NCBI GenBank assembly: GCA_963695855.1
Contig: CAVOHZ010000008.1
Span: 352,001 to 416,000 of the forward strand
Direction: 5' to 3'
Origin: an uncultured Nitrososphaerales archaeon
Lineage (GTDB): Archaea > Thermoproteota > Nitrososphaeria > Nitrososphaerales > Nitrososphaeraceae
DNA length: 64,000 bases
The notes under the pieces were generated by a model. The model had not been told where the DNA came from. It was given only the letters and a program-made list of their open reading frames with translations, and searched no databases. The translations under genes were made by a program, and so were the position numbers. Shown here piece by piece: positions 1 through 64,000 of the stretch (the first letter of the stretch is position 1; each line of letters begins with the position of its first letter).

Positions 1-1381
1 AAATTATGAGAGATTCTTAGACAAAAGATTATCCAAGGATCATAATTTGACAACTGGGAGAATATATTCAGAAGTTATAAATGCAGAACGTGAAGGAAAA
101 TACCTTGGACAATGTGTCCAAATAATTCCTCACGTTACGGATGTAATTAAGAATCAATTAAGGCATATAGCCAAAACAGAATCATTGGATATTCTAGTGG
201 TGGAATGTGGTGGAACCGTGGGAGACATCGAGAGCTTACCATTTCTTGAGGCGTTTCGTCAAATGACACTCGAAGAAGGACATAATAGCACTTTATTTAT
301 TCATGTTACTTTGGCCCCAGTTCTTGATGTAGTAGGAGAACAAAAAACCAAACCAACACAGCACAGTGTTCAAGAATTACGTAGAATAGGAATAAATCCT
401 GATATTATTGCAGTTAGATGTAAAACTCCTCTTTTAAATGATACAAGAAAAAAAATATCTCTTTTTGCTAATATAGACACAGATTGCGTCATTTCGTGTC
501 ATGATGTCAAATCGATTTATCTAGTACCGGAAGTTCTTGCTGAACAAGGGATGATGAGAATTATAAATAAAAAATTACAACTGGATCGATCTGCTATTAG
601 ATGGGCAAATTGGAAACGGATATCTCAATCATTTGCAGAGGCTAAAGGAAATATAAATATTGCAGTGGTAGGAAAATATGTTTCTCTCTCTGATAGTTAT
701 GTTAGTGTTTATCAAGCTTTATCCCACGCTGCAACAGCCATAGGAAAAAAAGCTGAAATTTCATTGATTGATTCAGAACAATTTGAGAGAGATCCTAAAA
801 AATTGGGTTCGTTGAAAAAATTTGATGGAATACTAATTCCTGGTGGATTTGGAAGACGAGGTTCAGAAGGAATTATTGATGCTATCAACTACTCTAGAAA
901 AGAAAATATTCCATTTTTGGGTATTTGTTTTGGATTTCAATTATCTATTGTTTCATTTGCTAGGAGTATGTGTGGATTAAAGGGATCTAATTCTACTGAA
1001 CTTGATCCAGAAACTAGACATCCAGTCATCGAATTTATGCCGGAACAAAGGACAATAAATAATATGGGTGGCTCTATGAGATTAGGCGGTCATAAAATAA
1101 AAATAGTTGCTAATACTTTAGCATCCAAAATTTATTCTAGGAATATAATATATAAGAGACATAGACATAGATACGAATTTAATAAGAACTATCTATCCAT
1201 TATACAAAAGAATGGGATGCTGTTATCTGGATACTCTGACGGGGAAAAAAGAACGGAAATATTGGAGATTCCAGATCATAGGTTTTATTTTGCAGTACAG
1301 TATCACGCAGAATTTGATAGTAGACCAGGAAAACCAGAACCTGCATTTGCATCATTCATAAAGGCCTGTTCTAAATCTTAA
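1..1381 (+). CDS. pyrG: CTP synthase (5' end outside window)
   Basis: Frame is open from base 2 (NYERFLDK...NLTTGRIY). Motifs GGTVGDIESLPF, KTKPTQHSV, GICFG, RHRHRYE and QYHAEF. Confidence 0.97.
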   Translation, partial: NYERFLDKRLSKDHNLTTGRIYSEVINAEREGKYLGQCVQIIPHVTDVIKNQLRHIAKTESLDILVVECGGTVGDIESLPFLEAFRQMTLEEGHNSTLFIHVTLAPVLDVVGEQKTKPTQHSVQELRRIGINPDIIAVRCKTPLLNDTRKKISLFANIDTDCVISCHDVKSIYLVPEVLAEQGMMRIINKKLQLDRSAIRWANWKRISQSFAEAKGNINIAVVGKYVSLSDSYVSVYQALSHAATAIGKKAEISLIDSEQFERDPKKLGSLKKFDGILIPGGFGRRGSEGIIDAINYSRKENIPFLGICFGFQLSIVSFARSMCGLKGSNSTELDPETRHPVIEFMPEQRTINNMGGSMRLGGHKIKIVANTLASKIYSRNIIYKRHRHRYEFNKNYLSIIQKNGMLLSGYSDGEKRTEILEIPDHRFYFAVQYHAEFDSRPGKPEPAFASFIKACSKS

Positions 1382-2375
1382 GCTCATATATTCTCTGTCT
1401 TGCATCCCTTAACGATGTTTTCTTTTTAACATAACCCCTATTCAATAAATGCCCCAAGGAAAGCCTAATTGTTCTTTCAGGAAGTAACGTTTTAGAGGAA
1501 AGGTCTTTTTGTCCCATTGCACCTTCATATTCCAATATCTTTAGTATTAGTTTGGCACTGGGAGGCATATCTAATAAATCTTCTGCGAGTTTAACTTTTT
1601 TGGCGATAACTGATGTAGCAGAATCTTCTCCTATCAATCTCACCAACTTGGCTGGATAACTATGTTTATTACATTCCAATGTTTTTTTAATTCCAACTCG
1701 CCGCCCTCCATCCAAAACTACTTCACAATGAAATCTACTTAAAATGTCTGAAATTTCAATTCGACTTTCATTAGGTACAATTAGTGGTCTGCGAGTATTA
1801 TCTACCGAGTTTACCGAAACGATTACAAATACTTGTGATTTTTGTAATACCATTGGACCACCAGCTGACATAGAATATGCTGTTGATCCAGTTGGGGTAG
1901 ATACAATAACACCATCGCTATTATCATGCCATACATCTTTGTTGTCTATTCTAAGTACATGTTCCATTAAAGTTGCACTTTTGCTTGGAAAAACAACGAC
2001 ATCATTTAATACAGGTTCAATTTCCTTTCCATCAACTTTAACTGCTAGTCTTATTACCTCATCTATGCCATAATCTCCTTTCTTTAATCTATTTGTAATT
2101 GTCTCTAAATCTTGGACATCTATTTGTGCCAAAAAATCAGTTGATTCTGCTTCGTATACACCTATAGCAGGAGATGAGTCCGTTGTTACCTTATGAAAAT
2201 AATCTAACATGGCACGATCTCCTCCAGCAATTAATACCAAGTCAACTTTATTAGCCAAGTCATAATTTTTTTCGTTCATATCGAAAGTTTCAATATTAAG
2301 ATCATCAAGCACTTTTTTGATCTTTATTGTTAAGGCTAAATCTTGTGAATAGGCACCTACAAGTGCAATTTTCAT
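1371..2375 (-). CDS. NAD kinase-family protein with C-terminal winged-HTH domain
   Basis: GGD(R), LND, DGVIVSTPTGSTAYSMSAGGP motifs. The tail MPPSAKLILKILEYEG...LPERTIRLSL...DARQRIY is MarR-like. Confidence 0.9.
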   Translation of the reverse strand: MKIALVGAYSQDLALTIKIKKVLDDLNIETFDMNEKNYDLANKVDLVLIAGGDRAMLDYFHKVTTDSSPAIGVYEAESTDFLAQIDVQDLETITNRLKKGDYGIDEVIRLAVKVDGKEIEPVLNDVVVFPSKSATLMEHVLRIDNKDVWHDNSDGVIVSTPTGSTAYSMSAGGPMVLQKSQVFVIVSVNSVDNTRRPLIVPNESRIEISDILSRFHCEVVLDGGRRVGIKKTLECNKHSYPAKLVRLIGEDSATSVIAKKVKLAEDLLDMPPSAKLILKILEYEGAMGQKDLSSKTLLPERTIRLSLGHLLNRGYVKKKTSLRDARQRIYELKI

Positions 2376-2554
2376 TAGTTTTATTTATCTAAACCTATCT
2401 CTCATTTAAAGTTAAATTCTATTACATCATAATGTTCGCTATACACAATTATGAAAACATTAAAAGTGTATCTTATGTCTGATCCTATCAATTAACTTTT
2501 TATTTGTACTTTTATTCGATGTAAAGAAATTTGGGAATAATTTTTACCAGAACC

Positions 2555-2562
2555 TTTAAAGT
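2555..2562 (+). promoter_or_regulatory. Putative TATA box for leaderless rps26e transcript
   Basis: TTTAAAGT lies 23-30 nt before the ATG at 2585, typical archaeal spacing. Weak evidence in AT-rich DNA. Confidence 0.4.
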
Positions 2563-2584
2563 ATGGAATTATGATGATATTTAC

Positions 2585-2872
2585 ATGCCAAAGAAACGTA
2601 CGAGTAGGGGTCGTACAAAGGGAGGAAAAGGTAGTTCCGGAACAGTACATTGCAGTCAATGTGGAGCTATGGTTCCAAGAGATAAAGCTAAAAAAATAAC
2701 AGGCCGAATAACTCTAGTAGAACCAACTCTTGCAAAAGAATTAAGAGCTCAGGGCGCTTATATATCTCCTGCAACGGATGTTAAATTCTATTGTGTTTCA
2801 TGTGCCGTTCATAGAGGAATTGTTAAAGTAAGATCTGAACTTGAAAGACGGGTAAGTACAAGACTACGATAA
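2585..2872 (+). CDS. rps26e: 30S ribosomal protein S26e
   Basis: MPKKRTSRGRTKGGKG..CSQCG..VPRDKAKK..YCVSCAVH. The ATG at 2585 is preferred over the ORF-track TTG at 2531. Confidence 0.95.
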   Translation: MPKKRTSRGRTKGGKGSSGTVHCSQCGAMVPRDKAKKITGRITLVEPTLAKELRAQGAYISPATDVKFYCVSCAVHRGIVKVRSELERRVSTRLR

Positions 2873-2873
2873 T

Positions 2874-3470
2874 TCAATCTAGTTTTTTTATTGTCTTAAA
2901 AATCCTCTGAATTGTAGTCAGAATGGATATTATTATTATTATTATGATTCCATATTCCAAAAAATTTTGAATTGGTATTATTCCCATTATAGCTAATATC
3001 AATAATCTTTCTGCCCTCTCTCCAAATCCTACTCCACTTAAATCTATTCCAAGTGATTCTGCTCTAGATCGAGTGTAACTTACCAGCAAAGAGGAGGAGA
3101 GAGCCGTCATACACAATATAGGATTAGATAAACCTCCTATGGCTATCCCAGTAAATATTATTACTTCAGAAATCTTATCCAATGTGGAATCAAGAAACGC
3201 TCCTTTCCTAGATGTTTTCTTAGTAATCTTCGCAACACTTCCATCTATTACATCAAAAAATCCTGAAATTAACAAAAGGATACTGGCTACTAATGCAGCA
3301 TTAAAAAAAATATCCTTTTGTATGGAATTTAACCCATATGCAATAGACGATGTAATCGCTAGTATGAAGCCAATAATAGTTAGAGTATTTGGAGATAATC
3401 CAGAGGACGCAAAGATTGAAGCTATTTTTTCAAGACTCGGCCCTAGATTTTTCCTAAATTTATTTAACAA
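2874..3470 (-). CDS. CDP-alcohol phosphatidyltransferase (archaetidylinositol-phosphate synthase-like)
   Basis: PNTLT, DVIDGSVAK...GAFLDSTLDK and VSYTRSRAE...GERAER signatures. Confidence 0.9.
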   Translation of the reverse strand: MLNKFRKNLGPSLEKIASIFASSGLSPNTLTIIGFILAITSSIAYGLNSIQKDIFFNAALVASILLLISGFFDVIDGSVAKITKKTSRKGAFLDSTLDKISEVIIFTGIAIGGLSNPILCMTALSSSLLVSYTRSRAESLGIDLSGVGFGERAERLLILAIMGIIPIQNFLEYGIIIIIIISILTTIQRIFKTIKKLD

Positions 3471-3593
3471 AGATATTTAACTAATAATTTTAATTAAATT
3501 CGTTTTATATCTTTTGACTTTTGTTCAAAATTGATTTTTTCTTCTTGTATCGGAAAATAATTTAATAGTCTTCTCTGTTTACATCAAATTCGT

Positions 3594-4229
3594 ATGAAGA
3601 AATCTAACTCAGTTCTGGTTTTTGGCGCACATCCTGATGACTTGGAAATTGGAATGGGAGGAACGATTTCCAAACTTTCAAGAATGGGTTTTGAAGTAAT
3701 TCCAATAATAGCTACCCTTCCAAATTTTACTGAAAATGATACAAAGGACGAACGTAGATCGGAATCGGTAAAATCGAGTAAAATATTAGGATGTATCTCT
3801 CCAGAATTTCTTGATCTTTCACCTACTCAAATGATATTCAATAGAAAATTAGTATCCTTGATTGACAATTTAATAAAAAAATATCAGCCAGAAAGCGTGT
3901 TCACCCAATGGATAGGTGATTCACACCAGGATCATCAAATTCTGACAAAGTCGGTAATGTCTGCTTCTCGTGATATTGATAACTTGTATATGTATGAAAC
4001 GACTATTCCTGGTGGTCTAACTGAAATATCATTCAAACCACAACTTTATGTTGATATCACCACGGATATAGATACAAAAAAAAATGCATTAACTTGTTTT
4101 AAATCACAATTTGTTAGGTGCGGTCAATACTGGTTAGATGCGATACTAGGAAGATCTAGTTACAGAGGATATCAAATACATACTAAATATGCTGAAGCAT
4201 TTGAAATTATTAAAACTATTAAGTTCTAA
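3594..4229 (+). CDS. PIG-L/LmbE family deacetylase
   Basis: GAHPDDLE and DSHQDH motifs; C-terminal YAEAF. Confidence 0.9.
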   Translation: MKKSNSVLVFGAHPDDLEIGMGGTISKLSRMGFEVIPIIATLPNFTENDTKDERRSESVKSSKILGCISPEFLDLSPTQMIFNRKLVSLIDNLIKKYQPESVFTQWIGDSHQDHQILTKSVMSASRDIDNLYMYETTIPGGLTEISFKPQLYVDITTDIDTKKNALTCFKSQFVRCGQYWLDAILGRSSYRGYQIHTKYAEAFEIIKTIKF

Positions 4230-4287
4230 TTTCAAGGTTATTAAATATCTATATTTTGTGTGCTCCTTATCCAAAATTTTTTCATGC

Positions 4288-5418
4288 CTATTTAGATGAA
4301 ATCTTCCTATAAATTAGAAGGAATACTGCTTGAATCGTTAATGCTATAATGACAGCTAATGCAAGCCCTGTTACTTGCATAGATTTTCCTAATATTAACA
4401 TCAATGATATTTGTAAAATTTGGTAGATTATGGCACCAATTACAACACCTCTAGTATTTCCTTCACTAAGGAATCTAGAATTAATGATATAAGTAACCAT
4501 CATGGGAATAATTCCTATACTCAATATTCTTATTGCATCAAGCGAATTCTTGTAACCAGGGAAAAACAAGTCTATTATGATAGGACTTGAAATATATAGT
4601 AAGAGCGCGAGTGCAATTGATATTCCAAATCCTAAAATCCTTAACTTTGTTTTTTTATTACCGCTCGCTTCTTCTGGAACCAAATACTGAAAGAAACTGA
4701 TAGGAATCATCCCAAGAAACATTAAAAATTGAAAGCCTAATTGATAATATCCTAATATAACGTATCCAAAAATAGGACCGATAAGAATCTTATCGAAGTA
4801 CATTAACAACGCGTTTGACATATTAAAAGAATAACTGTGTAAAGAAAATTTTATTTTACTTCTAATTTCCGTGATATCTTTTTTGAAATGTTTTATTGAT
4901 AAAAAATATTTATAACTAAAGATAAAGAATGAAATTGTAAATCCAATTATTATTCCTGGGATACCTATAATGTAATATAAGGCGATGGAGAGGACTAGTT
5001 GAATTGCTCTTGCACCTACATTTGCAATTGCATATTGTTTATAGGATTTTCTACCGAGATATTCATAAATACTCATCATCCAAAAAGTCATGCCGATAAC
5101 AAAAAATCCTAATAATATGTCTTTTTGTGCGACAATTATACCTAAAACGATGCTTGATATTAAGATAACTTGATTAGCGGCAACATGTATCTTATCAAAG
5201 CCTTTGGGAATGTAAGTCGTAACAGTAGTATTGAGTCCTAATAGAGCAATACTAGATGCAAGTGATGCCATTGAAATCATATAACTAGTCTCCCCGTATT
5301 CTTCAACACTTTGTAGAGAAGCCAATAAAAGCCAGAAGCCGCCTGTAATCAGAGCACCAAGAATATTTCCAACTATTATGTGAATAAGACCCTTATTTGA
5401 TTTAATAAATTTCAGCAA
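4288..5418 (-). CDS. Polysaccharide-export flippase-like membrane protein (MOP/Wzx-like)
   Basis: Many hydrophobic segments; EEYG in the first loop; DKILIGPIFG..LGYYQ motif. Confidence 0.75.
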   Translation of the reverse strand: MLKFIKSNKGLIHIIVGNILGALITGGFWLLLASLQSVEEYGETSYMISMASLASSIALLGLNTTVTTYIPKGFDKIHVAANQVILISSIVLGIIVAQKDILLGFFVIGMTFWMMSIYEYLGRKSYKQYAIANVGARAIQLVLSIALYYIIGIPGIIIGFTISFFIFSYKYFLSIKHFKKDITEIRSKIKFSLHSYSFNMSNALLMYFDKILIGPIFGYVILGYYQLGFQFLMFLGMIPISFFQYLVPEEASGNKKTKLRILGFGISIALALLLYISSPIIIDLFFPGYKNSLDAIRILSIGIIPMMVTYIINSRFLSEGNTRGVVIGAIIYQILQISLMLILGKSMQVTGLALAVIIALTIQAVFLLIYRKISSK

Positions 5419-5881
5419 TTTTTATGTCCCTTTTATGTATTATCATCAATAATCTTTCTCTTAATAAAATGGTTTATTTCATTTTTTGCATTATATTTTT
5501 TTAGTACATTCGTAAAAGTAATTCCAATTATTTATTCAAGTTGATTTTCTTCCTATCTTTTTATACGTTATTATTGTTATAATATAATATTACTACAAAA
5601 AATACGAAAAAAAATCTAGAGTTAAAAATAATTATCAATAATTATTGTACAAAATAGAGTTCGCCATAAATATTCAGAATCCTTTTTCATATAAATGAAA
5701 GGGAATTTTTTAAAAAAACTAAATTACATAATTAATATCGGAATAAATTCTGTTATGCATGGCGTATTGGGAATTTCTAACTTGGTTGTGGTAATCGTAT
5801 TAAGTAGAATAACTGTAAAAAAGTCATAGGAGTATTTTTAAATAGTAGACTAAATGTAAAAGGATTCTGGGAGTAAGTTAG

Positions 5882-8800
5882 ATGAAAAATTCCGATAAGA
5901 AATTTAAGGTTTTATTTGCTGGAATATTAATATTTATCTCTTTTCTTGTGTTAAACTCTTTTACATATTTATCAGTTAATGCTCAATCCCAAAGCACTTT
6001 TCTTACCCTTTCAGGATCGGATTTTCTTGATGTAAAAAATAGTGAACGATTGCAATTAGACAAATTTACTCTTTCTACATGGTTTTCTACAGATAAACAA
6101 GATTTCATAGATCCAGGGATGATTGTAAACAAGGGAGGTATGAATGATGATGCTCCTGGTAACAACATGAATTACGGTTTTTGGATAACACCAACCGAAC
6201 TTTTAGAGGGTGGTTTTGAGACAAAGTCAGGTACTAATCTCTTTATAACATCTAAAAATAAATTTAACGATGGTAATTGGCATCATGCATTTCTTACCTA
6301 TGATGGTTCTGTTTTGAAACTGTACGTAGATGGTAACGAAGAGGGTCAGCTCTCAGTGAAAGCAGTCCCTGACAACACAGGTACTCAACCGATAAGAATA
6401 GGTGCGAATTCATTTGCAGATGACAAATTTTTCACTGGAAAGGTGGATGAAGTTATGCTTTGGGATAGAGCATTATCGTTAGAAGAAATATCTAATTCCG
6501 ATAACTTTGACGAATTCCCATTAAATGGAAGAATTCTTTATCTGTCATTTTCATCAGTCTCTCCAATACAATCTACCTATAATTATGCCCCATACAAAAC
6601 TTTTGACGGAAGTGAAAAGGATGAAATTGATGAAGATGAGCAATTATTCCATCTAAGTAATTTTTCGGCAGCAAGTTGGTTTAGAAGCGATAGAATTGAC
6701 CATGATAAGGTGGGAATATTATTAAACAGGGGTGGATTTGGATCTGAACTACAAAATGAAAATCTAAATTATGGTATATGGTTAAATCCATCAGAGACTA
6801 TTGAAGCTGGTTTTGAAACTTCTTCCGGTACAAATGTTTTTGTGACCACATTAGATAAATTTAATGACGGGCTTTGGCATTACGCTGTATTAACGTACGA
6901 CGGCAAGACGTTAAAATTATATGTTGATGGTGTTCTTGTAGATGATAAAATAACATCAGGAATACTGCCAGATTTGGCAGGCGATACAAAATTTGTTATT
7001 GCTGGTGACTCTGTCGCAGATGATAAATTCTTTAAGGGTGATCTTGATGAGATTCGAGTATGGAATAGAGCTATATCTTCGGATGAAGTTTTAAGTGGAT
7101 TTAAAAATAATATATTTAATATTGATGGACAAATATTCTATGAATCGTACTCAGGTGAAGGTCCACCTCCACCACCACAACAAGAAGAATGTCCAGCAGG
7201 TGAACACTTTGATACTACCACAAACGCATGTGTCCCAGACTTACCAACTCCACCACCACAACAAGAAGAATGTCCAGCAGGTGAACACTTTGATACTACC
7301 ACAAACGCATGTGTCCCAGACTTACCAACTCCACCACCACAACAACAAGAATGTCCAGCAGGTGAACACTTTGATACTACCACAAACGCATGTGTCCCAG
7401 ACCTACCAACTCCACCACCACAACAACAAGAAGAATGTCCAGCAGGTGAACACTTTGATACTACCACAAACGCATGTGTCCCAGACTTACCAACTCCACC
7501 ACCACAACAACAAGAGTGTCCAGCAGGTGAACACTTTGATACTACCACAAACGCATGTGTCCCAGACCTACCAACTCCACCACCACAACAACAAGAGTGT
7601 CCAGCAGGTGAACACTTTGATACTACCACAAACGCATGTGTCCCAGACCTACCAACTCCACCACCACAACAAGAAGAATGTCCAGCAGGTGAACACTTTG
7701 ATACTACCACAAACGCATGTGTCCCAGACCTACCAACTCCACCACCACAACAAGAGTGTCCAGCAGGACTACACCTTGAGAATGGTCAGTGCGTCCCAGA
7801 TTTACCACCTCAACTAACCGGAATAGGCTTTCTTTTGGTAGTTACTAACGTTATGAATGATGATAGTGGTACAAAACAGGCTTCTGACTTTACTGTTAAT
7901 GTTAATGGGAATGGACCCTTGCCAAAAACATTCAGCGGTATTCAATCTCCAACAGCAACAAGTGTTGCCATTAATCAAGGAGACTACTCTGTAAGCCTTA
8001 AGGATAACTTAGGATATGAAACAGATTTCCTATACAATTGTGCTGGTACTATACACGTTGAAGAAACACGTGTTTGTGTTATCAATATAGATGATCCAAC
8101 GCCACCACCTCCACCACAAGGATGTCCAGGCGGAGAGCATCTTGATGAGAATGGGCAGTGCGTCCCAGATTTACCTCCTCCACCAGGAACTGGATTTCTT
8201 TTAGTAATTACAGATGTTGTTAACAATAATGGTGGTACAAAAACAGCTTCCGATATTGATATTACTGTTAATGGTAACAATCCTGTTCCATCTAATTTCA
8301 AGGGATCTCAAACACCATTAGGGAAAATTATTGCGCTGACTGAGGGGGGATTCTCTCTAACTGTCAATAATAATTTTGGATATCAAACAAAATTCCTATA
8401 TGATTGTGCCGGTACTGTCAAAGCTCAAGAAACCCATGTTTGTGTTATAAATCTGGATGATCCGATCACAACCGTTACTTCAGGAACAGCACAGGGATGT
8501 CCAGCAGGCCAACACTTTGATGCTACCACAAATGCATGTGTCCCAGAGTTACCTCCTCCACCACAGGGATGTCCAGCAGGACAACACTTTGACCAAACAA
8601 CACAAACATGCGTCCCAGACTTACCTCCTCCACCACAAGGATGTCCAGCAGGACAACACTTTGACCAAACAACACAAACTTGCGTCCCAGAGTTACCTCC
8701 TCCACCACAAGGTACATTTGTTCCTTTCAACTTTGCGGCAGCGGGTGATTGGAATTGCAACTCAAATTCTAAAAAAACAGTACAATCGATGCTTTCTAAA

Positions 8801-10408
8801 GATCCAGAAATTGTACTAGGACTTGGGGATTTCTCCTATACCTCGACTGCTGATTGTTGGTTAGATGTTATTACTCCTCTCAATGATAAAATGAAAATTA
8901 CAATAGGAAATCATGATAGTGACGAAGATGAAGGTCCTGAAATTACTGAACAATTCCTCGATCATTTCAATCTAGACAAACAGTATTATTCATTTATTCA
9001 GGGAAATACTTTATTTATATCGATGTCTACTCAGGTATCATTTTCTGAAAATTCGGAACAATTTAATTTTGTAAAAAGTGAACTAGAAAAAGCTGCAAAG
9101 GATAATAGAATCCTTTGGAAAGTAGTATACTTCCACAAACCTGCATACACTGCACCCAGTAAACATGAAGGGTTAGTGAGTTTACGTGATACCTATCACC
9201 CATTATTTGACCAATACAAAGTAGATCTGGTTCTTTCAGGTCATAATCACAATTATCAGAGAACTTTCCCAATTCACTTCAATCCAGATGATTCATCTAA
9301 ACCGATTATAGTTAATACTGACCAGAATACATATAACAACGTTGGAGCCCCAATTTTTATAATATCTGGAACGGGTGGAGTTTCGTTGTATGCATTGGGT
9401 GCCCAGCCAGACTTTAATGTAAAACAATTTGGAAAATTTGGACTTCTCAATATAGATGTGACAGGAAATAATGGTGAAAAGTTAGTTGGCACATTTGTTG
9501 ATAATGATGGTAATCAATTAGATCAATTCACTATTACAAAATCCATTGGACCATCTTCTGTGTCTTCTTTGGCAATAAATTCACAACAATCTGGAAGTAA
9601 AGGGGTTGATGTGTTTGGAGTGAATAAAATCTATCCCACCAAACTTGGAGGAGAAGAATGGTCCATGAACATGGAAAATCTGAAATCTGATTCAAGATTA
9701 AAGGTTGGTGCAAGTACAGGAGATATCATAAAGAACCAAGACGGGTCTTGGTCTCCTGTGTCTCAAGATAAGGTTATACTTAATGTATACACATCATCTG
9801 TTGGAGAATTCAACAAAGAAAATGTGACTACTTTCAATCTAAAAGAACTAGCCAAAAAAGGTCATTGGTTTAAAGAAAATGATTGGTTGAATATCGAAAT
9901 GGGTGGATATTTTAAATTGAATTCTACTGATGATCTTTCACTTGGATATAGTTTCATCCCAAGATCAATAGACCATAGTAATGATCATGGTGGATGTGGA
10001 GGCGCAACTCCGGTATTCACTTTTGGCTTCAACGGTGTATTGACGGCTAAAAAAGAGATGTGGTTTTCAAGTTTGATAAATTCTGCAGCGGAAAAAATTG
10101 GAGAACTATCACCGTCAATTGTCGGTAAATGGATAGGAATGAAGGCAGTTATCTATAACCTTCCCAACAACGATGTAAAGCAGGAGTTTTGGATGGACAA
10201 AGAAAACAATGGAAAATGGGAAAAGGTCTATGAATTTACCGATAAAGGCGGATTTGGTGTTACCGGCGAAGCAGGACCTGAAAAATGTGGAGGAGAATGG
10301 GACCAGAGATATACATGGGGTTCTCCTAAGGTCACATTTAAATGGAATCAGGCTGATGTCGAGTTTAAGAATCTTTCCGTACGTGAAATAGTACCTCCAA
10401 AAGAATGA
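5882..10408 (+). CDS. Large secreted modular protein: 2x LamG, Cys/Pro repeats, 2x Ig-like, metallophosphoesterase, C-terminal beta-rich domain
   Basis: Signal peptide; LamG motifs NDGxWH..LTYDG..LKLYVDG twice; phosphoesterase motifs AAGD, LGDFSY, GNHD, FHKP and GHNHNYQR. Confidence 0.9.
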   Translation: MKNSDKKFKVLFAGILIFISFLVLNSFTYLSVNAQSQSTFLTLSGSDFLDVKNSERLQLDKFTLSTWFSTDKQDFIDPGMIVNKGGMNDDAPGNNMNYGFWITPTELLEGGFETKSGTNLFITSKNKFNDGNWHHAFLTYDGSVLKLYVDGNEEGQLSVKAVPDNTGTQPIRIGANSFADDKFFTGKVDEVMLWDRALSLEEISNSDNFDEFPLNGRILYLSFSSVSPIQSTYNYAPYKTFDGSEKDEIDEDEQLFHLSNFSAASWFRSDRIDHDKVGILLNRGGFGSELQNENLNYGIWLNPSETIEAGFETSSGTNVFVTTLDKFNDGLWHYAVLTYDGKTLKLYVDGVLVDDKITSGILPDLAGDTKFVIAGDSVADDKFFKGDLDEIRVWNRAISSDEVLSGFKNNIFNIDGQIFYESYSGEGPPPPPQQEECPAGEHFDTTTNACVPDLPTPPPQQEECPAGEHFDTTTNACVPDLPTPPPQQQECPAGEHFDTTTNACVPDLPTPPPQQQEECPAGEHFDTTTNACVPDLPTPPPQQQECPAGEHFDTTTNACVPDLPTPPPQQQECPAGEHFDTTTNACVPDLPTPPPQQEECPAGEHFDTTTNACVPDLPTPPPQQECPAGLHLENGQCVPDLPPQLTGIGFLLVVTNVMNDDSGTKQASDFTVNVNGNGPLPKTFSGIQSPTATSVAINQGDYSVSLKDNLGYETDFLYNCAGTIHVEETRVCVINIDDPTPPPPPQGCPGGEHLDENGQCVPDLPPPPGTGFLLVITDVVNNNGGTKTASDIDITVNGNNPVPSNFKGSQTPLGKIIALTEGGFSLTVNNNFGYQTKFLYDCAGTVKAQETHVCVINLDDPITTVTSGTAQGCPAGQHFDATTNACVPELPPPPQGCPAGQHFDQTTQTCVPDLPPPPQGCPAGQHFDQTTQTCVPELPPPPQGTFVPFNFAAAGDWNCNSNSKKTVQSMLSKDPEIVLGLGDFSYTSTADCWLDVITPLNDKMKITIGNHDSDEDEGPEITEQFLDHFNLDKQYYSFIQGNTLFISMSTQVSFSENSEQFNFVKSELEKAAKDNRILWKVVYFHKPAYTAPSKHEGLVSLRDTYHPLFDQYKVDLVLSGHNHNYQRTFPIHFNPDDSSKPIIVNTDQNTYNNVGAPIFIISGTGGVSLYALGAQPDFNVKQFGKFGLLNIDVTGNNGEKLVGTFVDNDGNQLDQFTITKSIGPSSVSSLAINSQQSGSKGVDVFGVNKIYPTKLGGEEWSMNMENLKSDSRLKVGASTGDIIKNQDGSWSPVSQDKVILNVYTSSVGEFNKENVTTFNLKELAKKGHWFKENDWLNIEMGGYFKLNSTDDLSLGYSFIPRSIDHSNDHGGCGGATPVFTFGFNGVLTAKKEMWFSSLINSAAEKIGELSPSIVGKWIGMKAVIYNLPNNDVKQEFWMDKENNGKWEKVYEFTDKGGFGVTGEAGPEKCGGEWDQRYTWGSPKVTFKWNQADVEFKNLSVREIVPPKE
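7162..7810 (+). repeat. Coding tandem repeat, about 84-87 bp x7 plus a variant unit (PPPQQEECPAGEHFDTTTNACVPDLPT)
   Basis: Near-identical units differing mainly in the number of CAA/GAA codons. Confidence 0.95.
8490..8712 (+). repeat. Coding tandem repeat, 72 bp x3 (QGCPAGQHFD..T..CVP.LPPPP)
   Basis: Three consecutive units visible in DNA and protein. Confidence 0.9.
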
Positions 10409-10683
10409 TCTTGTTATAGTTAGCATGTCGTCGGAATTTTTGACTAAATTCTTTTTCTATTTTTTAACTTGATAATTATGTCTAAAACCTGCATTTCTAT
10501 TAACGATTCTTCTCATACGCATGAATTGCTTCGTTAATCCACTAAATTACCGTACGTATATCGCATCGTACGTATATTGCGAAAATATATTTTTCCATTT
10601 TCAGATAGTCCACCAGTAGAGTGTAAAGATCATTCATTTCAGTAATATTTTTTTCTAATGGTATATTTCTATTTATTATCTAA

Positions 10684-11856
10684 TTGAGGCTGGGTCATAA
10701 TTATTCCATTTTCATAACGAACAAAGCTAGTTTATTGGTGTATGATGTTTTGGTGAAAAACCATCTAAACCAACAAACTAGCACAGCAGAAGAGATCAAC
10801 ATCTATTCTAATTAGTATTTTGTATTTGATTGGCTTGATTCATTGGCCACATAATAATAGATGGGGAGGAGGACGTGGGAGACCATATGTCTATTCTCCT
10901 ACTGTTATTTTGAGATGCTTTATAGTGCGTATATGGTTCAGATTAGATTCTAATAGAGCATTGTATGAATACCTTGCTATGGAGATGCCATATACAACAA
11001 AAAGATAACGAAAGTATGTGGATTGTCAAGAGTACCTAGTAGAAGAACATTTGATAGGCGTCTTGTAACAATATCTAAAGATATTAAAAACAGAATAACT
11101 ACAATGGGCAAACTTTTTGTACGTGATAAAATAGTTGATCCGCATATTCTTTCAACAGACAGTACACTTATCAAGACTAAAGGCTATGTCTGGCATAAAT
11201 CATCTATGACTGAAGGAGTAGTACCACGTTCTGGTATTGATACAGATGCAATGTAGGGATTCAGTCATACAAAGGGTTGGATATTTGGATACAAATTACA
11301 TTTGATATCCAGTACTGGTTCTATAATTGTACCTTCGGCAGCAGATTTTACAACTGCTAACATACCTGACAATCAAATGTACAGTATATTGACAGCAAGT
11401 CTACCTGTTACAATAATTAAAAGAACATTATTCATGTCTGCAGATCCTGGATACGATGATCATGAATTATATGATCTCAGTACAGATATGGGATTTAGAT
11501 TGGTATTTCCAGTAAAGAGATATAAAAATACACATGCTGACAGGATAAAACTGATAGAATTTTATGAATCTAATGTTGGACAGGCTATCTATTCCTTAAG
11601 AAGTATATCAATTGAACTATTGATAGGTCATATCAAATCGTTGTTCAGGATAGATCCATTACCTGTCAGGGGATATGTCAAGAGTTGTGCATCAGTATTA
11701 TTGTCAGTACTGTTATACCAGATACTTGTCTATTATAACCATAAGATCAATAAAGATAATCCTATGGCAATCAAATACATACTAGGAACATAACTATTGA
11801 CTATATACTATTGTTAACATTACCATATTTATTATATGAATTATGACCAGTCTCAA
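10684..11856 (+). mobile_element. DDE insertion sequence (DDE_Tnp_1 type, IS982/ISNCY-like), transposase inactivated
   Basis: Imperfect IRs TTGAGGCTGGGTCATAATT and AATTATGACCAGTCTCAA, flanked by CTAA on both sides. Motifs TDST, GWIFGYKLH and ADPGYDD. Frameshift near 10995 and TAG at 11254. Family assignment uncertain. Confidence 0.85.
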
Positions 11857-12099
11857 CTAATTAACTGATAAGTTAGATGAGGAAATTAAATAAAAATATA
11901 AAATAATATGATATTACAGACTTAGGTAAATAGGTTAATAAATATAGTCAGACCGAATATTTTATTTTTCTTTGACGCAGAAGTTTTTGATTTTCTTAGG
12001 TAAGTATCATCATGTACAATATCAAGTATATTGCAAGAACAGGAATGAAAATCATATGATCATAAAATAAACGAATTTAAGTACAATTGATAACTGAAT

Positions 12100-12753
12100 C
12101 TATTTCTTACATTTATATACAGATTGTTCCAACATTTTAGGTTCCTTTTCATTATTTATAAATTTCCACTTGTTGGCATTTTTTACAGCATCTATCTCAC
12201 ATTTTGAAATTTCTGTAACCACTTCATCTATGCTGGGAGACATTAAACTGTTGGGAAATTGCGAATGACCTAATCCAAGAGCATGACCTATTTCATGTTT
12301 AGTAATATGTAACATAATGTTTTCATCTAATTCTTCTCCATGAGATGTTTTTGAAATTGATATTTCTACATGATCTATAAACCCTTTGTTATCAAAATAT
12401 GTAACTGTTTTACCAACTTTTTTTCCTTTTCCTTTCTCGAAATCTATGGAAATATCTGGGATAAGCTCATCTTCTTTTACTTTTTCGAATTGGATATTAT
12501 CCAATTGTTTTTCCCAATCAGAAAATGCCAAGCCAACAATCTCTTCTAATGTTTTACCTGTTTTTTTTATTTCATATACCAATACTCCATCATTTAATTC
12601 TGACCCCCAACCACAACACAGATCTATCTTTTGCTTATTAGATTCTTTACCTTCGATTTCATTATAATTTAAAAAGTAAAATGAAATTATAACAAGAGAA
12701 GTAATTAAAATTAAGTTAAAAAATTTCGCATTCAATTTTGTTGAATAGCTCAC
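12100..12753 (-). CDS. Secreted matrixin (M10-like) zinc metalloprotease
   Basis: HEIGHALGLGH plus Met-turn SLMSP; N-terminal hydrophobic segment. Confidence 0.9.
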   Translation of the reverse strand: MSYSTKLNAKFFNLILITSLVIISFYFLNYNEIEGKESNKQKIDLCCGWGSELNDGVLVYEIKKTGKTLEEIVGLAFSDWEKQLDNIQFEKVKEDELIPDISIDFEKGKGKKVGKTVTYFDNKGFIDHVEISISKTSHGEELDENIMLHITKHEIGHALGLGHSQFPNSLMSPSIDEVVTEISKCEIDAVKNANKWKFINNEKEPKMLEQSVYKCKK

Positions 12754-13207
12754 TATATGGATATCCCATTTTTATTTTCAAAGGAATTAGGATTAGAACC
12801 ATCTATTATCATCCTGAATTTAAATTGAATAATTTGAATATATCCATAGGTAAGCTTTTGAAACCTTTTATAGATATTGGTAAATCTAATATAAATAATT
12901 GACTTAAAATTCGTATTATAGTTTATTTTATTCAAATATACTATTACCTTATATTGTAACTTATTTCTTATCATATATTTATTCTTTATAAAAACATTTT
13001 TCTTAACAATTTCATATAAAATAATTCTATAAATGGCTATTTAAGTAAATTAAATGATATCTAGGATAGATATTCTTTTACTGGGTATGAACTATTTATC
13101 GAAGTGGACCAATACTTTACTAATGAACATAGTTCTTGGGTCTAAAATTAATCATAAAAATCTTAATTATTAAATTATGAATTTTTGTTTTTATTTTTAT
13201 TTTAGTT

Positions 13208-14094
13208 ATGCATGTTTTAATTTTTGTGGATCTAAAAGGATCAATTCATGCTCAGAAATTCAAAGATGTTGAAATAATTGTAAATCAATTGAATAACGGT
13301 AATTTCAGGTTGATTGGCAAAGGAAGAAAATATAGGCTTATCGGTTGGTGATGATGGGGTACTATTGATTGATTCACAGTTTAAAGAATTAACTGACAAA
13401 ATTTTGTCTGCAATTGATAGCATAACAGATAAACCTACTAAATTATTCATTAACACTCGGTGGCATCAAGATCATACTGGTGGTAATGACTTATTTAGTA
13501 AAGAATGGATCCATGGTAATTGCTCATGTTAATGTTCTCAAACGGTTAGGTACAGAACAATTTGTGAATTTTTTATATAAATCCTATGGACCATCTCCGC
13601 TTTATTCATTATCTATTATTACGTACAATAACTGTCTTACTTTTCATGATAACGATCACAAAATCGATGTCTATCATATTCAAAACGCACATACTCATGG
13701 TCATTCTATTGTTCATTTTAATAAAAACAATATAAATCACACAGGAGATATTTATGGCAGTGGAAGATATTTTTTCATAGATCAGTCTAGTGGTGGTCCA
13801 ATAGATGGTATTATTCTTGGAATAGAGAAAATAATTTCGTTAACTAATGACGAAACGAAGATTATTCCTAGTCATGGATTATTATCAAACCGAGCTGAGC
13901 TACAAGGTTATATATTGATGTTAAAAGACATAAGAGAGCAAGTACGGAAAATGATAAATAATGGATCTAATAGATAAGAAATAATTGAAAGAAATATAAC
14001 AGATAAATATGATACCACGTATTCTGACAATTTTACTAATTCGAAAGACTTTTTAAGTTTAGTCTATAATGATTTAATACAGAAACAACCATAA
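13208..14094 (+). pseudogene. MBL-fold metallo-hydrolase (cyclase-like), disrupted
   Basis: NIGLSVGDDGVLLIDSQF, T(R)WHQDHTGGN, AHT.G, HTGD and IIPSHG are spread over several frames, with an in-frame TAA at 13975. Confidence 0.8.
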
Positions 14095-14639
14095 TTTTTA
14101 TATTTGTGATTTTCTCTATCTTATTTTTTATAATAGATAAAAAAACACTATTAAAGACCTTTTAATGTACAATTTCTTATTATGATAACAATGAAGATAG
14201 AGCATTATTGGTTAACAGTTTTTATAAATTTTCTATTTCTTTTATTTCTACCATATAAAATCAGAAAAATTTAGATCATCTATTATTATTTGATTATTAA
14301 TATTAATTTTCTTATCTTAATTATCAATTATTATTAAATGTATACAATATTGACAATCTTATTCATTTAAAAAAAATTAATGGCTATGATTTGGATGTCT
14401 GTGAATATATTCTCTGGATAATAAAACAATAACTGTTATCAATAATGAAACAGGTATATTAATTAATAAAGAAATACTCTAAACAATTATGAGATATTCA
14501 ATATCCTTATTTTTCAGAAGATAATGAGTATATACGAAGATATCTGATTCTAAATTATTGTCATTTTTCACTAAAGAAAGTTTCTGTATATTTTGTTAAA
14601 AATTTTATATAATCATTTTAGTCATTTTTTAAAGAAAGA

Positions 14640-15941
14640 TTGCATTGTGATGATTCCAATATAGAGAAAAAGAAGATTCCCGTACTAAATAAATTTCTTC
14701 ATTCTCTTCTGACTAATCCTTCATCATTAGTTAGAAATAGTATTTTACTGTTTCCTAGTGCACTAGGAATAGAGATTATTTGTATACTATCATCAATTAC
14801 AGGTGAGAGTATTGGCTTTTACTTGTTTGGTTTCAATGTTGTTGGAATTATATGTGCTTATTCTCTTGGATTCATGACTGCAGGATTTACTATTTCTATG
14901 ATAATATTGGGTAGATATAGAGAATATCAAAGTCTTGCCTTAGGATGTCATGATAATCATCAATTTCAACTTGGTTTTAAGTCTAATTTTATAACTACTT
15001 TTAGGCATTTTAAAAAGGGATGGTTTAATCTAACAATAATATTCCATAACCCTAATAAGAACCAATTACTAAAAAAAATATTATATTTAGTTTTAACTGC
15101 GGAAAGTATTTGTGTAATTACTGCTCAAACTATTGATTTCTTATTATATAATTACTCGGTATTTCTTTCATTTCCACTGGCATTAATAACAGGAAGTTTG
15201 GTTATTTCTATTCAACAAGCCGAAGAAATAAAGAAACTAAACAAAATTCATATTTCATGTAAAAATAAATATAAAGCAACTAATAAAAAGACAAGATTCC
15301 ACTTTAAAGTTGTACCTATAGCTTTATCTATCAATGCTCTTCTGATAATATTATTTGTTATTAGTGGCGGATATAATCACTATGACCTCACTACGAACTC
15401 TAATTATCATACTCATTTAATAAATTCTAAAAATGAGACATTTTTTTCTGCACCAGATGTAGCCGTAGTAGAAACGGATGAGCAAGGGGTAGGTATTAAC
15501 CTAGACTATCTATCCATAGTAAAGCCGGATAGTAATCTAATAAATCAGTTACTTAATATTCCATCATCCAGACATATAATAAGTTCCAATATTAATAATA
15601 TCAATCATCCTGAAGGAAATATTAGATTCAATAATAATCAATATATTCATCTTGATTTTTCTGAATGTCATAATCTAGGATGTAGACCTCCAGAAAAAAT
15701 TATAGATGTATACACGACACATAACAATATTTCTGACAAAAAAATCCTTGAGAATAAAGTTTTAAAGGATGAAAAAATAATGTTTGTTAATTCTTCAGAA
15801 TTCTCATTTGAGCCTCACCTATCAGAGTATACTATTGAGAATAATCATCATAAGCTATTCAATAAATTGGTCATTCATACCAAGCAAAAGGAAAAAATTG
15901 AAGCATTTTACATTCATGAGGTTAACTTACCTGATAATTAA
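14640..15941 (+). CDS. Hypothetical membrane protein (multi-TM N-terminal half, His/Asn-rich soluble C-terminal half)
   Basis: 433-aa ORF with hydrophobic helices; no family recognised. Confidence 0.65.
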   Translation: MHCDDSNIEKKKIPVLNKFLHSLLTNPSSLVRNSILLFPSALGIEIICILSSITGESIGFYLFGFNVVGIICAYSLGFMTAGFTISMIILGRYREYQSLALGCHDNHQFQLGFKSNFITTFRHFKKGWFNLTIIFHNPNKNQLLKKILYLVLTAESICVITAQTIDFLLYNYSVFLSFPLALITGSLVISIQQAEEIKKLNKIHISCKNKYKATNKKTRFHFKVVPIALSINALLIILFVISGGYNHYDLTTNSNYHTHLINSKNETFFSAPDVAVVETDEQGVGINLDYLSIVKPDSNLINQLLNIPSSRHIISSNINNINHPEGNIRFNNNQYIHLDFSECHNLGCRPPEKIIDVYTTHNNISDKKILENKVLKDEKIMFVNSSEFSFEPHLSEYTIENNHHKLFNKLVIHTKQKEKIEAFYIHEVNLPDN

Positions 15942-16035
15942 TGGTGAGGTATCTTATTCTTTCTCTACTTAAATTATTAAGGTTTTGTTAAATAATCTTA
16001 ATTGTTATTAATAAACACTTAAATATATAATAACT

Positions 16036-17025
16036 TTGATTAAAAGTATGAAAATACTCTTATTTCTAGCTGCTCTTTTTATATCTGTAAATTTATCAGA
16101 AATAAACGCCCAACAAAATGAAAATAATGATCAAATACAAATACAAATTCACAATCCAGAAAAGGTGAAAGTAGTTACATCATTTTATCCCTTTTATGAA
16201 ATTGCTAAAGAAATAGGTGGGAATAATACTATAGTAACATCAGTCATACCTTTTGGTGCTGAACCCCATGATTGGGAAATAACTCCCCAACAGATACCTG
16301 AAATTATGAAAGCTGACATGATTATATACAATGGAATTGGTTTTGATAAATGGTTTGGTCAGAAAGAACAATTTAGAAATTCACTACTTGTTGACGTTAG
16401 CAAAGATTTACAACTAATCAAAATAGGTAATAACCAAGAATCAAAAAATATAGGGCAAGATGAAAAAGAGCATGAGGAACATAAATTTACATATGATCCT
16501 CATATTTGGTTAGATCCTGTTTTGGTAAAAAATATTTCTAAAACCATTAGTAATGTACTTGTTAAATTAGATCCAACCAATACAGATCATTATAGAGAAA
16601 ATACTAAAAATTTCATTGAAAAACTTGATACATTAGACTCTTTAATAAAAAAGTCTCTTGCAAACTGTGAACTAAACGATTTCATAACATTTCATCAAGC
16701 ATTTCATTATTTTGCAAATCGATATGGTTTAACTCAACATACTGTATCTCAAGGAATATCGCCAGAAAGTGAGATACTTCCTCAACAAATCACTAAAATT
16801 ATTCAATTGGCAAAAGATCTCAATATTGATACTATTTATTCAGAAGAATTAGTAGATCCAAGGTTATCTCAAATCCTTGCATCGGAAATTCCAAATGGAA
16901 AGGTCTTATTATTATCGCCTATTGAAGGAATAACTCAAGAAGAACAGCAGAGCAAAAATGCAGGATACATTGGCAAGATGCATATGAATTTGGAAAATCT
17001 AAGGCAAGGCTTGAAATGTAATTAG
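16036..17025 (+). CDS. Zn/Mn ABC transporter substrate-binding protein (ZnuA/AdcA family)
   Basis: VVTSFYP, EPHDWE, DPHIWLDP and FHQAFHYFA motifs; signal peptide. Confidence 0.92.
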   Translation: MIKSMKILLFLAALFISVNLSEINAQQNENNDQIQIQIHNPEKVKVVTSFYPFYEIAKEIGGNNTIVTSVIPFGAEPHDWEITPQQIPEIMKADMIIYNGIGFDKWFGQKEQFRNSLLVDVSKDLQLIKIGNNQESKNIGQDEKEHEEHKFTYDPHIWLDPVLVKNISKTISNVLVKLDPTNTDHYRENTKNFIEKLDTLDSLIKKSLANCELNDFITFHQAFHYFANRYGLTQHTVSQGISPESEILPQQITKIIQLAKDLNIDTIYSEELVDPRLSQILASEIPNGKVLLLSPIEGITQEEQQSKNAGYIGKMHMNLENLRQGLKCN

Positions 17026-17041
17026 TATTATCCATTCAATA

Positions 17042-18178
17042 TTACTTTAAATATTGAATTAATCTGTCTAGTTCTAAAATTGTAGCAAGTATCATCTTTG
17101 TTATTGAAGTTAAATATTTTATATTCAAGGTATCTGGTGTATCAGAAGATTTATCATAATGTGGATTTTTTTTTACTCCTCCATCATGTATCCCTAGAAC
17201 TGTATGATTAAATGCTTCGAAAGATATAAAATCACTATTTTCAAGTTTAGCTAATTCTGCTTCTAAATTTGTATAATTAGAAGCTATTTGCTTTATCAAC
17301 AAGGCTATTGTTTTTGAATATTTGTCATTTTGCAAATATTTATTGCCAATATCATATTCTAAAATAACTTTATTTGTTTCATTAGAAGGTGTATAACCGA
17401 TCATATCAAAGTTAATGTAGAGATCTACAGTCTTGGTTCTATTATTATCATCTAAATACTTTACATAATTCTTTGATCCCCATAGACCTTGTTCTTCTCC
17501 TGAAAATAATACAAATTCAAGATTATATTTTAAATTTAAATGAGATAGAATTCGTGATAGTTCTAGTATTGCCGAAACTCCACTTGCATTATCATCAGCT
17601 CCTGGTGCTCTAGCATGCGTATTGTTGATATTTTTTGCTCTACTATCATAATGTGCTCCAATTATGATAGTATTATTATATAGAGGAGAAGATGCTAAAC
17701 CTTGTTTACTACTACAAATAATATTTTTTAAATTAAAAGTTTGATTTTGATCACTTTGAGTATAATTGTGAAAAAATACTCTTCCTTCGCACAAGTTTTG
17801 AAGTTCATTTTTAAGCCAATATGCGACATTCTCAATATAATCTGATTTACTGTGTCTAGTATGAAAAGATGATAAAATATCTATCCATTCTTTGAGTTTA
17901 GTTGAATTAACCTTATCTAATATTAAATCTGTTTGTATTTTAGTATTCTTTCTATTTTTATCTATAAATGTTATATCATCAAGACATGCGAACAAAGAAA
18001 TTCTGCATAATAAGGTAAAATTATAATTGTTATTATCATTATTGTCTCTTGTTTCAGTTATATTTTCAGAATTTATGATAAGAGTATTTGATAAGATAGA
18101 AACAGATAAAACAATAATTATTGATATCGATAACCATAATCCATCCATTTTTGATATGACAATTATAATCTTATTCAT
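17042..18178 (-). CDS. Secreted M28 family peptidase
   Basis: IGAHYDS, PGADDNASG, FSGEEQGLWGS, INFDMIG and SDF motifs. Confidence 0.92.
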   Translation of the reverse strand: MNKIIIVISKMDGLWLSISIIIVLSVSILSNTLIINSENITETRDNNDNNNYNFTLLCRISLFACLDDITFIDKNRKNTKIQTDLILDKVNSTKLKEWIDILSSFHTRHSKSDYIENVAYWLKNELQNLCEGRVFFHNYTQSDQNQTFNLKNIICSSKQGLASSPLYNNTIIIGAHYDSRAKNINNTHARAPGADDNASGVSAILELSRILSHLNLKYNLEFVLFSGEEQGLWGSKNYVKYLDDNNRTKTVDLYINFDMIGYTPSNETNKVILEYDIGNKYLQNDKYSKTIALLIKQIASNYTNLEAELAKLENSDFISFEAFNHTVLGIHDGGVKKNPHYDKSSDTPDTLNIKYLTSITKMILATILELDRLIQYLK

Positions 18179-18374
18179 GATACTCTTATAAACAATTTAT
18201 TGATTTAAAACAGTAAATACTCAGATTTTATGCCGAATACTGACTACAAAGAATTCTTTATTCTGTTTTTGGTGGTACCAAGTAATTTGAAACTGGTGAT
18301 CCATGATGATGAATTATTAACCATTTTTTTTTTGTTATCATATTCAAAAATGTTCGTTGCAACTACTACATGCT

Positions 18375-19379
18375 GTTCTGAATCTGGATATGTCTCCTAT
18401 CTCAGAACTAATGAGCATTGCAGAAAAATAGTCTATTCCTGTCATACTCATTAGTATCTTTACGTTTTCATTTTGAGATGCCTCAGTGGATATCTGTTTT
18501 TCAATCTGTTTGATTTCAGAATTTAGAAATTCAATACTGTGAATGTAGTTTACAAGTTGAATCTGGTCATTACCTTTTAATTCGATATTCTTTAGTCATT
18601 GTATACCTTTTAAACCGAATATATGTCCATAATTACATGTTAGATCATATTTATCAAGTAAGGAATGTACTCTATTCATAACTCTGGTTCTATCAGATAC
18701 TAGGTTTATTCTCAGTCGTAGTAGAGATCTATCTTCTCTTACCTTATCTGGAGCAATATATGATTCTGCAATCAAGTTAGATCGTAGTAGATGTGCTAAT
18801 GTTCGTGCATCGAGTTTATCTGTCTTTATCCTTGCTTCTGCTATTGCCTTGGTCTTCATTGGATTTGCCAACTTAACATCTATTCCATGTTTCTCAAATG
18901 CCTCGTATGTCTTGAGCCACATGTTGGCTGTTGATTCGCAAACAGCCTGACATTTTCTGTTAATATACTTTTTACCCAAATTAGAAGCAAATCTTTTTGC
19001 TTCTTCTAGTGTATTTTCATATTTTGTTTCCTCTATTATGGAACCATCTTTATCTGTAATACATACGACGCAATTTCTCTTTCCAATATCTACTGCAATA
19101 TAGTAATCATCATCATTACTATTTTTTGATTCTATTATTTTTTCTATTTTTATTCTCTTTCTCACCTCCTTTTTTTATTATGACACTATTATCAGTATAC
19201 CAACTAACCAGCAAAGCTGCAAACATCTATCAGAGCTCTTTTGATGGCTCATTTATACAGCAGCTAACATACATCCCCATTCAACAAGCAAGATCTTATC
19301 ACAGAAAGATAGATCACGCACAACAAGGGGTTAGTCAGTTGGATAAGAGAATAGATAACAAGAAAACACTTTTACATGT
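18375..19379 (-). mobile_element. IS110-family element B, 3'-truncated; recombinase pseudogene
   Basis: IAVDIGK, CEST and KTDKLDA (DEDD RuvC-like). In-frame TGA at 18596-18598 is followed by ...KILMSMTGIDYFSAMLISSEIGDISRF, then homology breaks off near 18375. Confidence 0.88.
19200..19342 (-). ncRNA. Putative bridge RNA of IS110 element B
   Basis: Outer stem CCAACTGAC/GTTAGTTGG. Two stem-enclosed internal loops (CCCC..GGGG and AGCTGC..GCAGCT). Loop segment 19279-19288 equals the element flank at 19380-19389. Confidence 0.7.
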
Positions 19380-19390
19380 ATTCAACAAGG

Positions 19391-20408
19391 TGCTCTGTTG
19401 CGTAACTCGTCTAGATAATCATCTATTTTTTGTTACTAAGGTAAATTATGTAACACTTATACTTTGAAACCAGTTATACAAAGACGCTTTCAGTATTATC
19501 TCCTTTATCATGTTCTCAAATCTTATAGCAGTAACATATTCTCCAAACATTCTCTTGATACAGGAAAAGACTGTTTCTACTATCCATCTCTGTCCATAGT
19601 CTACACTATCCTTCCATTGTTGTAGATTGGTTTTCTGTGATTGTACGTTCTTGTTTCTCAAATAATGGTTTGTCTTTCTATACTTGGCATTCTTTCTTAC
19701 CTTAATTGCTGGTTGAATTCCTTTAAATGATAGAAATTGAAAATTCTTGTTACTGTCATAGGCACCATCCATAATGGCAGTTTCAACTACTTTGTTCTGT
19801 TTTATAGTTATATCACCCACTAATTTAGGTAATACTTTTCCATCATGTACTTCTTCACTGGTTACCTGCAGTGATAAGATTCTCTTGTTTTTTATGTCAA
19901 CTGCTACATGTATCTTTAGATAACCTCTCTTCACATTCCATTTATGTCTAATCCATTCTCCTCTGTTTGTAACTTTAACACCAGTAGAATCAATTACAAT
20001 TACAAAATTATTATCATGTTGTAAAATGGATTTATCCTGATCATCATCATCTATTTTGATATCTAATCTGTTTATTCTTCTGCAAATCCCGCTATAATCT
20101 GGAATTGATGGTAACGTATTTGCAGCATGAGCTCGTACAATACCCTCAGTTTGTCTGTATGGTAAATGAAAATATGCTCTCACATATCCAAGTAGTTTGA
20201 TGAATGAATCTGGATATACAAATTTTCTACCTTCCTTGTCCTTATTCATCTTCTCTAGTTCAGAATCCCAGTTATCTATAACATCAAAATCAAGTAATAC
20301 CTCACCACGTTTAACAAGAGATTCATTGTACCTCTTCCAGTTCACATGTATTATGACTAGAATAGGTTAGCTAAATGTGTTAGGAATAGCGAGTTATGCA
20401 ACAAAGCA
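19391..20408 (-). mobile_element. IS5-family (IS903-like) element, apparently intact
   Basis: IRs TGCTCTGTTGCGTAACTC and GAGTTATGCAACAAAGCA; 8-bp direct repeat CAACAAGG at 19383-19390 and 20409-20416. Confidence 0.92.
19446..20345 (-). CDS. IS5-family (IS903-like) transposase
   Basis: NWKRYNESLVKRG, IDSTG, YLKIHVAVD, DGAYDS and RWIVETVFSCIKRMFG motifs. Confidence 0.93.
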   Translation of the reverse strand: MNWKRYNESLVKRGEVLLDFDVIDNWDSELEKMNKDKEGRKFVYPDSFIKLLGYVRAYFHLPYRQTEGIVRAHAANTLPSIPDYSGICRRINRLDIKIDDDDQDKSILQHDNNFVIVIDSTGVKVTNRGEWIRHKWNVKRGYLKIHVAVDIKNKRILSLQVTSEEVHDGKVLPKLVGDITIKQNKVVETAIMDGAYDSNKNFQFLSFKGIQPAIKVRKNAKYRKTNHYLRNKNVQSQKTNLQQWKDSVDYGQRWIVETVFSCIKRMFGEYVTAIRFENMIKEIILKASLYNWFQSISVT

Positions 20409-20688
20409 CAACAAGGCACAACAAGGCACAACACAGCATAAAATGATATTGATATTTATTTCAAAAAATTTGTAAAAATATACTGAATTTGATTTATTTT
20501 TACATTATACGTTTTACAAGAATGTTGCCTCATAAACTTTTTATCATTTTTCATATGATAAGACAATTTCCACATGACCAGAGATCTGTTCCTTCAATTC
20601 TATAATGTTGAATTAATAATTCGAGGATCTTAAATCCCTCTGGAAAAGTCATACACAGAAATTGAAGGATTTTTAAATTCTATATTAA

Positions 20689-21627
20689 GAGCCTATCCCA
20701 AAATTAACCTCCTATGAACAATTATGCTATTAGCTATTAGCCAATTGTACGAGACAGAGATAGTTCTCATCCTTCTTTTCATATCTTGTAAATAATTTCA
20801 TCATGAATCGATTATGCCAAGAATTTGTTCTCTCTACCACCCATCTTCTTGCAGGATGTCTCTTGTTGAGTTTCTTTTCTTCTCTTCTGTGTCGTATATG
20901 TGGAATATATCCTCTTTTGGTAATTTCTTGTTCTACTTCCTTGGAATGATATGCTTTGCTTTGTCAAGACATAGATTCTGCTTTTTCTTATTCTTCTTCT
21001 TGTTTCTATATTTTGCTATTGATGATGAAGGTGGTGGTCTTTTGATAACAATATTATCAATTGTATTTGTTGCAACAGTAACATCATGAGTATATGCAGA
21101 TGTTATAACAGTTGAAAGGGGAATACCATCTTTATCTGTTAAAATATGTCTTTTACTACCTAATTTACTTCTATCTGTAGTAGGATTATGACCTGTCATC
21201 GCCCCCCTAAAGGCGATTTTATAGAGATGCTATCAAGTGACTGCCAGTTCCATCTGATTCCTCTTTTGTTTTCATATATTTTTAGCAATCTAAACCGTAG
21301 TCTCTCAAAAATACCTGACTGCCTCCATTCTTGAAATCTTCTATGACATGTAGAACCAGAACCATATTCTTTGGGTAACATTTTCCATTGACATCCAGTT
21401 CTCAAGACAAACAGGATACCATCAAATACTTCTCTGTAAGGAATAATGGGACGACCTATTGTATTCTATGGTTTTTCAAAAGGGAAAATATTTGTAATTT
21501 CATTCCAAAGATCATCTGGAATAAGTGTAATTGTTCCAACATACTTTCTACTCCTACACAAACAAACATGATCGGATACGATATAAAACCAAAGAGCTAT
21601 ATTCTTATCTATTTTTGGGATAGGCTC
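20689..21627 (-). mobile_element. IS5-family (IS1031/IS427-like, two-ORF) element, degenerate copy
   Basis: IR GAGCCTATCCCAAAA at both ends, TAA duplication. RTGCQWKMLP and LDKA motifs; 3' part frameshifted. Confidence 0.9.
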
Positions 21628-22072
21628 TAAAGTAAAGCAGGAAAGGGTGCGTATTTAATTAGATTATTATTTTCCCTGAGACAATATCTTACATCTTTTT
21701 CTAATGAGTCGATTCGATTTCCTACAAACTTCCTACTAAACTTTATAATCTCATTAGGGTCAGAAAAGAATTTCATGAATTTATACACTTCATAAATCCT
21801 TTTATAATAATAAAATTTATCCTAATACAGTTAATATAATAACATTGTTCTAATAAAAAAGGAAATAATTTAGTAAAAGCATTTAGTAAATATGAATTAA
21901 TATTTGATCATGTAACTTTCAAAATGAACTCTGCTTTGGTTGGATCGTTTTTGATTAATTTTCTCCAAATCTAAAAGGTTAGTAGATGAATAACAGGTCT
22001 TGACATTACCTTCATTAACAAATTAAATTAAATTAAATTATAATTTATTTCATTAATCAAACCCATTTACTC

Positions 22073-22399
22073 TTAGTATTTAGTCATGTCTTCAATCAAT
22101 TTTATATCTTTTTCATCTACACCTTCAAGGCATTTAAAATCCTCAACATCCAAACCTAATTCTTTTTTTAGGTTTTGTATTCTATTAGCATACTTGATTT
22201 CATTATCAAATTCACCTTTGTTAAGAGCAATAGAATAACCTACCCAGCATTTGTGTAGAGCGCCCCACGTTTGACTGTCGTAATATGATGAATTTAAAAT
22301 TTTATGATATCTACTACCTTCTCTATAATATCTACCAGGATTAAATCCATATTTATAAAGATATCCAGGATAATATCTTCTATATTTATGTGAACGCAT
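22073..22399 (-). CDS. Hypothetical protein (Tyr-rich, 108 aa)
   Basis: ATG ORF preceded by TATA-like TTATAAA; function unknown. Confidence 0.65.
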   Translation of the reverse strand: MRSHKYRRYYPGYLYKYGFNPGRYYREGSRYHKILNSSYYDSQTWGALHKCWVGYSIALNKGEFDNEIKYANRIQNLKKELGLDVEDFKCLEGVDEKDIKLIEDMTKY

Positions 22400-22917
22400 A
22401 CTAATAATTATTTTATCTTCTAAACTATTTATAATTTAAAATCAAGGGGTTTGGATGGAAAAATATTCAATTCTAAATCTATTATATTTCTTGCAATATT
22501 TTTAACATTTTAGAAATTTGAAGACAGAAGTGGTAATATACTTCCTCATGAGTTTTCAAGATTTATAATTGTTTCTCCCATCTTCCACCATTATCTTCCC
22601 ATGTTTCATTTATTTTATCATGTTTTTCTATTTCATAACTATCTTCCGCATAAGTTATGTTATACTCATATTCATCTTGAAGATTTGTATTTTCAGGAGT
22701 GCAATTACCATCATCCCATTCTCCATGGTAATAAGGATAGATCTCTTCCTTGTCATTATCATTGATGATACTTGATGTTTTTCCATTAAACTATAACATA
22801 TTATATTATTCTACAATTTTTTATAACAAACATATTTTATTAATATTATTAGATTTAAACAATCAGAAAATCAGGCTCTGACGATATGAAAATCTTTTAG
22901 TCTGTTTCATTACTGTA

Positions 22918-23042
22918 TGTTGGCTAGGTTCAAAATTAACATACTCCGTATGAGAGTGAGGCTCTGACTGAACCGTATCTGTGAAGTGGCTATCATAGTA
23001 CCCTTCGAGGGTGGATGGATGTTTGCCACCTGTTAGCCAACA
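22918..23042 (+). ncRNA. Putative bridge RNA of IS110 element A
   Basis: Outer stem TGTTGGCTA/TAGCCAACA. Loop 1 is closed by GGTTCA/TGAACC and loop 2 by GTGGC/GCCAC with hairpin ACCCT-TCG-AGGGT. Loop 1 segments match both flanks of the element. Confidence 0.8.
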
Positions 23043-23070
23043 AATAAAAAAAGAAGGTGAATAAAAATAA

Positions 23071-24151
23071 TTGAATCATCTTGGAATAGATGTTGGAAAG
23101 AAAAAATGCAGCGCAGCACTAAAAGATGATAGAGGCAAGACACTGGATGAATTCTTCTTTGGTAACAATTCTGATGGAATATTAGAACTGATTGAAAGGA
23201 TACACAATCATGGAACAAAAAAATGTAATGCAGTACTGGAATCTACAGGAAACATGTGGATGAGAATACATGATATATTGGAAGATAATGGAATAGATAC
23301 AGTACTAGCAAATCCATACAGAACAAAGATAATAGCACAAGCAAAGATAAAATCAGATAAACTTGATGCACGTATATTATCTGATCTGCTGAGAACTGGA
23401 TTGGTATACGAGTCATATGTACCTGTAAAGAAAGGAATTCAGAGAAAAAAGAAGTCTGGTCAGACATAGAATAGTCTTGTCTAGAACCAAGACAAAACTT
23501 GCAAACAAGGTACATGCTATTTTAGACAAATATGAGTACAGAACAGAGCTGACAGACATATTCGGTAGATCGGGAATTGAGTGGCTAAAATCACTCTCAG
23601 TTTCACCAATAGACAGGATAATACTGAATACAACACTAACATCCATAGAATCGATAGATAACCAGATAGAAATAGTATCAAAAGAGATAGCAAAATACGC
23701 ATGGAAGGATAGTCAAGATGTAAAGATACTTCTCAGCATGACAGGAATAGACGTATTTTCTGCAATGCTGATATCAACGGAAATAGTGGATATCACCAGA
23801 TTCTCTACACCATGGAAACTTGTTAGTTATGCAGGATTATCTCCATCAACAAGAGAATCATCTGGAAAAACAAAAACAGGTAGAATAACCAAACAAGGAT
23901 CACCATTATTAAGATGGATACTAGTACAGTGTTCATTATCTGCAGTAAGACATGACCGTCACATGAGAACCTTCTATGAAAGAATCAAACAGAGAAAGGG
24001 ACATGGGAAAGCAATAGTTGCAACAGCAAAGGAGGTGCTTATTATAATATGGTACATGCTAACAAGACACCAATTGTATAGATACATGAATAGAACAAGG
24101 TATGAACAGAAACTGGAAAGTCTGAAGAAGAGTGGATCGCAAGAAAGGTAA
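23071..24151 (+). pseudogene. IS110 recombinase split by a 4-bp duplication
   Basis: LGIDVGK, LEST, KSDKLDA, then YAGLSPSTRESSGK and GRITKQG. AAAG is duplicated at 23427-23434; removing one copy restores VPVKEFREKRSLVRHR. Confidence 0.9.
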
Positions 24152-24314
24152 CAATTAAACAAAAAAGACAACGACCTCAGAGAACAAGGATGTCATATAT
24201 AGCGGAGGCTATTGCTAATAATGCTTAATAGATAGAAAAACATAACAAAATGAGGCTAAACAGGATAGAAAAGATAACCAGCATACAGGTAGATTTTCAT
24301 GGATGTTAATTTAA

Positions 24315-25233
24315 GAGCCTATCCCAAAAATAGATAGGAATATAGCTCCTTTGTTTCTTATCATATCTGATAATGTTTAAGAGTGAAAAATATGTTAGAA
24401 GTATTACATGTATTCCAGATGATCTTTGGAATGAAATTACAAATATTTTCCCTTTTGAAAAACCATAGAATACAATAGGGCGTCCCATTATTCCTTACAG
24501 AGAAGTATTTGATGGTATCCTGTTTGTCTTGAGAACTGGATGTCAATGGAAAATGTTACCCAAAGAATATGGTTCTGGTTCTACATGTCATAGAAGATTT
24601 CGAGAATGGAGAGAATCAGGTATATTTGATAAATTATGGAGCAGATTATTAAAATTATATGATTTAAAGAAAGGAATAAAATGGAACTGGCAGTCACTTG
24701 ATAGCATCTCTATAAAATCGCCTTTAGGGGGGCGATGACAGGTCATAATCCTACTACAGATAGAAGTAAATTAGGTAGTAAAAGACATATTTTAACAGAT
24801 AAAGATGGTATTCCCCTTTCAACTGTTATAACATCTGCATATACTCATGATGTTACTGTTGCAACAAATACAATTGATAATATTGTTATCAAAAGACCAC
24901 CACCTTCATCATCAATAGCAAAATATAGAAACAAGAAGAAGAATAAGAAAAAGCAGAATCTATGTCTTGATAAAGCATATCATTCCAAGGAAATAGAACA
25001 AGAAGTTATCAAAAGAGGATATATTCCACATATACGACACAGAAGAGAAGAAAAGAAATACAGCAATAGACATCCTGCAGTAAGAAGATGGGTGGTAGAG
25101 AGAACAAATTCTTGGCATAACAGATTCAGAAAATTATTTACAAGATATGAAAAGAAGGATGAGAACTATCTTGGTCTTGTACAGTTAGCAAATAGCATAA
25201 TTGTTCATAGGAGGTTAATTTTGGGGTAGGCTC
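24315..25233 (+). mobile_element. IS5-family (IS1031/IS427-like, two-ORF) element
   Basis: IRs GAGCCTATCCCAAAA and TTTTGGGGTAGGCTC, TAA duplication. ORFs overlap at TTAGGGGGG (possible -1 frameshift). LDS, DKAY and RWVVERTNSW motifs. Confidence 0.92.
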
Positions 25234-25596
25234 TAAGTACTTTGTTATCTGACCTACCCTATCAATCTGACAAAAATTTTTTGTCTAGTAAAATATTTTT
25301 AATAAATTCAAAATCAATATCTTTTTAAATTAAGTGAAATAGTAACAAATACTGATTTTACAAAAAAAATTTATAAAGAAAAGCATAAAAGAAATTTTTA
25401 GAATTGACAATTTAATAGCTCGATATATGGCAGTCTTGGATAATGTCTGTTACATTTATTGATTCGTCTTTTTTAGTAGAAAATTCTACCTGAGTAATAA
25501 ATTACAAAATTTATAACTAAATAATTAATCTGAATAATTCTAGATTAAATGTTATTTAGGTTTGTATCCCAATACTAATATAGATTTAATCCACAT

Positions 25597-27507
25597 TTGA
25601 ATTTGAAATTAATAATGAACATCATGATTAATATTATATTTTTAAAATTATTTTCATTATTATCAGTTTCATTCTTAATATTATTGTCAATGACTTTTCC
25701 TATTAAGAGTTTTTCCTTTACACAACAAAATTTTGAACAACCTGCTATGGATCAGCCGGCTATCGCGCAATTACCTTCACCAGATGAAAAAAATAAAATA
25801 GGTTACATAATATTAACAACAAATGTTATTAATGATAATGGAGGTAATAAACAACCCTCCGATTTTACAATAAACATTCATGACACCTCAGCATTTCCTT
25901 CTTCATTGGAAGCTGTACCATCACCACAAGTTCAAATTATTTCTGTTAATGAAGGTAAATACTCAATTTCTGTAAATAATGTTAATGGATATAATATATC
26001 TCTTGAAAACCAATGCGAAGGTGTTATAAATTATGGTGAAGTGAGATCTTGTCTTATTATTGCAGATGATGATGGTAATATTTCTTCTACTTCAAAATTA
26101 CCGATATTACCGCTGTCCCTATCTGACTTACTTCTCCCTGACCTTGCAGGAAAAGATCAGGATATTAAACCTAAAATTGCAGCGATACCAAAACCAGCAG
26201 ATCCGTCTAAAGTAGGATTTCTGTTAATATCAACAAATGTTATTAATGATAATGGAGGTAATAAACAACCCTCCGATTTTACAATAAACATTCATGGTAC
26301 CCCAGCATTTCCTTCTTCATTTAAAGCTGCTTCATCGAAGATGATCCAAGTAGTTGCTGTTTCGGAGGGACAATACTCTGTGTCAGTCGCTAATAGTGTA
26401 GCTGGATATCAATCATTCCTGCAATTTGAATGTCAAGGTCAGATTAATCCAAACGAGATAAAAACTTGTTTAATTACATTAAATGATATTTCATCGCCTA
26501 TACCTTGTCCACAAGGACAACACCTTGAGAATGGTCAATGTGTTCCAAATCCACCAGAACCCTGTCCACAAGGACAACACCTTGAGAATGGTCAATGTGT
26601 TCCAAATCCACCAGAACCCTGTCCACAAGGACAACACCTTGAGAATGGTCAATGTGTTCCAAATCCACCAGAACCCTGTCCACAAGGACAACACCTTGAG
26701 AATGGTCAATGTGTTCCAAATCCACCCCCTACAGGAGGGGCATTTCCAGTACAAGGTGTCATCTGGATGTATGATTCAAAACAAACATTAATCAATGACA
26801 TCTCACTGCCATCAGGAGAGACACATCCCATCGATAAAGTGTTATTGTCTAGTGGAGCTAGTGGTGTAAACGCACATATTATTAAGAATGGTTGGCTAGA
26901 AGTGCAATCGGGTGGTGGAAATGGTAGGGTATATTGGGATTATCATGAATTACCACAATTTTCACAATTAGATACAGCTGGTTTCAACACTGTAATGACA
27001 GGAACATTTAAGCTAAAACCTGGAATAGAGAATTTATCAATAAAAGACGGGAATCATGGTACAGATGGATGGATTTTGGATGGTAAATTGGTGTTTGGTG
27101 GATTCGGATTCTCAATTCATAGGACTGAAGTTCAATCGAAGGTAGAATACTGGCATAACCTGCAGGGTCAGGAAGTCGCTTCCCAATATCCAAACGGTAT
27201 CATACTACAAGACGACAAAGAGTACAAATTCTTCTCAACTATGAGAACTGATAGGACAAATAATGAGGTAGTACTCAATGTGTGGTTAGATTTCGGCGAT
27301 GGTAAAGGATGGGTCCTAGTTATGAAAGATAGGAAGTGGGGTATGTCTGGATGGAATCCAGATGGTATTCCAAATGGAGACGATACAACAGAAATAGAAA
27401 AGGGTCCATCATTTATTAAAAAACATCATATTTGGACTAGAGCAAATGGATCGGGACATTTACCAATCAAAGATATAAGAATAGGTACTATAAGCTTTAT
27501 TTCCTAA
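25597..27507 (+). CDS. Secreted protein: 2x Ig-like domains, Cys/Pro repeats, C-terminal beta-rich domain
   Basis: Signal peptide; TNVINDNGG..SDFTI domains like those in the 5882 gene; four CPQGQHLENGQCVP units. Confidence 0.85.
   Translation: MNLKLIMNIMINIIFLKLFSLLSVSFLILLSMTFPIKSFSFTQQNFEQPAMDQPAIAQLPSPDEKNKIGYIILTTNVINDNGGNKQPSDFTINIHDTSAFPSSLEAVPSPQVQIISVNEGKYSISVNNVNGYNISLENQCEGVINYGEVRSCLIIADDDGNISSTSKLPILPLSLSDLLLPDLAGKDQDIKPKIAAIPKPADPSKVGFLLISTNVINDNGGNKQPSDFTINIHGTPAFPSSFKAASSKMIQVVAVSEGQYSVSVANSVAGYQSFLQFECQGQINPNEIKTCLITLNDISSPIPCPQGQHLENGQCVPNPPEPCPQGQHLENGQCVPNPPEPCPQGQHLENGQCVPNPPEPCPQGQHLENGQCVPNPPPTGGAFPVQGVIWMYDSKQTLINDISLPSGETHPIDKVLLSSGASGVNAHIIKNGWLEVQSGGGNGRVYWDYHELPQFSQLDTAGFNTVMTGTFKLKPGIENLSIKDGNHGTDGWILDGKLVFGGFGFSIHRTEVQSKVEYWHNLQGQEVASQYPNGIILQDDKEYKFFSTMRTDRTNNEVVLNVWLDFGDGKGWVLVMKDRKWGMSGWNPDGIPNGDDTTEIEKGPSFIKKHHIWTRANGSGHLPIKDIRIGTISFIS
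26504..26726 (+). repeat. Coding tandem repeat, 54 bp x4 (PCPQGQHLENGQCVPNPPE)
   Basis: Essentially identical units. Confidence 0.95.
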
Positions 27508-27881
27508 TTTACAAATTTTTTGTTATGATCATTTAGCATTTACATTTCAAATCAAAGCGATCGCAAGTAAAATATTTTTTATAAACTATTACTATCCCCT
27601 ATAATAATCTGTTCAAATTTTACAGGGGATCTAGAAGATTAACAATAATTGCCATAATCAAAGTACATATATGTTATGCTTTGGCTTGTTGGTTACTTAA
27701 TATATCTTAGTTGGTAATTAAATTAATCGTTGAATAAAAGAAATAGAGTTAAGATTGTAACGATGAAGTTTCAAGTTAGTGTTAATAGAGAAGTCAGCAA
27801 ATAAATATAAACATAAATATAAATATTTTAATCCACCCCATCCTCAAGACCAATTTTTAATATTTTTAGATTTTAATTACA

Positions 27882-28652
27882 TTAGATTTTCTTTCCAAGA
27901 AAATTCTCTGAATTACTTTTCAATATTTTCTTCACTTCTTCAAAATTCAGGTCGAGGATTTCCCCTACATAATTAATAACACTTACAAGACATGATATGG
28001 AAGATGATGGAAGGTAATTGAAACAATTCGAATATCTGACTGGACCATCCGTTTCAACCAAAATTTTTTCTTGATCTGTATTTGATAACAAAACTTTTTT
28101 GTCTGGAGAATACAAGAGAACTGGACCATATGACACATAAAATTCCATTTCCATTACTTTTTTCAATTGTTTTCTGCTTCCCGCAAACCAGTGTAGCAGT
28201 CTATTTTTGATGCTATAAGATGGTAACACATGTAAAATATCATCAAGGGATTTTCTTGAATGAATTGAAATAGGTTTATCATATTTTTCTGCAATTTCTA
28301 GAAGATAATGAAATTTCTTCTTTTGTATTTCATAATCTTTTTCATTTCCTACGGAATAAGTAGGATCCAATCCTATCTCGCCAATTCCATCTACTCTATC
28401 AAGATTAGATTCAACTAATTCTTTGAAGATATCAAGATCATCTGTTAACACATATTGTGGATGAATACCTACAAATTGTGAAACTATCTCTCCAGAATCT
28501 GAAAAAATATCAAAACTTCTTTTAGTAGTCTCTATATTGACGGTAACAGAACATGCCTTCATTTGCATTGATTTTAATGCGAATAAAATATTTTCTAAAT
28601 AATTTGAATATTCAGGATCAGTTAAATGGATGTGAGCATCAAAATATTGCAT
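27882..28652 (-). CDS. tatD: TatD family deoxyribonuclease
   Basis: FDAHIH, GIHP, GEIGLD, SIHSR, LHWF and VETDGP motifs. Confidence 0.92.
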   Translation of the reverse strand: MQYFDAHIHLTDPEYSNYLENILFALKSMQMKACSVTVNIETTKRSFDIFSDSGEIVSQFVGIHPQYVLTDDLDIFKELVESNLDRVDGIGEIGLDPTYSVGNEKDYEIQKKKFHYLLEIAEKYDKPISIHSRKSLDDILHVLPSYSIKNRLLHWFAGSRKQLKKVMEMEFYVSYGPVLLYSPDKKVLLSNTDQEKILVETDGPVRYSNCFNYLPSSSISCLVSVINYVGEILDLNFEEVKKILKSNSENFLGKKI

Positions 28653-28867
28653 CTGTCTATGTAATTCTCCAATCGTATTTATAAAATTATTAGACCCAAA
28701 ATTTAAGAAAATATATCAAAGTCAAATTTATTTAAATAAGATTTGTGAATACATGTTTTCAAATCCAAGATTTCAATTTCTTACATCTGCTTCTACTTTT
28801 TTTACGATCAATTATAGTATTTTTTTAATAAAAATTACAGGCATATTAAATATTAAATATTAATTAA

Positions 28868-29330
28868 TTGAGGCTGGGTCATAATTATTTTTCCATTTTC
28901 ATAACGAATAAAGCTAGTTTATTGGTGTATGATGTTTTGGTGAAACACTATACAAACAAACAAACTAGCACAGAAAAGATCCACGTCTATTCTAATTAGG
29001 ATTTTGTATTTGATTGGTTTGATCCGTTGGCCACATAATAATAATAGAGGAGTAGGAGGAGGGCATGGTAGACCATATGTCTATCCTCCTACTGTTATAC
29101 TACGATGTTTTATAGTATGTGTATGGTTCAGATTGTATTATAACAGAGCATTGCATGAATATCTGGCAATGGAGATAGCATATAACAGAAAGGTAATGAA
29201 AGGATGTGGAATGTCAAGAGTACCTAGCAGAAGAACATTTGATAGACGTCTTGCTACACTATCTATCTAATGATATTAAAAATAGGAATACTACAATGGG
29301 TGAAGTTTTTGTTCATGAAAAAATAATCGA
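28868..29330 (+). mobile_element. Truncated second copy of the 10684 IS (left IR plus 5' part)
   Basis: TTGAGGCTGGGTCATAATT and GRPYVY..RVPSRRTFDRR match the first copy; similarity ends near 29330. Confidence 0.88.
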
Positions 29331-29335
29331 ACCAT

Positions 29336-29473
29336 ACAAAATCCATTTCTGGTACTGGACTTGGCTTGTATATCACAAAAAATACTGTCGAAGCTCATGC
29401 CGGAAGAATATGGGACACGAATAATAAAGACGTAAAAGGTGCAGAATTTGGACTGACTTTGCCAATGTTATAA
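29336..29473 (+). pseudogene. C-terminal remnant of a sensor histidine kinase (HATPase_c)
   Basis: Translates as TKSISGTGLGLYITKNTVEAHAGRIWDTNNKDVKGAEFGLTLPML*, including the G2 box. Not in the ORF track. Confidence 0.85.
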
Positions 29474-29708
29474 TTTTTATTCAAAATTGCATATCTTCTT
29501 ATTATAAGGATGGAATATAGAACGCACAAAGTTGGCCTAAAAAAGTGATTGTATATATAAAACAAATAGAATTAAATTTTTTATTTAGAAGTTGCTATAA
29601 TGATAGTGAAACTTAACGACGACTTTTTGAAAAACCTTACAGTAAAGAGATTCAGAGGATTGTTAGAACAGGAAAATCTAGAATAAATATACAGAATATT
29701 TAATTGGA

Positions 29709-30539
29709 TTGAATAAATATAACATATCAATATCATATTATCGTATGCAACATTGTATAAAGATAGTTTTACCTAAATTTTTTTTATTTCTTATTTCTGT
29801 TTTTATTATAAACAAGAATGTTATCAAAGAAAGAATTAGATCTAAAATACTTTACAGTAGCTTAAATTACGACGTAAATAAGATATTTATTAACTTTAAA
29901 CCTTACATTTTAGTAACTCTACTATTTTTTATTCTTTTCAGCACAATGATGATATCAGAGATCGATACGGCTTTTGCAAAAAAAGATTCAAAAAGAAAAA
30001 CGATTGATCTGTGTTGTAGTTGGGGGAATTCAATAAGCGACGGAGTATTAACAATTTCTATCAAGAATGGTGGATCAGAATTGGCTAAAATTGTAAAGCT
30101 AGCTATTAAAGATTGGGAGAAAGCATTAGGGGATTCAGTACAATTCAAATATGTCAAGGATCAAGAGTCTGACGCAGATATTGAAATTGTATTCAAAAAG
30201 GGAAAAGGGCAAAAAGTCGGAAAAGCTGTAACATTCTTTGATCATAATGGAAAAATTGATCATGTGGATATTTCAATCTCTAAAAAATCATATGGTCAAA
30301 GTTTAGGTCCCTCCCTTTTAGAGCATGTTGCAAAACATGAGTTTGGTCATGCTCTTGGTTTAGGACATGCAAATTTCAAAGAATCTCTTATGTCTGCCCA
30401 TGTAAATCAAGATGTAAAAAAAATATCTGCATGTGAATTGGAATCTGTCAAATATGTTAATAATTGGAAGTCTACTGATGATGATGATAAATCTTCCAGT
30501 ACTCTAGATAAAGATAGTTTTAGATGCAAGAATAAATAA
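29709..30539 (+). CDS. Secreted matrixin (M10-like) zinc metalloprotease; true start probably downstream of 29709
   Basis: HEFGHALGLGH plus SLMS; paralogue of 12100-12753. Confidence 0.88.
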   Translation: MNKYNISISYYRMQHCIKIVLPKFFLFLISVFIINKNVIKERIRSKILYSSLNYDVNKIFINFKPYILVTLLFFILFSTMMISEIDTAFAKKDSKRKTIDLCCSWGNSISDGVLTISIKNGGSELAKIVKLAIKDWEKALGDSVQFKYVKDQESDADIEIVFKKGKGQKVGKAVTFFDHNGKIDHVDISISKKSYGQSLGPSLLEHVAKHEFGHALGLGHANFKESLMSAHVNQDVKKISACELESVKYVNNWKSTDDDDKSSSTLDKDSFRCKNK

Positions 30540-30786
30540 TGTGTGAGAAAATATATCTATGTAAATTATCAGATAGATTTACTTGTCTTTTATCAGTTCT
30601 ACTAACAATATATTACAAGGGAGTTTCTATGAAAATATTTTATTTATCAAATTGTTGCAATGGGAGTAATTTTAGGCCGGTGCTATTTAATTAAAAGATA
30701 TAGATTCATTTGTAGGAACTCTAAAATATCAAATATTTTGTAAATAATGTTTCTTATGTTTATTATCGCTGTGCAATATCCTCGAA

Positions 30787-31875
30787 TAGGGCCAATGGGA
30801 TGTGAAACAAATATGTCCTTTATTTTGGACCCACAATAAAATTTTATTAAATTAACTTGTTTTTATAAATATCATTTTAGCTATTATTCTGACTCATTCA
30901 ATATCATTTTCAGATTTTGAATTGCCAATGTTGTGATAACTTAAATTGTTGTGTACGTTGATTATATGTATCAGGCACATACAGATTATCTTTACTATCT
31001 ACCATAACTCCAGATTTTGGAGTACTGTGAAATGCATATACGAGATCCAGGAGATCCTATCTGTAGAAGTGATTATTTAGAAGACTTAAAACGAGTAAGA
31101 AGATTTAAGAAATTTATAACCCAAGAGGAGATGAGATCGTTTCCTTTTTTATTTGAGGAGGAAGATGATGATCCTATTGTAAAACAACAAAATGAAGAAA
31201 TAAAAAAAATTTTTGATTCAAAAGATGAATCTGAGTTAAAACTATTAGGTTATTCTTTTATCTTTCTACAGAATAAGAGGAGTCTAATTTATTTAAATGG
31301 TAATGCAGTATTTTAAAAGATAGAACTGAATCTTTTTTTTGATGATTACTTATGATTAGATTTTATCGATTGATTTGATTTAAGAATGATAAAACGAATG
31401 GATTATCATTATTTGTAATACTGGGAGCTCATTCTACTCAATTTTAAACTCGTTAAATTCTTTCAAATACCTTTCAAATCATTATTTAATGGTATTCAGA
31501 TTGTTTTCAAATTGCTTTCTAATTGTTTTCAAATACCTTTCAAATACCTTTCGAATGGCCCATTTTGTGCTCATATTAGAGTGATATTAGATAGAGTAAT
31601 TGAATTTTACTTATACTCAATCAAGATAATTGAAACTTCACAATTAACTATAATCGATTATCTAACTCAGAATACTATTTTACAAATCAATTTGAAGTAA
31701 TAGAAGTTTAAATTGTTATTAGATTTTTCTATTCTTATTTGTCTTAATGTCTTTTAAATAAAATGATTACAAAAAGTAAAGGTTATTCTCTAGTTCTCTA
31801 TATCATTGCTTCATGAATTCTTCTAAAAGTAAGATTGGAACCCAGAGTTCAATGGGGCCAGTGGGATGTGAACCC
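30787..31875. repeat. Pair of degenerate direct repeats resembling a tRNA 3' end (30787-30808 and 31853-31875)
   Basis: TAGGGCCAATGGGATGTGAAAC vs TGGGGCCAGTGGGATGTGAACCC. The reverse complement GGGTTCACATCCCACTGGCCCCA looks like a T-loop plus acceptor 3' strand. Confidence 0.55.
31017..31316 (+). CDS. Hypothetical protein or gene fragment
   Basis: 99-aa acidic ORF with TTG start; no recognisable motif. Confidence 0.4.
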   Translation: MEYCEMHIRDPGDPICRSDYLEDLKRVRRFKKFITQEEMRSFPFLFEEEDDDPIVKQQNEEIKKIFDSKDESELKLLGYSFIFLQNKRSLIYLNGNAVF

Positions 31876-32614
31876 TTCTATAAAGTGGGACCAATTAAAT
31901 CGATAGATCTCCATAGTTTTAGAATATTTTTTTATTTTATCTTTTATATTTCAATAGATACTTTAAACTCTGTATAAATCAGATTACCTTATTACCTGCT
32001 AAAAAAGCAGATATATCAAAGACATATATAATATTTTCATGTCGTAAAACAGAAGCAGTTGATGCCATAAATTTAGTTTTAATTATATTTTCGTATAAAC
32101 TTACTGATAAATATATTGATATAGAGGACAAGATTAGCCTTCAAAAAATATCTTTAGATTTAATTAGAAAATGGTATACTAATAAATTTATTAAAAATAT
32201 AATAAATCGAATTATACTTAGGTCTATAGGGAAGGTAAATATTGATTATACATTTAAGTATCTTAAAAATTGGATATGCTGCCAATTATTTGAATAAAGT
32301 ATGGAACATTATTAATTAAAATTGATTCTGCGAGTAGATTTCATTGGCTGTATTTGTTTAGTTTAATACCACTCTTGGGATGCAATGTATGGGAACATGC
32401 ATACTATCTCAAATATCAAAATAAGTGACTTGATTACATTTTTCCTTGGTAGAATGTTATAGACTGGGAAAACGTTTCACAACGTTTCAATAAAATCACT
32501 AAATAAATTTTTTTATCGAAATATCTAATCTAGATAGTAATTTACATATTTCCTATAAAATGGACAAAAAAGTAAAAATATGATACAACAATACAAGATT
32601 TCAAGTTAAGCATC

Positions 32615-34078
32615 ATGAATAGTGAAAGTGTATTCGATTTAATAGTTATAGGAACAGGATCAGCTGCATCAGCAGCTGCTCATGAATGTCGTTCAAAAGG
32701 ATGGAGTGTATCTATAATAGATTCATTACCCTTTGGAGGCACATGTACATTACGTGGATGCGATCCAAAGAAGGTGTTAGTGGAAGCAGCCAAGATTATC
32801 GACTCAAACCAGAGACATCAGAATAAAGGTATAACTGGTTCACAGGGAATAAATATAAAATGGTCAGATTTGATACGTTTCAAACGCACTTTTACTGAAC
32901 CTTTTCCTGAACATAGAGAAAATGGCTACATCAAAGCTGGAATCAACGTATTTCATGGTCATGCTAAATTCATTGACAGAAATAACATTCAAGTTGAAGA
33001 AAATAATAATAATAATAATAATGATAATAAAAAGAAAACCACTGTTCTTAATAGTAGATATATTCTAATAGCAACCGGGGCAAAACCTATGAATCTGAAT
33101 ATTCTTGGGTCAGAGAATATTATTACGAGCGATGATTTCCTAGAGTTTAGTGAAGATCGTTTACCTGATAGAATTGTATTTGTAGGAGGTGGATATATCT
33201 CATTTGAATTTGCGCATATTGCTGCTCGTGCAGGAGTAAAGAAGATTACTATTCTACATCGAGGCAAACAACCATTAGAGCACTTCGATCCAGACCTTGT
33301 GAATCAATTGGTCCTACGGTCTCGAGATATCGGGATAAACGTGCAGGTTGGAAGAACTGTCAAGAAAATCGAAAAGCTGTCTGACGATAAATTACTAGTT
33401 ATACATTCAAGTAGTAATGTTTCAGACACTTCTATAACTACTACAGAGGAGAAAATGATTTCAGACGAGCAAATAGACGAAGCTGACTTGGTAGTACATG
33501 GAGCAGGCAGGATACCAAATATTGAAGGACTAAATCTAATTGCAGGCAATATAGAACATACTGACGGTAGAGGTATAAAAGTAAATGAATATCTCCAAAG
33601 TGTTTCAAATCCATCTGTATATGCAGCAGGCGATGTTGCAGACAGTGGAGGTCTACCATTAACTCCGGTAGCAAGTTATGAAGGTGTTATTGTAGCAAAT
33701 AATTTAATCAATGGAAATACTCTTAAATCAAACTATACTGGCTTGCCAAGTGTTGTATTTACTATTCCTCCTCTAACGTCAGTAGGTATGCAAGAAAAAG
33801 AAGCCAAACAAAGTGGATTACAATTTAGAACCAAATACGAAAAAACTGACAGCTGGGCATCATCAAAAAGAGTAGGCGAGACTTGTTCAGGATTTAAGGT
33901 ATTAATTGAGAAAGATACTGATCGAATTTTAGGCGCTCACATACTGGGTCCACATGCTGAAGAAGTCATTAACATTTTCTCTTTAGCTATTCGATTAGGA
34001 CTATCTGCGAAGGATCTTAAGGATCCTTTATTGTATACCTATCCGACTAACTCATCGGATGTTGTATATATGTTATAA
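32615..34078 (+). CDS. Class I pyridine nucleotide-disulfide oxidoreductase (glutathione reductase/DLDH-like)
   Basis: GTGSA, GGTCTLRGCDPKK redox disulfide, GGGYISFEFA, YAAGD and C-terminal YPT. Confidence 0.92.
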   Translation: MNSESVFDLIVIGTGSAASAAAHECRSKGWSVSIIDSLPFGGTCTLRGCDPKKVLVEAAKIIDSNQRHQNKGITGSQGINIKWSDLIRFKRTFTEPFPEHRENGYIKAGINVFHGHAKFIDRNNIQVEENNNNNNNDNKKKTTVLNSRYILIATGAKPMNLNILGSENIITSDDFLEFSEDRLPDRIVFVGGGYISFEFAHIAARAGVKKITILHRGKQPLEHFDPDLVNQLVLRSRDIGINVQVGRTVKKIEKLSDDKLLVIHSSSNVSDTSITTTEEKMISDEQIDEADLVVHGAGRIPNIEGLNLIAGNIEHTDGRGIKVNEYLQSVSNPSVYAAGDVADSGGLPLTPVASYEGVIVANNLINGNTLKSNYTGLPSVVFTIPPLTSVGMQEKEAKQSGLQFRTKYEKTDSWASSKRVGETCSGFKVLIEKDTDRILGAHILGPHAEEVINIFSLAIRLGLSAKDLKDPLLYTYPTNSSDVVYML

Positions 34079-35039
34079 TCAATTGTTATCTACATATTTT
34101 TCTAACTAAATTAAATAAGATCCAAAAAACTGCGATTATTCTTATCACAATAAAATTAATATATTTTATAAACTCTGACCAAGAAACTAAATGTAACGCA
34201 TAGGTAGCGACCGTGCTATGTTCGATTTCTTTGAAACAGAAGTATGGACATTAGAATAGAAATAGAACATTCATAGCTAAATCGAGACAGTTAAATTAAT
34301 GCGTAATAGCTTTAACATGACGTTCATTCTATTTTTATTTTTTATAATATTGAAAGCCAATTACCTTCAATGTATCGCAATAATTCTATAGTCAAAAACT
34401 AATCTAGACTGTTAGTAAAAATTAAAAAAATTGTTAAAATAATACATATCTATTCATGTGTCAGAATAACAATTTGTTTCTGACGATCTTCATATTATTT
34501 AATATAGCTAGCTTTATAATTATGTAACCTTAATTTCATGTTACTCAAATAAACCTGTATGATAATGATTTAAATAGAAAGAGTATTTACTACTAATCTA
34601 TATATTTTATTTATCATGTACATTGAATTTCTTATTTATGAAGATGCTAAAACTACAGGAGAATCAAATAAATCCAAAAAATGATTGAATTATATTAGAG
34701 CAATGTTGTTTATATGAATATACACTTATAATTCTAATTTGACGTTACTTATAATATCAATTTCCAAAGAATTTTAAGATTCTTTATATTTTTATAGGAA
34801 CTTGAAAAGAATGTCATATCAAGTGTCCATGAAATCGATTTATTTAAATTGAAAAAATACTTTTTATAAACTTAATTAAATTAAATTAAATTCAAAATAT
34901 AGCTAATATGTTGCGCAAAAGTTGATATTCATATTCCAAGTAGAATCAACAAATGTGTTATTGCTCTAGTCATTTATAAAATTTTCCCTAAACTCAAAAA
35001 TATAATTTATTAGTAACCCATCATATCAATAGATCACAA

Positions 35040-35501
35040 ATGCCCGTTCCAAATTCAGTTTATTCCTATGGTCTAATGATCGCTGGATCAGTTTTTATTG
35101 CTGTAGCAATATATTCAGTAATATATTCTAACACTTCTGTGAAAGTCGATCTCGATGGAGTTATTAAGCCTGGTTCACAAGATATACTTACTCCAAATAT
35201 GGAAATTGGAAGAAATACTGTATTAGAGGTATCAGGATCGCTCTTTAATGTATCTATAACATTTCCTAATAAAACATCCTACCTACTGATAAATAATGCT
35301 TCTAACTTTGAATATGATATTGAAGCTAAACAAAATGGAGAGCATATAATAAAAATCTTTAATTTTGGAAATTCTGAAGTTCTTATTGACGGATATGCTT
35401 ATACTAAGGGAAATCAAATTGCTCTAGTTGGTCAATTAATGTTACTGGCTACAGGGATAGTAATTCTGTGGATGGGTATAAGAATTAGAAGAAGAAATTA
35501 A
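35040..35501 (+). CDS. Hypothetical membrane-anchored protein
   Basis: N- and C-terminal TM helices around a beta-rich domain. Confidence 0.75.
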   Translation: MPVPNSVYSYGLMIAGSVFIAVAIYSVIYSNTSVKVDLDGVIKPGSQDILTPNMEIGRNTVLEVSGSLFNVSITFPNKTSYLLINNASNFEYDIEAKQNGEHIIKIFNFGNSEVLIDGYAYTKGNQIALVGQLMLLATGIVILWMGIRIRRRN

Positions 35502-36322
35502 AATATTCCTTTTTTATAGGAACCTAATAATTTATAAAATTTTGATTTCTTTTTTATATTCTCTAAAGTTCTTTTTATCTTTTGATCCATATAATGTCCT
35601 TCCAAATCAACATAAAAATAATATTCCCACGGAGTCTCCTTGGTTGGACGGGATTCAATTTTAGTTAGATTGATACTCTCTTTGGCAAATTCATTTAATA
35701 CCTTAAATAATGATCCCGGACTATGTTCTAAGCCAAATATTATTGATGTTCTATCATTACCTGTTGACTTTGTTGTTATTTTTTTTGAAATTACAAAAAA
35801 CCTAGTAAAATTATTCTTTCTATCCTCTATTCCTTCATCAATGATTTTCATCTCATATAATTCTGCAGCCCATTTACTTGCAATTGCTGCTGAATCTGTC
35901 ATATTGTCTTCTTTGACCATTTTTACCGCTCCTGCAGTATCGTATGAAGGAATAGGTTCTAGTTTTTTTTGGTAGATATATTCTCTGCATTGAGCAAGAG
36001 CCTGAGGATGTGAAAATACTCTTAATATTTTTTCATCATGTCGCTGATTAACGATTAAACAATGATGAATCCTTTGGAAAATTTCGCCAACTATTTGTAT
36101 TCTATTTTTTAATAGTAAATCATAATTTTCATTCACACTACCCTCTATAGAGTTTTCTATTGGGACGACTGCAAGATCATTTTCGCTTCTTACGACCGAA
36201 TCAAAGACTTGTTGAAAAGATCTCATGGGTACTGTAATAGAGTCTGGAAAAAGTGTCAAAACTGCCATTTCACTATAAGCTCCATTTTCTCCTTGAAAAG
36301 CGACTTTATGTTTAATTTCCAA
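35498..36322 (-). CDS. pheA: Prephenate dehydratase with ACT domain
   Basis: AFQGENGAYSE, PIENSIEG, SHPQALAQC, NFTRF and LTKIESRP motifs. Confidence 0.96.
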   Translation of the reverse strand: MEIKHKVAFQGENGAYSEMAVLTLFPDSITVPMRSFQQVFDSVVRSENDLAVVPIENSIEGSVNENYDLLLKNRIQIVGEIFQRIHHCLIVNQRHDEKILRVFSHPQALAQCREYIYQKKLEPIPSYDTAGAVKMVKEDNMTDSAAIASKWAAELYEMKIIDEGIEDRKNNFTRFFVISKKITTKSTGNDRTSIIFGLEHSPGSLFKVLNEFAKESINLTKIESRPTKETPWEYYFYVDLEGHYMDQKIKRTLENIKKKSKFYKLLGSYKKGIF

Positions 36323-36452
36323 TTTTAATATTATAACAGAAACGGATCTTTTATGTTTGATGCATCATTTTTTTATTTTAGTTTATTTTAAATTATATTA
36401 TATTATATTGAAACATTTCAATATTTTCTAGATTTAAATTAACTTGAGACAT

Positions 36453-38276
36453 CTAATTTGTTTTAAATAGCTTGATTTCTGTTGATGTCAAAATAGCGTT
36501 TAAAAGTTTTTTTCCATATTCTGATCTCTTGTCAATTTTTATCCTAGCTTTTTTCCCAATTTGAGAACTAAACAAAAATTCATTATCGACATAAATCCCA
36601 ACATTTGCACCTATTTCTTTGTTGTTAATTATGAATAATATTGATGAACCAGATTCATTAATTTGATAATCTACATTATTTCCAAGGACAGGAGTCTTTG
36701 CTTCAATATCAATTTTCATTCCTATTATTTCTTCTAATTCTGTAACAGTAGCTCCACCTTTTCCTATTATTCTCGGAATGAATTCCTTGTCTACCTTTAT
36801 TCTTACTTTGTTATTGGATACTATTTCTATTTCAGCATTAGGATCGAATCTTCTTACCACATCTTTGATTTTGGATTCTGCTATTTTCTTAAGTTTATTA
36901 TTTGACTCTTTGTTTGATGATATTTCTCTTACAGGCACTACAATATTTTCCTCACCGTAGGTATAAATCTCATATTCTAATTGACCTGTTTCATAGTCAA
37001 AAATTTCAACTAAAGGTCTAGCAAGATCTTCTTCAACCATTCCTGAAGGAACCTTAACGGTTAATCTAAGATCATAGACCTTGTTTATTAAACCGTCTTT
37101 TAAAAATATTATTGTATCCAAAATATGGGGAATCATTCCCATCTCTATTTTACCAATAAATCTCTGAACCGCATCTATAGGACTATTAGCATGAATAATT
37201 CCAATCATTCCAACTCCTGAAAGTCTCATGTCTGCGAATACGTTAAAATCTCTAATCCTTCTGATCTCATCAAAAATAGTGTAATCTGGTCTAACCAGTA
37301 GTAATATATCAACCGATTTTTCAAAACTTCCTTCTAGTGGGCTATATTGTGTAACTTCTTTTGGTACCTGCAAATCTCTTGGTGATTCAAACGTTTTTAC
37401 TATTTTACCTTTTTTTGTATAATATTCTGCGAGACTACTGGCTAATGTACTCTTTCCTGAACCCGGGGGTCCAGCTATAACGATTCCTTCTGCTTTTTCA
37501 TCTAAACGTTTCAAAAGTTTTTCACTTAATTTGTAGTCATCCAATGAAAGATGAACTATTGGTCTAACAATGGTAATTTCGATGGCATCTGAAAATGGAG
37601 GTCGAGTTATGGTTATTCTATATGTACCAAATTGAATAACATTAGCTCCTTCTCGATTTATTTCATATAATTTGTTAGCGTTAGGTGGATTAAATTCATA
37701 GATCTCTTTGATTAACTCCTTCAGAAAGTCGCTGTTTATCGCTTTTTCATCTAATCTTACTAGCTGAAAATTTCCTGGACGTCCAATCTTAGCATACGGA
37801 CAAACCCCATCTTTTAAGTGAACACTCATCGTTTGTTCGGAAAAGAATTTTTCAAATTTGAATTCTTTAATTTTATTATTTGGTTTTATGAGAATGGATT
37901 CAATTCCTTGTGCTAAAGCTGCAATATGTTGAACGTAATCCGCAGTAATGATAATTCCCTCTTCTTCTAATGCAATTTGATTGATAATGGCATCAATCCT
38001 TCCATGTTTTGCTAATAGTATGTCATCATAATCTGGTCTTTTTCCCGAAAAACTTAATTTAATTGTTCTTTTTCGACATTCTTCCCTTATCTCTTTAATT
38101 TCTTGTAAACCCACAAAACCATGTTCTCTATTTGTTGATGCCTGTGCTTGTAGTTCATCCAAAACTGCATGAGGAATTATTATTTCATCATTTTCGTTTA
38201 TTTTACCTGAATACAACATTTTGGTTATTTCTTTATCGATTACTATACTTGTGTCTAAGACAAACTTTTTCCCCAA
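36453..38276 (-). CDS. PIN-domain ATPase with KH domain (PINA family)
   Basis: N-terminal VLDTS PIN motif, Walker A GPPGSGKST, ESPRDLQ, FDEIR and KH motif IIGKGG. Confidence 0.92.
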   Translation of the reverse strand: MGKKFVLDTSIVIDKEITKMLYSGKINENDEIIIPHAVLDELQAQASTNREHGFVGLQEIKEIREECRKRTIKLSFSGKRPDYDDILLAKHGRIDAIINQIALEEEGIIITADYVQHIAALAQGIESILIKPNNKIKEFKFEKFFSEQTMSVHLKDGVCPYAKIGRPGNFQLVRLDEKAINSDFLKELIKEIYEFNPPNANKLYEINREGANVIQFGTYRITITRPPFSDAIEITIVRPIVHLSLDDYKLSEKLLKRLDEKAEGIVIAGPPGSGKSTLASSLAEYYTKKGKIVKTFESPRDLQVPKEVTQYSPLEGSFEKSVDILLLVRPDYTIFDEIRRIRDFNVFADMRLSGVGMIGIIHANSPIDAVQRFIGKIEMGMIPHILDTIIFLKDGLINKVYDLRLTVKVPSGMVEEDLARPLVEIFDYETGQLEYEIYTYGEENIVVPVREISSNKESNNKLKKIAESKIKDVVRRFDPNAEIEIVSNNKVRIKVDKEFIPRIIGKGGATVTELEEIIGMKIDIEAKTPVLGNNVDYQINESGSSILFIINNKEIGANVGIYVDNEFLFSSQIGKKARIKIDKRSEYGKKLLNAILTSTEIKLFKTN

Positions 38277-38472
38277 TTAATTCATATTTGTATTTCATCT
38301 AGCGTAATTAAGATTTATTCTCTTGTTGCGAAACATTTATTCATTTATCTCCTTTATTGTGTGGTTTACATTTGACAGACATTGGATAATGGTTAGCTAG
38401 CTTTTAGAATGTTAATTACCAAAAATATTGAACACCCTTTGATTTAAAAAGAAATCAACTATTATTTTTGAG

Positions 38473-38988
38473 ATGGTTATACTATCAAAGGAAAATAATA
38501 AACTAAGGCTGGAGGAATTTCGTATATTGTTAAAATATATGCCTTTTTTACAAAAAAATGGATTTTCTGATTGTGGGCGTGGTCAAATTATAGGTCAAAT
38601 GTTCCTATTACAAGAATTTCTTAATGAAAACCAAATAAATAATGAAGTTGTAAATATACAACAAGAGAATTCTGTTTTAAATGATAGTTTACAAGATAAT
38701 ACTTCCAATACGGAATCTCCTCCACCACAATATTACGAAACTGTTCAACCTACGGAGTCCAAATCATCTAACACCGAACCCAAAAATAAAACCTTTGACT
38801 TGAACAGTCTAATTTTAGAAGACGAAAATACGACAGATGAGGAAAATAAACTTGGTTCTCGTTGGTTGCGACCTTTTAAAACTGATGACAATGTAAAGAA
38901 AAAACCACTAGACTATTTTGAGAAGAATGAGATTACACAATCTTGGAAAGAAAAAATAAGGAAAATGACTCAAACCGATATACTCTAA
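38473..38988 (+). CDS. Hypothetical protein
   Basis: 171-aa ATG ORF, low-complexity middle. Confidence 0.6.
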   Translation: MVILSKENNKLRLEEFRILLKYMPFLQKNGFSDCGRGQIIGQMFLLQEFLNENQINNEVVNIQQENSVLNDSLQDNTSNTESPPPQYYETVQPTESKSSNTEPKNKTFDLNSLILEDENTTDEENKLGSRWLRPFKTDDNVKKKPLDYFEKNEITQSWKEKIRKMTQTDIL

Positions 38989-39000
38989 TTTTTAATGTAT

Positions 39001-40146
39001 TTATTTTTCATCAATCAGCATTCTCAATGCTGATTTAAATTCATCATTTGATAGCAGTGGAATTTCTGCTATTTTGATATTTTCCTTAACATGTTCCATT
39101 TTTTTCTGACCTAAAAGTGGAGCTATTATCCCTGGAGTCGATCTTATTATCTGAACTAATTTCAAAATTTGGTTGGTGATATTTTCTGCATAATCGGGAA
39201 TATTGGTATTTAATAATCTTCCCTGAAAAAGTGGAACACTAGAGAATACTCCAATCTGTAATTTCATGGCAGCATCTAGTATTGTTAGATTTTTCTCTTG
39301 GTCAATAGCTTGGTTCTTCAGAAAAAGAGCTTCACTGTATGCTAAATTATATGGAAGTTGAATGAAACGAAACCCATGTTCTTTTCCACCAACATTCCGA
39401 GCTAAATTATGTATCTCCTCAAGTGATAAATAATCTTTATTATCTTCATTTACACGAAAACATGTCCAAGTAGCCATTCCATAATACCTTATTCTCTTCT
39501 CGTTTCGGAATTTCTCATAAACTTCAAATACTTTATATAACATTTCTAAAAATTCTTTTTTGCTAACATCTTGATTCCAACTTTCAAAAGGATTATGGAT
39601 ATAAAGAAGATCCACTGTTTTCAATTTTAGATTGCATATAGATCTTTCAATACATTTTGATATGTAATTTGGGTTGAGAACATTATATCCTGAACTTATG
39701 TCTGCTGCTTTAATAACTCCAGTGGCTATGTACATTTTTTGCATATATTGTAACACATCAATTTGAGGAAAATCTCCATCATTTGTAATATATCCATTCT
39801 TTGTACTAATAAATATCTCATCTCGTGTGATTATTCCATCTTTTACTAATCTTTGCAATGCTCTTCCTATGCTTTTTTCCGATTTCATTGCCCTGTAGTT
39901 AATTGCAGTATCTATAACATTAATTGCGCCGGCTTTTACAGATTCATAAAGTGCATCTTCTATCTCTTTATCTTCATGTGCAGATAGATTTCCTAAATAA
40001 GTACCCATTCCAATACTTGATAGATATAAATCGTCAAATTTTTTGAAATGAGATTCTGCATTACCTTTTTTTAGTGAATTTTCCTTGAATCTTTTTGTTC
40101 CTTCAGTTGAAGCAAATCCTTCCAAATAAGAATTTTCATTTGACAA
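39001..40146 (-). CDS. Aldo/keto reductase
   Basis: IGMGT, IDTAINY, ISTK, DLLYIHNP and IQLPYN motifs. Confidence 0.9.
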   Translation of the reverse strand: MSNENSYLEGFASTEGTKRFKENSLKKGNAESHFKKFDDLYLSSIGMGTYLGNLSAHEDKEIEDALYESVKAGAINVIDTAINYRAMKSEKSIGRALQRLVKDGIITRDEIFISTKNGYITNDGDFPQIDVLQYMQKMYIATGVIKAADISSGYNVLNPNYISKCIERSICNLKLKTVDLLYIHNPFESWNQDVSKKEFLEMLYKVFEVYEKFRNEKRIRYYGMATWTCFRVNEDNKDYLSLEEIHNLARNVGGKEHGFRFIQLPYNLAYSEALFLKNQAIDQEKNLTILDAAMKLQIGVFSSVPLFQGRLLNTNIPDYAENITNQILKLVQIIRSTPGIIAPLLGQKKMEHVKENIKIAEIPLLSNDEFKSALRMLIDEK

Positions 40147-40240
40147 TAAAGTAAGTAGTTTTTATCTTCATATATTTTTAGTTGTTTTTTTTTATTTTCG
40201 CAAACAAAGGTGTATATGTAGTCGTTTCAAAATACTTGAC

Positions 40241-42541
40241 GTGAATAATAATTTGCCGGGTAGTAGTGTTAGTAGTGGTAGTGGTGGTTCCGGTACTGGC
40301 AGTATAGGTGGTAATAACAATAATAATAATAATAATAATAATAGCACAAGTGGTCCAGGTGCAGGAATATCTGATCACAACGCTTCTCTTAAAGTACTAG
40401 AGGCATACACACGTGATGTAGGTCGCGGAATTGCTCGAATTGATTATGACACTATGGATTCTTTAGCTGTTTCTACTGGTGATGTTGTAGAAATCAGAGG
40501 AAAGCGAAGAACCACTGCAAAATGTCTACCACTTTATCCTTCAGATGAAGGAAAAGGTATCATCAGAATTGATGGTCTTGTAAGAAATAATTCTGGAATT
40601 GCGATAGGTGATAGTGTTATAGTAAGAAAGATAAAAGCAGTTCCAGCTGAAAAAGCAATAGTGGCTCCTCTTGAAGCCATTCCTCCAATAGATGAACGTT
40701 ATCTTGCAGATGCACTGGAAAGTGTCCCAATTATCAAGGGAGATAACGTCATGGTTCCATACTTTGGAGGACGTCTAACATTTCAAGTTATTGGTGTTAC
40801 ACCTGCCAATGCAGATGCTGTACTTGTAACGCAGAAAACCATATTCCACATAGCAGAAAAAGGCGAGACTCTACGTGGAGTGCCACAAGTTACATATGAA
40901 GATATAGGTGGATTACGAGAAGAGATACAAAAAGTACGAGAAATGATTGAACTCCCATTAAGACATCCAGAAATATTTGAGAAATTGGGAATAGAGGCTC
41001 CAAAAGGTGTTCTTTTACATGGACCACCTGGAACAGGTAAAACTCTGCTTGCCAAAGCAGTTGCCAATGAAAGTAATTCTCATTTCATAAGCATTTCTGG
41101 TCCAGAAATCATGAGCAAGTTTTATGGAGAGTCTGAAGCCCGTCTTAGGGAAATATTCAAAGAAGCAAAAGAAAAGGCTCCCTCCATAATGTTTGTTGAC
41201 GAGATAGATTCAATCGCTCCAAAAAGAGAGGAAGTAACAGGCGAGGTGGAAAGAAGAGTTGTATCACAATTATTATCGTTAATGGATGGTCTTGAAGCAA
41301 GAGGTAAAGTTATAGTAATAGCCGCAACAAACAGACCAAATGCACTAGATCAAGCACTACGAAGACCGGGTCGTTTTGATAGAGAAATAGAGATCAAAGT
41401 CCCTGATAAACGTGGGAGATTGGAGATTTTACAGATTCATACCCGTAACATGCCACTTGATACAGATGTAGATCAAGACAAGATAGCAGCAATTACTCAT
41501 GGATTTGTTGGAGCTGATCTGGAATATCTATGTAAAGAAGCAGCAATGAAATGTCTTAGACGTCTTCTGCCAGAACTAAATCTAGAAGATGAAAAACTAG
41601 CACCAGAAGTATTGAACAAATTAATCATAACCATGAGCGATTTTAATCATGCTATAAAAGATGTAACGCCATCAGCAATGAGAGAAGTCTATCTGGAACC
41701 ACCAGAAGTACATTGGCCTGATATAGGTGGACTGGAAGAAGTTAAACATGAACTGCAAGAGGCAGTAGAATGGCCAATGCGTTTTCCAGATATGTACAAT
41801 AAACTAGGACATACCATACCAAAAGGTGTACTGTTATATGGTCCATCTGGAACAGGCAAGACCATGCTAGCTAAGGCCGTTGCAACAGAATCTGAAGCCA
41901 ATTTTATCAGTGTTAAAGGACCTGAACTGCTATCAAAATGGGTTGGTGAATCTGAAAAAGGCATTCGTGAAATCTTTAGACGCGCACGACAGGCCTCACC
42001 ATGTGTGATATTTTTTGATGAAATAGATTCTATAGCTCCTATCAGAGGGATGGAAGGGTCTGGTCATGCCAGTACAGAAAGGATGGTGTCCCAATTACTA
42101 ACAGAAATGGATGGTATTCAAGCTCTTTCTGGTGTAGTGGTTCTTGCTGCCACCAACCGTGCTGATATGATTGACCCTGCATTACTAAGACCAGGTAGAT
42201 TTGACAAGATAGTCTATGTGCCAAATCCCGACGTCAAGACAAGACAAAGAATACTGGATCTCAATATACAGGGAAAACCTGTCGGCAACGATCTGGACCT
42301 AGTACGCATAGCAGAGATAACAGACAGCTTTAGTGGAGCAGATGTTGCCGCCGTTGTGAATACTGCAATATCTCTTGTATTGCATGAATACATAGCAAAA
42401 TATCCTACACCTGAAGAAGCATCAAAACACACCATGGAAGCCAAGGTCACAATGCGTCACTTTGAAGACGCAGTAAGAAAGGTAAAGAATCAAAGAGAGA
42501 TGAAACCTGGAACAAAGAGTGGACATGTACAATACGGATAA
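40241..42541 (+). CDS. cdc48: Cdc48/VCP-like AAA+ ATPase
   Basis: Two AAA modules ([22 protein letters not shown] twice) and N domain; Gly/Ser/Asn-rich N-terminal extension. Confidence 0.96.
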
Positions 42542-42597
42542 CACGTCTAAATCAAAGCAAATAATTATCGATATTTTTTATTTTAAATGATTTTTTT

Positions 42598-42693
42598 TAT
42601 ATTTCAAGTTAAATTCTAATATATTTGAGTATATTTCAAGTTAAATTCTAATATATTTGAGTATATTTCAAGTTAAATTCTAATATATTTGAG
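42598..42693. repeat. Perfect intergenic tandem repeat, 32 bp x3
   Basis: TATATTTCAAGTTAAATTCTAATATATTTGAG at 42598, 42630 and 42662. Confidence 0.95.
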
Positions 42694-42791
42694 TTTTTTT
42701 ATTACTTACCTAATCACCTTATTATTTATATAATTATCTTTATATATTAAGAGAATTTAGATCAATCGATTTATAGGAAGATAGATAGATT

Positions 42792-44498
42792 ATGGAATTA
42801 ATACAGATATCTAATGTTACGAAAAAGGTTTCAACAACTAAAAAAACCATCAGATATACCCAAAGTATATGTCCAGATTGTAATATGATCTTAGATGCAG
42901 AAGTATTTGAAAGGGATGGTAAAGTCTTCATGACAAAGACGTGTGCATCACATGGTGAATGCGAAGAATTGTACTTTGGTTCTGTCGATATGTACAAAAA
43001 GTTTAGTACTTATTGGAAAGATGGTAAAGGTGCACATGCTCCCAATGTTATGGTAGATAAATGTGCATGTCCAACAAATTGTGGATTATGTACCAATCAT
43101 TTATCACATTCTGGATTATCTAACATGATAGTCACCAACAGATGTGATTTGACATGTTGGTATTGTTTCTTTTATGTAAAAAAGGGCCTTGAAGGTGCAT
43201 ATCTCTATGAACCTAACTATGAACAAATTAGAGCCATGATGAAAACCCTTAAAGCAGAAAGACCAATAGCAGGAAATTCAATTCAAATCACTGGTGGTGA
43301 ACCAATGTTACGCGATGATCTAACCGAAGTAATAAAAATTATGAAGGAAGAAGGAGTAGATCATGTTCAATTAAATACTAATGGTATCAAGTTAGCAATG
43401 TCTCCAGAAACAATGCGTCAAGTAAGAACAGCTGGTGTAAGCAATCTTTATCTTTCTTTTGATGGTGTTACTCCTCGAACTAATCCTAAAAACCATTGGG
43501 AGATACCATATACTCTTGAATCTGCACGAAAGTGTGGAATGACCGTAGTTTTTGTCCCAACTGTAATAAAATCTATAAACGATCACGAATTAGGAGGAAT
43601 AATTAGGTATGCTCAGAAGAACATGGATGTTGTTCATGCAGTCAACTTCCAACCTGTATCACTGACTGGTAGAATGGGCAAAAAGGAACGAGAAAAATAT
43701 AGGATAACAATCCCTGATTGTATTGAACGAATCGAAGAACAAACCAATGGTGAAATTTCAACAGATTCTTGGTTCCCAGTTCCATCTTGTATGCCAATGA
43801 CTGATGTAATTGAAGCATTCAGTAAAAAACCAAAATACGAGTTATCTATTCACTTTGCTTGTGGTGCAGGTACATATGTATTCGAAGATGTCCAAACTAA
43901 AAAATTAACTCCACTAACCTCTTTTGTAGATATTAAGGGCTTACTGGAATACTTTGAAGAAAAGGCAGACGAAATACGTTCCGGTGCTAATAGATACTGG
44001 CAAACGCTAGAAGTTGTACGTAAATTAAATCAATTTGTAGATAAAACAAAGCAACCTCATGGATTGGATTTAGCGAAGATGTTTTCTAGCATATTATTAA
44101 AACGTAATTTTGATGCAGTGGGTTCATGGCATGTTAGATCGCTTTTCCTTGGAATGATGCATTTCCAAGATAAATATAATGAAGATTTAGAAAGATTACA
44201 AAGATGCGATATTCATTATTTGACACCAGATCTTAGAATAGTACCTTTCTGTGCATTCAATGTTATTCCAGAGTGGTATAGAGATAGAATTCAAAAGAAA
44301 TATAGTATTCCAGTTGAAGAGTGGGAAAAAGCTCACGGTCAAACGTTAGAAGCTGGACTGTATCGAGGATTAATGCGACGTGGTAAACCAGAGGCACAAA
44401 TGGGTTGCGCATTATCTGAAATGCACAAGGCCGCTGCAGAAAGTGAAATAGAAGATCATAAGGCGGTAGAATTAAGAAGCGGTATGGCCGGAGCATAA
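42792..44498 (+). CDS. tes: Tetraether lipid synthase (Tes/GDGT-MAS), radical SAM
   Basis: N-terminal CPDC...C..HG metal site, CPTNCGLC..H, CDLTCWYC SAM cluster, and C-terminal RC.IHY..PD...PFC. Confidence 0.88.
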   Translation: MELIQISNVTKKVSTTKKTIRYTQSICPDCNMILDAEVFERDGKVFMTKTCASHGECEELYFGSVDMYKKFSTYWKDGKGAHAPNVMVDKCACPTNCGLCTNHLSHSGLSNMIVTNRCDLTCWYCFFYVKKGLEGAYLYEPNYEQIRAMMKTLKAERPIAGNSIQITGGEPMLRDDLTEVIKIMKEEGVDHVQLNTNGIKLAMSPETMRQVRTAGVSNLYLSFDGVTPRTNPKNHWEIPYTLESARKCGMTVVFVPTVIKSINDHELGGIIRYAQKNMDVVHAVNFQPVSLTGRMGKKEREKYRITIPDCIERIEEQTNGEISTDSWFPVPSCMPMTDVIEAFSKKPKYELSIHFACGAGTYVFEDVQTKKLTPLTSFVDIKGLLEYFEEKADEIRSGANRYWQTLEVVRKLNQFVDKTKQPHGLDLAKMFSSILLKRNFDAVGSWHVRSLFLGMMHFQDKYNEDLERLQRCDIHYLTPDLRIVPFCAFNVIPEWYRDRIQKKYSIPVEEWEKAHGQTLEAGLYRGLMRRGKPEAQMGCALSEMHKAAAESEIEDHKAVELRSGMAGA

Positions 44499-44628
44499 TA
44501 TCATTTTAATCATTTTTTTGAAGATTATTTCACAGCTATTGATTTTGTACGCTTGATTCTCTAATTTATTTAATTTAATCATTTTTTATTCAATACCTTT
44601 AATTTATGTATGATAATCGAATAATATT

Positions 44629-45492
44629 ATGTCTACCATGAAATATGTTCTTCTGGAACCTATGGGTGAAATTGCAGTTATAAAGATCAACAGACCTGAT
44701 GCATTAAATGCCATGAATTTTGATGTATTATGGGAATTATCTAAAACTATTGATATTGTTGGGGCAGATGAATCTATTAAGGCAGTTATTATAACAGGCT
44801 CTGGCGAAAGATCATTTTGTGCTGGAGCCGATATCGCTTATATGGTTAATATCAATCCTGTAGAGGCAGAAAAGTACGCATCTTCTGCTCAATCAGTGTT
44901 GAACAAGATTGAAAAATTAGAAAAACCAGTAATTGCTGCTGTAAATGGTTTTGCTTTGGGTGGCGGATGTGAGTTAGCTCTCGTTTGTGATATTCGAATC
45001 GCGTCATCTAACGCAAAAATAGGACAACCAGAAGTATCAATAGGCATACCCCCTGGCTGGGGTGGTACGCAAAGATTACTAAGAATAGTGGGACCATCCA
45101 AAGCGAAAGAATTGATTTTTACTGGAAAAATGATTAGTGCAGAAGAGGCTTATGAAATAGGATTAGTAAACATTTTAGTCAAATTAACTCATGAAGACAC
45201 TATCCCAGATGAAGTATCTCAAGATGATGTAGTTAAGGTAAAGGAAAGAGAAAAAGAAATCGCAAAAGTTCTAAATACCAAGTTACTTAACCAAGCTATT
45301 TCTCTAACAAAGGAAATCACAAAGAACAGTTATAATGCTGTCAAAGCTAGCAAGTTGCTAATTAACAAGGGTATGGACATGGATATTGATTCGGGCCTAA
45401 GAATGGAAATATATGCATGGGCGCTATGTTTTGCGCATGAAGATAGACAAAAACTTATGTCAGAATTTTTAAATAAAAGTAAAAAGAAGTAA
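44629..45492 (+). CDS. Crotonase-family enzyme, likely 3-hydroxypropionyl-CoA dehydratase/crotonyl-CoA hydratase of the 3HP/4HB cycle
   Basis: NRPDALNA, FCAGAD, ALGGGCE and QPEVSIGIPPGWGGTQRL motifs. The specific role is inferred from lineage. Confidence 0.85.
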   Translation: MSTMKYVLLEPMGEIAVIKINRPDALNAMNFDVLWELSKTIDIVGADESIKAVIITGSGERSFCAGADIAYMVNINPVEAEKYASSAQSVLNKIEKLEKPVIAAVNGFALGGGCELALVCDIRIASSNAKIGQPEVSIGIPPGWGGTQRLLRIVGPSKAKELIFTGKMISAEEAYEIGLVNILVKLTHEDTIPDEVSQDDVVKVKEREKEIAKVLNTKLLNQAISLTKEITKNSYNAVKASKLLINKGMDMDIDSGLRMEIYAWALCFAHEDRQKLMSEFLNKSKKK

Positions 45493-45561
45493 AATTAGAA
45501 CTAATGAATGATTGGCGATAATAATCACTAATAAAAGATTCTAAATACAAAATAATCACTA

Positions 45562-46527
45562 TCAATATTCATTTGTTTGTATAACCTTTGCACCATCACT
45601 TGGTTTACATAGGTAAACCTCGTTGTTTATATTTGAATCATTAAATCCTTTTTCAATCGCATTAATGATCTTATCTGAATATTTGTCCGTTTTTAGTATT
45701 GCTACAATTGATGGACCTGCACCACTAATGGTGAAAGCTAATGCACCTGCATTAAGAGCATATTTTTTCACAACATCATATCCTGGAATCATTTTCTTTC
45801 TCACAGGCTCTACTATCATATCTTCCATACCTCTAGAAATCATTTCTACATCTTTTAAAGCAAATCCCGCAACTATGGTGCTAGCATTAGCTATGTTTTT
45901 AATAACATTTTCTAATGGCACACTATGTGGAAGTATATTTCTTGCAGCTTCTGTCTTTTTTTTTGGTACTGGTATCTTTGGTATTCCTACTATAATATTG
46001 AGATCATTCGGTGGTTCGATTTTTATTAAATCAATTTTTGGAAAAGTTCTTACTATTACAAATCCCCCTAGCAATGAGCATGCAACATTGTCATAATGCT
46101 TGGTACCTGCAGAAGCGATCTCTCCTTCGGCTGCATACTCCACCAACCTCTTCTTGTCAAGTTGTAGCGCAAATAATTCATTAAATGCATACGCCGCGGC
46201 AACTGAAGAAGCAGCACTACTACCAATTCCATAACCTGCTGGCACACATTTTTTAATCTCTATTTCTATATCATTTTGTATCCTAAAATCTTCTGCCATT
46301 TTTTTAACTACAATGCTAGAAGAATTATGTTCTATTTCTATGGGAATTTTTGGTTCTGATTGTATAATTTTATTTATTATAATTTTCTGATTCTTTGATT
46401 GTTTCTTTATCACTTTAACCTCATCTTCAAATAGGTTTAGGGCCAATCCAAAAGTATCAAATCCAGGACCAAGATTAGCTGTGGAAGAAGGTGCAGTAGC
46501 AATACAGAAACTTTCTGTCATGATCAA
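45562..46527 (-). CDS. thrB: Homoserine kinase
   Basis: ANLGPGFD, GYGIGSSAAS, HYDNV and ISGAGPS motifs. Confidence 0.95.
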   Translation of the reverse strand: MIMTESFCIATAPSSTANLGPGFDTFGLALNLFEDEVKVIKKQSKNQKIIINKIIQSEPKIPIEIEHNSSSIVVKKMAEDFRIQNDIEIEIKKCVPAGYGIGSSAASSVAAAYAFNELFALQLDKKRLVEYAAEGEIASAGTKHYDNVACSLLGGFVIVRTFPKIDLIKIEPPNDLNIIVGIPKIPVPKKKTEAARNILPHSVPLENVIKNIANASTIVAGFALKDVEMISRGMEDMIVEPVRKKMIPGYDVVKKYALNAGALAFTISGAGPSIVAILKTDKYSDKIINAIEKGFNDSNINNEVYLCKPSDGAKVIQTNEY

Positions 46528-47282
46528 TATTGAATTTCTTCCCCTTGATTAAGTATTCTTGATAATGTGGCAGATAGATCTATAAATCCATTCATGGTTA
46601 AATTTGAGACTCCAATCAATTCATTGCCTAGAGCATTTTCAGAAAGATTTCTAATAATATCCTTGCTAAGTAATGAAAACTCATAATCATTTTCTTTATC
46701 TAATGCTTCCCTTAGAGCTGAATCAGAAGACGACCATTCTAAAATATTCTCTAAATCATTCAAAATCAAATCTTTTTTTGATAATACGTTAATCTGAGGT
46801 GTTCTTAATCTTAGATTAATTGATGCAGATAAAAGTGATAGCGATACAAAATTTATTGGTGAGGAAACCAAAACCCCATCCATCAAAAATATTGTTGCCT
46901 TATTTTCTGAATTAATATTAGCAACAATATAAGGTCCACTGGATCGATAGGAAAAAAGTTCGATTTGACCAGGAGTATCGACTAATACGTAATCTGGACT
47001 TAATCTGTCTATCTCTGTTTGTATCTCTCCGATCTTTGTCGCAATCAAATCATATGCCATGATTATCGAACCATTTGGTCCCAAACTATATGTCTCTTTT
47101 AGCTCATTGATATCTATGTAATCTCGAATGTCTATATCTGGATTGTATGGTAAATTTTCTACTGCTGGATCCAAATTCAGTGTAATCGATAAATTGTCAC
47201 GATCTTTATACCATTGGTCAAGTCTAGAAGTTAATAATGACTTTCCAGAGCCAGCAGTTCCAGTAATAAAAATCGTATTCAT
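46524..47282 (-). CDS. GPN-loop GTPase
   Basis: GTAGSGKS, NLDPA, LGPNG and DTPGQIE motifs. Confidence 0.93.
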   Translation of the reverse strand: MNTIFITGTAGSGKSLLTSRLDQWYKDRDNLSITLNLDPAVENLPYNPDIDIRDYIDINELKETYSLGPNGSIIMAYDLIATKIGEIQTEIDRLSPDYVLVDTPGQIELFSYRSSGPYIVANINSENKATIFLMDGVLVSSPINFVSLSLLSASINLRLRTPQINVLSKKDLILNDLENILEWSSSDSALREALDKENDYEFSLLSKDIIRNLSENALGNELIGVSNLTMNGFIDLSATLSRILNQGEEIQY

Positions 47283-47438
47283 ATGAAATTATTCTTTAAT
47301 TTTCAAATATTAGGATTTTAATTAATATCTTCCTATAGGCTATATGTATGATGTCATCGTAAAATCAATTAATCAAAAAATTATATTATTAAATTGATTG
47401 ATTATTATATACCTAAATTAGTTTACTGATTAGAGATA

Positions 47439-48476
47439 TTGAACTGGCGGTTCATAGCGATTATTGTTAGTCTTCTTCCTATCCTTTTATTGTTCATTTT
47501 CTCTCCGATATCAATAAGTGATATCTTTAGTGTTGGATTGTTTCCTTTTATCCTTTCGGTCATCTTTAGCTTAGGGAAGATATTTTTACAATCATATAGG
47601 TTTAAATATTTTGTAGACAATTTTTTAGGATATAAAATCTCTTCTACCTCCAAACTCATGTCAATAAGAGTAGGCAGTGAATTCGTTACCAACACAACTC
47701 CTTCATATGTTGGTGGAGAAATTATTAGAATTGCTTGGTTGACTCGAAATAATGTTCCTGCTGGTATATCTGCATGGATTGCTACAATGGAAATAATTGC
47801 TGATGTATTTGTTGGAACGACTCTTGCATTGATTGCAGGAATCATCGCCCTTTATCATGGGGCAACGTTGATAGGTATTATCACAATTTTGGTCTCTCTT
47901 TTGGTTTTAGGTTTTTGGTTACTGGTAATTATTTTTTCAGCCAAATATAACATTCAATTGCCTAATTTTGTTACAAAATTAATTAAAAGGTTTTTGTCTA
48001 AGGAAAGATCATATAAAATTATCAATTACACAAATTCTGCTATCGGCGACCTCTGTACTATGAGCAAAGAAAATTTTAACTCCTCAAAAACATTCAAGAT
48101 TTTCTTTGTTGGTATTTTTCTTACATTTTTAGCATTTGTATGCCATGGAGCGTCCTTTTTAATTTTAGGGGAATTGGTAGAATCCAATTTGGGATTATTT
48201 GATTCAATACTAGCGACTGCTGCTTCGACCCAGCTAGGCAGTTTACCAATAACTATTGGAGGTTCAGGGATAACAGAACTGGGTCTTTGGGCGTATGTTT
48301 CTGGTCTCAATCATATACCATCATTAAATGATGTTTTAGGAGATTCGCATTTAAAAGTAATAATATCTTGGAGGATTGCCTCTTATCATATTCCATTGAT
48401 TATAATGTGGATTGTCTTGATGAGAATAACAGTCGATAAAGGGATTACTTCTAAAAAGAAGAAATTATCTGAATAA
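47439..48476 (+). CDS. UPF0104/lysylphosphatidylglycerol synthase TM-domain (flippase-like) protein
   Basis: TPSYVGGE, PITIGGSGITE and WRIASY motifs; multi-TM. Confidence 0.85.
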   Translation: MNWRFIAIIVSLLPILLLFIFSPISISDIFSVGLFPFILSVIFSLGKIFLQSYRFKYFVDNFLGYKISSTSKLMSIRVGSEFVTNTTPSYVGGEIIRIAWLTRNNVPAGISAWIATMEIIADVFVGTTLALIAGIIALYHGATLIGIITILVSLLVLGFWLLVIIFSAKYNIQLPNFVTKLIKRFLSKERSYKIINYTNSAIGDLCTMSKENFNSSKTFKIFFVGIFLTFLAFVCHGASFLILGELVESNLGLFDSILATAASTQLGSLPITIGGSGITELGLWAYVSGLNHIPSLNDVLGDSHLKVIISWRIASYHIPLIIMWIVLMRITVDKGITSKKKKLSE

Positions 48477-48597
48477 GTATTAAACTAGGAAAATAGTTTC
48501 TAGTTTCAAGTAAAAGAAAATGAAAAAAACAAAATTTGAAATACCAAATAATTTTAAGTATTGAATTTTATATATTTGTATGGAACTATTATGTTCC

Positions 48598-49041
48598 CTA
48601 CGCTTCATCATCAACATCAACATCTGTAGGCCCTTTAATTGCTTCTTCAGATTCAACATCCATCAGTTGTAATTCAATTAATTCAAATTGATAAATGTGA
48701 TCCATTTCTAACATGTATTGCATCTTGAGAAATTCTCTAGTTTTTTCACTAAGTTTTCCCTTTGACATTTTTATCTTAAATTCATAAACAAATCCCTTCA
48801 TACAATTGGAAATATCTTGAGATTTTGGAATCTCAATTCCCTCTATAATGGTTCGACCATCAGGTATTGATTCATATAATTGTATGTCTAATTTATTATC
48901 ATTGTAATATGTTTCTAGTATATATCCAGTCCTATTTAGTATTTCAGATTCAGCTAATTCGATAGATCTTATTTCATCCTCCACCCATTGAGGAATTCCT
49001 TCTCTTTCTGATGTTTTGCTTGAGCTTTTGGTTCTCGGCAT
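48598..49041 (-). CDS. Hypothetical protein
   Basis: 147-aa ATG ORF with TATA-like upstream; acidic tail. Confidence 0.75.
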   Translation of the reverse strand: MPRTKSSSKTSEREGIPQWVEDEIRSIELAESEILNRTGYILETYYNDNKLDIQLYESIPDGRTIIEGIEIPKSQDISNCMKGFVYEFKIKMSKGKLSEKTREFLKMQYMLEMDHIYQFELIELQLMDVESEEAIKGPTDVDVDDEA

Positions 49042-49099
49042 TTTATTTATTATTAGAATATTTAACTAGATAAAAGTTTTCCATATCATAATCAAGTTT

Positions 49100-49720
49100 C
49101 TAGAGCGTCAATCTTAGAATATTTTTCTAATAGCCTATTTTCTTATATTTTGCTAATATATCTAAATTTAATCTTGATCTTGTCTAATAAAAATAATTGC
49201 CTTTTAGTCGCGAAATATGGTTCAATTTTTTTCATAAATATATCATAATTCTTGTCTAAGAAATTCACTTATGTTATTGGTGCGAAATCATCTGACCATC
49301 TATTTATTTCTCTGTAAATTCATTTTAAATTCAGATTTTCAAATTCCTCTAATTTACTACATTTTTCATAGAAGATTCTAAATTTTTCAGATCCAGCTTC
49401 ATATTTTCCAATCAACTGATTACTGATTAGTTGAGAGTCTCATCGGATTCATGTGAATGTTTTTTCCCATTTTTTCTTTAGCATAAGTGTACTAATTTTA
49501 CCACTCGTGTATACTCTTCAACATTATTGAAGCCTTTGAAATATATTCGTAAGCAATGTGCACTGTCTCATAAACAATAGAAAATTTTTATCATTTTTTA
49601 GCATTATAAAACCATACCAATATGTCTGTTCGGAGATATAAGGATTGCACCTCCCATCAAAATCGTCTACAAAAGACTCGATCAGATCCATAGAACAACA
49701 CATGGAAAATTTTCAACGAT
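49100..49720 (-). pseudogene. Possible decayed gene of unknown function
   Basis: Protein-like stretches (e.g. QLIGKYEAGSEKFRIFYEKCSKLEEFENL) interrupted by stops. Confidence 0.3.
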
Positions 49721-49794
49721 AGTTTTCAATGATAAATAAATATTTCATTTTTAAAAACTTCCTTGAACAAACGCATATTATCTTTTGCTGATTC

Positions 49795-50358
49795 TTAATT
49801 CTTGTTTACAATTTCGGCTAAATGCTTAATATCACTTTCAAAATCCAAAATCAGATTTCTATTGTAAATTGTAGCTGCAGGATGGTATGTTATAAAATAA
49901 TCTATCCCATTCTTTCTTAAAATCTTTCCTCTATGTTGACTTATTGATTTGATATCTAGAATATAAGAGCCCGCAACGTTTCCCAATATACATATTATTT
50001 TTGGTTTTAAAAGGTTGATTTGTCTAGCAAGATAATTTGAACATGTATCTTTCTCATGATTCTTAGGTTGTCTGTTGTTTGGAGGTTTACATTTTACAAT
50101 ATTTGTAATAAATACATCTTCAATATCAATACCACATTTAATTAATGTTTTTCTCAAGATCATTCCTGCCGTACCCACAAATGGTCTTCCACTTTGATCT
50201 TCATTAAATCCCGGAGCTTCCCCTATGATCATTAACTTTTTTCTAAATTCTCCTTCGCCAGGTACTGCATTCTTTCTAGTATCTGAAAGTGCACATAAGG
50301 TACATATTCTAATCTCATTTGCTATTTTATCCATTGTCTCCGTATTAACATAATCCAT
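49795..50358 (-). CDS. udg: Family 4 uracil-DNA glycosylase
   Basis: CTLC Fe-S ligands, GEAPG, GRPFVG, NIVKCKPP and TYHPA motifs. Confidence 0.94.
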   Translation of the reverse strand: MDYVNTETMDKIANEIRICTLCALSDTRKNAVPGEGEFRKKLMIIGEAPGFNEDQSGRPFVGTAGMILRKTLIKCGIDIEDVFITNIVKCKPPNNRQPKNHEKDTCSNYLARQINLLKPKIICILGNVAGSYILDIKSISQHRGKILRKNGIDYFITYHPAATIYNRNLILDFESDIKHLAEIVNKN

Positions 50359-50709
50359 TTTATCTTTTAGAAATTAGAATATCTCTTTAATGTTATATTA
50401 AATATTCTTTTTTACTATCTTTTAAATTTATATGAAAATCGAAAACCATTAGACATGTAATTCCTTATGTTACAGAACCTGGACAAATGTCGATCTTGAT
50501 AATATGGGATTATTTTAGCACAGATATTTTTGTAATGTATTATTAAGATTTATTATTAGATGTGTAATAGATAAATCGATCATAATCATATTTAAACCAC
50601 GTCAATAAATAGAATGTTTTGTACACAGTCACGTGAATGTTACATAAATATTATTCTTATTTGCATATACCAATTTCAGAATCTTTCGCAATGGATATAA
50701 AGACTCAAA

Positions 50710-51405
50710 TTGGTTCGAGAGTTACATCGAAATGTGAATATAGATAATTGTTTTTTTCCAGATAATCTTCTCTATGATATGGAAAATTTTGTCTGGGTTG
50801 ATATTTCTAATAAAAACTCCATTAAGTTAGGTATAACACCAATAATGTCGTCTATATCTGGCAGAGTGTTCTCTGTTAAATTAAAAGAAAAAAATATCAT
50901 TATTGCAAAGGGAAAAAGTGTCGGATCAATTGAAAGTTTAAAATATTTTGGAATAATAAGATCTCCAATTTCTGGCAAAATAGAAACTGAGAATAACAGA
51001 ATCATTGAAAAACCGAATTTGGTAAATGATAGTCCTTACGAACAAGGTTGGTTTGTAATAATTTATCCTACAAATTTAGAAAATGAATTAAAATATCTAA
51101 AGAACGCAAACGATTGTCGTGAACAATTGAAAATAATAATAAAAGATCTGAATGTTCGTTGTTTCAAGTATTTTCCAGACTACGAATTATATGAAATCGG
51201 ATCAGAATGCGTTGCGACACTGATGAAATTAGATGATTTGTTATCAACAATTAAGGTTGGTGAAATAGTATATTTAGTTTCAGATGATGTGACAGCAGAT
51301 ATTGAGCTTGAAAGATGGTCATTGGAGAATTCACAATCCGTTGTTGACATCAGAAAAGAGAAAAATCTTTTTCATTTTTTGATACGAAAAGAAAAAGATA
51401 TTTAA
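50710..51405 (+). CDS. Glycine cleavage H-like lipoyl domain fused to a TusA/SirA-like domain
   Basis: LGIT...SIESLK...SPISG...VNDSPYEQGW (GcvH), then GSECVATLMKL...GEIVYLVSDD...DIE..RW...FLIRK (TusA-like). Confidence 0.82.
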   Translation: MVRELHRNVNIDNCFFPDNLLYDMENFVWVDISNKNSIKLGITPIMSSISGRVFSVKLKEKNIIIAKGKSVGSIESLKYFGIIRSPISGKIETENNRIIEKPNLVNDSPYEQGWFVIIYPTNLENELKYLKNANDCREQLKIIIKDLNVRCFKYFPDYELYEIGSECVATLMKLDDLLSTIKVGEIVYLVSDDVTADIELERWSLENSQSVVDIRKEKNLFHFLIRKEKDI

Positions 51406-51419
51406 AACTTCTATTGTAT

Positions 51420-52262
51420 TTATTTTTCTATTGGATTTGCTATCATATTTCCCCATTCTGTCCAAGACCCGTCATAATTCTTTACATCTTTATAACCTAA
51501 CAAATGTCTTAAAACAAACCATGTATGAGATGAACGTTCTCCTATTCTGCAGTATGTAATTACCTCTTTGTCCGGCGTAATTCCAGCTGATTCATATAGA
51601 TTTAAAAGATCATCGGCAGATTTGAATGTTCCATCCTCGTTTACTGCCTTAGACCATGGAATATTTACAGCACCGGGGATATGACCTCCTCTTTGTGCAT
51701 GTTCAGTTGGGTATTCGGGAGGTGCAGTGATCTGACCAGTAAATTCTGCTGGACTCCTTACATCAATTCTTACAGTCTTTTCAGATTGTAAAGAGTCTCT
51801 AACCTGATTTAAAAAAGACCTTAAATTTAAGTCTGGTTCACCAGGGAGTATATTTCCAGTAGTAAATGCAGGTATCTCTTTTGAAATTGGTCGGTCTTCT
51901 TCTAGCCATTTTTTCCTGCCTCCATTCATTATTTTAATGTTTTTCAAACCATAATATTCAAACACCCAAAAAGCGAAAGCAGCGAACCAATTGTTAAAAT
52001 CACCGTATAAAACTAAAGTGGTATCGTCATTTATTCCAGCTTTTTGTAGCAAGTTCAAACAATCATCCTTTGAAATAATATTTCTTGTAACCGGATCATT
52101 GATATCATTCTTCCAATCGAATATTACAGAATTTGGTATGTGGCCAAGAAAATAATTTGTCTTTGGATCATAATCCACCTCAGCTATACGTACTTTGTCA
52201 TCATTAAGGTGTTCTTCTACCCACTTTGTATCTACAAGTACATTAGGATTAGAGTACTCCAT
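51420..52262 (-). CDS. Tandem-domain rhodanese (thiosulfate sulfurtransferase)
   Basis: GHIP twice, DVRSPAEF, active site YCRIGERS, and YDGSWTEWG. Confidence 0.95.
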   Translation of the reverse strand: MEYSNPNVLVDTKWVEEHLNDDKVRIAEVDYDPKTNYFLGHIPNSVIFDWKNDINDPVTRNIISKDDCLNLLQKAGINDDTTLVLYGDFNNWFAAFAFWVFEYYGLKNIKIMNGGRKKWLEEDRPISKEIPAFTTGNILPGEPDLNLRSFLNQVRDSLQSEKTVRIDVRSPAEFTGQITAPPEYPTEHAQRGGHIPGAVNIPWSKAVNEDGTFKSADDLLNLYESAGITPDKEVITYCRIGERSSHTWFVLRHLLGYKDVKNYDGSWTEWGNMIANPIEK

Positions 52263-52359
52263 TAGTAATATAATTAAAACGCCGTTATAAAAATTAAATC
52301 TTCTAAAAATCCTTTATGCTTTTAAATTAAATTAAATATCTGAAATTTACATTTACAAT

Positions 52360-52689
52360 ATGGATAAATTAGATTATATTTTTCAAATGCAAAAGGATTT
52401 AGAAAAATATGTTACTACTTCTCGATATCCCGAAAAGCTAGAGGATAGAATTTCAGCTTTGTCTGTAGCAATAATTCATGAAGCAGTAGAGCTCCAAAGA
52501 TTAACAAATTGGAAGTGGTGGAAAACACCAGTAGATTTTGATCTTAAACTTGCAAAAGAGGAATTGATAGATATCCTACATTTCATTATACAAGTTTCAA
52601 TAGAACTAGGAATGAGTCCTTCCGAAATATTACAAGAATTTTCAAATAAACATTCTGTAAATATGAACAGACAAAAAACTAACTACTAG
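52360..52689 (+). CDS. All-alpha dUTPase / NTP pyrophosphatase
   Basis: HEAVEL...WKWWK...EELIDILHF motif. Confidence 0.88.
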   Translation: MDKLDYIFQMQKDLEKYVTTSRYPEKLEDRISALSVAIIHEAVELQRLTNWKWWKTPVDFDLKLAKEELIDILHFIIQVSIELGMSPSEILQEFSNKHSVNMNRQKTNY

Positions 52690-53180
52690 CTACTATCGAT
52701 TTTATTTTTCTTAAGTCTGTTAATCCGATTTTGTCTACTAATTCTATTTTATTTCTGAAATTTTCGATCTGTTCTTCTGTGCAGGATAAAATAGGATATG
52801 GACCTTTAGCACCAATTATTCTCTTTTCTCTACTAATTCCATTTTTTTTCAGAGAAATCAGAGCCTGACCTGAGAAATGTCCTCTAACATCTTTACCACA
52901 CATTAAAATAGTGTGTATTTTTTTATTTTCTTCTGTAAATTTTATGATCTGATCTATTCCTCTATTCTCCGAAAGTAGTCTACCGACTATCGATATTTTA
53001 TTCATAATTTCGCGATCTTTTCCAATTTTTTCTAGTAGTTTCAAACTAGATAAAGTACAAATTGCAATGTGACTCCCGTCTCCAAGAAAATACTGTTTTT
53101 TAATTGGAATTAAATAATAACAACAAATTCCAAGTATTTTGTCGAATTCAGATCTTATTGAGGATTCTTTTTTTATTCAT
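52679..53180 (-). CDS. Stand-alone MtrA-like corrinoid-binding protein; 5' end frameshifted in an A7 run
   Basis: AICTLSS, G.L.SENRGI, CGKDVRGHFSGQAL and RIIGAKGPYP motifs. The frame extends upstream of the ORF-track start, but the ATG at 53180 is one base out of frame. Confidence 0.8.
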
Positions 53181-53209
53181 ATTTTCAGAGTTTGTGTCGC
53201 ATGAAATTA

Positions 53210-54175
53210 TTAATTGTTCTTGATTTCCTGCTTTCTTCTTTTTGATTGAATTATTCCCATCAACTGAAAACCATATTCTATGTTATGTTTAACATGATTT
53301 ATACCATGTTTTCCTTTAGGGGCAAAACCTCCATCTAATACATTTTCCAAGTATAATTTTGTTTTCTTTATAGAATTGGCAGCGTGTTGTAATTGACTTT
53401 CGGACAGTTTTCTTCCTGCTTCTCTTTCAATAGCATCACTAAATTTCTCTGTTTCAATTAATTTACTGAACTCCTGAATCTTTTGATAGTTATTGCATAA
53501 CTCCACTACTTTTTTCTGGTCAGATTCTTGTAAATTTGAATATAAATTCTGTAAATCCTTTTCATTTCTTCCAGTTACTAGTTCTAATATTTTGATTATT
53601 TGATTCTCAATAGAAACACCACGGGCACCTTGTAAATCAAACGACCTTATTTTCAGGAGTTGTTGTTCCAAGTTAAACTTTGAATTTTGATAATAGTTAT
53701 TTATTGAAAATAAATTGACAGAATTTCCTTCTATATCTTTTCCATATTTAATAATGTGCATAAGATTTACAATAATTACAGGGAAAATTAGTTTTAGATT
53801 TTCATCAAGTTTATAATGATTCTCCATAACATCTCTATAAACATTAAAAGTTACAGTATTTACAACATCCTTCTTCTTCTCATCACTTATCCTTGAGAAT
53901 ATTGTTAACAAGTCATAAATTTGTGATTGCGAAAAAGTGAAATTATTATTAACAGAATATATTGATATTATCTTTAGAGCATCAAACCATTTGTCAGATG
54001 GATTAGACTTTTGATTATTTCTTAGTATTTCTGTAATTTCGCTTTTAATATTATTATCGTGAAAATTGAGCAAGTTAAATATATTGGTAATTATATCAGT
54101 CATCAAGACCTTTTCGTCATTCCAATTTTGTAAAATTACATGTTTATTCTGCATTGGTAGAGAATCACTGTTCAT
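53210..54175 (-). CDS. Hypothetical protein
   Basis: 321-aa ATG ORF; C-terminal HGINHVKHNIEYG. Confidence 0.75.
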   Translation of the reverse strand: MNSDSLPMQNKHVILQNWNDEKVLMTDIITNIFNLLNFHDNNIKSEITEILRNNQKSNPSDKWFDALKIISIYSVNNNFTFSQSQIYDLLTIFSRISDEKKKDVVNTVTFNVYRDVMENHYKLDENLKLIFPVIIVNLMHIIKYGKDIEGNSVNLFSINNYYQNSKFNLEQQLLKIRSFDLQGARGVSIENQIIKILELVTGRNEKDLQNLYSNLQESDQKKVVELCNNYQKIQEFSKLIETEKFSDAIEREAGRKLSESQLQHAANSIKKTKLYLENVLDGGFAPKGKHGINHVKHNIEYGFQLMGIIQSKRRKQEIKNN

Positions 54176-54322
54176 AATAATCCTTAAGATCTACCTTTTT
54201 ATACTAAAGATTTCTTTAAAAACCTATTGGAAATTTTGAGATAATCTAGAAAAAAAGTATTAATCTGAATCAACACCATAATTATATACTAATATTTCGA
54301 TAGATCATACGATATCCTCAAA

Positions 54323-54856
54323 ATGAAAACAGATGGACTTGTATTGATTTATACTGGAAAAGGCAAAGGAAAAACTACTGCTGCATTAGGAATAGTATTA
54401 AGAGCTCTAGGACATGGTTTGAAAGTATTAATGGTTCAATTTATTAAAGGAGAGTGGTATTATGGCGAGCTTTCTAGTTCTAAAAGACTGGAACCAGAAT
54501 TCGAGCTAATAGCAGCTGGGCGAGGATTTATAGGCATATTGGATGATGATCATGAATTTGAAGAGCACAAAAGGGCTGCGACAGACGCAATCCGTCTAGC
54601 CAAGGAAAAGATATTGTCGAGAGCATTCGATATAGTTATCCTTGATGAAATCAATTATGCCATTAAACTGAATCTCATAACAATTGATGAGGTTCTGGAA
54701 CTCATCGATGTAAAACCCAAAGAGACTTCACTAGTTTTGACAGGTAATTATGCTCCCAAGGAAATTATACAAGTAGCAGATTTGGTTACTGAAATGAAAG
54801 AAATAAAACATCCATATAGATTAGGTGTAAAGGCTAAGGAAGGGATAGATTACTAA
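54323..54856 (+). CDS. cobO: Cob(I)alamin adenosyltransferase (CobA/CobO/BtuR type)
   Basis: YTGKGKGKTTAALG, VQFIKG, LDEI, LTG, ADLVTEM..KHP and GIDY motifs. Confidence 0.95.
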   Translation: MKTDGLVLIYTGKGKGKTTAALGIVLRALGHGLKVLMVQFIKGEWYYGELSSSKRLEPEFELIAAGRGFIGILDDDHEFEEHKRAATDAIRLAKEKILSRAFDIVILDEINYAIKLNLITIDEVLELIDVKPKETSLVLTGNYAPKEIIQVADLVTEMKEIKHPYRLGVKAKEGIDY

Positions 54857-56377
54857 ATATTATTAATCCGTCATTTTTAAAATGTCAAGTTCTATCATAA
54901 TTTTTGTATTTTCATAGAGATCGTCTATTGGAGTATAATATTTGTGAAAACTTATTAGTAAACTGATTAGCACAAAATATAACTCACTATGCGTTCAACT
55001 GCAAAACAAGAACATCCCTAGTTTGATGATGAAAGTAATTTTACCTATATTTATGATAATTAGTAACATATACTGTAATTAAAAGTGGAATTTAAGTCTA
55101 GTTTTGTAATTAGCATTAATGTTTATTCTTGTTTAATGGAACTAGTCAATTTGTACTTGATCTAGTTTGAAACTACTAGAAAAAATTGGTTTTATTCCTG
55201 TCATCAGAAATTGACAATATAAAAAAATGACTGTTTAGCTGGAAATGTTTTTCAAGAATTATGATTTACTGCTTTTGTAGTAAATAACTGTATGACAGAG
55301 CGACACCAAGGATAGTAATACTTTCGGTCATACATGAATCTGCATTATCCAACTGGTTTTCTCCAAGAAAAAGGAGATAAATGAATTCATCATCACAATT
55401 GCATTATTTTTGTCGTCGTAGTTGTCGTCGTTTGTATCCAAAACAATATGTTTTATCGCCGTTTTTAAAAAATATCATGTCAATCGATCAATCAAAACTG
55501 AAGAAAAAAGCAGTTCTGACTTATCACATTTTATCTCAAATTTTAATAAGAATTCCTCGCTACCTATTATAATCATCACTTTTTCTTAAAAAAATGATGA
55601 TTTGCAAATATCTGCTCTACTCTCTAGAATGACAAAATACTTTCAAATACCGTAAAAATACTGTGTTTCATTTAGTTTGACTTTTTAACTAAATAATAAA
55701 TTTAAATTTTACTATATTCATTGAGTAGAAGTTAGCTTTATTCATGTTTTAGTCAATAACTATAGGATCAAAATTTGTTTGTTTATGTATTTTCAAAAAG
55801 AAAGATCAAAAATTAAGTTCAACCAGATTATCGTAGAATCATATATTAAGCAAGACAGCATATATGGCAAAATTATCTATTTTATATGAATATACAGCAA
55901 AATAAGAGTTTTCTAACTTTTTTTGCTAATTTGATGACAAAATAAAACAAATTAAACCAAATACAAGAAAATCAAGACTGTGCTAGTATAAAAAGTTTGA
56001 TTATCTCAAATCATAATTTTTTTGTAACAAATATCTTTATTTTGCAGGATTCTAGAAGAAGTGTAGAGTATACAAATATGATATTAAAATAATTATTGTT
56101 TAAATTTCTATTAAATAGACTGTCATTGCTTTTAATATGTAAACGGACTTTTTAGCAGTTTTTTTTGAGAATATGAGGTTTATATTTGAAGTACCACGAG
56201 TTGCCCTATTTGATATCTATATTATAAGTACAAAACTAACAGAATAATTCGACTAATGAAATTCAAATATATGTTAGATTTTGAATTGCATTATAATAGT
56301 AGTATTCATTCACTGACTTATGACCCGGCCCAAAGTAAGTACATAATTAATATGTCGTTTGTTAGGGTTAATAAAAG

Positions 56378-57187
56378 ATGGAAGAATTAAAAAATATCCC
56401 AGAAGAGGGCGATATAGTTTTTGCTAACGTTAAACAAGTTACTAACCATGGTGCCTATGTTTCCTTAGAAGAATACGGCAATATGACCGGATTTTTACAT
56501 ATTTCTGAGATCGCAACAGGATGGATTAGAAATATCGAAAGATACGTTAGACCTAACCAAAAGATCGTTTTAAAGGTAATTCGAGTAAACAAGACAAGAT
56601 CTGAAGTTGACTTGTCCCTAAAACAAGTTTCGGGGGAGGAAAAGAAGTCCAAGATTATTGAAGTGAAGAAAAATGAGAAAGCAAATGCTTTCATGAAAAT
56701 AATCCAAGATAAGGCCAATCTATCAGAGGAGCAAATAAGACAAATTGAAGACAAAATATTGACTAAATACGATTATGTTTACGACCTTTTTGAAACAGTC
56801 GCAAAAAAAGGAATAGAAATACTTACACCATTTGAATTATCTGAAGAAATTATTAAAACGATCGAGGAAGAAAGCAATAAAATCTCCATCCCGCACGTTG
56901 AAATTAGAGGTATAGTAGAAATTTCCTCTCAGAAACCGAACGGAGTGGAAATCGTCAAATCGATCTTGAGTAGCGTGGAAACTACTAAAGGAAGTGTCAA
57001 GATATTGATCAGTTATATTGCTGCCCCAAAGTATAGACTTGTTGTAGCTGCGGATAATTTCAAGTTGGCTGAAAAAGCTCTTAATACCTGTATAGAAAAA
57101 ATAAAATCAGCTGTGGAAATTGATGACGGTCACTTTAATTTTACTAGACAAGAGTCTAAAAAAACTCAACAACAATTAATACATTAA
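56378..57187 (+). CDS. eif2a: Translation initiation factor 2 alpha subunit
   Basis: S1 domain PEEGDIV..GAYVSLEEY..LHISE..VDLSLK; AAPKYRL. Confidence 0.95.
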   Translation: MEELKNIPEEGDIVFANVKQVTNHGAYVSLEEYGNMTGFLHISEIATGWIRNIERYVRPNQKIVLKVIRVNKTRSEVDLSLKQVSGEEKKSKIIEVKKNEKANAFMKIIQDKANLSEEQIRQIEDKILTKYDYVYDLFETVAKKGIEILTPFELSEEIIKTIEEESNKISIPHVEIRGIVEISSQKPNGVEIVKSILSSVETTKGSVKILISYIAAPKYRLVVAADNFKLAEKALNTCIEKIKSAVEIDDGHFNFTRQESKKTQQQLIH

Positions 57188-57188
57188 G

Positions 57189-57350
57189 ATGAAACATATT
57201 CTTAGGAAATGTATAGCGTGTAATCGTTATTCTCTAAAAATTCAATGTCCTTTATGCTCAAATCCTACAATTGATCCAAATCCACCAAAGTTCTCTCCAG
57301 ATGATAAATATTTAAAATACAGAGTTTCATCTTATCATTCAGAAAATTGA
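57189..57350 (+). CDS. nop10: H/ACA RNP protein Nop10
   Basis: MKHILRKCIACNRYSLKIQCPLC...PPKFSPDDKYLKYR; conserved position after aIF2-alpha; too short for the ORF track. Confidence 0.93.
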   Translation: MKHILRKCIACNRYSLKIQCPLCSNPTIDPNPPKFSPDDKYLKYRVSSYHSEN

Positions 57351-57557
57351 TTCTATCTAAACCTTGATTTTCTTATTTTTTTTAATAAACTATCAATGTT
57401 TTCTTGACAAATTATTAGAAGTAATAATGGATAAATATTTTCCAATTTATTTTTAATGTTTGTTTGGTAGGTTTGTTTGCAAATTCACTGTAAATTCTAA
57501 CTTTTAAGCGAATAATTTTTAAACTAACTCAAAAAAAAGGATTGGATGTATTTTATT

Positions 57558-58391
57558 TTATTTTCCGATGCATATACCACTTGGGTTAGATGTCATACAA
57601 TTGTTTTGATCGTATTGGTTGTTATTAGTGTTGACTGGTAAGCCATTAGCATTGTTTACATCGATGGTGTTCATTAGGACGTTGTTAAAGAATACGAAGT
57701 TATCGTTACTTTGATTATCTACGTAGATTCCATTTTGTGATTCCGTTATAGAATTCAATGATATGCGCGCATTATCTGAGTTCACTAATGTTATTCCTGC
57801 TAAATCATTGTTGAACACGATGTTGTTAGCAATTTCGCTTTGTTGCGTAGAGTGTCCTGCAAAACCTATTTGGTTATTCATTATTGTTGACAGTTTTGTT
57901 TTAATTACTGAGGCACCAGTACTGAATATTCCTATTTGATTGTCCTTTGAAGTTATTTCAGATATTTCGAGATTCTGACATCCTGTACATAACACACCTG
58001 CTTGGAATCCTTGGATTGTACCATCTGCAATCTGTACATTGTTGTGATTAGGAACCATAATACCGACTTTACTAGAATCCTTTACTGCTGGTGTTGTTGC
58101 ATCCTCTGGTGTTACGTCTGGTCCTGTAATTGTATGTCCATTAAGGTCTATTTTAATAGAATCAGCTCCTACTATAATACCATCGGTTTCAGTACAAATC
58201 AAGTTTGATGTTAAAACTACATTTGTTGTAACTACCTGACCACATGAAGGACTTGTTGCTAAGGGTGCTGTTTGTTGTGGGGTAACTGATTGGGTCTGAG
58301 CACTCAAAGGTATTGGCTGCATTGTTATTCCTGCTACTGCAGAAAAAGAGACTATCGCTGCCAACATATATGCCATTAGTGTTCTATTCAT
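57558..58391 (-). CDS. Secreted parallel beta-helix (NosD/CASH-like) protein
   Basis: Signal peptide; CGQ, IDLNGHTITG and repeated N..GI motifs. Confidence 0.85.
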   Translation of the reverse strand: MNRTLMAYMLAAIVSFSAVAGITMQPIPLSAQTQSVTPQQTAPLATSPSCGQVVTTNVVLTSNLICTETDGIIVGADSIKIDLNGHTITGPDVTPEDATTPAVKDSSKVGIMVPNHNNVQIADGTIQGFQAGVLCTGCQNLEISEITSKDNQIGIFSTGASVIKTKLSTIMNNQIGFAGHSTQQSEIANNIVFNNDLAGITLVNSDNARISLNSITESQNGIYVDNQSNDNFVFFNNVLMNTIDVNNANGLPVNTNNNQYDQNNCMTSNPSGICIGK

Positions 58392-58740
58392 TTAGTAGAT
58401 GGTTTGGTATTGAGATATTTATGTTAATCTATTATTTATATTATAACTAAGTAAGTACGATATTTAATGTAACTATTTATTAGTACAATTGTTACTTATT
58501 ATATAACAAAATTACATTGAGATATGATATATACGTATATATTTACATTTTTAAAATAAAAATTATAATGCATTATTTTTTAGTAAACCATAATAAAAAA
58601 CCTTTAAAGATTGTGAAGTCAATTCTTTTTGATATCTTAGATAATTATCTTGTAGATCAGAATCTGAATATTTTTATTTCCTCTTTAGAACTTAATGCAA
58701 TTCAAAGAATTATAAGCAAAAATAAGGCTACCGATATCAT

Positions 58741-59772
58741 ATGAAAATAGCCATTGCTGGTGCAGGTGTAGCTGGAAGCTATGTGGGGTTCTCATTGCAG
58801 AAAAAAGGACATGATGTTACTATTTTCGAATCATCAAAAAAAGAAAATCATTGGGCAGTATGTGCCTGGGGCGCATCAAAAAACGTTCTCGGAATTTTTT
58901 CAGAGAAAGTTGGGTTAAACTTTGACGACTATATTTTTCATATAGGAAAAAAATTACGTATGGATTTGCCTAATAACAAAACAGAATTTTTAGAACTTGA
59001 TGGACTTGTTACTTACAATAAACAAAAATGGGAACAAGATATTTTAAAAAGAATGAATGTAATATATGATCATAAATGTATACTATCATCTTTTCCTTTA
59101 TCAAGTTATGATTATGTTCTAGACTGTACAGGAATACATCGATCCTTGTTGCCAAAATCTAAAGAAGACTTTATTATACCTGCATATGAATATCTAGTGG
59201 AAAATATCGAGAGCGATGATGAGTTCTATGTTATAGGTTATGAGGGAGCTAGAGGTTACTTTTGGTATTTTCCTCTAGAGAAGGGTAAAGGTTTTGTTGG
59301 AGCCGGAGACATTGATAGAAAATATTATGGAATAAAGGAATTTTTTCAACGTAACCCTTCGGCAAGAATATTGAAAAAGATAGGAAGACCAATTCGTTTG
59401 TCTCCACCAAAACGAATGGAACCTTTTTTTCAAAGCAATGTGATTGGAATAGGTGAATCAATTGGATGTGTTTTTCCAATGTTGGGCGAAGGGATTATTC
59501 CATCGTTGTTTTGTTGCGAAATATTTCTTGATGTTTTTAATAAGGACCCAGTTAAATTCAATTATAATTCCTACAGGCATCTAGTCTTAAAGAAATTTGA
59601 CTACTATGATAGCGTATACAGGATTGTCAGACTAAAAATGGATAATAAATTAAGTACAATTAAACATTTTCATTTAATGATGAAAATGTATAAACATATG
59701 AAAAAGGATGAGAAAAGATTTGGATTCGAGATAAATCTTGATAAAATGAATAAACTAGTCAACGCCCTTTAG
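58741..59772 (+). CDS. FAD-dependent oxidoreductase, geranylgeranyl reductase-like
   Basis: GAGVAG, CAWG, GYFWYFP and GESIGCVFPMLGEGI motifs. Confidence 0.85.
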   Translation: MKIAIAGAGVAGSYVGFSLQKKGHDVTIFESSKKENHWAVCAWGASKNVLGIFSEKVGLNFDDYIFHIGKKLRMDLPNNKTEFLELDGLVTYNKQKWEQDILKRMNVIYDHKCILSSFPLSSYDYVLDCTGIHRSLLPKSKEDFIIPAYEYLVENIESDDEFYVIGYEGARGYFWYFPLEKGKGFVGAGDIDRKYYGIKEFFQRNPSARILKKIGRPIRLSPPKRMEPFFQSNVIGIGESIGCVFPMLGEGIIPSLFCCEIFLDVFNKDPVKFNYNSYRHLVLKKFDYYDSVYRIVRLKMDNKLSTIKHFHLMMKMYKHMKKDEKRFGFEINLDKMNKLVNAL

Positions 59773-59944
59773 GTTCATGCAATTTAGCTTTGCTTAAATT
59801 ATCTTTGAATAAATATACTTTTTATTATTATAGTTTTAAAGTTTTATATTGAATTGGTTACTAATATATTGGTCAATATTAAGTTCTGAAAAGATAGATA
59901 TTTCCAAAAATTTGAACTCTTCCAAGAATATTTCTAATACAGAT

Positions 59945-61022
59945 ACTGGCTAACATAAATTCATAATGTTATCTAATTGTTTTTACTACAACTAATTAAG
60001 CTGGGTAATTTACAGTCTGTTTTATTGTGTCCCTAACCTCTCTTAAACGACGAGTATATAAAAGAAAAAGATCCAAGTGTAAAGGAAGAATCTTGTTCGC
60101 AACAAGTGTTATAAAAGAAGTGTTATAAAAGAAGGAAAAGCGTTTTAGGTGGCAGAAAATGAATTAAACAAGTGAAGATGACGAGCTTGAAAGTGGTTCC
60201 TTAGATTTGATGAAGATGGACCAGGTTGATTGAGAGATTATCCAAGGAGTGGTAAACCTCCATCATTACCAAAGAATGTAATTGAAGATAAAAAAAGAAT
60301 TAGACGAGAGTAACATCAGAATGGATTTCAGACAGCTAATGGATCAAATATCCAAAAAGAACACATATATCGACTATTAAACAATGAGGTTTTAGTCCAA
60401 AAGTACAACAGAAAAATTTGTCAATATTGCATCAAAGAAGAACAAAATGAAATTCAAAAAGGAGTAAAAAGATTCTGAATTTAAAATCGCACTGCACTAT
60501 CCATGTATAGGATGAATTAATATTTCTATAAGATTGTGTGGGTAAAAGAATGAAGAAATGGAATTCCAAAAAATACCTATACTAACGATAACAAGCTCAT
60601 GCAAAATAACAATTATGTTTGGTTATCTATCAATAGATGGTAGGGGCTATTCAAACAATGCGACGAATTCAATAGTATTACATTTATAGATCATCTAAAA
60701 CAGATACAAACAGAAGGATTTAGTAAATTTGTAATGTTTGTTGATAGAGTAACTTCCCACTGCTCTAAAATCATTAGAAAGTTCCTTGATGAAAATAAAC
60801 ATGTTATTAAACTGGATTACTTTCCAGTAGGATCACTGCAGTTTAATGGTGTAGAAGGATGGTGAACGAAAGGAAAATAGAATACACCTCTTCTACTTAT
60901 TATCCTGTATATGATAATAGCAAAATTGCTATTTCTATCTATTACAGAACTAAAAGATTCAATCTGGATATAGCAAAATAATTCCTGACAACTATAGACT
61001 AGCAAATTTATAATGTTTAGTA
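59945..61022 (+). mobile_element. Highly decayed IS630-family element
   Basis: Fragments KEKDP, WFLRFDEDG..LRDYPRSGKP, MFVDRVTSHCSK and YFPVGSLQFNGVE across frames; ends approximate. Confidence 0.75.
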
Positions 61023-61246
61023 TAAGTATTTTCTATGTGCTAAAAAAAGTATGATAGTTTAAACATAAAGATATTAAGGGAGCAAAATATAAATTAAGGC
61101 TAGATTTTATTTTTTTAAATATGTTCAAATAATTGGTATTATAAATAAAAAATTATTACAAATTTATTAGGAAGAAATAAATTTGTATTTTATTTTTTGA
61201 AAACAAAAAATTTTTTAATGCTTTCTTAGAATATTGTATGTAACTA

Positions 61247-62078
61247 TTGACAAATGGAACCCGATATAAAATCTCAACCATAATTCCTGCTAGAAATGAA
61301 GAAAAATTCATTGGTGAGACTCTTTCATCTTTACTTAAACAGGATATAATAGAAAATAGAATCATAGTAGTTAATGATGGGTCTGAAGATAACACCAAAA
61401 AAATTGTTTCAAGCTTCAATCAAGTTGAAATTGTAGATATTAAAAACAGAGGATTTAACGCCCAGGGAACACCAATTCTTGCAAAAGTAATTAATACTGG
61501 ATTAGATAAATTACGAGGCGACACCAGTGAATATGTTATGATTTTGGGAGCAGACCATATTTTGCCTCCCAATTATATATCTATAATACTGAAATACATG
61601 GATAAAGATAATGAATTAGCTATTTGCTCTGGACAAATTAGAAGTGAAAATAGTGTTGTTCCACGGGGGTCGGGAAGAAATAGTACGTCTTGATTTCTGG
61701 AGTAAAATAGGATTACAATATCCGACCAATTATGGTTTTGAAACTTATTTGTTAATAAAAGCTCAACAACTAGGGTACAAAATTCAAATATTAAACAATT
61801 TAATAAGCTCTACTAATAGACCAACTAGAACATCTTATAAAAAAGAAAATTATATTTCCTATGGAAAATCACTTAAAGCCTTAGGATATAGCACATTATA
61901 TTCATTGGCTAGGATAGGTTTGATATCATTAAAAAACCCCAAAGGCGCCTTCTATATGGTTCAAGGTTATGGAAGCAAAGATTTAAACTTGTATGAAGAT
62001 GATTTTAGGGAATTTCTAAAGACATTACAACATAAAAGAATAAAGAGATACCTAAAACTAATGATTAGAAATAATTGA
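61247..62078 (+). pseudogene. GT2 glycosyltransferase, frameshifted near 61680
   Basis: IIPARNEE, VVNDGSED and GAD motifs; frame switches after PRGSGR. Confidence 0.85.
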
Positions 62079-62145
62079 ATGGATCATTTTTCAATATTCA
62101 ATCATGGATATATTTAATATTTTTTAACATTTTAGGGATTTACGT

Positions 62146-62960
62146 ATGAATATATTACATGTGTGGGATCAAGCTGGTGTAGCTTGTATATTATCGAAGT
62201 TCCAAAGAAGGATAGGGGTCATAATATTTCAATATTAAAAAAGGACAGGTTATGATCCATTCAAAATTTTTTCATTTAATGATGAACCATTGATGGATCT
62301 AGATGGTAAGAAATTTATTGATTTTGTTCTTGAGGAATGCACCCAATATGATATAATTCACTTTCATTCCTTATATAAAATTGTGCCTCTAATAGGGAAA
62401 AAAAATAAAAACAAATTTATTATTTTACATTATCATGGGTCAGAATTACATAATGGGGCTTCTAACATGTCTTAAAAAGTAATATTAAGATCTGAGAATA
62501 ATTCAAATCTGATACTTGTTTCTACTCCTGATCTATTAAAATATTCTCCGAGGGCAATTTATTTAAACAATCCAATTGATCGTGAACACTTCAAACCTGT
62601 TAGATATAGAAAGTAATAATATCTATCTTATCATGAAAACAGATAACCTGGATATTGGTTTATTAAAAAATTATTTAAAATCAAATAATCTTGAATTTAT
62701 TTTAAATTCATGATAGAACAGCTAATCCCATTTTCTACAATGACATGCCATATTTTCTTAATAAATTTGATACCTATGTGGATATTCGTTTTATTAATAA
62801 TCGTTTGCTTGAAAATTTGAGGAAAACAGCATTGGAATGTCTTGCTTGAAACCTCAAAGTTTTAACCTATGATTTAAAAATAATTAATAATTTTCCTCAG
62901 ACACATGACGGATATGGAATAACAGCAAAACTTATGTTCATAATAAAATCTAATTCTTAA
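62146..62960 (+). pseudogene. GT-B (GT4-like) glycosyltransferase, multiply disrupted
   Basis: MNILHVWDQAG, DIIHFHS, HYHGSE, VSTPDLL, NPIDREHF and KTALECLA across frames. Confidence 0.75.
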
Positions 62961-63019
62961 GGTATTATTTTATTTACTACACTTTACTCAACGGGAATAT
63001 ATTTATACTTAAATACTGA

Positions 63020-63640
63020 ATGTTAATAAGTTTCTTACAATCCCTTCGACTATTGGAAAGACCGTGGAAAGATATATAAAAAATTTTAGTTACGATAAAT
63101 ATAAAATTTTACAAGAATTTCTTCTAGATCACCTTGACGTCCTCGATAACTTTCATTCTGTATTGGAGTTGGGATGTGGATTTGGTCGAATCACCAAATT
63201 ATTGTTAACTAGGTATTCTGAAATTCAAGAATATTTGGCAGTAGATCTATCTGCCCATCAAATAGAAAATGCGAAAACTTATTTAGATTCAATAATTTTC
63301 TTGCACAAAGGACTTGAATTTCAAGTATCTAATATACAGTCATTTAAATCTGAAAAGAAATATGATTGAGTAATTCTTTCTGAATTATTGATGCATATAT
63401 TACCTTCTGAAATAGAGTCGGTAATAGGAAAATTCGTACCTTTCAAATAAACACATAATCAATATTGATTGGTTCGAGGAAACACTACCACAAAAAATTG
63501 CTCCACATAATTTTATTCATCCTTATGAACTACTGTATAAGAAATATTCTGAGGTGTCATCGGTTCAACGGATTCCTATTAGACGAAAAAAAATATTCGG
63601 ATCCACGATACCAGACAATCAATTTTCCACGTTAGATTAG
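63020..63640 (+). pseudogene. Class I SAM-dependent methyltransferase, disrupted
   Basis: YWKDRG, VLELGCGFGRI, AVDLS; in-frame TGA at 63367 before LLMHI. Confidence 0.8.
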
Positions 63641-63681
63641 ATTAATATATTAAATCTTCTTGCATAAATTATCTTTCCTTT

Positions 63682-64000
63682 TTAATTGTCATCATTATCT
63701 TTTTTTTCATCTTTTTTCCTTTCTTTTCCTTTGGTTATTTTTAGTAACATTTCTCTCATTTCCTTTTTTTCTTGGTCTGTAACTTTACCATCAATTAGAT
63801 CAATTACAAATAACCACATAGTAGCTCCGATTTTATTTTCTTTGAATAATGCCTCAGCTTCTATCTTCCATTGACTTTTTCTATGCCAATAGCCTATTAG
63901 TATTCCTATTGGTACATACAAAGCAACGAACACTATTGCGAATCCAATAATGTTACCCCCTGTAATTACGTCTACAGAAGGAATTTTATCCAACAGTAAT
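63682..64000 (-). CDS. Hypothetical membrane protein (5' end outside window)
   Basis: Frame is open to the window edge; TM helix then IGYWHRKSQWKIE. Confidence 0.7.
   Translation of the reverse strand, partial: LLLDKIPSVDVITGGNIIGFAIVFVALYVPIGILIGYWHRKSQWKIEAEALFKENKIGATMWLFVIDLIDGKVTDQEKKEMREMLLKITKGKERKKDEKKDNDDN

Follow-up and report, generated by a model that had tools for sequence, protein, structure and literature searches.

The window (the whole stretch of DNA analysed, 64,000 nucleotides) carries at 19390–18371, on the minus strand, a decayed copy of an IS110-family insertion sequence, here called element B. The region 19200–19390 (minus strand) is the left end of this element and corresponds to a predicted non-coding RNA gene of ~190 bases. 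The N-terminal DEDD domain of the transposase lies at 18596–19165 (minus strand; PF01548, E = 2.3e-27; translation and comparison with the full copy b1) and is closed by an in-frame TGA, a codon that reads TGG in the intact copies. The rest of the frame, recognised by translation and by comparison with b1 and b2, the two intact copies of B elsewhere in the genome, runs at 18371–18595 (minus strand) up to the truncation. Similarity to b1 and b2 ends at query position 1080 (window 18371), and the part containing the GLxPxxxxSG motif, the transposase C-terminus and the entire right end are absent. The window copy is immobile, given the TGA stop, the missing C-terminal SG-motif part and the lost right end. 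PF01548 was the only one of the two family domains found in this truncated copy, with no match to PF02371; b1 has PF01548 followed by PF02371, that is, both domains of the IS110-family definition. The b1 protein scored 250.4 bits against NF033542, ‘IS110 family RNA-guided transposase’ (cut-off 140), and aligned to the IS621 transposase (8wt6, E = 3.6e-12). A Shine-Dalgarno-like GGAGGTG is present at 19169–19163, followed by the GTG start of the transposase, ~30 nt past the end of the RNA structure. The host is a Nitrososphaeraceae archaeon with amoA, an ammonia oxidiser.

The left junction of B was read against uninterrupted paralogous sites. On the minus strand, CCTTGT (19385–19390) is the remnant of the left target (LT) and opens a terminal inverted repeat of the IS5 family, whose uninterrupted form reads TGCCTTGT-TG-CACAAC. 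It is followed by the core TG (19383–19384; present singly in empty sites and flanking b1 and b2 at either end), by AATAC (19378–19382), the first five bases of the element (right donor, RD), which do not occur in empty sites, and by the left subterminal inverted repeat ATGTAAAAGTG (19367–19377). In intact copies this repeat reads ATGTAAAAGTC and its right-end partner GACTTTTACAT; the two are 11 bp long and inset by 5 and 3 bases, respectively (plus core). We tabulated 21 distinct B-type elements from this and other Nitrososphaerales genomes (20 usable, 10 with the right junction), of which 19 start with AATAC and the other two with AACGC and TATAC.

The full copy b1, with its left end at C10:287,380–287,560, reads tgCCTTGT-TG-[AATACATGTAAAAGTC...GACTTTTACATAGA-TG]-CCCAACTCATTTTGCCTAACACATTTAGC, and uninterrupted IS5 ends read TGCCTTGT-TG-CACAACTTGTTCTTCTCAACACATTTAGC. 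This genome (G000) contains 41 uninterrupted B-type sites, 17 of them TGCCTTGTTGCACAAC, the commonest form being TGCCTTGT-TG-CACAAC-TTG (17 copies). In one metagenome DNA contig, the match to the right flank of b1 begins exactly at the T of TG, with ...TGCCTTGT before it. Each empty site has a single TG, and b1, b2 and the copies of a second element, A, have one at either end, with no longer target duplication; TG is thus the core common to both families, and the insertions are site-specific in the manner of the IS110 family. The first-pass annotation had predicted the lost right flank of B as AC-GCACAACAA. The GCACAAC part of this prediction agrees with the 17 uninterrupted copies, and the AC does not; the right flanks of the two full-length copies read TG-CCCAAC-TC and TG-CATAAC-TC.

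The insertion target of B is the inverted repeat at the terminus of an IS5-family element, and b1 and b2 occupy both inverted repeats of a single IS5 copy. From 19391 upward, 5' of the LT remnant, the sequence is that of a further IS5 copy, at its right end. This neighbouring element (19391–20412, minus strand; NF033579, 281.5 bits; PF01609/PF13737) has a left inverted repeat, TGCTTTGT-TG-CATAAC (core and right target at 20393–20404), that forms an unoccupied B-type target. Regarding the core, two candidate placements, AT beside the inverted repeat and then AT two bases rightward, were both discarded on finding the empty sites. A search with TTGTTGAATAC allowing one mismatch returned ~200 unrelated matches and zero empty sites, since AATAC is part of the element.

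Element A (22881–24305, plus strand), with a frameshifted transposase, served as the comparison partner. Its layout comprises LT AGGCTC (22873–22878), core TG (22879–22880), RD ACGAT, the right end GATTTTCAT-GGA-TG and the right target (RT) TTAATTTAAG (24306–24315). The target of A is GGCTC-TG-TTAANTT, found at ends of other elements; an uninterrupted site, GGCTCTGTTAAGTTAAGGAAAATTTATG at C10:1746000, agrees with the occupied GGCTC-TG-[A2]-TTAAGTTAAGGAAAATTTATG. Its subterminal repeats are ATGAAAATCT and AGATTTTCAT, and the repeats of A and B are 10–11 bp long.

The candidate bridge (seek) RNA of B has its core at 19200–19342 (minus strand), where single-sequence and consensus folds give an outer stem around two loops, all within ~210 nt 5' of the transposase start codon. 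The outer stem pairs CCAACTGAC (19342–19334) with GTTAGTTGG (19208–19200), and loop 1 consists of CCCC (19330–19327), TTGTTGTGCGT (19326–19316), a hairpin (19315–19292), CTTGTTGAAT (19288–19279) and GGGG (19278–19275), all on the minus strand. All strings listed for 19200–19390 by the first-pass annotation were found on the minus strand of the window. The minimum free energy fold of 19377–19170 contains the outer stem, the CCCC/GGGG stem and a GCTGC/GCAGC stem; its z-score is -2.70, and 0 of 200 shuffles folded equally well (element A: z = -1.03, 28 of 200). Consensus folds, computed for A and B as separate families because a joint MAFFT alignment misplaced the 5' halves, contain 26 pairs for 18 B-type RNAs (6 with changes on both sides) and 28 pairs for 13 A-type RNAs (5 with changes on both sides). 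The two have identical topology, with the two-stem, two-internal-loop structure of the bridge RNA/seekRNA class, so that the earlier proposal of a second IS110 element sharing the two-loop RNA architecture of A is supported by the structural comparison and by the protein domains. Both RNAs also share GATGTTTGC, as had been noted, which occurs twice in the window (19227–19219, minus strand; 23018–23026, plus strand) against an expectation of 0.30, a number reached by 1 of 100 shuffles. An Rfam search of the whole window gave no matches at the gathering threshold, and when both RNA regions were searched at E ≤ 10, the matches (HOTAIR_2, sR39 and an S15 leader) were no better than chance. In contigs from three metatranscriptome runs, whose libraries may contain DNA, only parts of the transposase gene of relatives were covered; none of the contigs reached the RNA region, a result that speaks neither for nor against its transcription.

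The 10-mer CTTGTTGAAT of loop 1 is repeated at 19389–19380 (minus strand), with AC-ATGTAAAAGT next. The repeat had been reported as a match to the flank; it exists, and divides into target (CTTGT), core (TG) and element (AAT). It occurs three times in the window where 0.44 occurrences are expected (three or more appear in 3 of 100 shuffles), which is weak alone; its counterpart in A, AGGCTCTGAC, has two occurrences where 0.04 are expected (two or more appear in 0 of 100 shuffles). The 3' side of loop 1, CUUGU-UG-AAU (19279–19288, minus strand), is identical to left target, core and the first three bases of the element, pairs with the bottom strand, and is assigned as the left-target guide, left-target variants being mirrored in the RNA. 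The 5' side, GUUGUG-CG-U (19316–19324, minus strand), is complementary to the top strand over core and right target (TG-CACAAC), with its last U opposite the terminal A of the element's right end; this right-target guide matches the 17 uninterrupted sites and co-varies with the right flank. The target of B is near-palindromic (CTTGTTG/CACAAC), so B alone leaves the strands of its two guides ambiguous; the co-variation, together with a target in A that is not palindromic, settles the assignment.

Loop 2 matches the ends of the element itself. Its 3' side, AUAGA-UG (19224–19230, minus strand), assigned as the left-donor guide, is identical to B's last bases, CATAGA, plus the core, and AGA versus GGA at the right end co-varies with AUAGAUG versus AUGGAUG; the UUU 3' of it mismatches the right target of B. 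The 5' side, UGUAUAAAU (19251–19259, minus strand), assigned as the right-donor guide, pairs across relatives: its first 4–5 nt (UGUAU) are complementary to element bases 2–6 (ATACA), and the guide/left-end pairs are UAUC/GATA in A, UAUA/TATA in the transposase-less A' derivatives, UGUA/TACA in B, UAUC/GATA in L072 and GUGUU/AACAC in L073. When the donor loop was compared with the element ends, the 3' side agreed (AU(A/G)GA-UG with CAT(A/G)GA-TG), and the 5' side, a short guide of 4–5 nt, showed some mismatches (Ap2 and Ap7). The difference between loop 2 starts TATC (A) and TGTA (B), which had been attributed to the cores, does co-vary, with element bases 3–6 (GATA/TACA), and therefore belongs to a donor guide and not a core guide.

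Guides and flanks change jointly across relatives (53 elements on the left-target side, 28 on the right-target side). In B, the left guide is identical to the left target at at least 5 of 6 positions in 14 of 20 elements, and all four left-target haplotypes (CTTGT, TTTGT, TCTGT and TGTGT) are found again in the RNA; the right guide, with G.U counted, pairs at 6/6 positions in three of ten elements, at 5/6 in six and at 3/6 in one. The A-type set comprised 34 records, 18 of them with the right junction. Its right target, TTAA(T/C/G)TT, has a three-state site and is matched at 7/7 positions in 13 of these 18, and the left-target variants GGTGC, GGTCC and GGCTA each recur in the RNA (L037, L052, Ap2 and L058); the L037 guide was mis-extracted and scored as a mismatch, and the alignment gives AACTTAACAT, a match. 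Within-family shuffling of flanks reached the observed total in 12 (A left), 175 (A right), 3 (B left) and 72 (B right) of 10000 trials, counts that overstate independence, as the relatives share ancestry. Several elements (L067, L042, Ap1, Ap5 and L056) have 1–3 flank mismatches. In Nitrosopumilaceae relatives (39–53% amino-acid identity), the architecture, the TG core and CATAGA are kept, and other guides match their own flanks, as in L073 (UGUCUUCC-CA-U versus A-TG-GGAAGAC). We consider the pattern to be beyond chance mainly because it recurs with co-variation in relatives, in which the previously proposed joint change of target and donor guides with the matched DNA is seen for both A and B.

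Taken together, the left end of element B very probably encodes a two-loop bridge (seek) RNA, with loop 1 for the target and loop 2 for the donor. The best surviving alternative, itself highly improbable, is that there is no guide RNA and that the short strings are subterminal repeats bound by protein, or reflect a shared conserved insertion repeat, namely the inverted repeats of other insertion sequences. Targets of this kind would make flank identity among copies expected anyway, and inverted subterminal repeats of 10–11 bp could be read by a protein; however, a variant flank has the same variant within its own element, to either side of the core and on opposite strands, the matched strings sit in the internal loops of a conserved fold, and the protein family has been shown to be RNA-guided. 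Slightly less probable still is that the structured region acts chiefly as a 5' leader controlling transposase translation, with flank matches as by-products. About 30 nt do separate the end of the structure from the GGAGGTG and GTG start that follow, but seven A' mini-elements without transposase retain the entire RNA and both ends and nothing more, and the co-variation with flanks would be left unexplained.

The least probable layout is that of the first-pass annotation, in which B begins with ATGTAAAAGT, the cores are AC in B and AT in A, guide ends co-vary with the core, and the target is CTTGTTGAAT-AC-GCACAACAA (implied uninterrupted site TTGTTGAATACGCACAAC): its strings fit from the window alone, and the GU ending guide 1 complements AC exactly, but empty sites have neither AATAC nor AC, CTTGTTGAATAC occurs in the genome only at the two B left junctions, full copies terminate in ...CATAGA-TG-C and not ...-AC-GCAC, A and B are both flanked by TG, and the junction is unchanged in B relatives with CAU for CGU. 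AATAC and ACGAT accordingly belong to the elements, the latter being the first bases of A and not flank plus core. The contrast on which that layout drew, guide 1 ending in AT (...CAT) in A and GT (...CGT) in B, is present and does not depend on the core: it represents Watson-Crick versus G.U wobble pairing opposite the T of the same core, and several B relatives have CAT. As a caution on method, the boundary guessed from a single copy misplaced the core by five bases, and paralogous empty sites suffice to assign loops, core, donor and target.

For the bridge RNA reading, a mechanism can be proposed by homology with IS621 and ISEc11. The RNA would be transcribed and bound by the recombinase, and the element would excise as a circle with the junction ...CATAGA-TG-AATACATG... 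(in longer form, ...TTTTACATAGA-TG-AATACATGTAAAAG...). Recombination at TG between this junction and TGCCTTGT-TG-CACAAC would follow, carried out by the DEDD/Ser recombinase together with the RNA, with loop 1 predicted to bind the target and loop 2 the donor.

IS4321 and IS5075 are IS110-family elements with a specific target inside another mobile element. Element B resembles ISEc21 in being an IS110-family element that targets a specific site in another mobile element; unlike in IS4321, IS5075 and ISEc21, the targets here are IS5-family inverted repeats (B) and GGCTCTGTTAA-type ends of other elements (A). The bridge RNA and recombinase of the IS110 group are known from IS621 (Durrant et al. 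2024, PMC11208160; Hiraizumi et al. 2024, PMC11208158). As in IS621, the RNA is encoded in the left end, 5' of the transposase, and has two internal loops, target first and donor second; in each loop, opposite strands are read to the left and right of the core and overlap at its 2 nt. Further likenesses are short extensions matching the partner DNA (cf. handshake guides) and a homologous protein. Unlike in IS621, the guide order is reversed, the core is TG instead of CT, the subterminal inverted repeats measure 10–11 bp instead of 2–3 bp, and the host is an archaeon. The features of the narrow IS110 group (IS621 and ISEc21), a bottom-strand match 5' of the top-strand match and repeats that are absent or of 2–3 bp, are therefore not those found here.

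The other comparison is with the seekRNAs of the IS1111 group (ISEc11, ISPa11 and ISKpn4; Siddiquee et al. 2024, PMC11187229). The group shares with B a top-strand match 5' of the bottom-strand match, long subterminal inverted repeats (those of B fall within its 7–17 bp) and the GL-P----SG motif in the transposase, whereas its non-coding region lies 3' of tnp and that of B 5', with a few exceptions in the group having an upstream region, e.g., ISMtsp17 (PMC11187229). Transposase-less derivatives that keep IS110-family element ends are also known as MITEPpu9 of ISPpu9 (Pares-Guillen et al. 2025, PMC12288879); MITEPpu9 carries the sRNA Ssr9, which is dispensable for transposition, while the A' mini-elements carry the bridge RNA itself.

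Element B is an ordinary case of the mechanism described in 2024, and its effect on existing knowledge is small; bridge/seek RNA logic, coming from bacteria, can here be read directly in an archaeal genome. More tentatively, these elements may constitute a separate bridge-RNA transposon lineage in ammonia-oxidising archaea (Nitrososphaerales), combining an upstream RNA with IS1111-like order and repeats and a TG core, parasitic on the terminal repeats of insertion sequences and spawning mini-elements of ~330 bp, a possibility somewhat short of even; supplements to the published papers may contain archaeal or upstream-RNA IS1111 cases relevant to it. If so, a ~330 bp mini-element would consist of a bridge RNA and two ends only, with its own guide and a borrowed recombinase. 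These elements provide many natural guide variants with known targets as well as a hybrid IS110/IS1111 layout, which may aid in ordering the steps that took the RNA from one element end to the other. A third IS110 family (C) was examined for its boundaries, of which the right one is blurred by the likeness of the flanks.

The decayed IS110-family element B lies at 19390-18371 on the minus strand of the window, and all strings quoted for its RNA in the first-pass annotation were present at 19390-19200 of that strand. Read from 19390, the strand opens with CCTTGTTGAATAC-ATGTAAAAGTG and approximately 40 nt, followed by the 5' part of the outer stem and TAA (CCAACTGAC-TAA), the unit of the target-binding loop 1 (CCCC-TTGTTGTGCGT-(hairpin GATCTATC...GATAAGATC)-TTG-CTTGTTGAAT-GGGG), ATGTATGTTA, the unit of the donor-binding loop 2 (GCTGC-TGTATAAAT-(hairpin GAGC...GCTC)-TGATAGATGTTT-GCAGC), and the 3' end TTTGCTG-GTTAGTTGG, which reaches 19200. 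Folded as a single sequence, the RNA formed the outer stem together with the stems CCCC/GGGG and GCTGC/GCAGC (z = -2.70; 0/200 shuffles as good). GGAGGTG and a GTG start follow on its 3' side, and the reading frame, which matched PF01548 (E = 2.3e-27), is interrupted by an in-frame TGA at 18598-18596. Because similarity to intact copies ends completely at 18371, this copy lacks its right end and the C-terminal domain of the transposase. The DNA in place of the 3' part (18300-18370) is a repeat also present, at 90-93% identity, at C10:1310500-1310568 and at C10:1746494-1746562; the second of these sites is the left flank of a transposase-less mini-element, Ap4.

Two intact copies of B were retrieved from the same genome (G000), b1 at C10:287354 (+) and b2 at C10:291298 (-), which share 99.8% identity with one another and 86% with the copy in the window. 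Their 378-aa protein contains PF01548 and PF02371, matched NF033542, 'IS110 family RNA-guided transposase', with 250.4 bits (cut-off 140), and aligned with the IS621 transposase 8wt6 at E = 3.6e-12. Each copy carries a pair of subterminal inverted repeats of 11 bp (ATGTAAAAGTC...GACTTTTACAT); 3' of the right repeat, b1 and b2 read AGA-TG-CCCAACTC and AGA-TG-CATAACTC, respectively. Given these junctions, the right flank is not AC-GCACAACAA as had been predicted for the truncated copy, although that prediction was right for GCACAAC. The two copies stand head to head, one in each terminal inverted repeat of the same IS5-family copy (C10:287354-291298; loci L012 and L020); the 1 kb separating them aligns over 963 nt, at 83% identity, with the IS5-family copy of the window (NF033579, 281.5 bits), and the right flank of b1 continues into ...GCCTAACACATTTAGCTAACC..., the left end of an IS5-family element.

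A fuzzy search of G000 for the IS5-end motif gave 45 matches, mostly ends of IS5-family elements. Uninterrupted ends read TGCCTTGT-TG-CACAACTTGTTCTT..., with the variants TGCTTTGTTGCGTAAC, ...CCTAAC, and ...CATAAC, and a pattern count found 41 uninterrupted B-type sites, including 17 of TGCCTTGTTGCACAAC. The occupied site reads tgCCTTGT-TG-[AATACATG...CATAGA-TG]-CCCAAC; the comparison shows that the core is TG, that B starts with AATAC and ends with CATAGA, and that its target is the IS5 terminal inverted repeat. IS4321/IS5075 are reportedly a precedent for targeting the ends of another mobile element. One metagenome DNA contig matched the right flank of b1 from exactly the T of TG, preceded by ...GTGCCTTGT. 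Regarding the second IS110-family element, A (22881-24305, plus strand), occupied sites read (A)GGCTC-TG-[ACGATATGAAAATC...GATTTTCATGGA-TG]-TTAA(T/G)TTAAG. The flank of two further copies, A2 and A4, has an uninterrupted paralogue, GGCTC-TG-TTAAGTTAAGGAAAATTTATG, at C10:1746000, and the 68 uninterrupted A-type sites (GGYNSTGTTAANTT) are ends of several other repeat families. Occupied and uninterrupted sites therefore place a TG core in both elements, which refutes the cores AT (A) and AC (B) proposed earlier. An unoccupied B target lies inside the window at 20393-20404. At 20399-20438, four tandem copies of the 10-nt TGCYTTGTTG stand directly before the IS5 left inverted repeat, in this copy only; the unit is identical to left target and core in the B target, and recombination at the TG core may have left the array as a scar.

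With the core in this register, both loops correspond to DNA at the element boundaries. The 5' strand of loop 1 is complementary to the right junction, GUUGUG-CG-U to A-TG-CACAAC in B, with a G.U wobble at the core T, and AAAUUAA-CA-U to A-TG-TTAATTT in A, where the leading A is in both cases the last base of the element and not target. The 3' strand repeats the left target, the core, and the sequence beyond it, CUUGU-UG-AAU in B (AAT being the first element bases) and GAGGCUC-UG-AC in A. In loop 2, the 3' strand equals the element end plus core (AUAGA-UG in B, AUGGA-UG(UU) in A), and the 5' strand opens with the complement of element bases 3-6 (UAUC/GATA in A, UAUA/TATA in the A-like mini-elements A', UGUA/TACA in B). 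GATGTTTGC, noted in the first-pass annotation as common to both RNAs, includes the donor guide and core. These loop matches, together with the co-variation in relatives, bear out a second bridge RNA whose guides, for both target and donor, differ naturally from those of A; the original reading was right in kind and wrong in register, five bases of the supposed flank being element sequence.

DNA searches with the B RNA gave matches in 10 of 61 genomes, including the window's own and, among the others, 8 of the 24 in the genus, while the A RNA matched 19 of 41 genomes (18/24 in the genus). From the loci returned and those of protein relatives, 21 distinct B-type elements and 34 A-type records were tabulated, and in this larger set the guides were found to co-vary with the flanking DNA, as anticipated. 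The 3' strand of loop 1 reproduces the B-type left-target haplotypes CTTGT, TTTGT, TCTGT, and TGTGT (e.g., L063, L061, L062, and L066), with at least 5 of 6 positions identical in 14/20 elements. The 5' strand tracks variants of the right target, namely CGCAAC (L063, 6/6), CATAGC (L066, 5 and a wobble), and TCCATC (L064, 5/6); among the 10 elements with a right junction, pairing was 6/6 in three, 5/6 in six, and 3/6 in one. For A, the three-state site TTAA(T/C/G)TT was matched at 7/7 positions in 13 of 18 elements, and L037, scored there as a mismatch, matches in the RNA alignment as the fourteenth. The left-target variants GGTGC, GGTCC, and GGCTA are likewise mirrored in the RNA (L037, L052, Ap2, and L058), and element ends AGA and GGA track AUAGAUG and AUGGAUG in all rows with both read, except Ap6. 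When flanks were permuted among elements of one family, the observed total match was reached in 12 (A left, n = 33), 175 (A right, n = 18), 3 (B left, n = 20), and 72 (B right, n = 10) of 10000 shuffles, figures that are indicative only, since kin are not independent. These counts include the degenerate fragments L021, L044, L045, L056, and L057 and leave out L043, which has a non-TG junction.

RNAalifold gave 18 B-type and 13 A-type RNAs one topology, an outer stem plus two stems enclosing loops 1 and 2, each with an inner hairpin. The B and A consensus folds have 26 and 28 pairs, of which 6 and 5 changed on both sides, respectively, and stem differences between the families are compensated (CCCC/GGGG vs GGTTCA/TGAACC; GCTGC/GCAGC vs GTGGC/GCCAC and GCGGC/GCCGC). 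Five more distant relatives, from Nitrosopumilaceae and other Thaumarchaeota MAGs (39-53% amino-acid identity), retain the fold as well as CATAGA and the TG core; their guides differ, matching the flanks of each relative, and these flanks are not insertion sequences. The guides of L073 are UGUCUUCC-CA-U against A-TG-GGAAGAC and GACUUC-UG-AA against ACTTC-TG-AA, and those of its close relative L075 are UGUAUAAC and GACAUA against GTTA... and ACATA. L070, in a Nitrosopumilus MAG, has a (TGC)n(TGT)n microsatellite on one side and a (TGTGGT)n repeat on the other, both matched by its guides.

IS110-family bridge RNAs (Durrant 2024 PMC11208160; Hiraizumi 2024 PMC11208158), seekRNAs (Siddiquee 2024 PMC11187229), and large-scale natural guide-target co-variation are already established. 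IS1111-group seekRNAs have the top-strand match 5' of the bottom-strand match (Siddiquee 2024 PMC11187229), the order also seen in A and B and the reverse of that in IS621 (IS110 group). A and B further resemble the IS1111 group in the length of their subterminal repeats and in the GL-P----SG motif (b1: GLCPTIYQSG), whereas the position of the RNA, upstream of the transposase gene, is that of the IS110 group; a few IS1111 exceptions with an upstream RNA region, e.g., ISMtsp17, have been noted (Siddiquee 2024 PMC11187229). ISEc21, which inserts in IS3 genes (Siddiquee 2024 PMC11187229), is another precedent for targeting a mobile element. Archaeal IS110 recombinases have been catalogued (n = 662), with 0 occurrences of Thaumarchaeota or 'Nitrososphaer' in the accessible text (Vaysset et al. 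2024), and a 2026 preprint on non-coding sequence mining drew on 181,180 recombinase-adjacent regions to survey bridge RNA diversity. A literature search covering the accessible article text found no text on Nitrososphaerales bridge RNAs, which is not proof of none in print. G000 (3.55 Mb, 11 contigs, ~31% G+C) carries an archaeal amoA (E = 1.4e-117), and the named records with close transposase relatives are Nitrososphaerales and Nitrososphaeraceae MAGs. Overall, the decayed element B is an ordinary example of a mechanism that is already known; its host is unusual, and its layout is a hybrid of IS110 and IS1111.

The part of the window around element A is a nest of insertion sequences. The A transposase is frameshifted (ORFs 23071-23469 and 23477-24151), and 3' of its right target, TTAATTTAAG, the sequence from 24316 onward is an end of yet another family of repeats, AGCCTATCCCAAAA(A/T)TAG, of whose ends G000 contains 54. 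Seven mini-elements of 318-355 bp in G000 have an A-like bridge RNA and both ends without a transposase gene (C8:114019(-), C8:187898(+), C10:1354501(+), C10:1746456(-), C10:1407611(+), C3:465558(+), and C3:37676(-)); their ends (ACTAT..., ...AGA) and loop 2 (UAUA, AUAGAUG) depart from A in step, and relatives also contain such elements (e.g., L042 and L055). Three near-identical copies (C10:140729, 267175, and 1598722) represent a third IS110-family element, which shares ~35% amino-acid identity with B and whose left flank ends in GGCTCTG; only ~73 nt lie 5' of its ORF, and its RNA, if any, may be downstream. Genome G016 contains a pair of B-type left ends (L008/L023) that keep their left targets and point toward each other across ~170 nt that hold no transposase. 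At C3:6260-6750 of G000, ~28 tandem copies of the 18-nt GTCTCTGTTAAACGGTTT resemble the A-type target core region.

Follow-up and report, generated by a model that had tools for sequence, protein, structure and literature searches.

A defective IS1111-type insertion sequence in an ammonia-oxidizing archaeon, with a predicted upstream guide RNA that matches the ends of IS6-family elements

RNA guidance of the IS110 family has been in print since 2024, and the mechanism is already known, from bacteria; the NCBIfam name for the family is already "RNA-guided transposase." The available text of three papers describes a two-strand guide logic with the core present in all guides (PMC11208160), handshake guides (PMC11208158), and the traits of the IS1111 group, namely, 7-bp and 3-bp extensions and a complement of the top strand placed 5' of the match to the bottom strand (PMC11187229). 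According to the same portion of the last paper, the rule that the RNA lies downstream of the transposase has exceptions in ISMtsp17 (upstream) and in ISHvo10 and ISAcp5 (both sides). A short transposase-less derivative of ISPpu9 (IS110 family, Pseudomonas putida), MITEPpu9, forms circles, and its RNA, Ssr9, is dispensable for transposition and is not a guide (PMC12288879).

We analyzed a 64-kb stretch of archaeal DNA (the window) in which an IS110 element with a guide-like RNA had been predicted. The segment from 22879 to 24303 is very probably a defective IS110-family insertion sequence of the IS1111 type, moved by RNA-guided site-specific recombination. Its boundaries, its empty site, the covariation of guide with target and of guide with element ends, a covarying fold, and the protein family were all found by the analysis, and the features are collected in Table 1.

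Table 1. Features of the element and of its insertion site (positions in the window)
Feature	Position	Strand	Remarks
Left target half GGCTC	22874..22878	+	Outermost 5 nt of a terminal inverted repeat of IS6 type; uninterrupted repeats read GGCTCTGTTAAGTTAAGG
Left terminal extension TGACGAT (7 bp)	22879..22885	+	First 2 letters are the left TG core; from occupied versus empty sites
Left subterminal inverted repeat ATGAAAATCT	22886..22895	+	Perfect reverse complement of 24291-24300
Bridge/seek RNA gene (predicted)	22913..23046	+	Closing stem 22920-22924 with 23036-23040 around two stem-loops, each with an internal loop
Target-binding loop	22927..22974	+	Outer stem GGTTCA/TGAACC, inner stem TACTC/GAGTG
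Donor-binding loop	22986..23029	+	Outer stem GTGGC/GCCAC, inner stem TACCC/GGGTG
IS110-family DEDD transposase pseudogene	23071..24151	+	Split by a 4-bp AAAG duplication, 23427-23434
Right subterminal inverted repeat AGATTTTCAT (24291-24300), then extension GGA (24301-24303)	24291..24303	+	
Right TG core (24304-24305), then right target half TTAATTT (24306-24312)	24304..24312	+	Reverse complement of 22933-22941

The two halves of the transposase gene matched the N- and C-terminal domains of the family, DEDD_Tnp_IS110 (PF01548; 23071 to 23469; 70 bits, cutoff 29) and Transposase_20 (PF02371; 23477 to 24151; 79.4 bits, cutoff 21.3), and the split IS110 transposase of the original prediction was thereby confirmed. 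The 4-bp duplication (AAAG AAAG) that it had placed at the split was likewise borne out by comparison with two intact paralogs of 356 amino acids (G000:C10:929531-930598 and G000:C8:48610-49677). Since the duplication shifts the frame, the copy in the window is dead and cannot make transposase, and any movement would depend on enzyme supplied by the two intact paralogs. An intact paralog (L002:1704-2771) scored 223.3 bits (cutoff 140) on the NCBIfam model NF033542, "IS110 family RNA-guided transposase," and matched the solved IS621 and ISCro4 transposases. The catalytic D, E, D, D, and Ser are conserved in the columns GID, (L/I)E(S/A)TG, K(S/T)DxxDA, and ES(S/G) shared with IS621 chain 8wt6_A; these columns were equated with D11, E60, D102, D105, and S241 of the IS621 paper by motif position, the numbering of the chain being offset. 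The nearest plasmid-borne relatives of the protein were haloarchaeal (38 to 40% identity) and from Rhizobium (36 to 39%), while enterobacterial IS5708, IS1618, ISEc45, and ISShdy1, all about 23 to 25% identical, were useless for placing it. Archaeal AmoA was found in the same genome (390.9 bits); the host is an ammonia-oxidizing archaeon, and with the protein profiles this upholds the prediction of an IS110-family element in such an organism. An archaeal small-subunit rRNA model (1,490.8 bits) was discarded as lineage evidence, as it also matches in 14 of 14 control genomes.

The covariance model R1 scored 151.9 bits on the predicted RNA gene and found 14 copies in the genome. In the alignment behind the fold (19 rows, including one of the unpublished genome G035), 88.6% of the cells of the 30 pairs were paired, against at most 42.3% with the partners slid, and compensatory change was seen in 10 of the 30 pairs versus 5.0 ± 1.6 in shuffles (1 of 500 shuffles). 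Because two G·U pairs occur in 17 and 18 of the 19 rows, the RNA was assigned to the + strand. The original prediction had drawn an outer stem with two internal loops between 22918 and 23042; folding of the single sequence recovered this structure weakly (−45.4 kcal/mol; z = −1.79; 11 of 200 shuffles folded as well as the real sequence), and the alignment recovered it much better. A structured RNA with internal-loop stem-loops, as in bridge RNAs and seekRNAs, is backed by covariation. A scan of 22000 to 25500 against Rfam 15 (E ≤ 10) placed no family on the RNA and gave chance-level matches only, for example, PsrR1 at 24.2 bits against a gathering score of 42.

Both 10-nt matches of the original prediction were found again: AAATTAACAT (22933 to 22942) is the exact reverse complement of ATGTTAATTT (24303 to 24312), and AGGCTCTGAC at 22959 to 22968 is identical to 22873 to 22882. 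In the 64-kb window, AGGCTCTGAC occurs at those two places only (0.04 expected; 0 of 100 shuffles with at least two), and ATGTTAATTT also at its two places only (1.35 expected; 41 of 100 shuffles with at least two); the latter match is significant only through its position and its covariation. The original prediction took these identities for 10 + 10 nt of pure target around an AT core, with AGGCTCTGACG-AT-GTTAATTT as the site (GGCTCTGACGATGTTAA when uninterrupted) and TTTTCATGG-AT-ATGAAAA as the circle junction. Both junctions do contain AT, and within the window the identities hold at every letter, but all nine matches (≤2 substitutions) to the proposed empty site GGCTCTGACG-AT-GTTAATTT were occupied left junctions, none of them empty, and GACGAT is missing from the genuine empty sites. 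In the same genome, sites without an insertion have the sequence GGCTC-TG-TTAAGTTAAGG, and the core is therefore TG, not AT, which also rules against the proposed circle junction; empty sites of the exact form GGCTCTGTTAATTTAAG lie at G000:C8:197395 and G000:C10:910430. The letters in excess are explained by the TG overlap, the 7-bp and 3-bp extensions, and the handshake, as these are given in the available text of PMC11208158 and PMC11187229, and an AT core has next to no chance of being right.

With the TG core, the element has a 7-bp left extension (TGACGAT), subterminal inverted repeats of 10 bp that are perfect and one below the 11 to 13 bp usual in the IS1111 group, and a 3-bp right extension (GGA). 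Extensions of 7 bp on the left and 3 bp on the right were found in 18 of 18 complete elements examined and also in the haloarchaeal and Rhizobium relatives, and GGCTC or a covarying variant stands directly 5' of all 12 copies in the genome. Target recognition covers about 5 to 6 + 2 + 7 nt rather than 10 + 10, and the remaining matched letters (AC and A) sit inside the element, at handshake positions. From these ends, the circle junction is predicted to read ...CATGGA-TG-ACGATATG..., or, in extended form, ...AGATTTTCATGGA-TG-ACGATATGAAAATCT....

The guides in the two loops were then compared with the DNA on both sides of the core. The 5' side of the target loop, AAATTAACA (22933 to 22941), complements the top strand of the core plus the right target (TG plus TTAATTT), and the 3' side equals the top strand of the left target plus the core (GGCTC plus TG, 22959 to 22966) and goes on into a 2-nt handshake, AC; this is the guide order of the IS1111 group. 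The left end begins with the same two letters as this handshake in 17 of 18 copies. In the donor loop, the 3' side, GATGGATGTTT (23014 to 23024), combines the right end, ATGGA, with the TG core and a TT handshake directed at the right target; it equals the right end (ATGGA or ATAGA, plus TG) in 16 of 18 copies, with G/A covariation. In 17 of 18, its handshake, UU or UA, corresponds to the two letters with which the right target begins, and UA covaries with TA in the relatives L031 and L032. The handshake guides lie 3' of the core on the 3' sides of the loops, in a position to pair with the opposite DNA partner. On its 5' side, the donor loop carries TATCATAG (22991 to 22998), which pairs through TATC with GATA of the left end; a script found this match to left-end positions 5 to 8 in 14 of 18 copies, one of the four misses being an error of pattern anchoring. 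Just these four contiguous letters of the left end pair, the TG core is uncomplemented, and AG or AC is read where CA is expected. The reading of this side as complementary to the entire left end and the core was accordingly rejected, since only the four letters and one further A-U pair form, and an alternative register, TCATA, fits one subfamily and not the miniature copies described below. Neither the donor-binding second loop nor the transposon-end nature of the target was part of the original prediction.

The element has its target in the terminal inverted repeats of IS6-family elements and their MITEs (about 118 nt) and is therefore a transposon landing in the ends of other transposons. 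The uninterrupted end, ...GGCTCT followed by GTTAAGTTAAGG, was present in 12 of the 18 MITE copies listed; the genome holds 93 such ends (≤3 substitutions), and these belong to elements of about 725 bp that encode DDE_Tnp_IS240. Past its first 9 nt, the right flank of the copy in the window shows no recognizable IS6 or MITE body. Every copy in the genome has the same 10 or so nucleotides on each side, and no empty site of the originally predicted form exists, as would be expected if the flanks GGCTCTGAC(G/T) and GTTAANTTAAG belonged to the element, with the true ends further out and loop 1 reading no target. Conserved flanks as part of the element were initially considered and were dropped when the MITE and IS6 ends were found: the two halves are joined without the element, as GGCTCTGTTAAGTTAAGG, at 12 of the 18 MITE ends listed and at many IS6 ends, the sequence outside differs among copies, L031 and L043, two relatives, are flanked by very different sequences, each in agreement with its own loop, and the separate loop 2 matches the real ends, most clearly the right one. 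It is very improbable that the flanks are part of the element. Taking the flanks as target, we note that the genome still contains six empty sites with a perfect match to the guide of the intact copies, which argues for low activity, and that a target in IS6 ends accounts for some of the transposon nesting in these repeat-rich genomes.

We also determined how well each guide agrees with its own flanks. For 18 complete copies, drawn from 7 genomes, 203 of the 234 positions agreed, against 171.1 ± 4.3 with permuted flanks, and none of 20,000 permutations reached 203; in a nonredundant set of 17 copies, it was 191 of 221 versus 159.9 ± 4.4. The copies are related, so that the permutation test overstates their independence, and most of the signal comes from about six independent changes. 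Within the genome, 9 of the 12 copies have a right flank that pairs with the variable letter of their 5' guide, AA[A/C/G]TTAACA; the other 3 are mismatched there. Flank and loop share GGTCC in a miniature copy at C8:187912, GGTGC in L027, AGTTG together with TAAAC in L031, and ATTATT together with TTAT in L043; several relatives have been naturally reprogrammed on both sides. Other copies, and relatives as well, lie at sites corresponding to their own loops. Of the RNA-guided recombinase originally predicted, the complementarity of loop segments to both strands of the insertion site and the match of the relatives' flanks to their own loops stood, while the core and the boundaries did not.

The same covariation bears on the idea that the protein itself chooses the target, e.g., IS6 inverted repeats, the upstream structure being an mRNA leader or regulator and the likeness of the flanks a matter of descent. 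Transcription and RNA dependence are deduced here rather than observed, and most copies have one target family, so that much of the matching could be due to common descent. This idea is nevertheless hard to reconcile with matched changes on two sides in several lineages (GGTCC, GGTGC, AGTTG/TAAAC, ATTATT/TTAT, and the variable A/C/G position in the right guide) or with the covariation between handshake letters and right target (UA and TA in L031 and L032), and RNA dependence has been demonstrated for five family members and for IS621 (available text of PMC11187229 and PMC11208160, respectively). We regard choice of the target by the protein as very unlikely, if a little less so than flanks that belong to the element. 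As to transcription, metatranscriptome libraries (soil and rhizosphere, kept as contigs) gave small shares, 5 to 8% of words. Three RNA-library runs of one study each had three or four contigs on transposase-gene parts of relatives (88 to 99% alike); no RNA-library contig fell on 22883 to 23065, but contigs cannot show small RNAs, and one run that is probably DNA covers this region. No joints were recorded, and these data weigh neither way on transcription or circles. The 4-bp duplication at 23427 is absent from two contigs, one of an RNA library and one probably of DNA, which therefore come from relatives with an open frame.

Under RNA guidance, the element would work as follows. An RNA of about 130 nt, whose gene precedes that of the transposase on the same strand, would fold into two internal-loop stem-loops. 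Loop 1 would read the insertion site GGCTC-TG-TTAA(T/G/C)TT, its AC letters being so placed that, once the strands have been exchanged, they could pair with the end of the incoming element (the handshake), and loop 2 would read the two element ends as they abut in the excised circle (...CATGGA-TG-ACGATA...) and carry the TT handshake to the target. Exchange would occur at the TG core, with no further duplication. Three points of this scheme are assumed by analogy with the work on IS621, ISEc11, and ISEc21: the circle intermediate, the attachment of the recombinase to the RNA, and the sequence in which the strands are exchanged.

Seven copies of about 316 to 353 bp have no transposase, and each of them keeps the whole two-loop RNA. 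In the main family of these minis, the donor loop has changed together with its own ends (TGACTAT on the left with guide UAUA and CATAGA on the right with guide AUAGA), and four mini copies of 97 to 100% identity lie at four different sites; their circle junction is predicted to be CATAGA-TG-ACTATA. These copies may, with a chance we put somewhat short of even, be self-addressed guide-RNA MITEs that borrow the recombinase from the two intact copies and supply their own RNA. If so, the minis would specify both what moves (themselves) and where, and a mini would be a parasite of an RNA-guided transposon that is itself parasitic on IS6 ends, in an archaeon. Our literature searches found no description of guide-carrying miniature elements of such a kind, and these minis are the part most worth following up.

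The locus provides a clean natural example, from an archaeon, of targeting by a bridge or seek RNA, in which empty sites, occupied sites, and reprogrammed relatives are visible in genome data. It indicates that the IS1111-type geometry (7-bp and 3-bp extensions, mirrored guide order, and a TG core) works with an upstream RNA, in Nitrososphaerota and in haloarchaea, and the upstream placement bears on the movement of RNA genes between element ends in the evolution of the family. The intact recombinase of 356 amino acids with its RNA of about 130 nt, from a mesophilic archaeon, adds another candidate for programmable recombination.

In comparison with IS621, as far as the available text of PMC11208160 and PMC11208158 describes it, the element shares a DEDD + Ser recombinase, an upstream RNA on the same strand, two loops (one for the target and one for the abutted ends), each of which would read both strands with overlap at a 2-nt core, and 2-nt handshake guides on the 3' sides. 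It differs in its mirrored polarity, the 5' side pairing here with the top strand by the right end and in IS621 with the bottom strand by the left end, in its core (TG versus CT), in its subterminal repeats (10 bp versus 2 to 3 bp), and in the weak pairing of the 5' side of its donor loop; similarity to the IS621 protein is low (E = 5.8e-9, over two short stretches). Among the traits of the narrow, IS621-like IS110 group, the upstream position of the RNA alone agrees. With ISEc11, ISPa11, ISKpn4, and ISPst6 (available text of PMC11187229), the element has in common the subterminal repeats extended by 7 bp and 3 bp, the guide order, and the absence of an extra duplication, whereas its repeats are of 10 bp rather than the usual 11 to 13, and the RNA, downstream in those elements, is upstream here and in the haloarchaeal relative. 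The long noncoding region that follows the transposase in the IS1111 group is lacking, the RNA gene ending ahead of the start of the transposase gene. The combination of a 5' RNA with subterminal inverted repeats that the original prediction had pointed out is thus real; IS1111-type ends and guide order with an upstream RNA are a rare arrangement, reported before, and ISMtsp17, compared by its description in the available text of PMC11187229 only, is likewise of the IS1111 type with an upstream long noncoding region. A haloarchaeal plasmid element with 38% protein identity has the same layout (R1, 23 bits; E = 0.0011). The one bacterial relative examined, from a Rhizobium plasmid (37% identity), has IS1111-type ends and a downstream noncoding region, in which a left-half guide match, TTGAGGAGA, was the only one seen by eye. 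The element resembles IS4321 and IS5075 in being a site-specific insertion sequence at a fixed position inside the terminal repeat of another transposon, with the difference that the host transposon here is an archaeal IS6-family element or MITE and that the insertion lies 7 bp from the tip. The minis, finally, are like MITEPpu9 (PMC12288879) in being short and transposase-less, with the ends of the parent and a small RNA gene, and differ from it in that, at about 330 bp, they carry the guide RNA with both of its loops, in a form that corresponds to the variant ends of the minis themselves.

In the window copy of the element, both 10-nt string matches of the original prediction were present: AAATTAACAT (22933-22942) is the reverse complement of ATGTTAATTT (24303-24312), and AGGCTCTGAC (22959-22968) is identical to 22873-22882. 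AGGCTCTGAC had no further occurrence in the 64-kb window (0.04 expected), while the count of the AT-rich ATGTTAATTT was unremarkable (1.35 expected). Both Pfam domains of the IS110-family transposase gene were found between the matched strings, the gene being split, as predicted, by a 4-bp AAAG duplication (23427-23434) that the intact paralogs lack. The guess of an ammonia-oxidising archaeal host was borne out as well, since the genome encodes an archaeal AmoA (390.9 bits) matched in none of 14 control genomes.

We then compared the junctions of the element with empty sites in the host genome (G000; 3.55 Mb, 11 contigs). In every copy there, the left junction reads GGCTC-TG-AC(G/T)AT and the right one (G/A)GA-TG-TTAA(N)TTAAG. 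A ~118-nt repeat continues from four right flanks; among its 18 listed copies, 12 carry the uninterrupted end GGCTCT-GTTAAGTTAAGG and six adjoin the element, and the uninterrupted repeats have a matching inverted repeat at their opposite end. TG is the only string common to both junctions and the empty site, and therefore the core is TG. The element thus reads TGACGAT-ATGAAAATCT ... AGATTTTCAT-GGA (22879-24303, one core counted), and its circle junction is inferred to be CATGGA-TG-ACGAT. The boundaries proposed originally were wrong, and all nine near-matches to the proposed empty site, with its AT core, turned out to be occupied left junctions.

Loop 1 of the predicted upstream RNA, with the inner stem TACTC/GAGTG, would read the target. 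Its 5' side, AAATTAA-CA, complements the top strand of TG-TTAATTT, and its 3' side, A-GGCTC-TG-AC, matches the left half followed by the core and the element's opening two letters. The AC after the core would serve as the handshake guide of Hiraizumi et al. (PMC11208158), a 2-nt stretch 3' of the core that pairs with the other partner once strands have been exchanged. This would explain why the identities first noticed ran "too far." One letter of the 5' guide varies (A/C/G) and pairs with the copy's own flank (T/G/C) in 9 of the 12 copies in the host genome; in a full-length sister copy (C10:166435-168913) the right target carries G instead of the A that the guide expects, possibly giving a G·U pair. 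One short copy has GGTCC in flank and loop alike. Three complete relatives from other genomes (L025-L027) all obey the A/C/G rule, L027 sharing GGTGC between its flank and its loop; in L031 the flank AGTTG-TG-TAAAC is matched by AAGTTG and reverse-complemented TAAAC in the loop, and L043 shows the matched change ATTATT-TG-TTAT. Across 18 complete elements, the guide agreed with its own flank at 203 of 234 positions (permuted flanks, 171.1±4.3; 0 of 20,000 reached 203), and over 17 non-redundant ones at 191 of 221 (permuted, 159.9±4.4), a test that overstates independence, as the copies are kin and about six independent matched changes were counted.

Loop 2 would read the element's own ends. 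In 16 of 18 copies its 3' side, G-ATGGA-TG-TT-T, is the same as the right end together with the core, and it becomes ATAGA in the four short copies with CATAGA as their right end and in no others. The dinucleotide that follows is identical to the one opening the right target in 17 of 18 copies, changing to UA where the target starts with TA (L031 and L032). The 5' side starts with UAUC, UAUA, or UGUC where the left end is GATA, TATA, or GACA (scored by script in 14 of 18; of the remaining four, one reflects a pattern anchoring error); beyond those letters, the 18 copies showed no pairing and no complement to the core. The predicted pairing of this side is the weakest part of the model, and the 10-bp repeats may contribute to end recognition, as suspected for IS1111 by Siddiquee et al. 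(PMC11187229).

Ends of the form GG(N)(N)CTGTTAA(N)TTAAG occur at 93 sites in the host genome at up to three substitutions. Many of them bound ~725-bp elements encoding DDE_Tnp_IS240 (IS6 family), and therefore the target is the tip that IS6-family elements share with their MITEs, the insertion point lying 7 bp in. A single letter distinguishes the two ends of these elements and MITEs (G in one, C in the other), and the guide variants with C and with G correspond to these two forms. Empty sites that fit the window copy's guide exactly (GGCTCTGTTAATTTAAG) lie at C8:197395 and C10:910430, and six perfect sites for the guide of the intact copies are also unoccupied. A frameshifted IS5-family element (24315-25233; DUF4096 and DDE_Tnp_1, inverted repeat GAGCCTATCCCAAAA, TAA duplication) interrupts the right flank in the window after 9 nt; with it removed, the flank did not continue as a recognisable MITE body. 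Relatives of this IS5-family element number about 50 in the genome.

When 19 left ends from 13 genomes were aligned, the alignment supported two stem-loops, both containing an internal loop, together with a closing stem, in keeping with the outer stem and two internal loops predicted; the single-sequence fold by itself is weak (z = -1.79). In the alignment 88.6% of cells were paired, versus at most 42.3% when partners were slid, and 10 of 30 pairs changed on both sides, versus 5.0±1.6 in shuffles (1 of 500 reached 10). Two G·U pairs (17 and 18 of 19 rows) would become A·C if the opposite strand were read, which places the RNA on the strand of the transposase gene. The covariance model R1 built for the RNA found 14 copies in the host genome (12 at ≥116 bits, 2 decayed), and the RNA region was present in 33 of 121 same-family genomes and 9 of 18 genera.

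The host genome holds five full-length copies. Two have an open 356-aa frame (C10:929328 and C8:48403), two, the window copy among them, are frameshifted, and the sister copy, 100% identical to the window element in its 5' region, is interrupted by ~1 kb of inserted DNA. Besides some further fragments, there are seven short copies, or minis (316 to 353 bp), which carry no gene; they retain the left end with the entire 5' RNA region, and ~130 bp from the right end. Four minis are 97 to 100% identical and lie at four different sites. Their donor loop has co-changed with their own variant ends, for which the genome holds no full-length partner. Literature searches found no description of guide-carrying minis, the nearest being MITEPpu9, whose RNA is not the guide (PMC12288879); this family of guide-carrying minis is the most novel lead. 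One mini (C3:465600-465757) has a 23-nt tandem duplication of the 3' target-guide segment, giving two copies of GGCTCTGAC in loop 1. A hairpin, TATAGC-N4-GCTAT (window ~24195-24215, ~90 nt before the right end), is kept in full-length and mini elements.

Features of the window copy, the minis, and examples of the targeted elements
Feature	Position	Description
DEDD_Tnp_IS110	23071-23469	5' part of split transposase gene
Transposase_20	23477-24151	3' part of split transposase gene
Transposase-less mini	G000:C10:1354506-1354846 (approximate)	full two-loop RNA and both ends
Transposase-less mini	G000:C10:1746111-1746451 (approximate)	full two-loop RNA and both ends
Transposase-less mini	G000:C10:1407616-1407952 (approximate)	full two-loop RNA and both ends
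Transposase-less mini	G000:C8:113674-114014 (approximate)	full two-loop RNA and both ends
Transposase-less mini	G000:C3:465563-465921 (approximate)	full two-loop RNA and both ends
Transposase-less mini	G000:C8:187905-188225 (approximate)	full two-loop RNA and both ends
Transposase-less mini	G000:C3:37350-37676 (approximate)	full two-loop RNA and both ends
IS6-type elements/~118-nt MITEs, examples	G000:C10:105336-106058, C3:255295-256690, C10:1227642-1227760	shared end

A second, different IS110-family relic lies on the minus strand of the window (18368-19323), with a tblastn match to an intact transposase over 18368-19102 (44.8% identity) and a weak R1 match directly upstream (19199-19323; 19.7 bits, E 0.0076). 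Full-length tblastn matches also revealed two IS110-family paralogs at 42% protein identity (C10:287645-288700 and 289954-291009) and three at 34% (C10:140729, 267175, and 1598722).

The guide geometry of the window element is the mirror image of that of IS621 and matches IS1111-family seekRNAs, in which the segment complementary to the top strand comes first, 5' of the one matching the bottom strand; the subterminal repeats described for IS1111 are present too, as are its extensions of 7 bp on the left and 3 bp on the right (PMC11187229). The misfit is the position of the RNA upstream of the transposase gene, for which the same source gives ISMtsp17 as an IS1111 exception, along with ISHvo10 and ISAcp5, which combine the two positions. 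We examined two plasmid-borne relatives. The Halanaeroarchaeum element (38% identity) has the layout of the window element, with junctions GGCCT-TG-ACTCT-ATGAAGTCGC and GCGACGTTCAT-AGG-TG-TTTAGAC and an upstream RNA that spells both target halves (R1 match, 23 bits, E 0.0011), whereas the Rhizobium element (37%) shares the 7/3 ends but has its long non-coding region downstream. From these two relatives, placement of the RNA upstream seems to characterise an archaeal branch among IS1111-like elements. Archaeal IS110 recombinases have already been catalogued (662 in 2,835 genomes; 10.1101/2024.06.21.599552), and NCBIfam names the family "RNA-guided transposase." The original reading was right about the kind of element, if not about its boundaries, and by its sequence features the window element is a well-documented new element of an already known RNA-guided mechanism.
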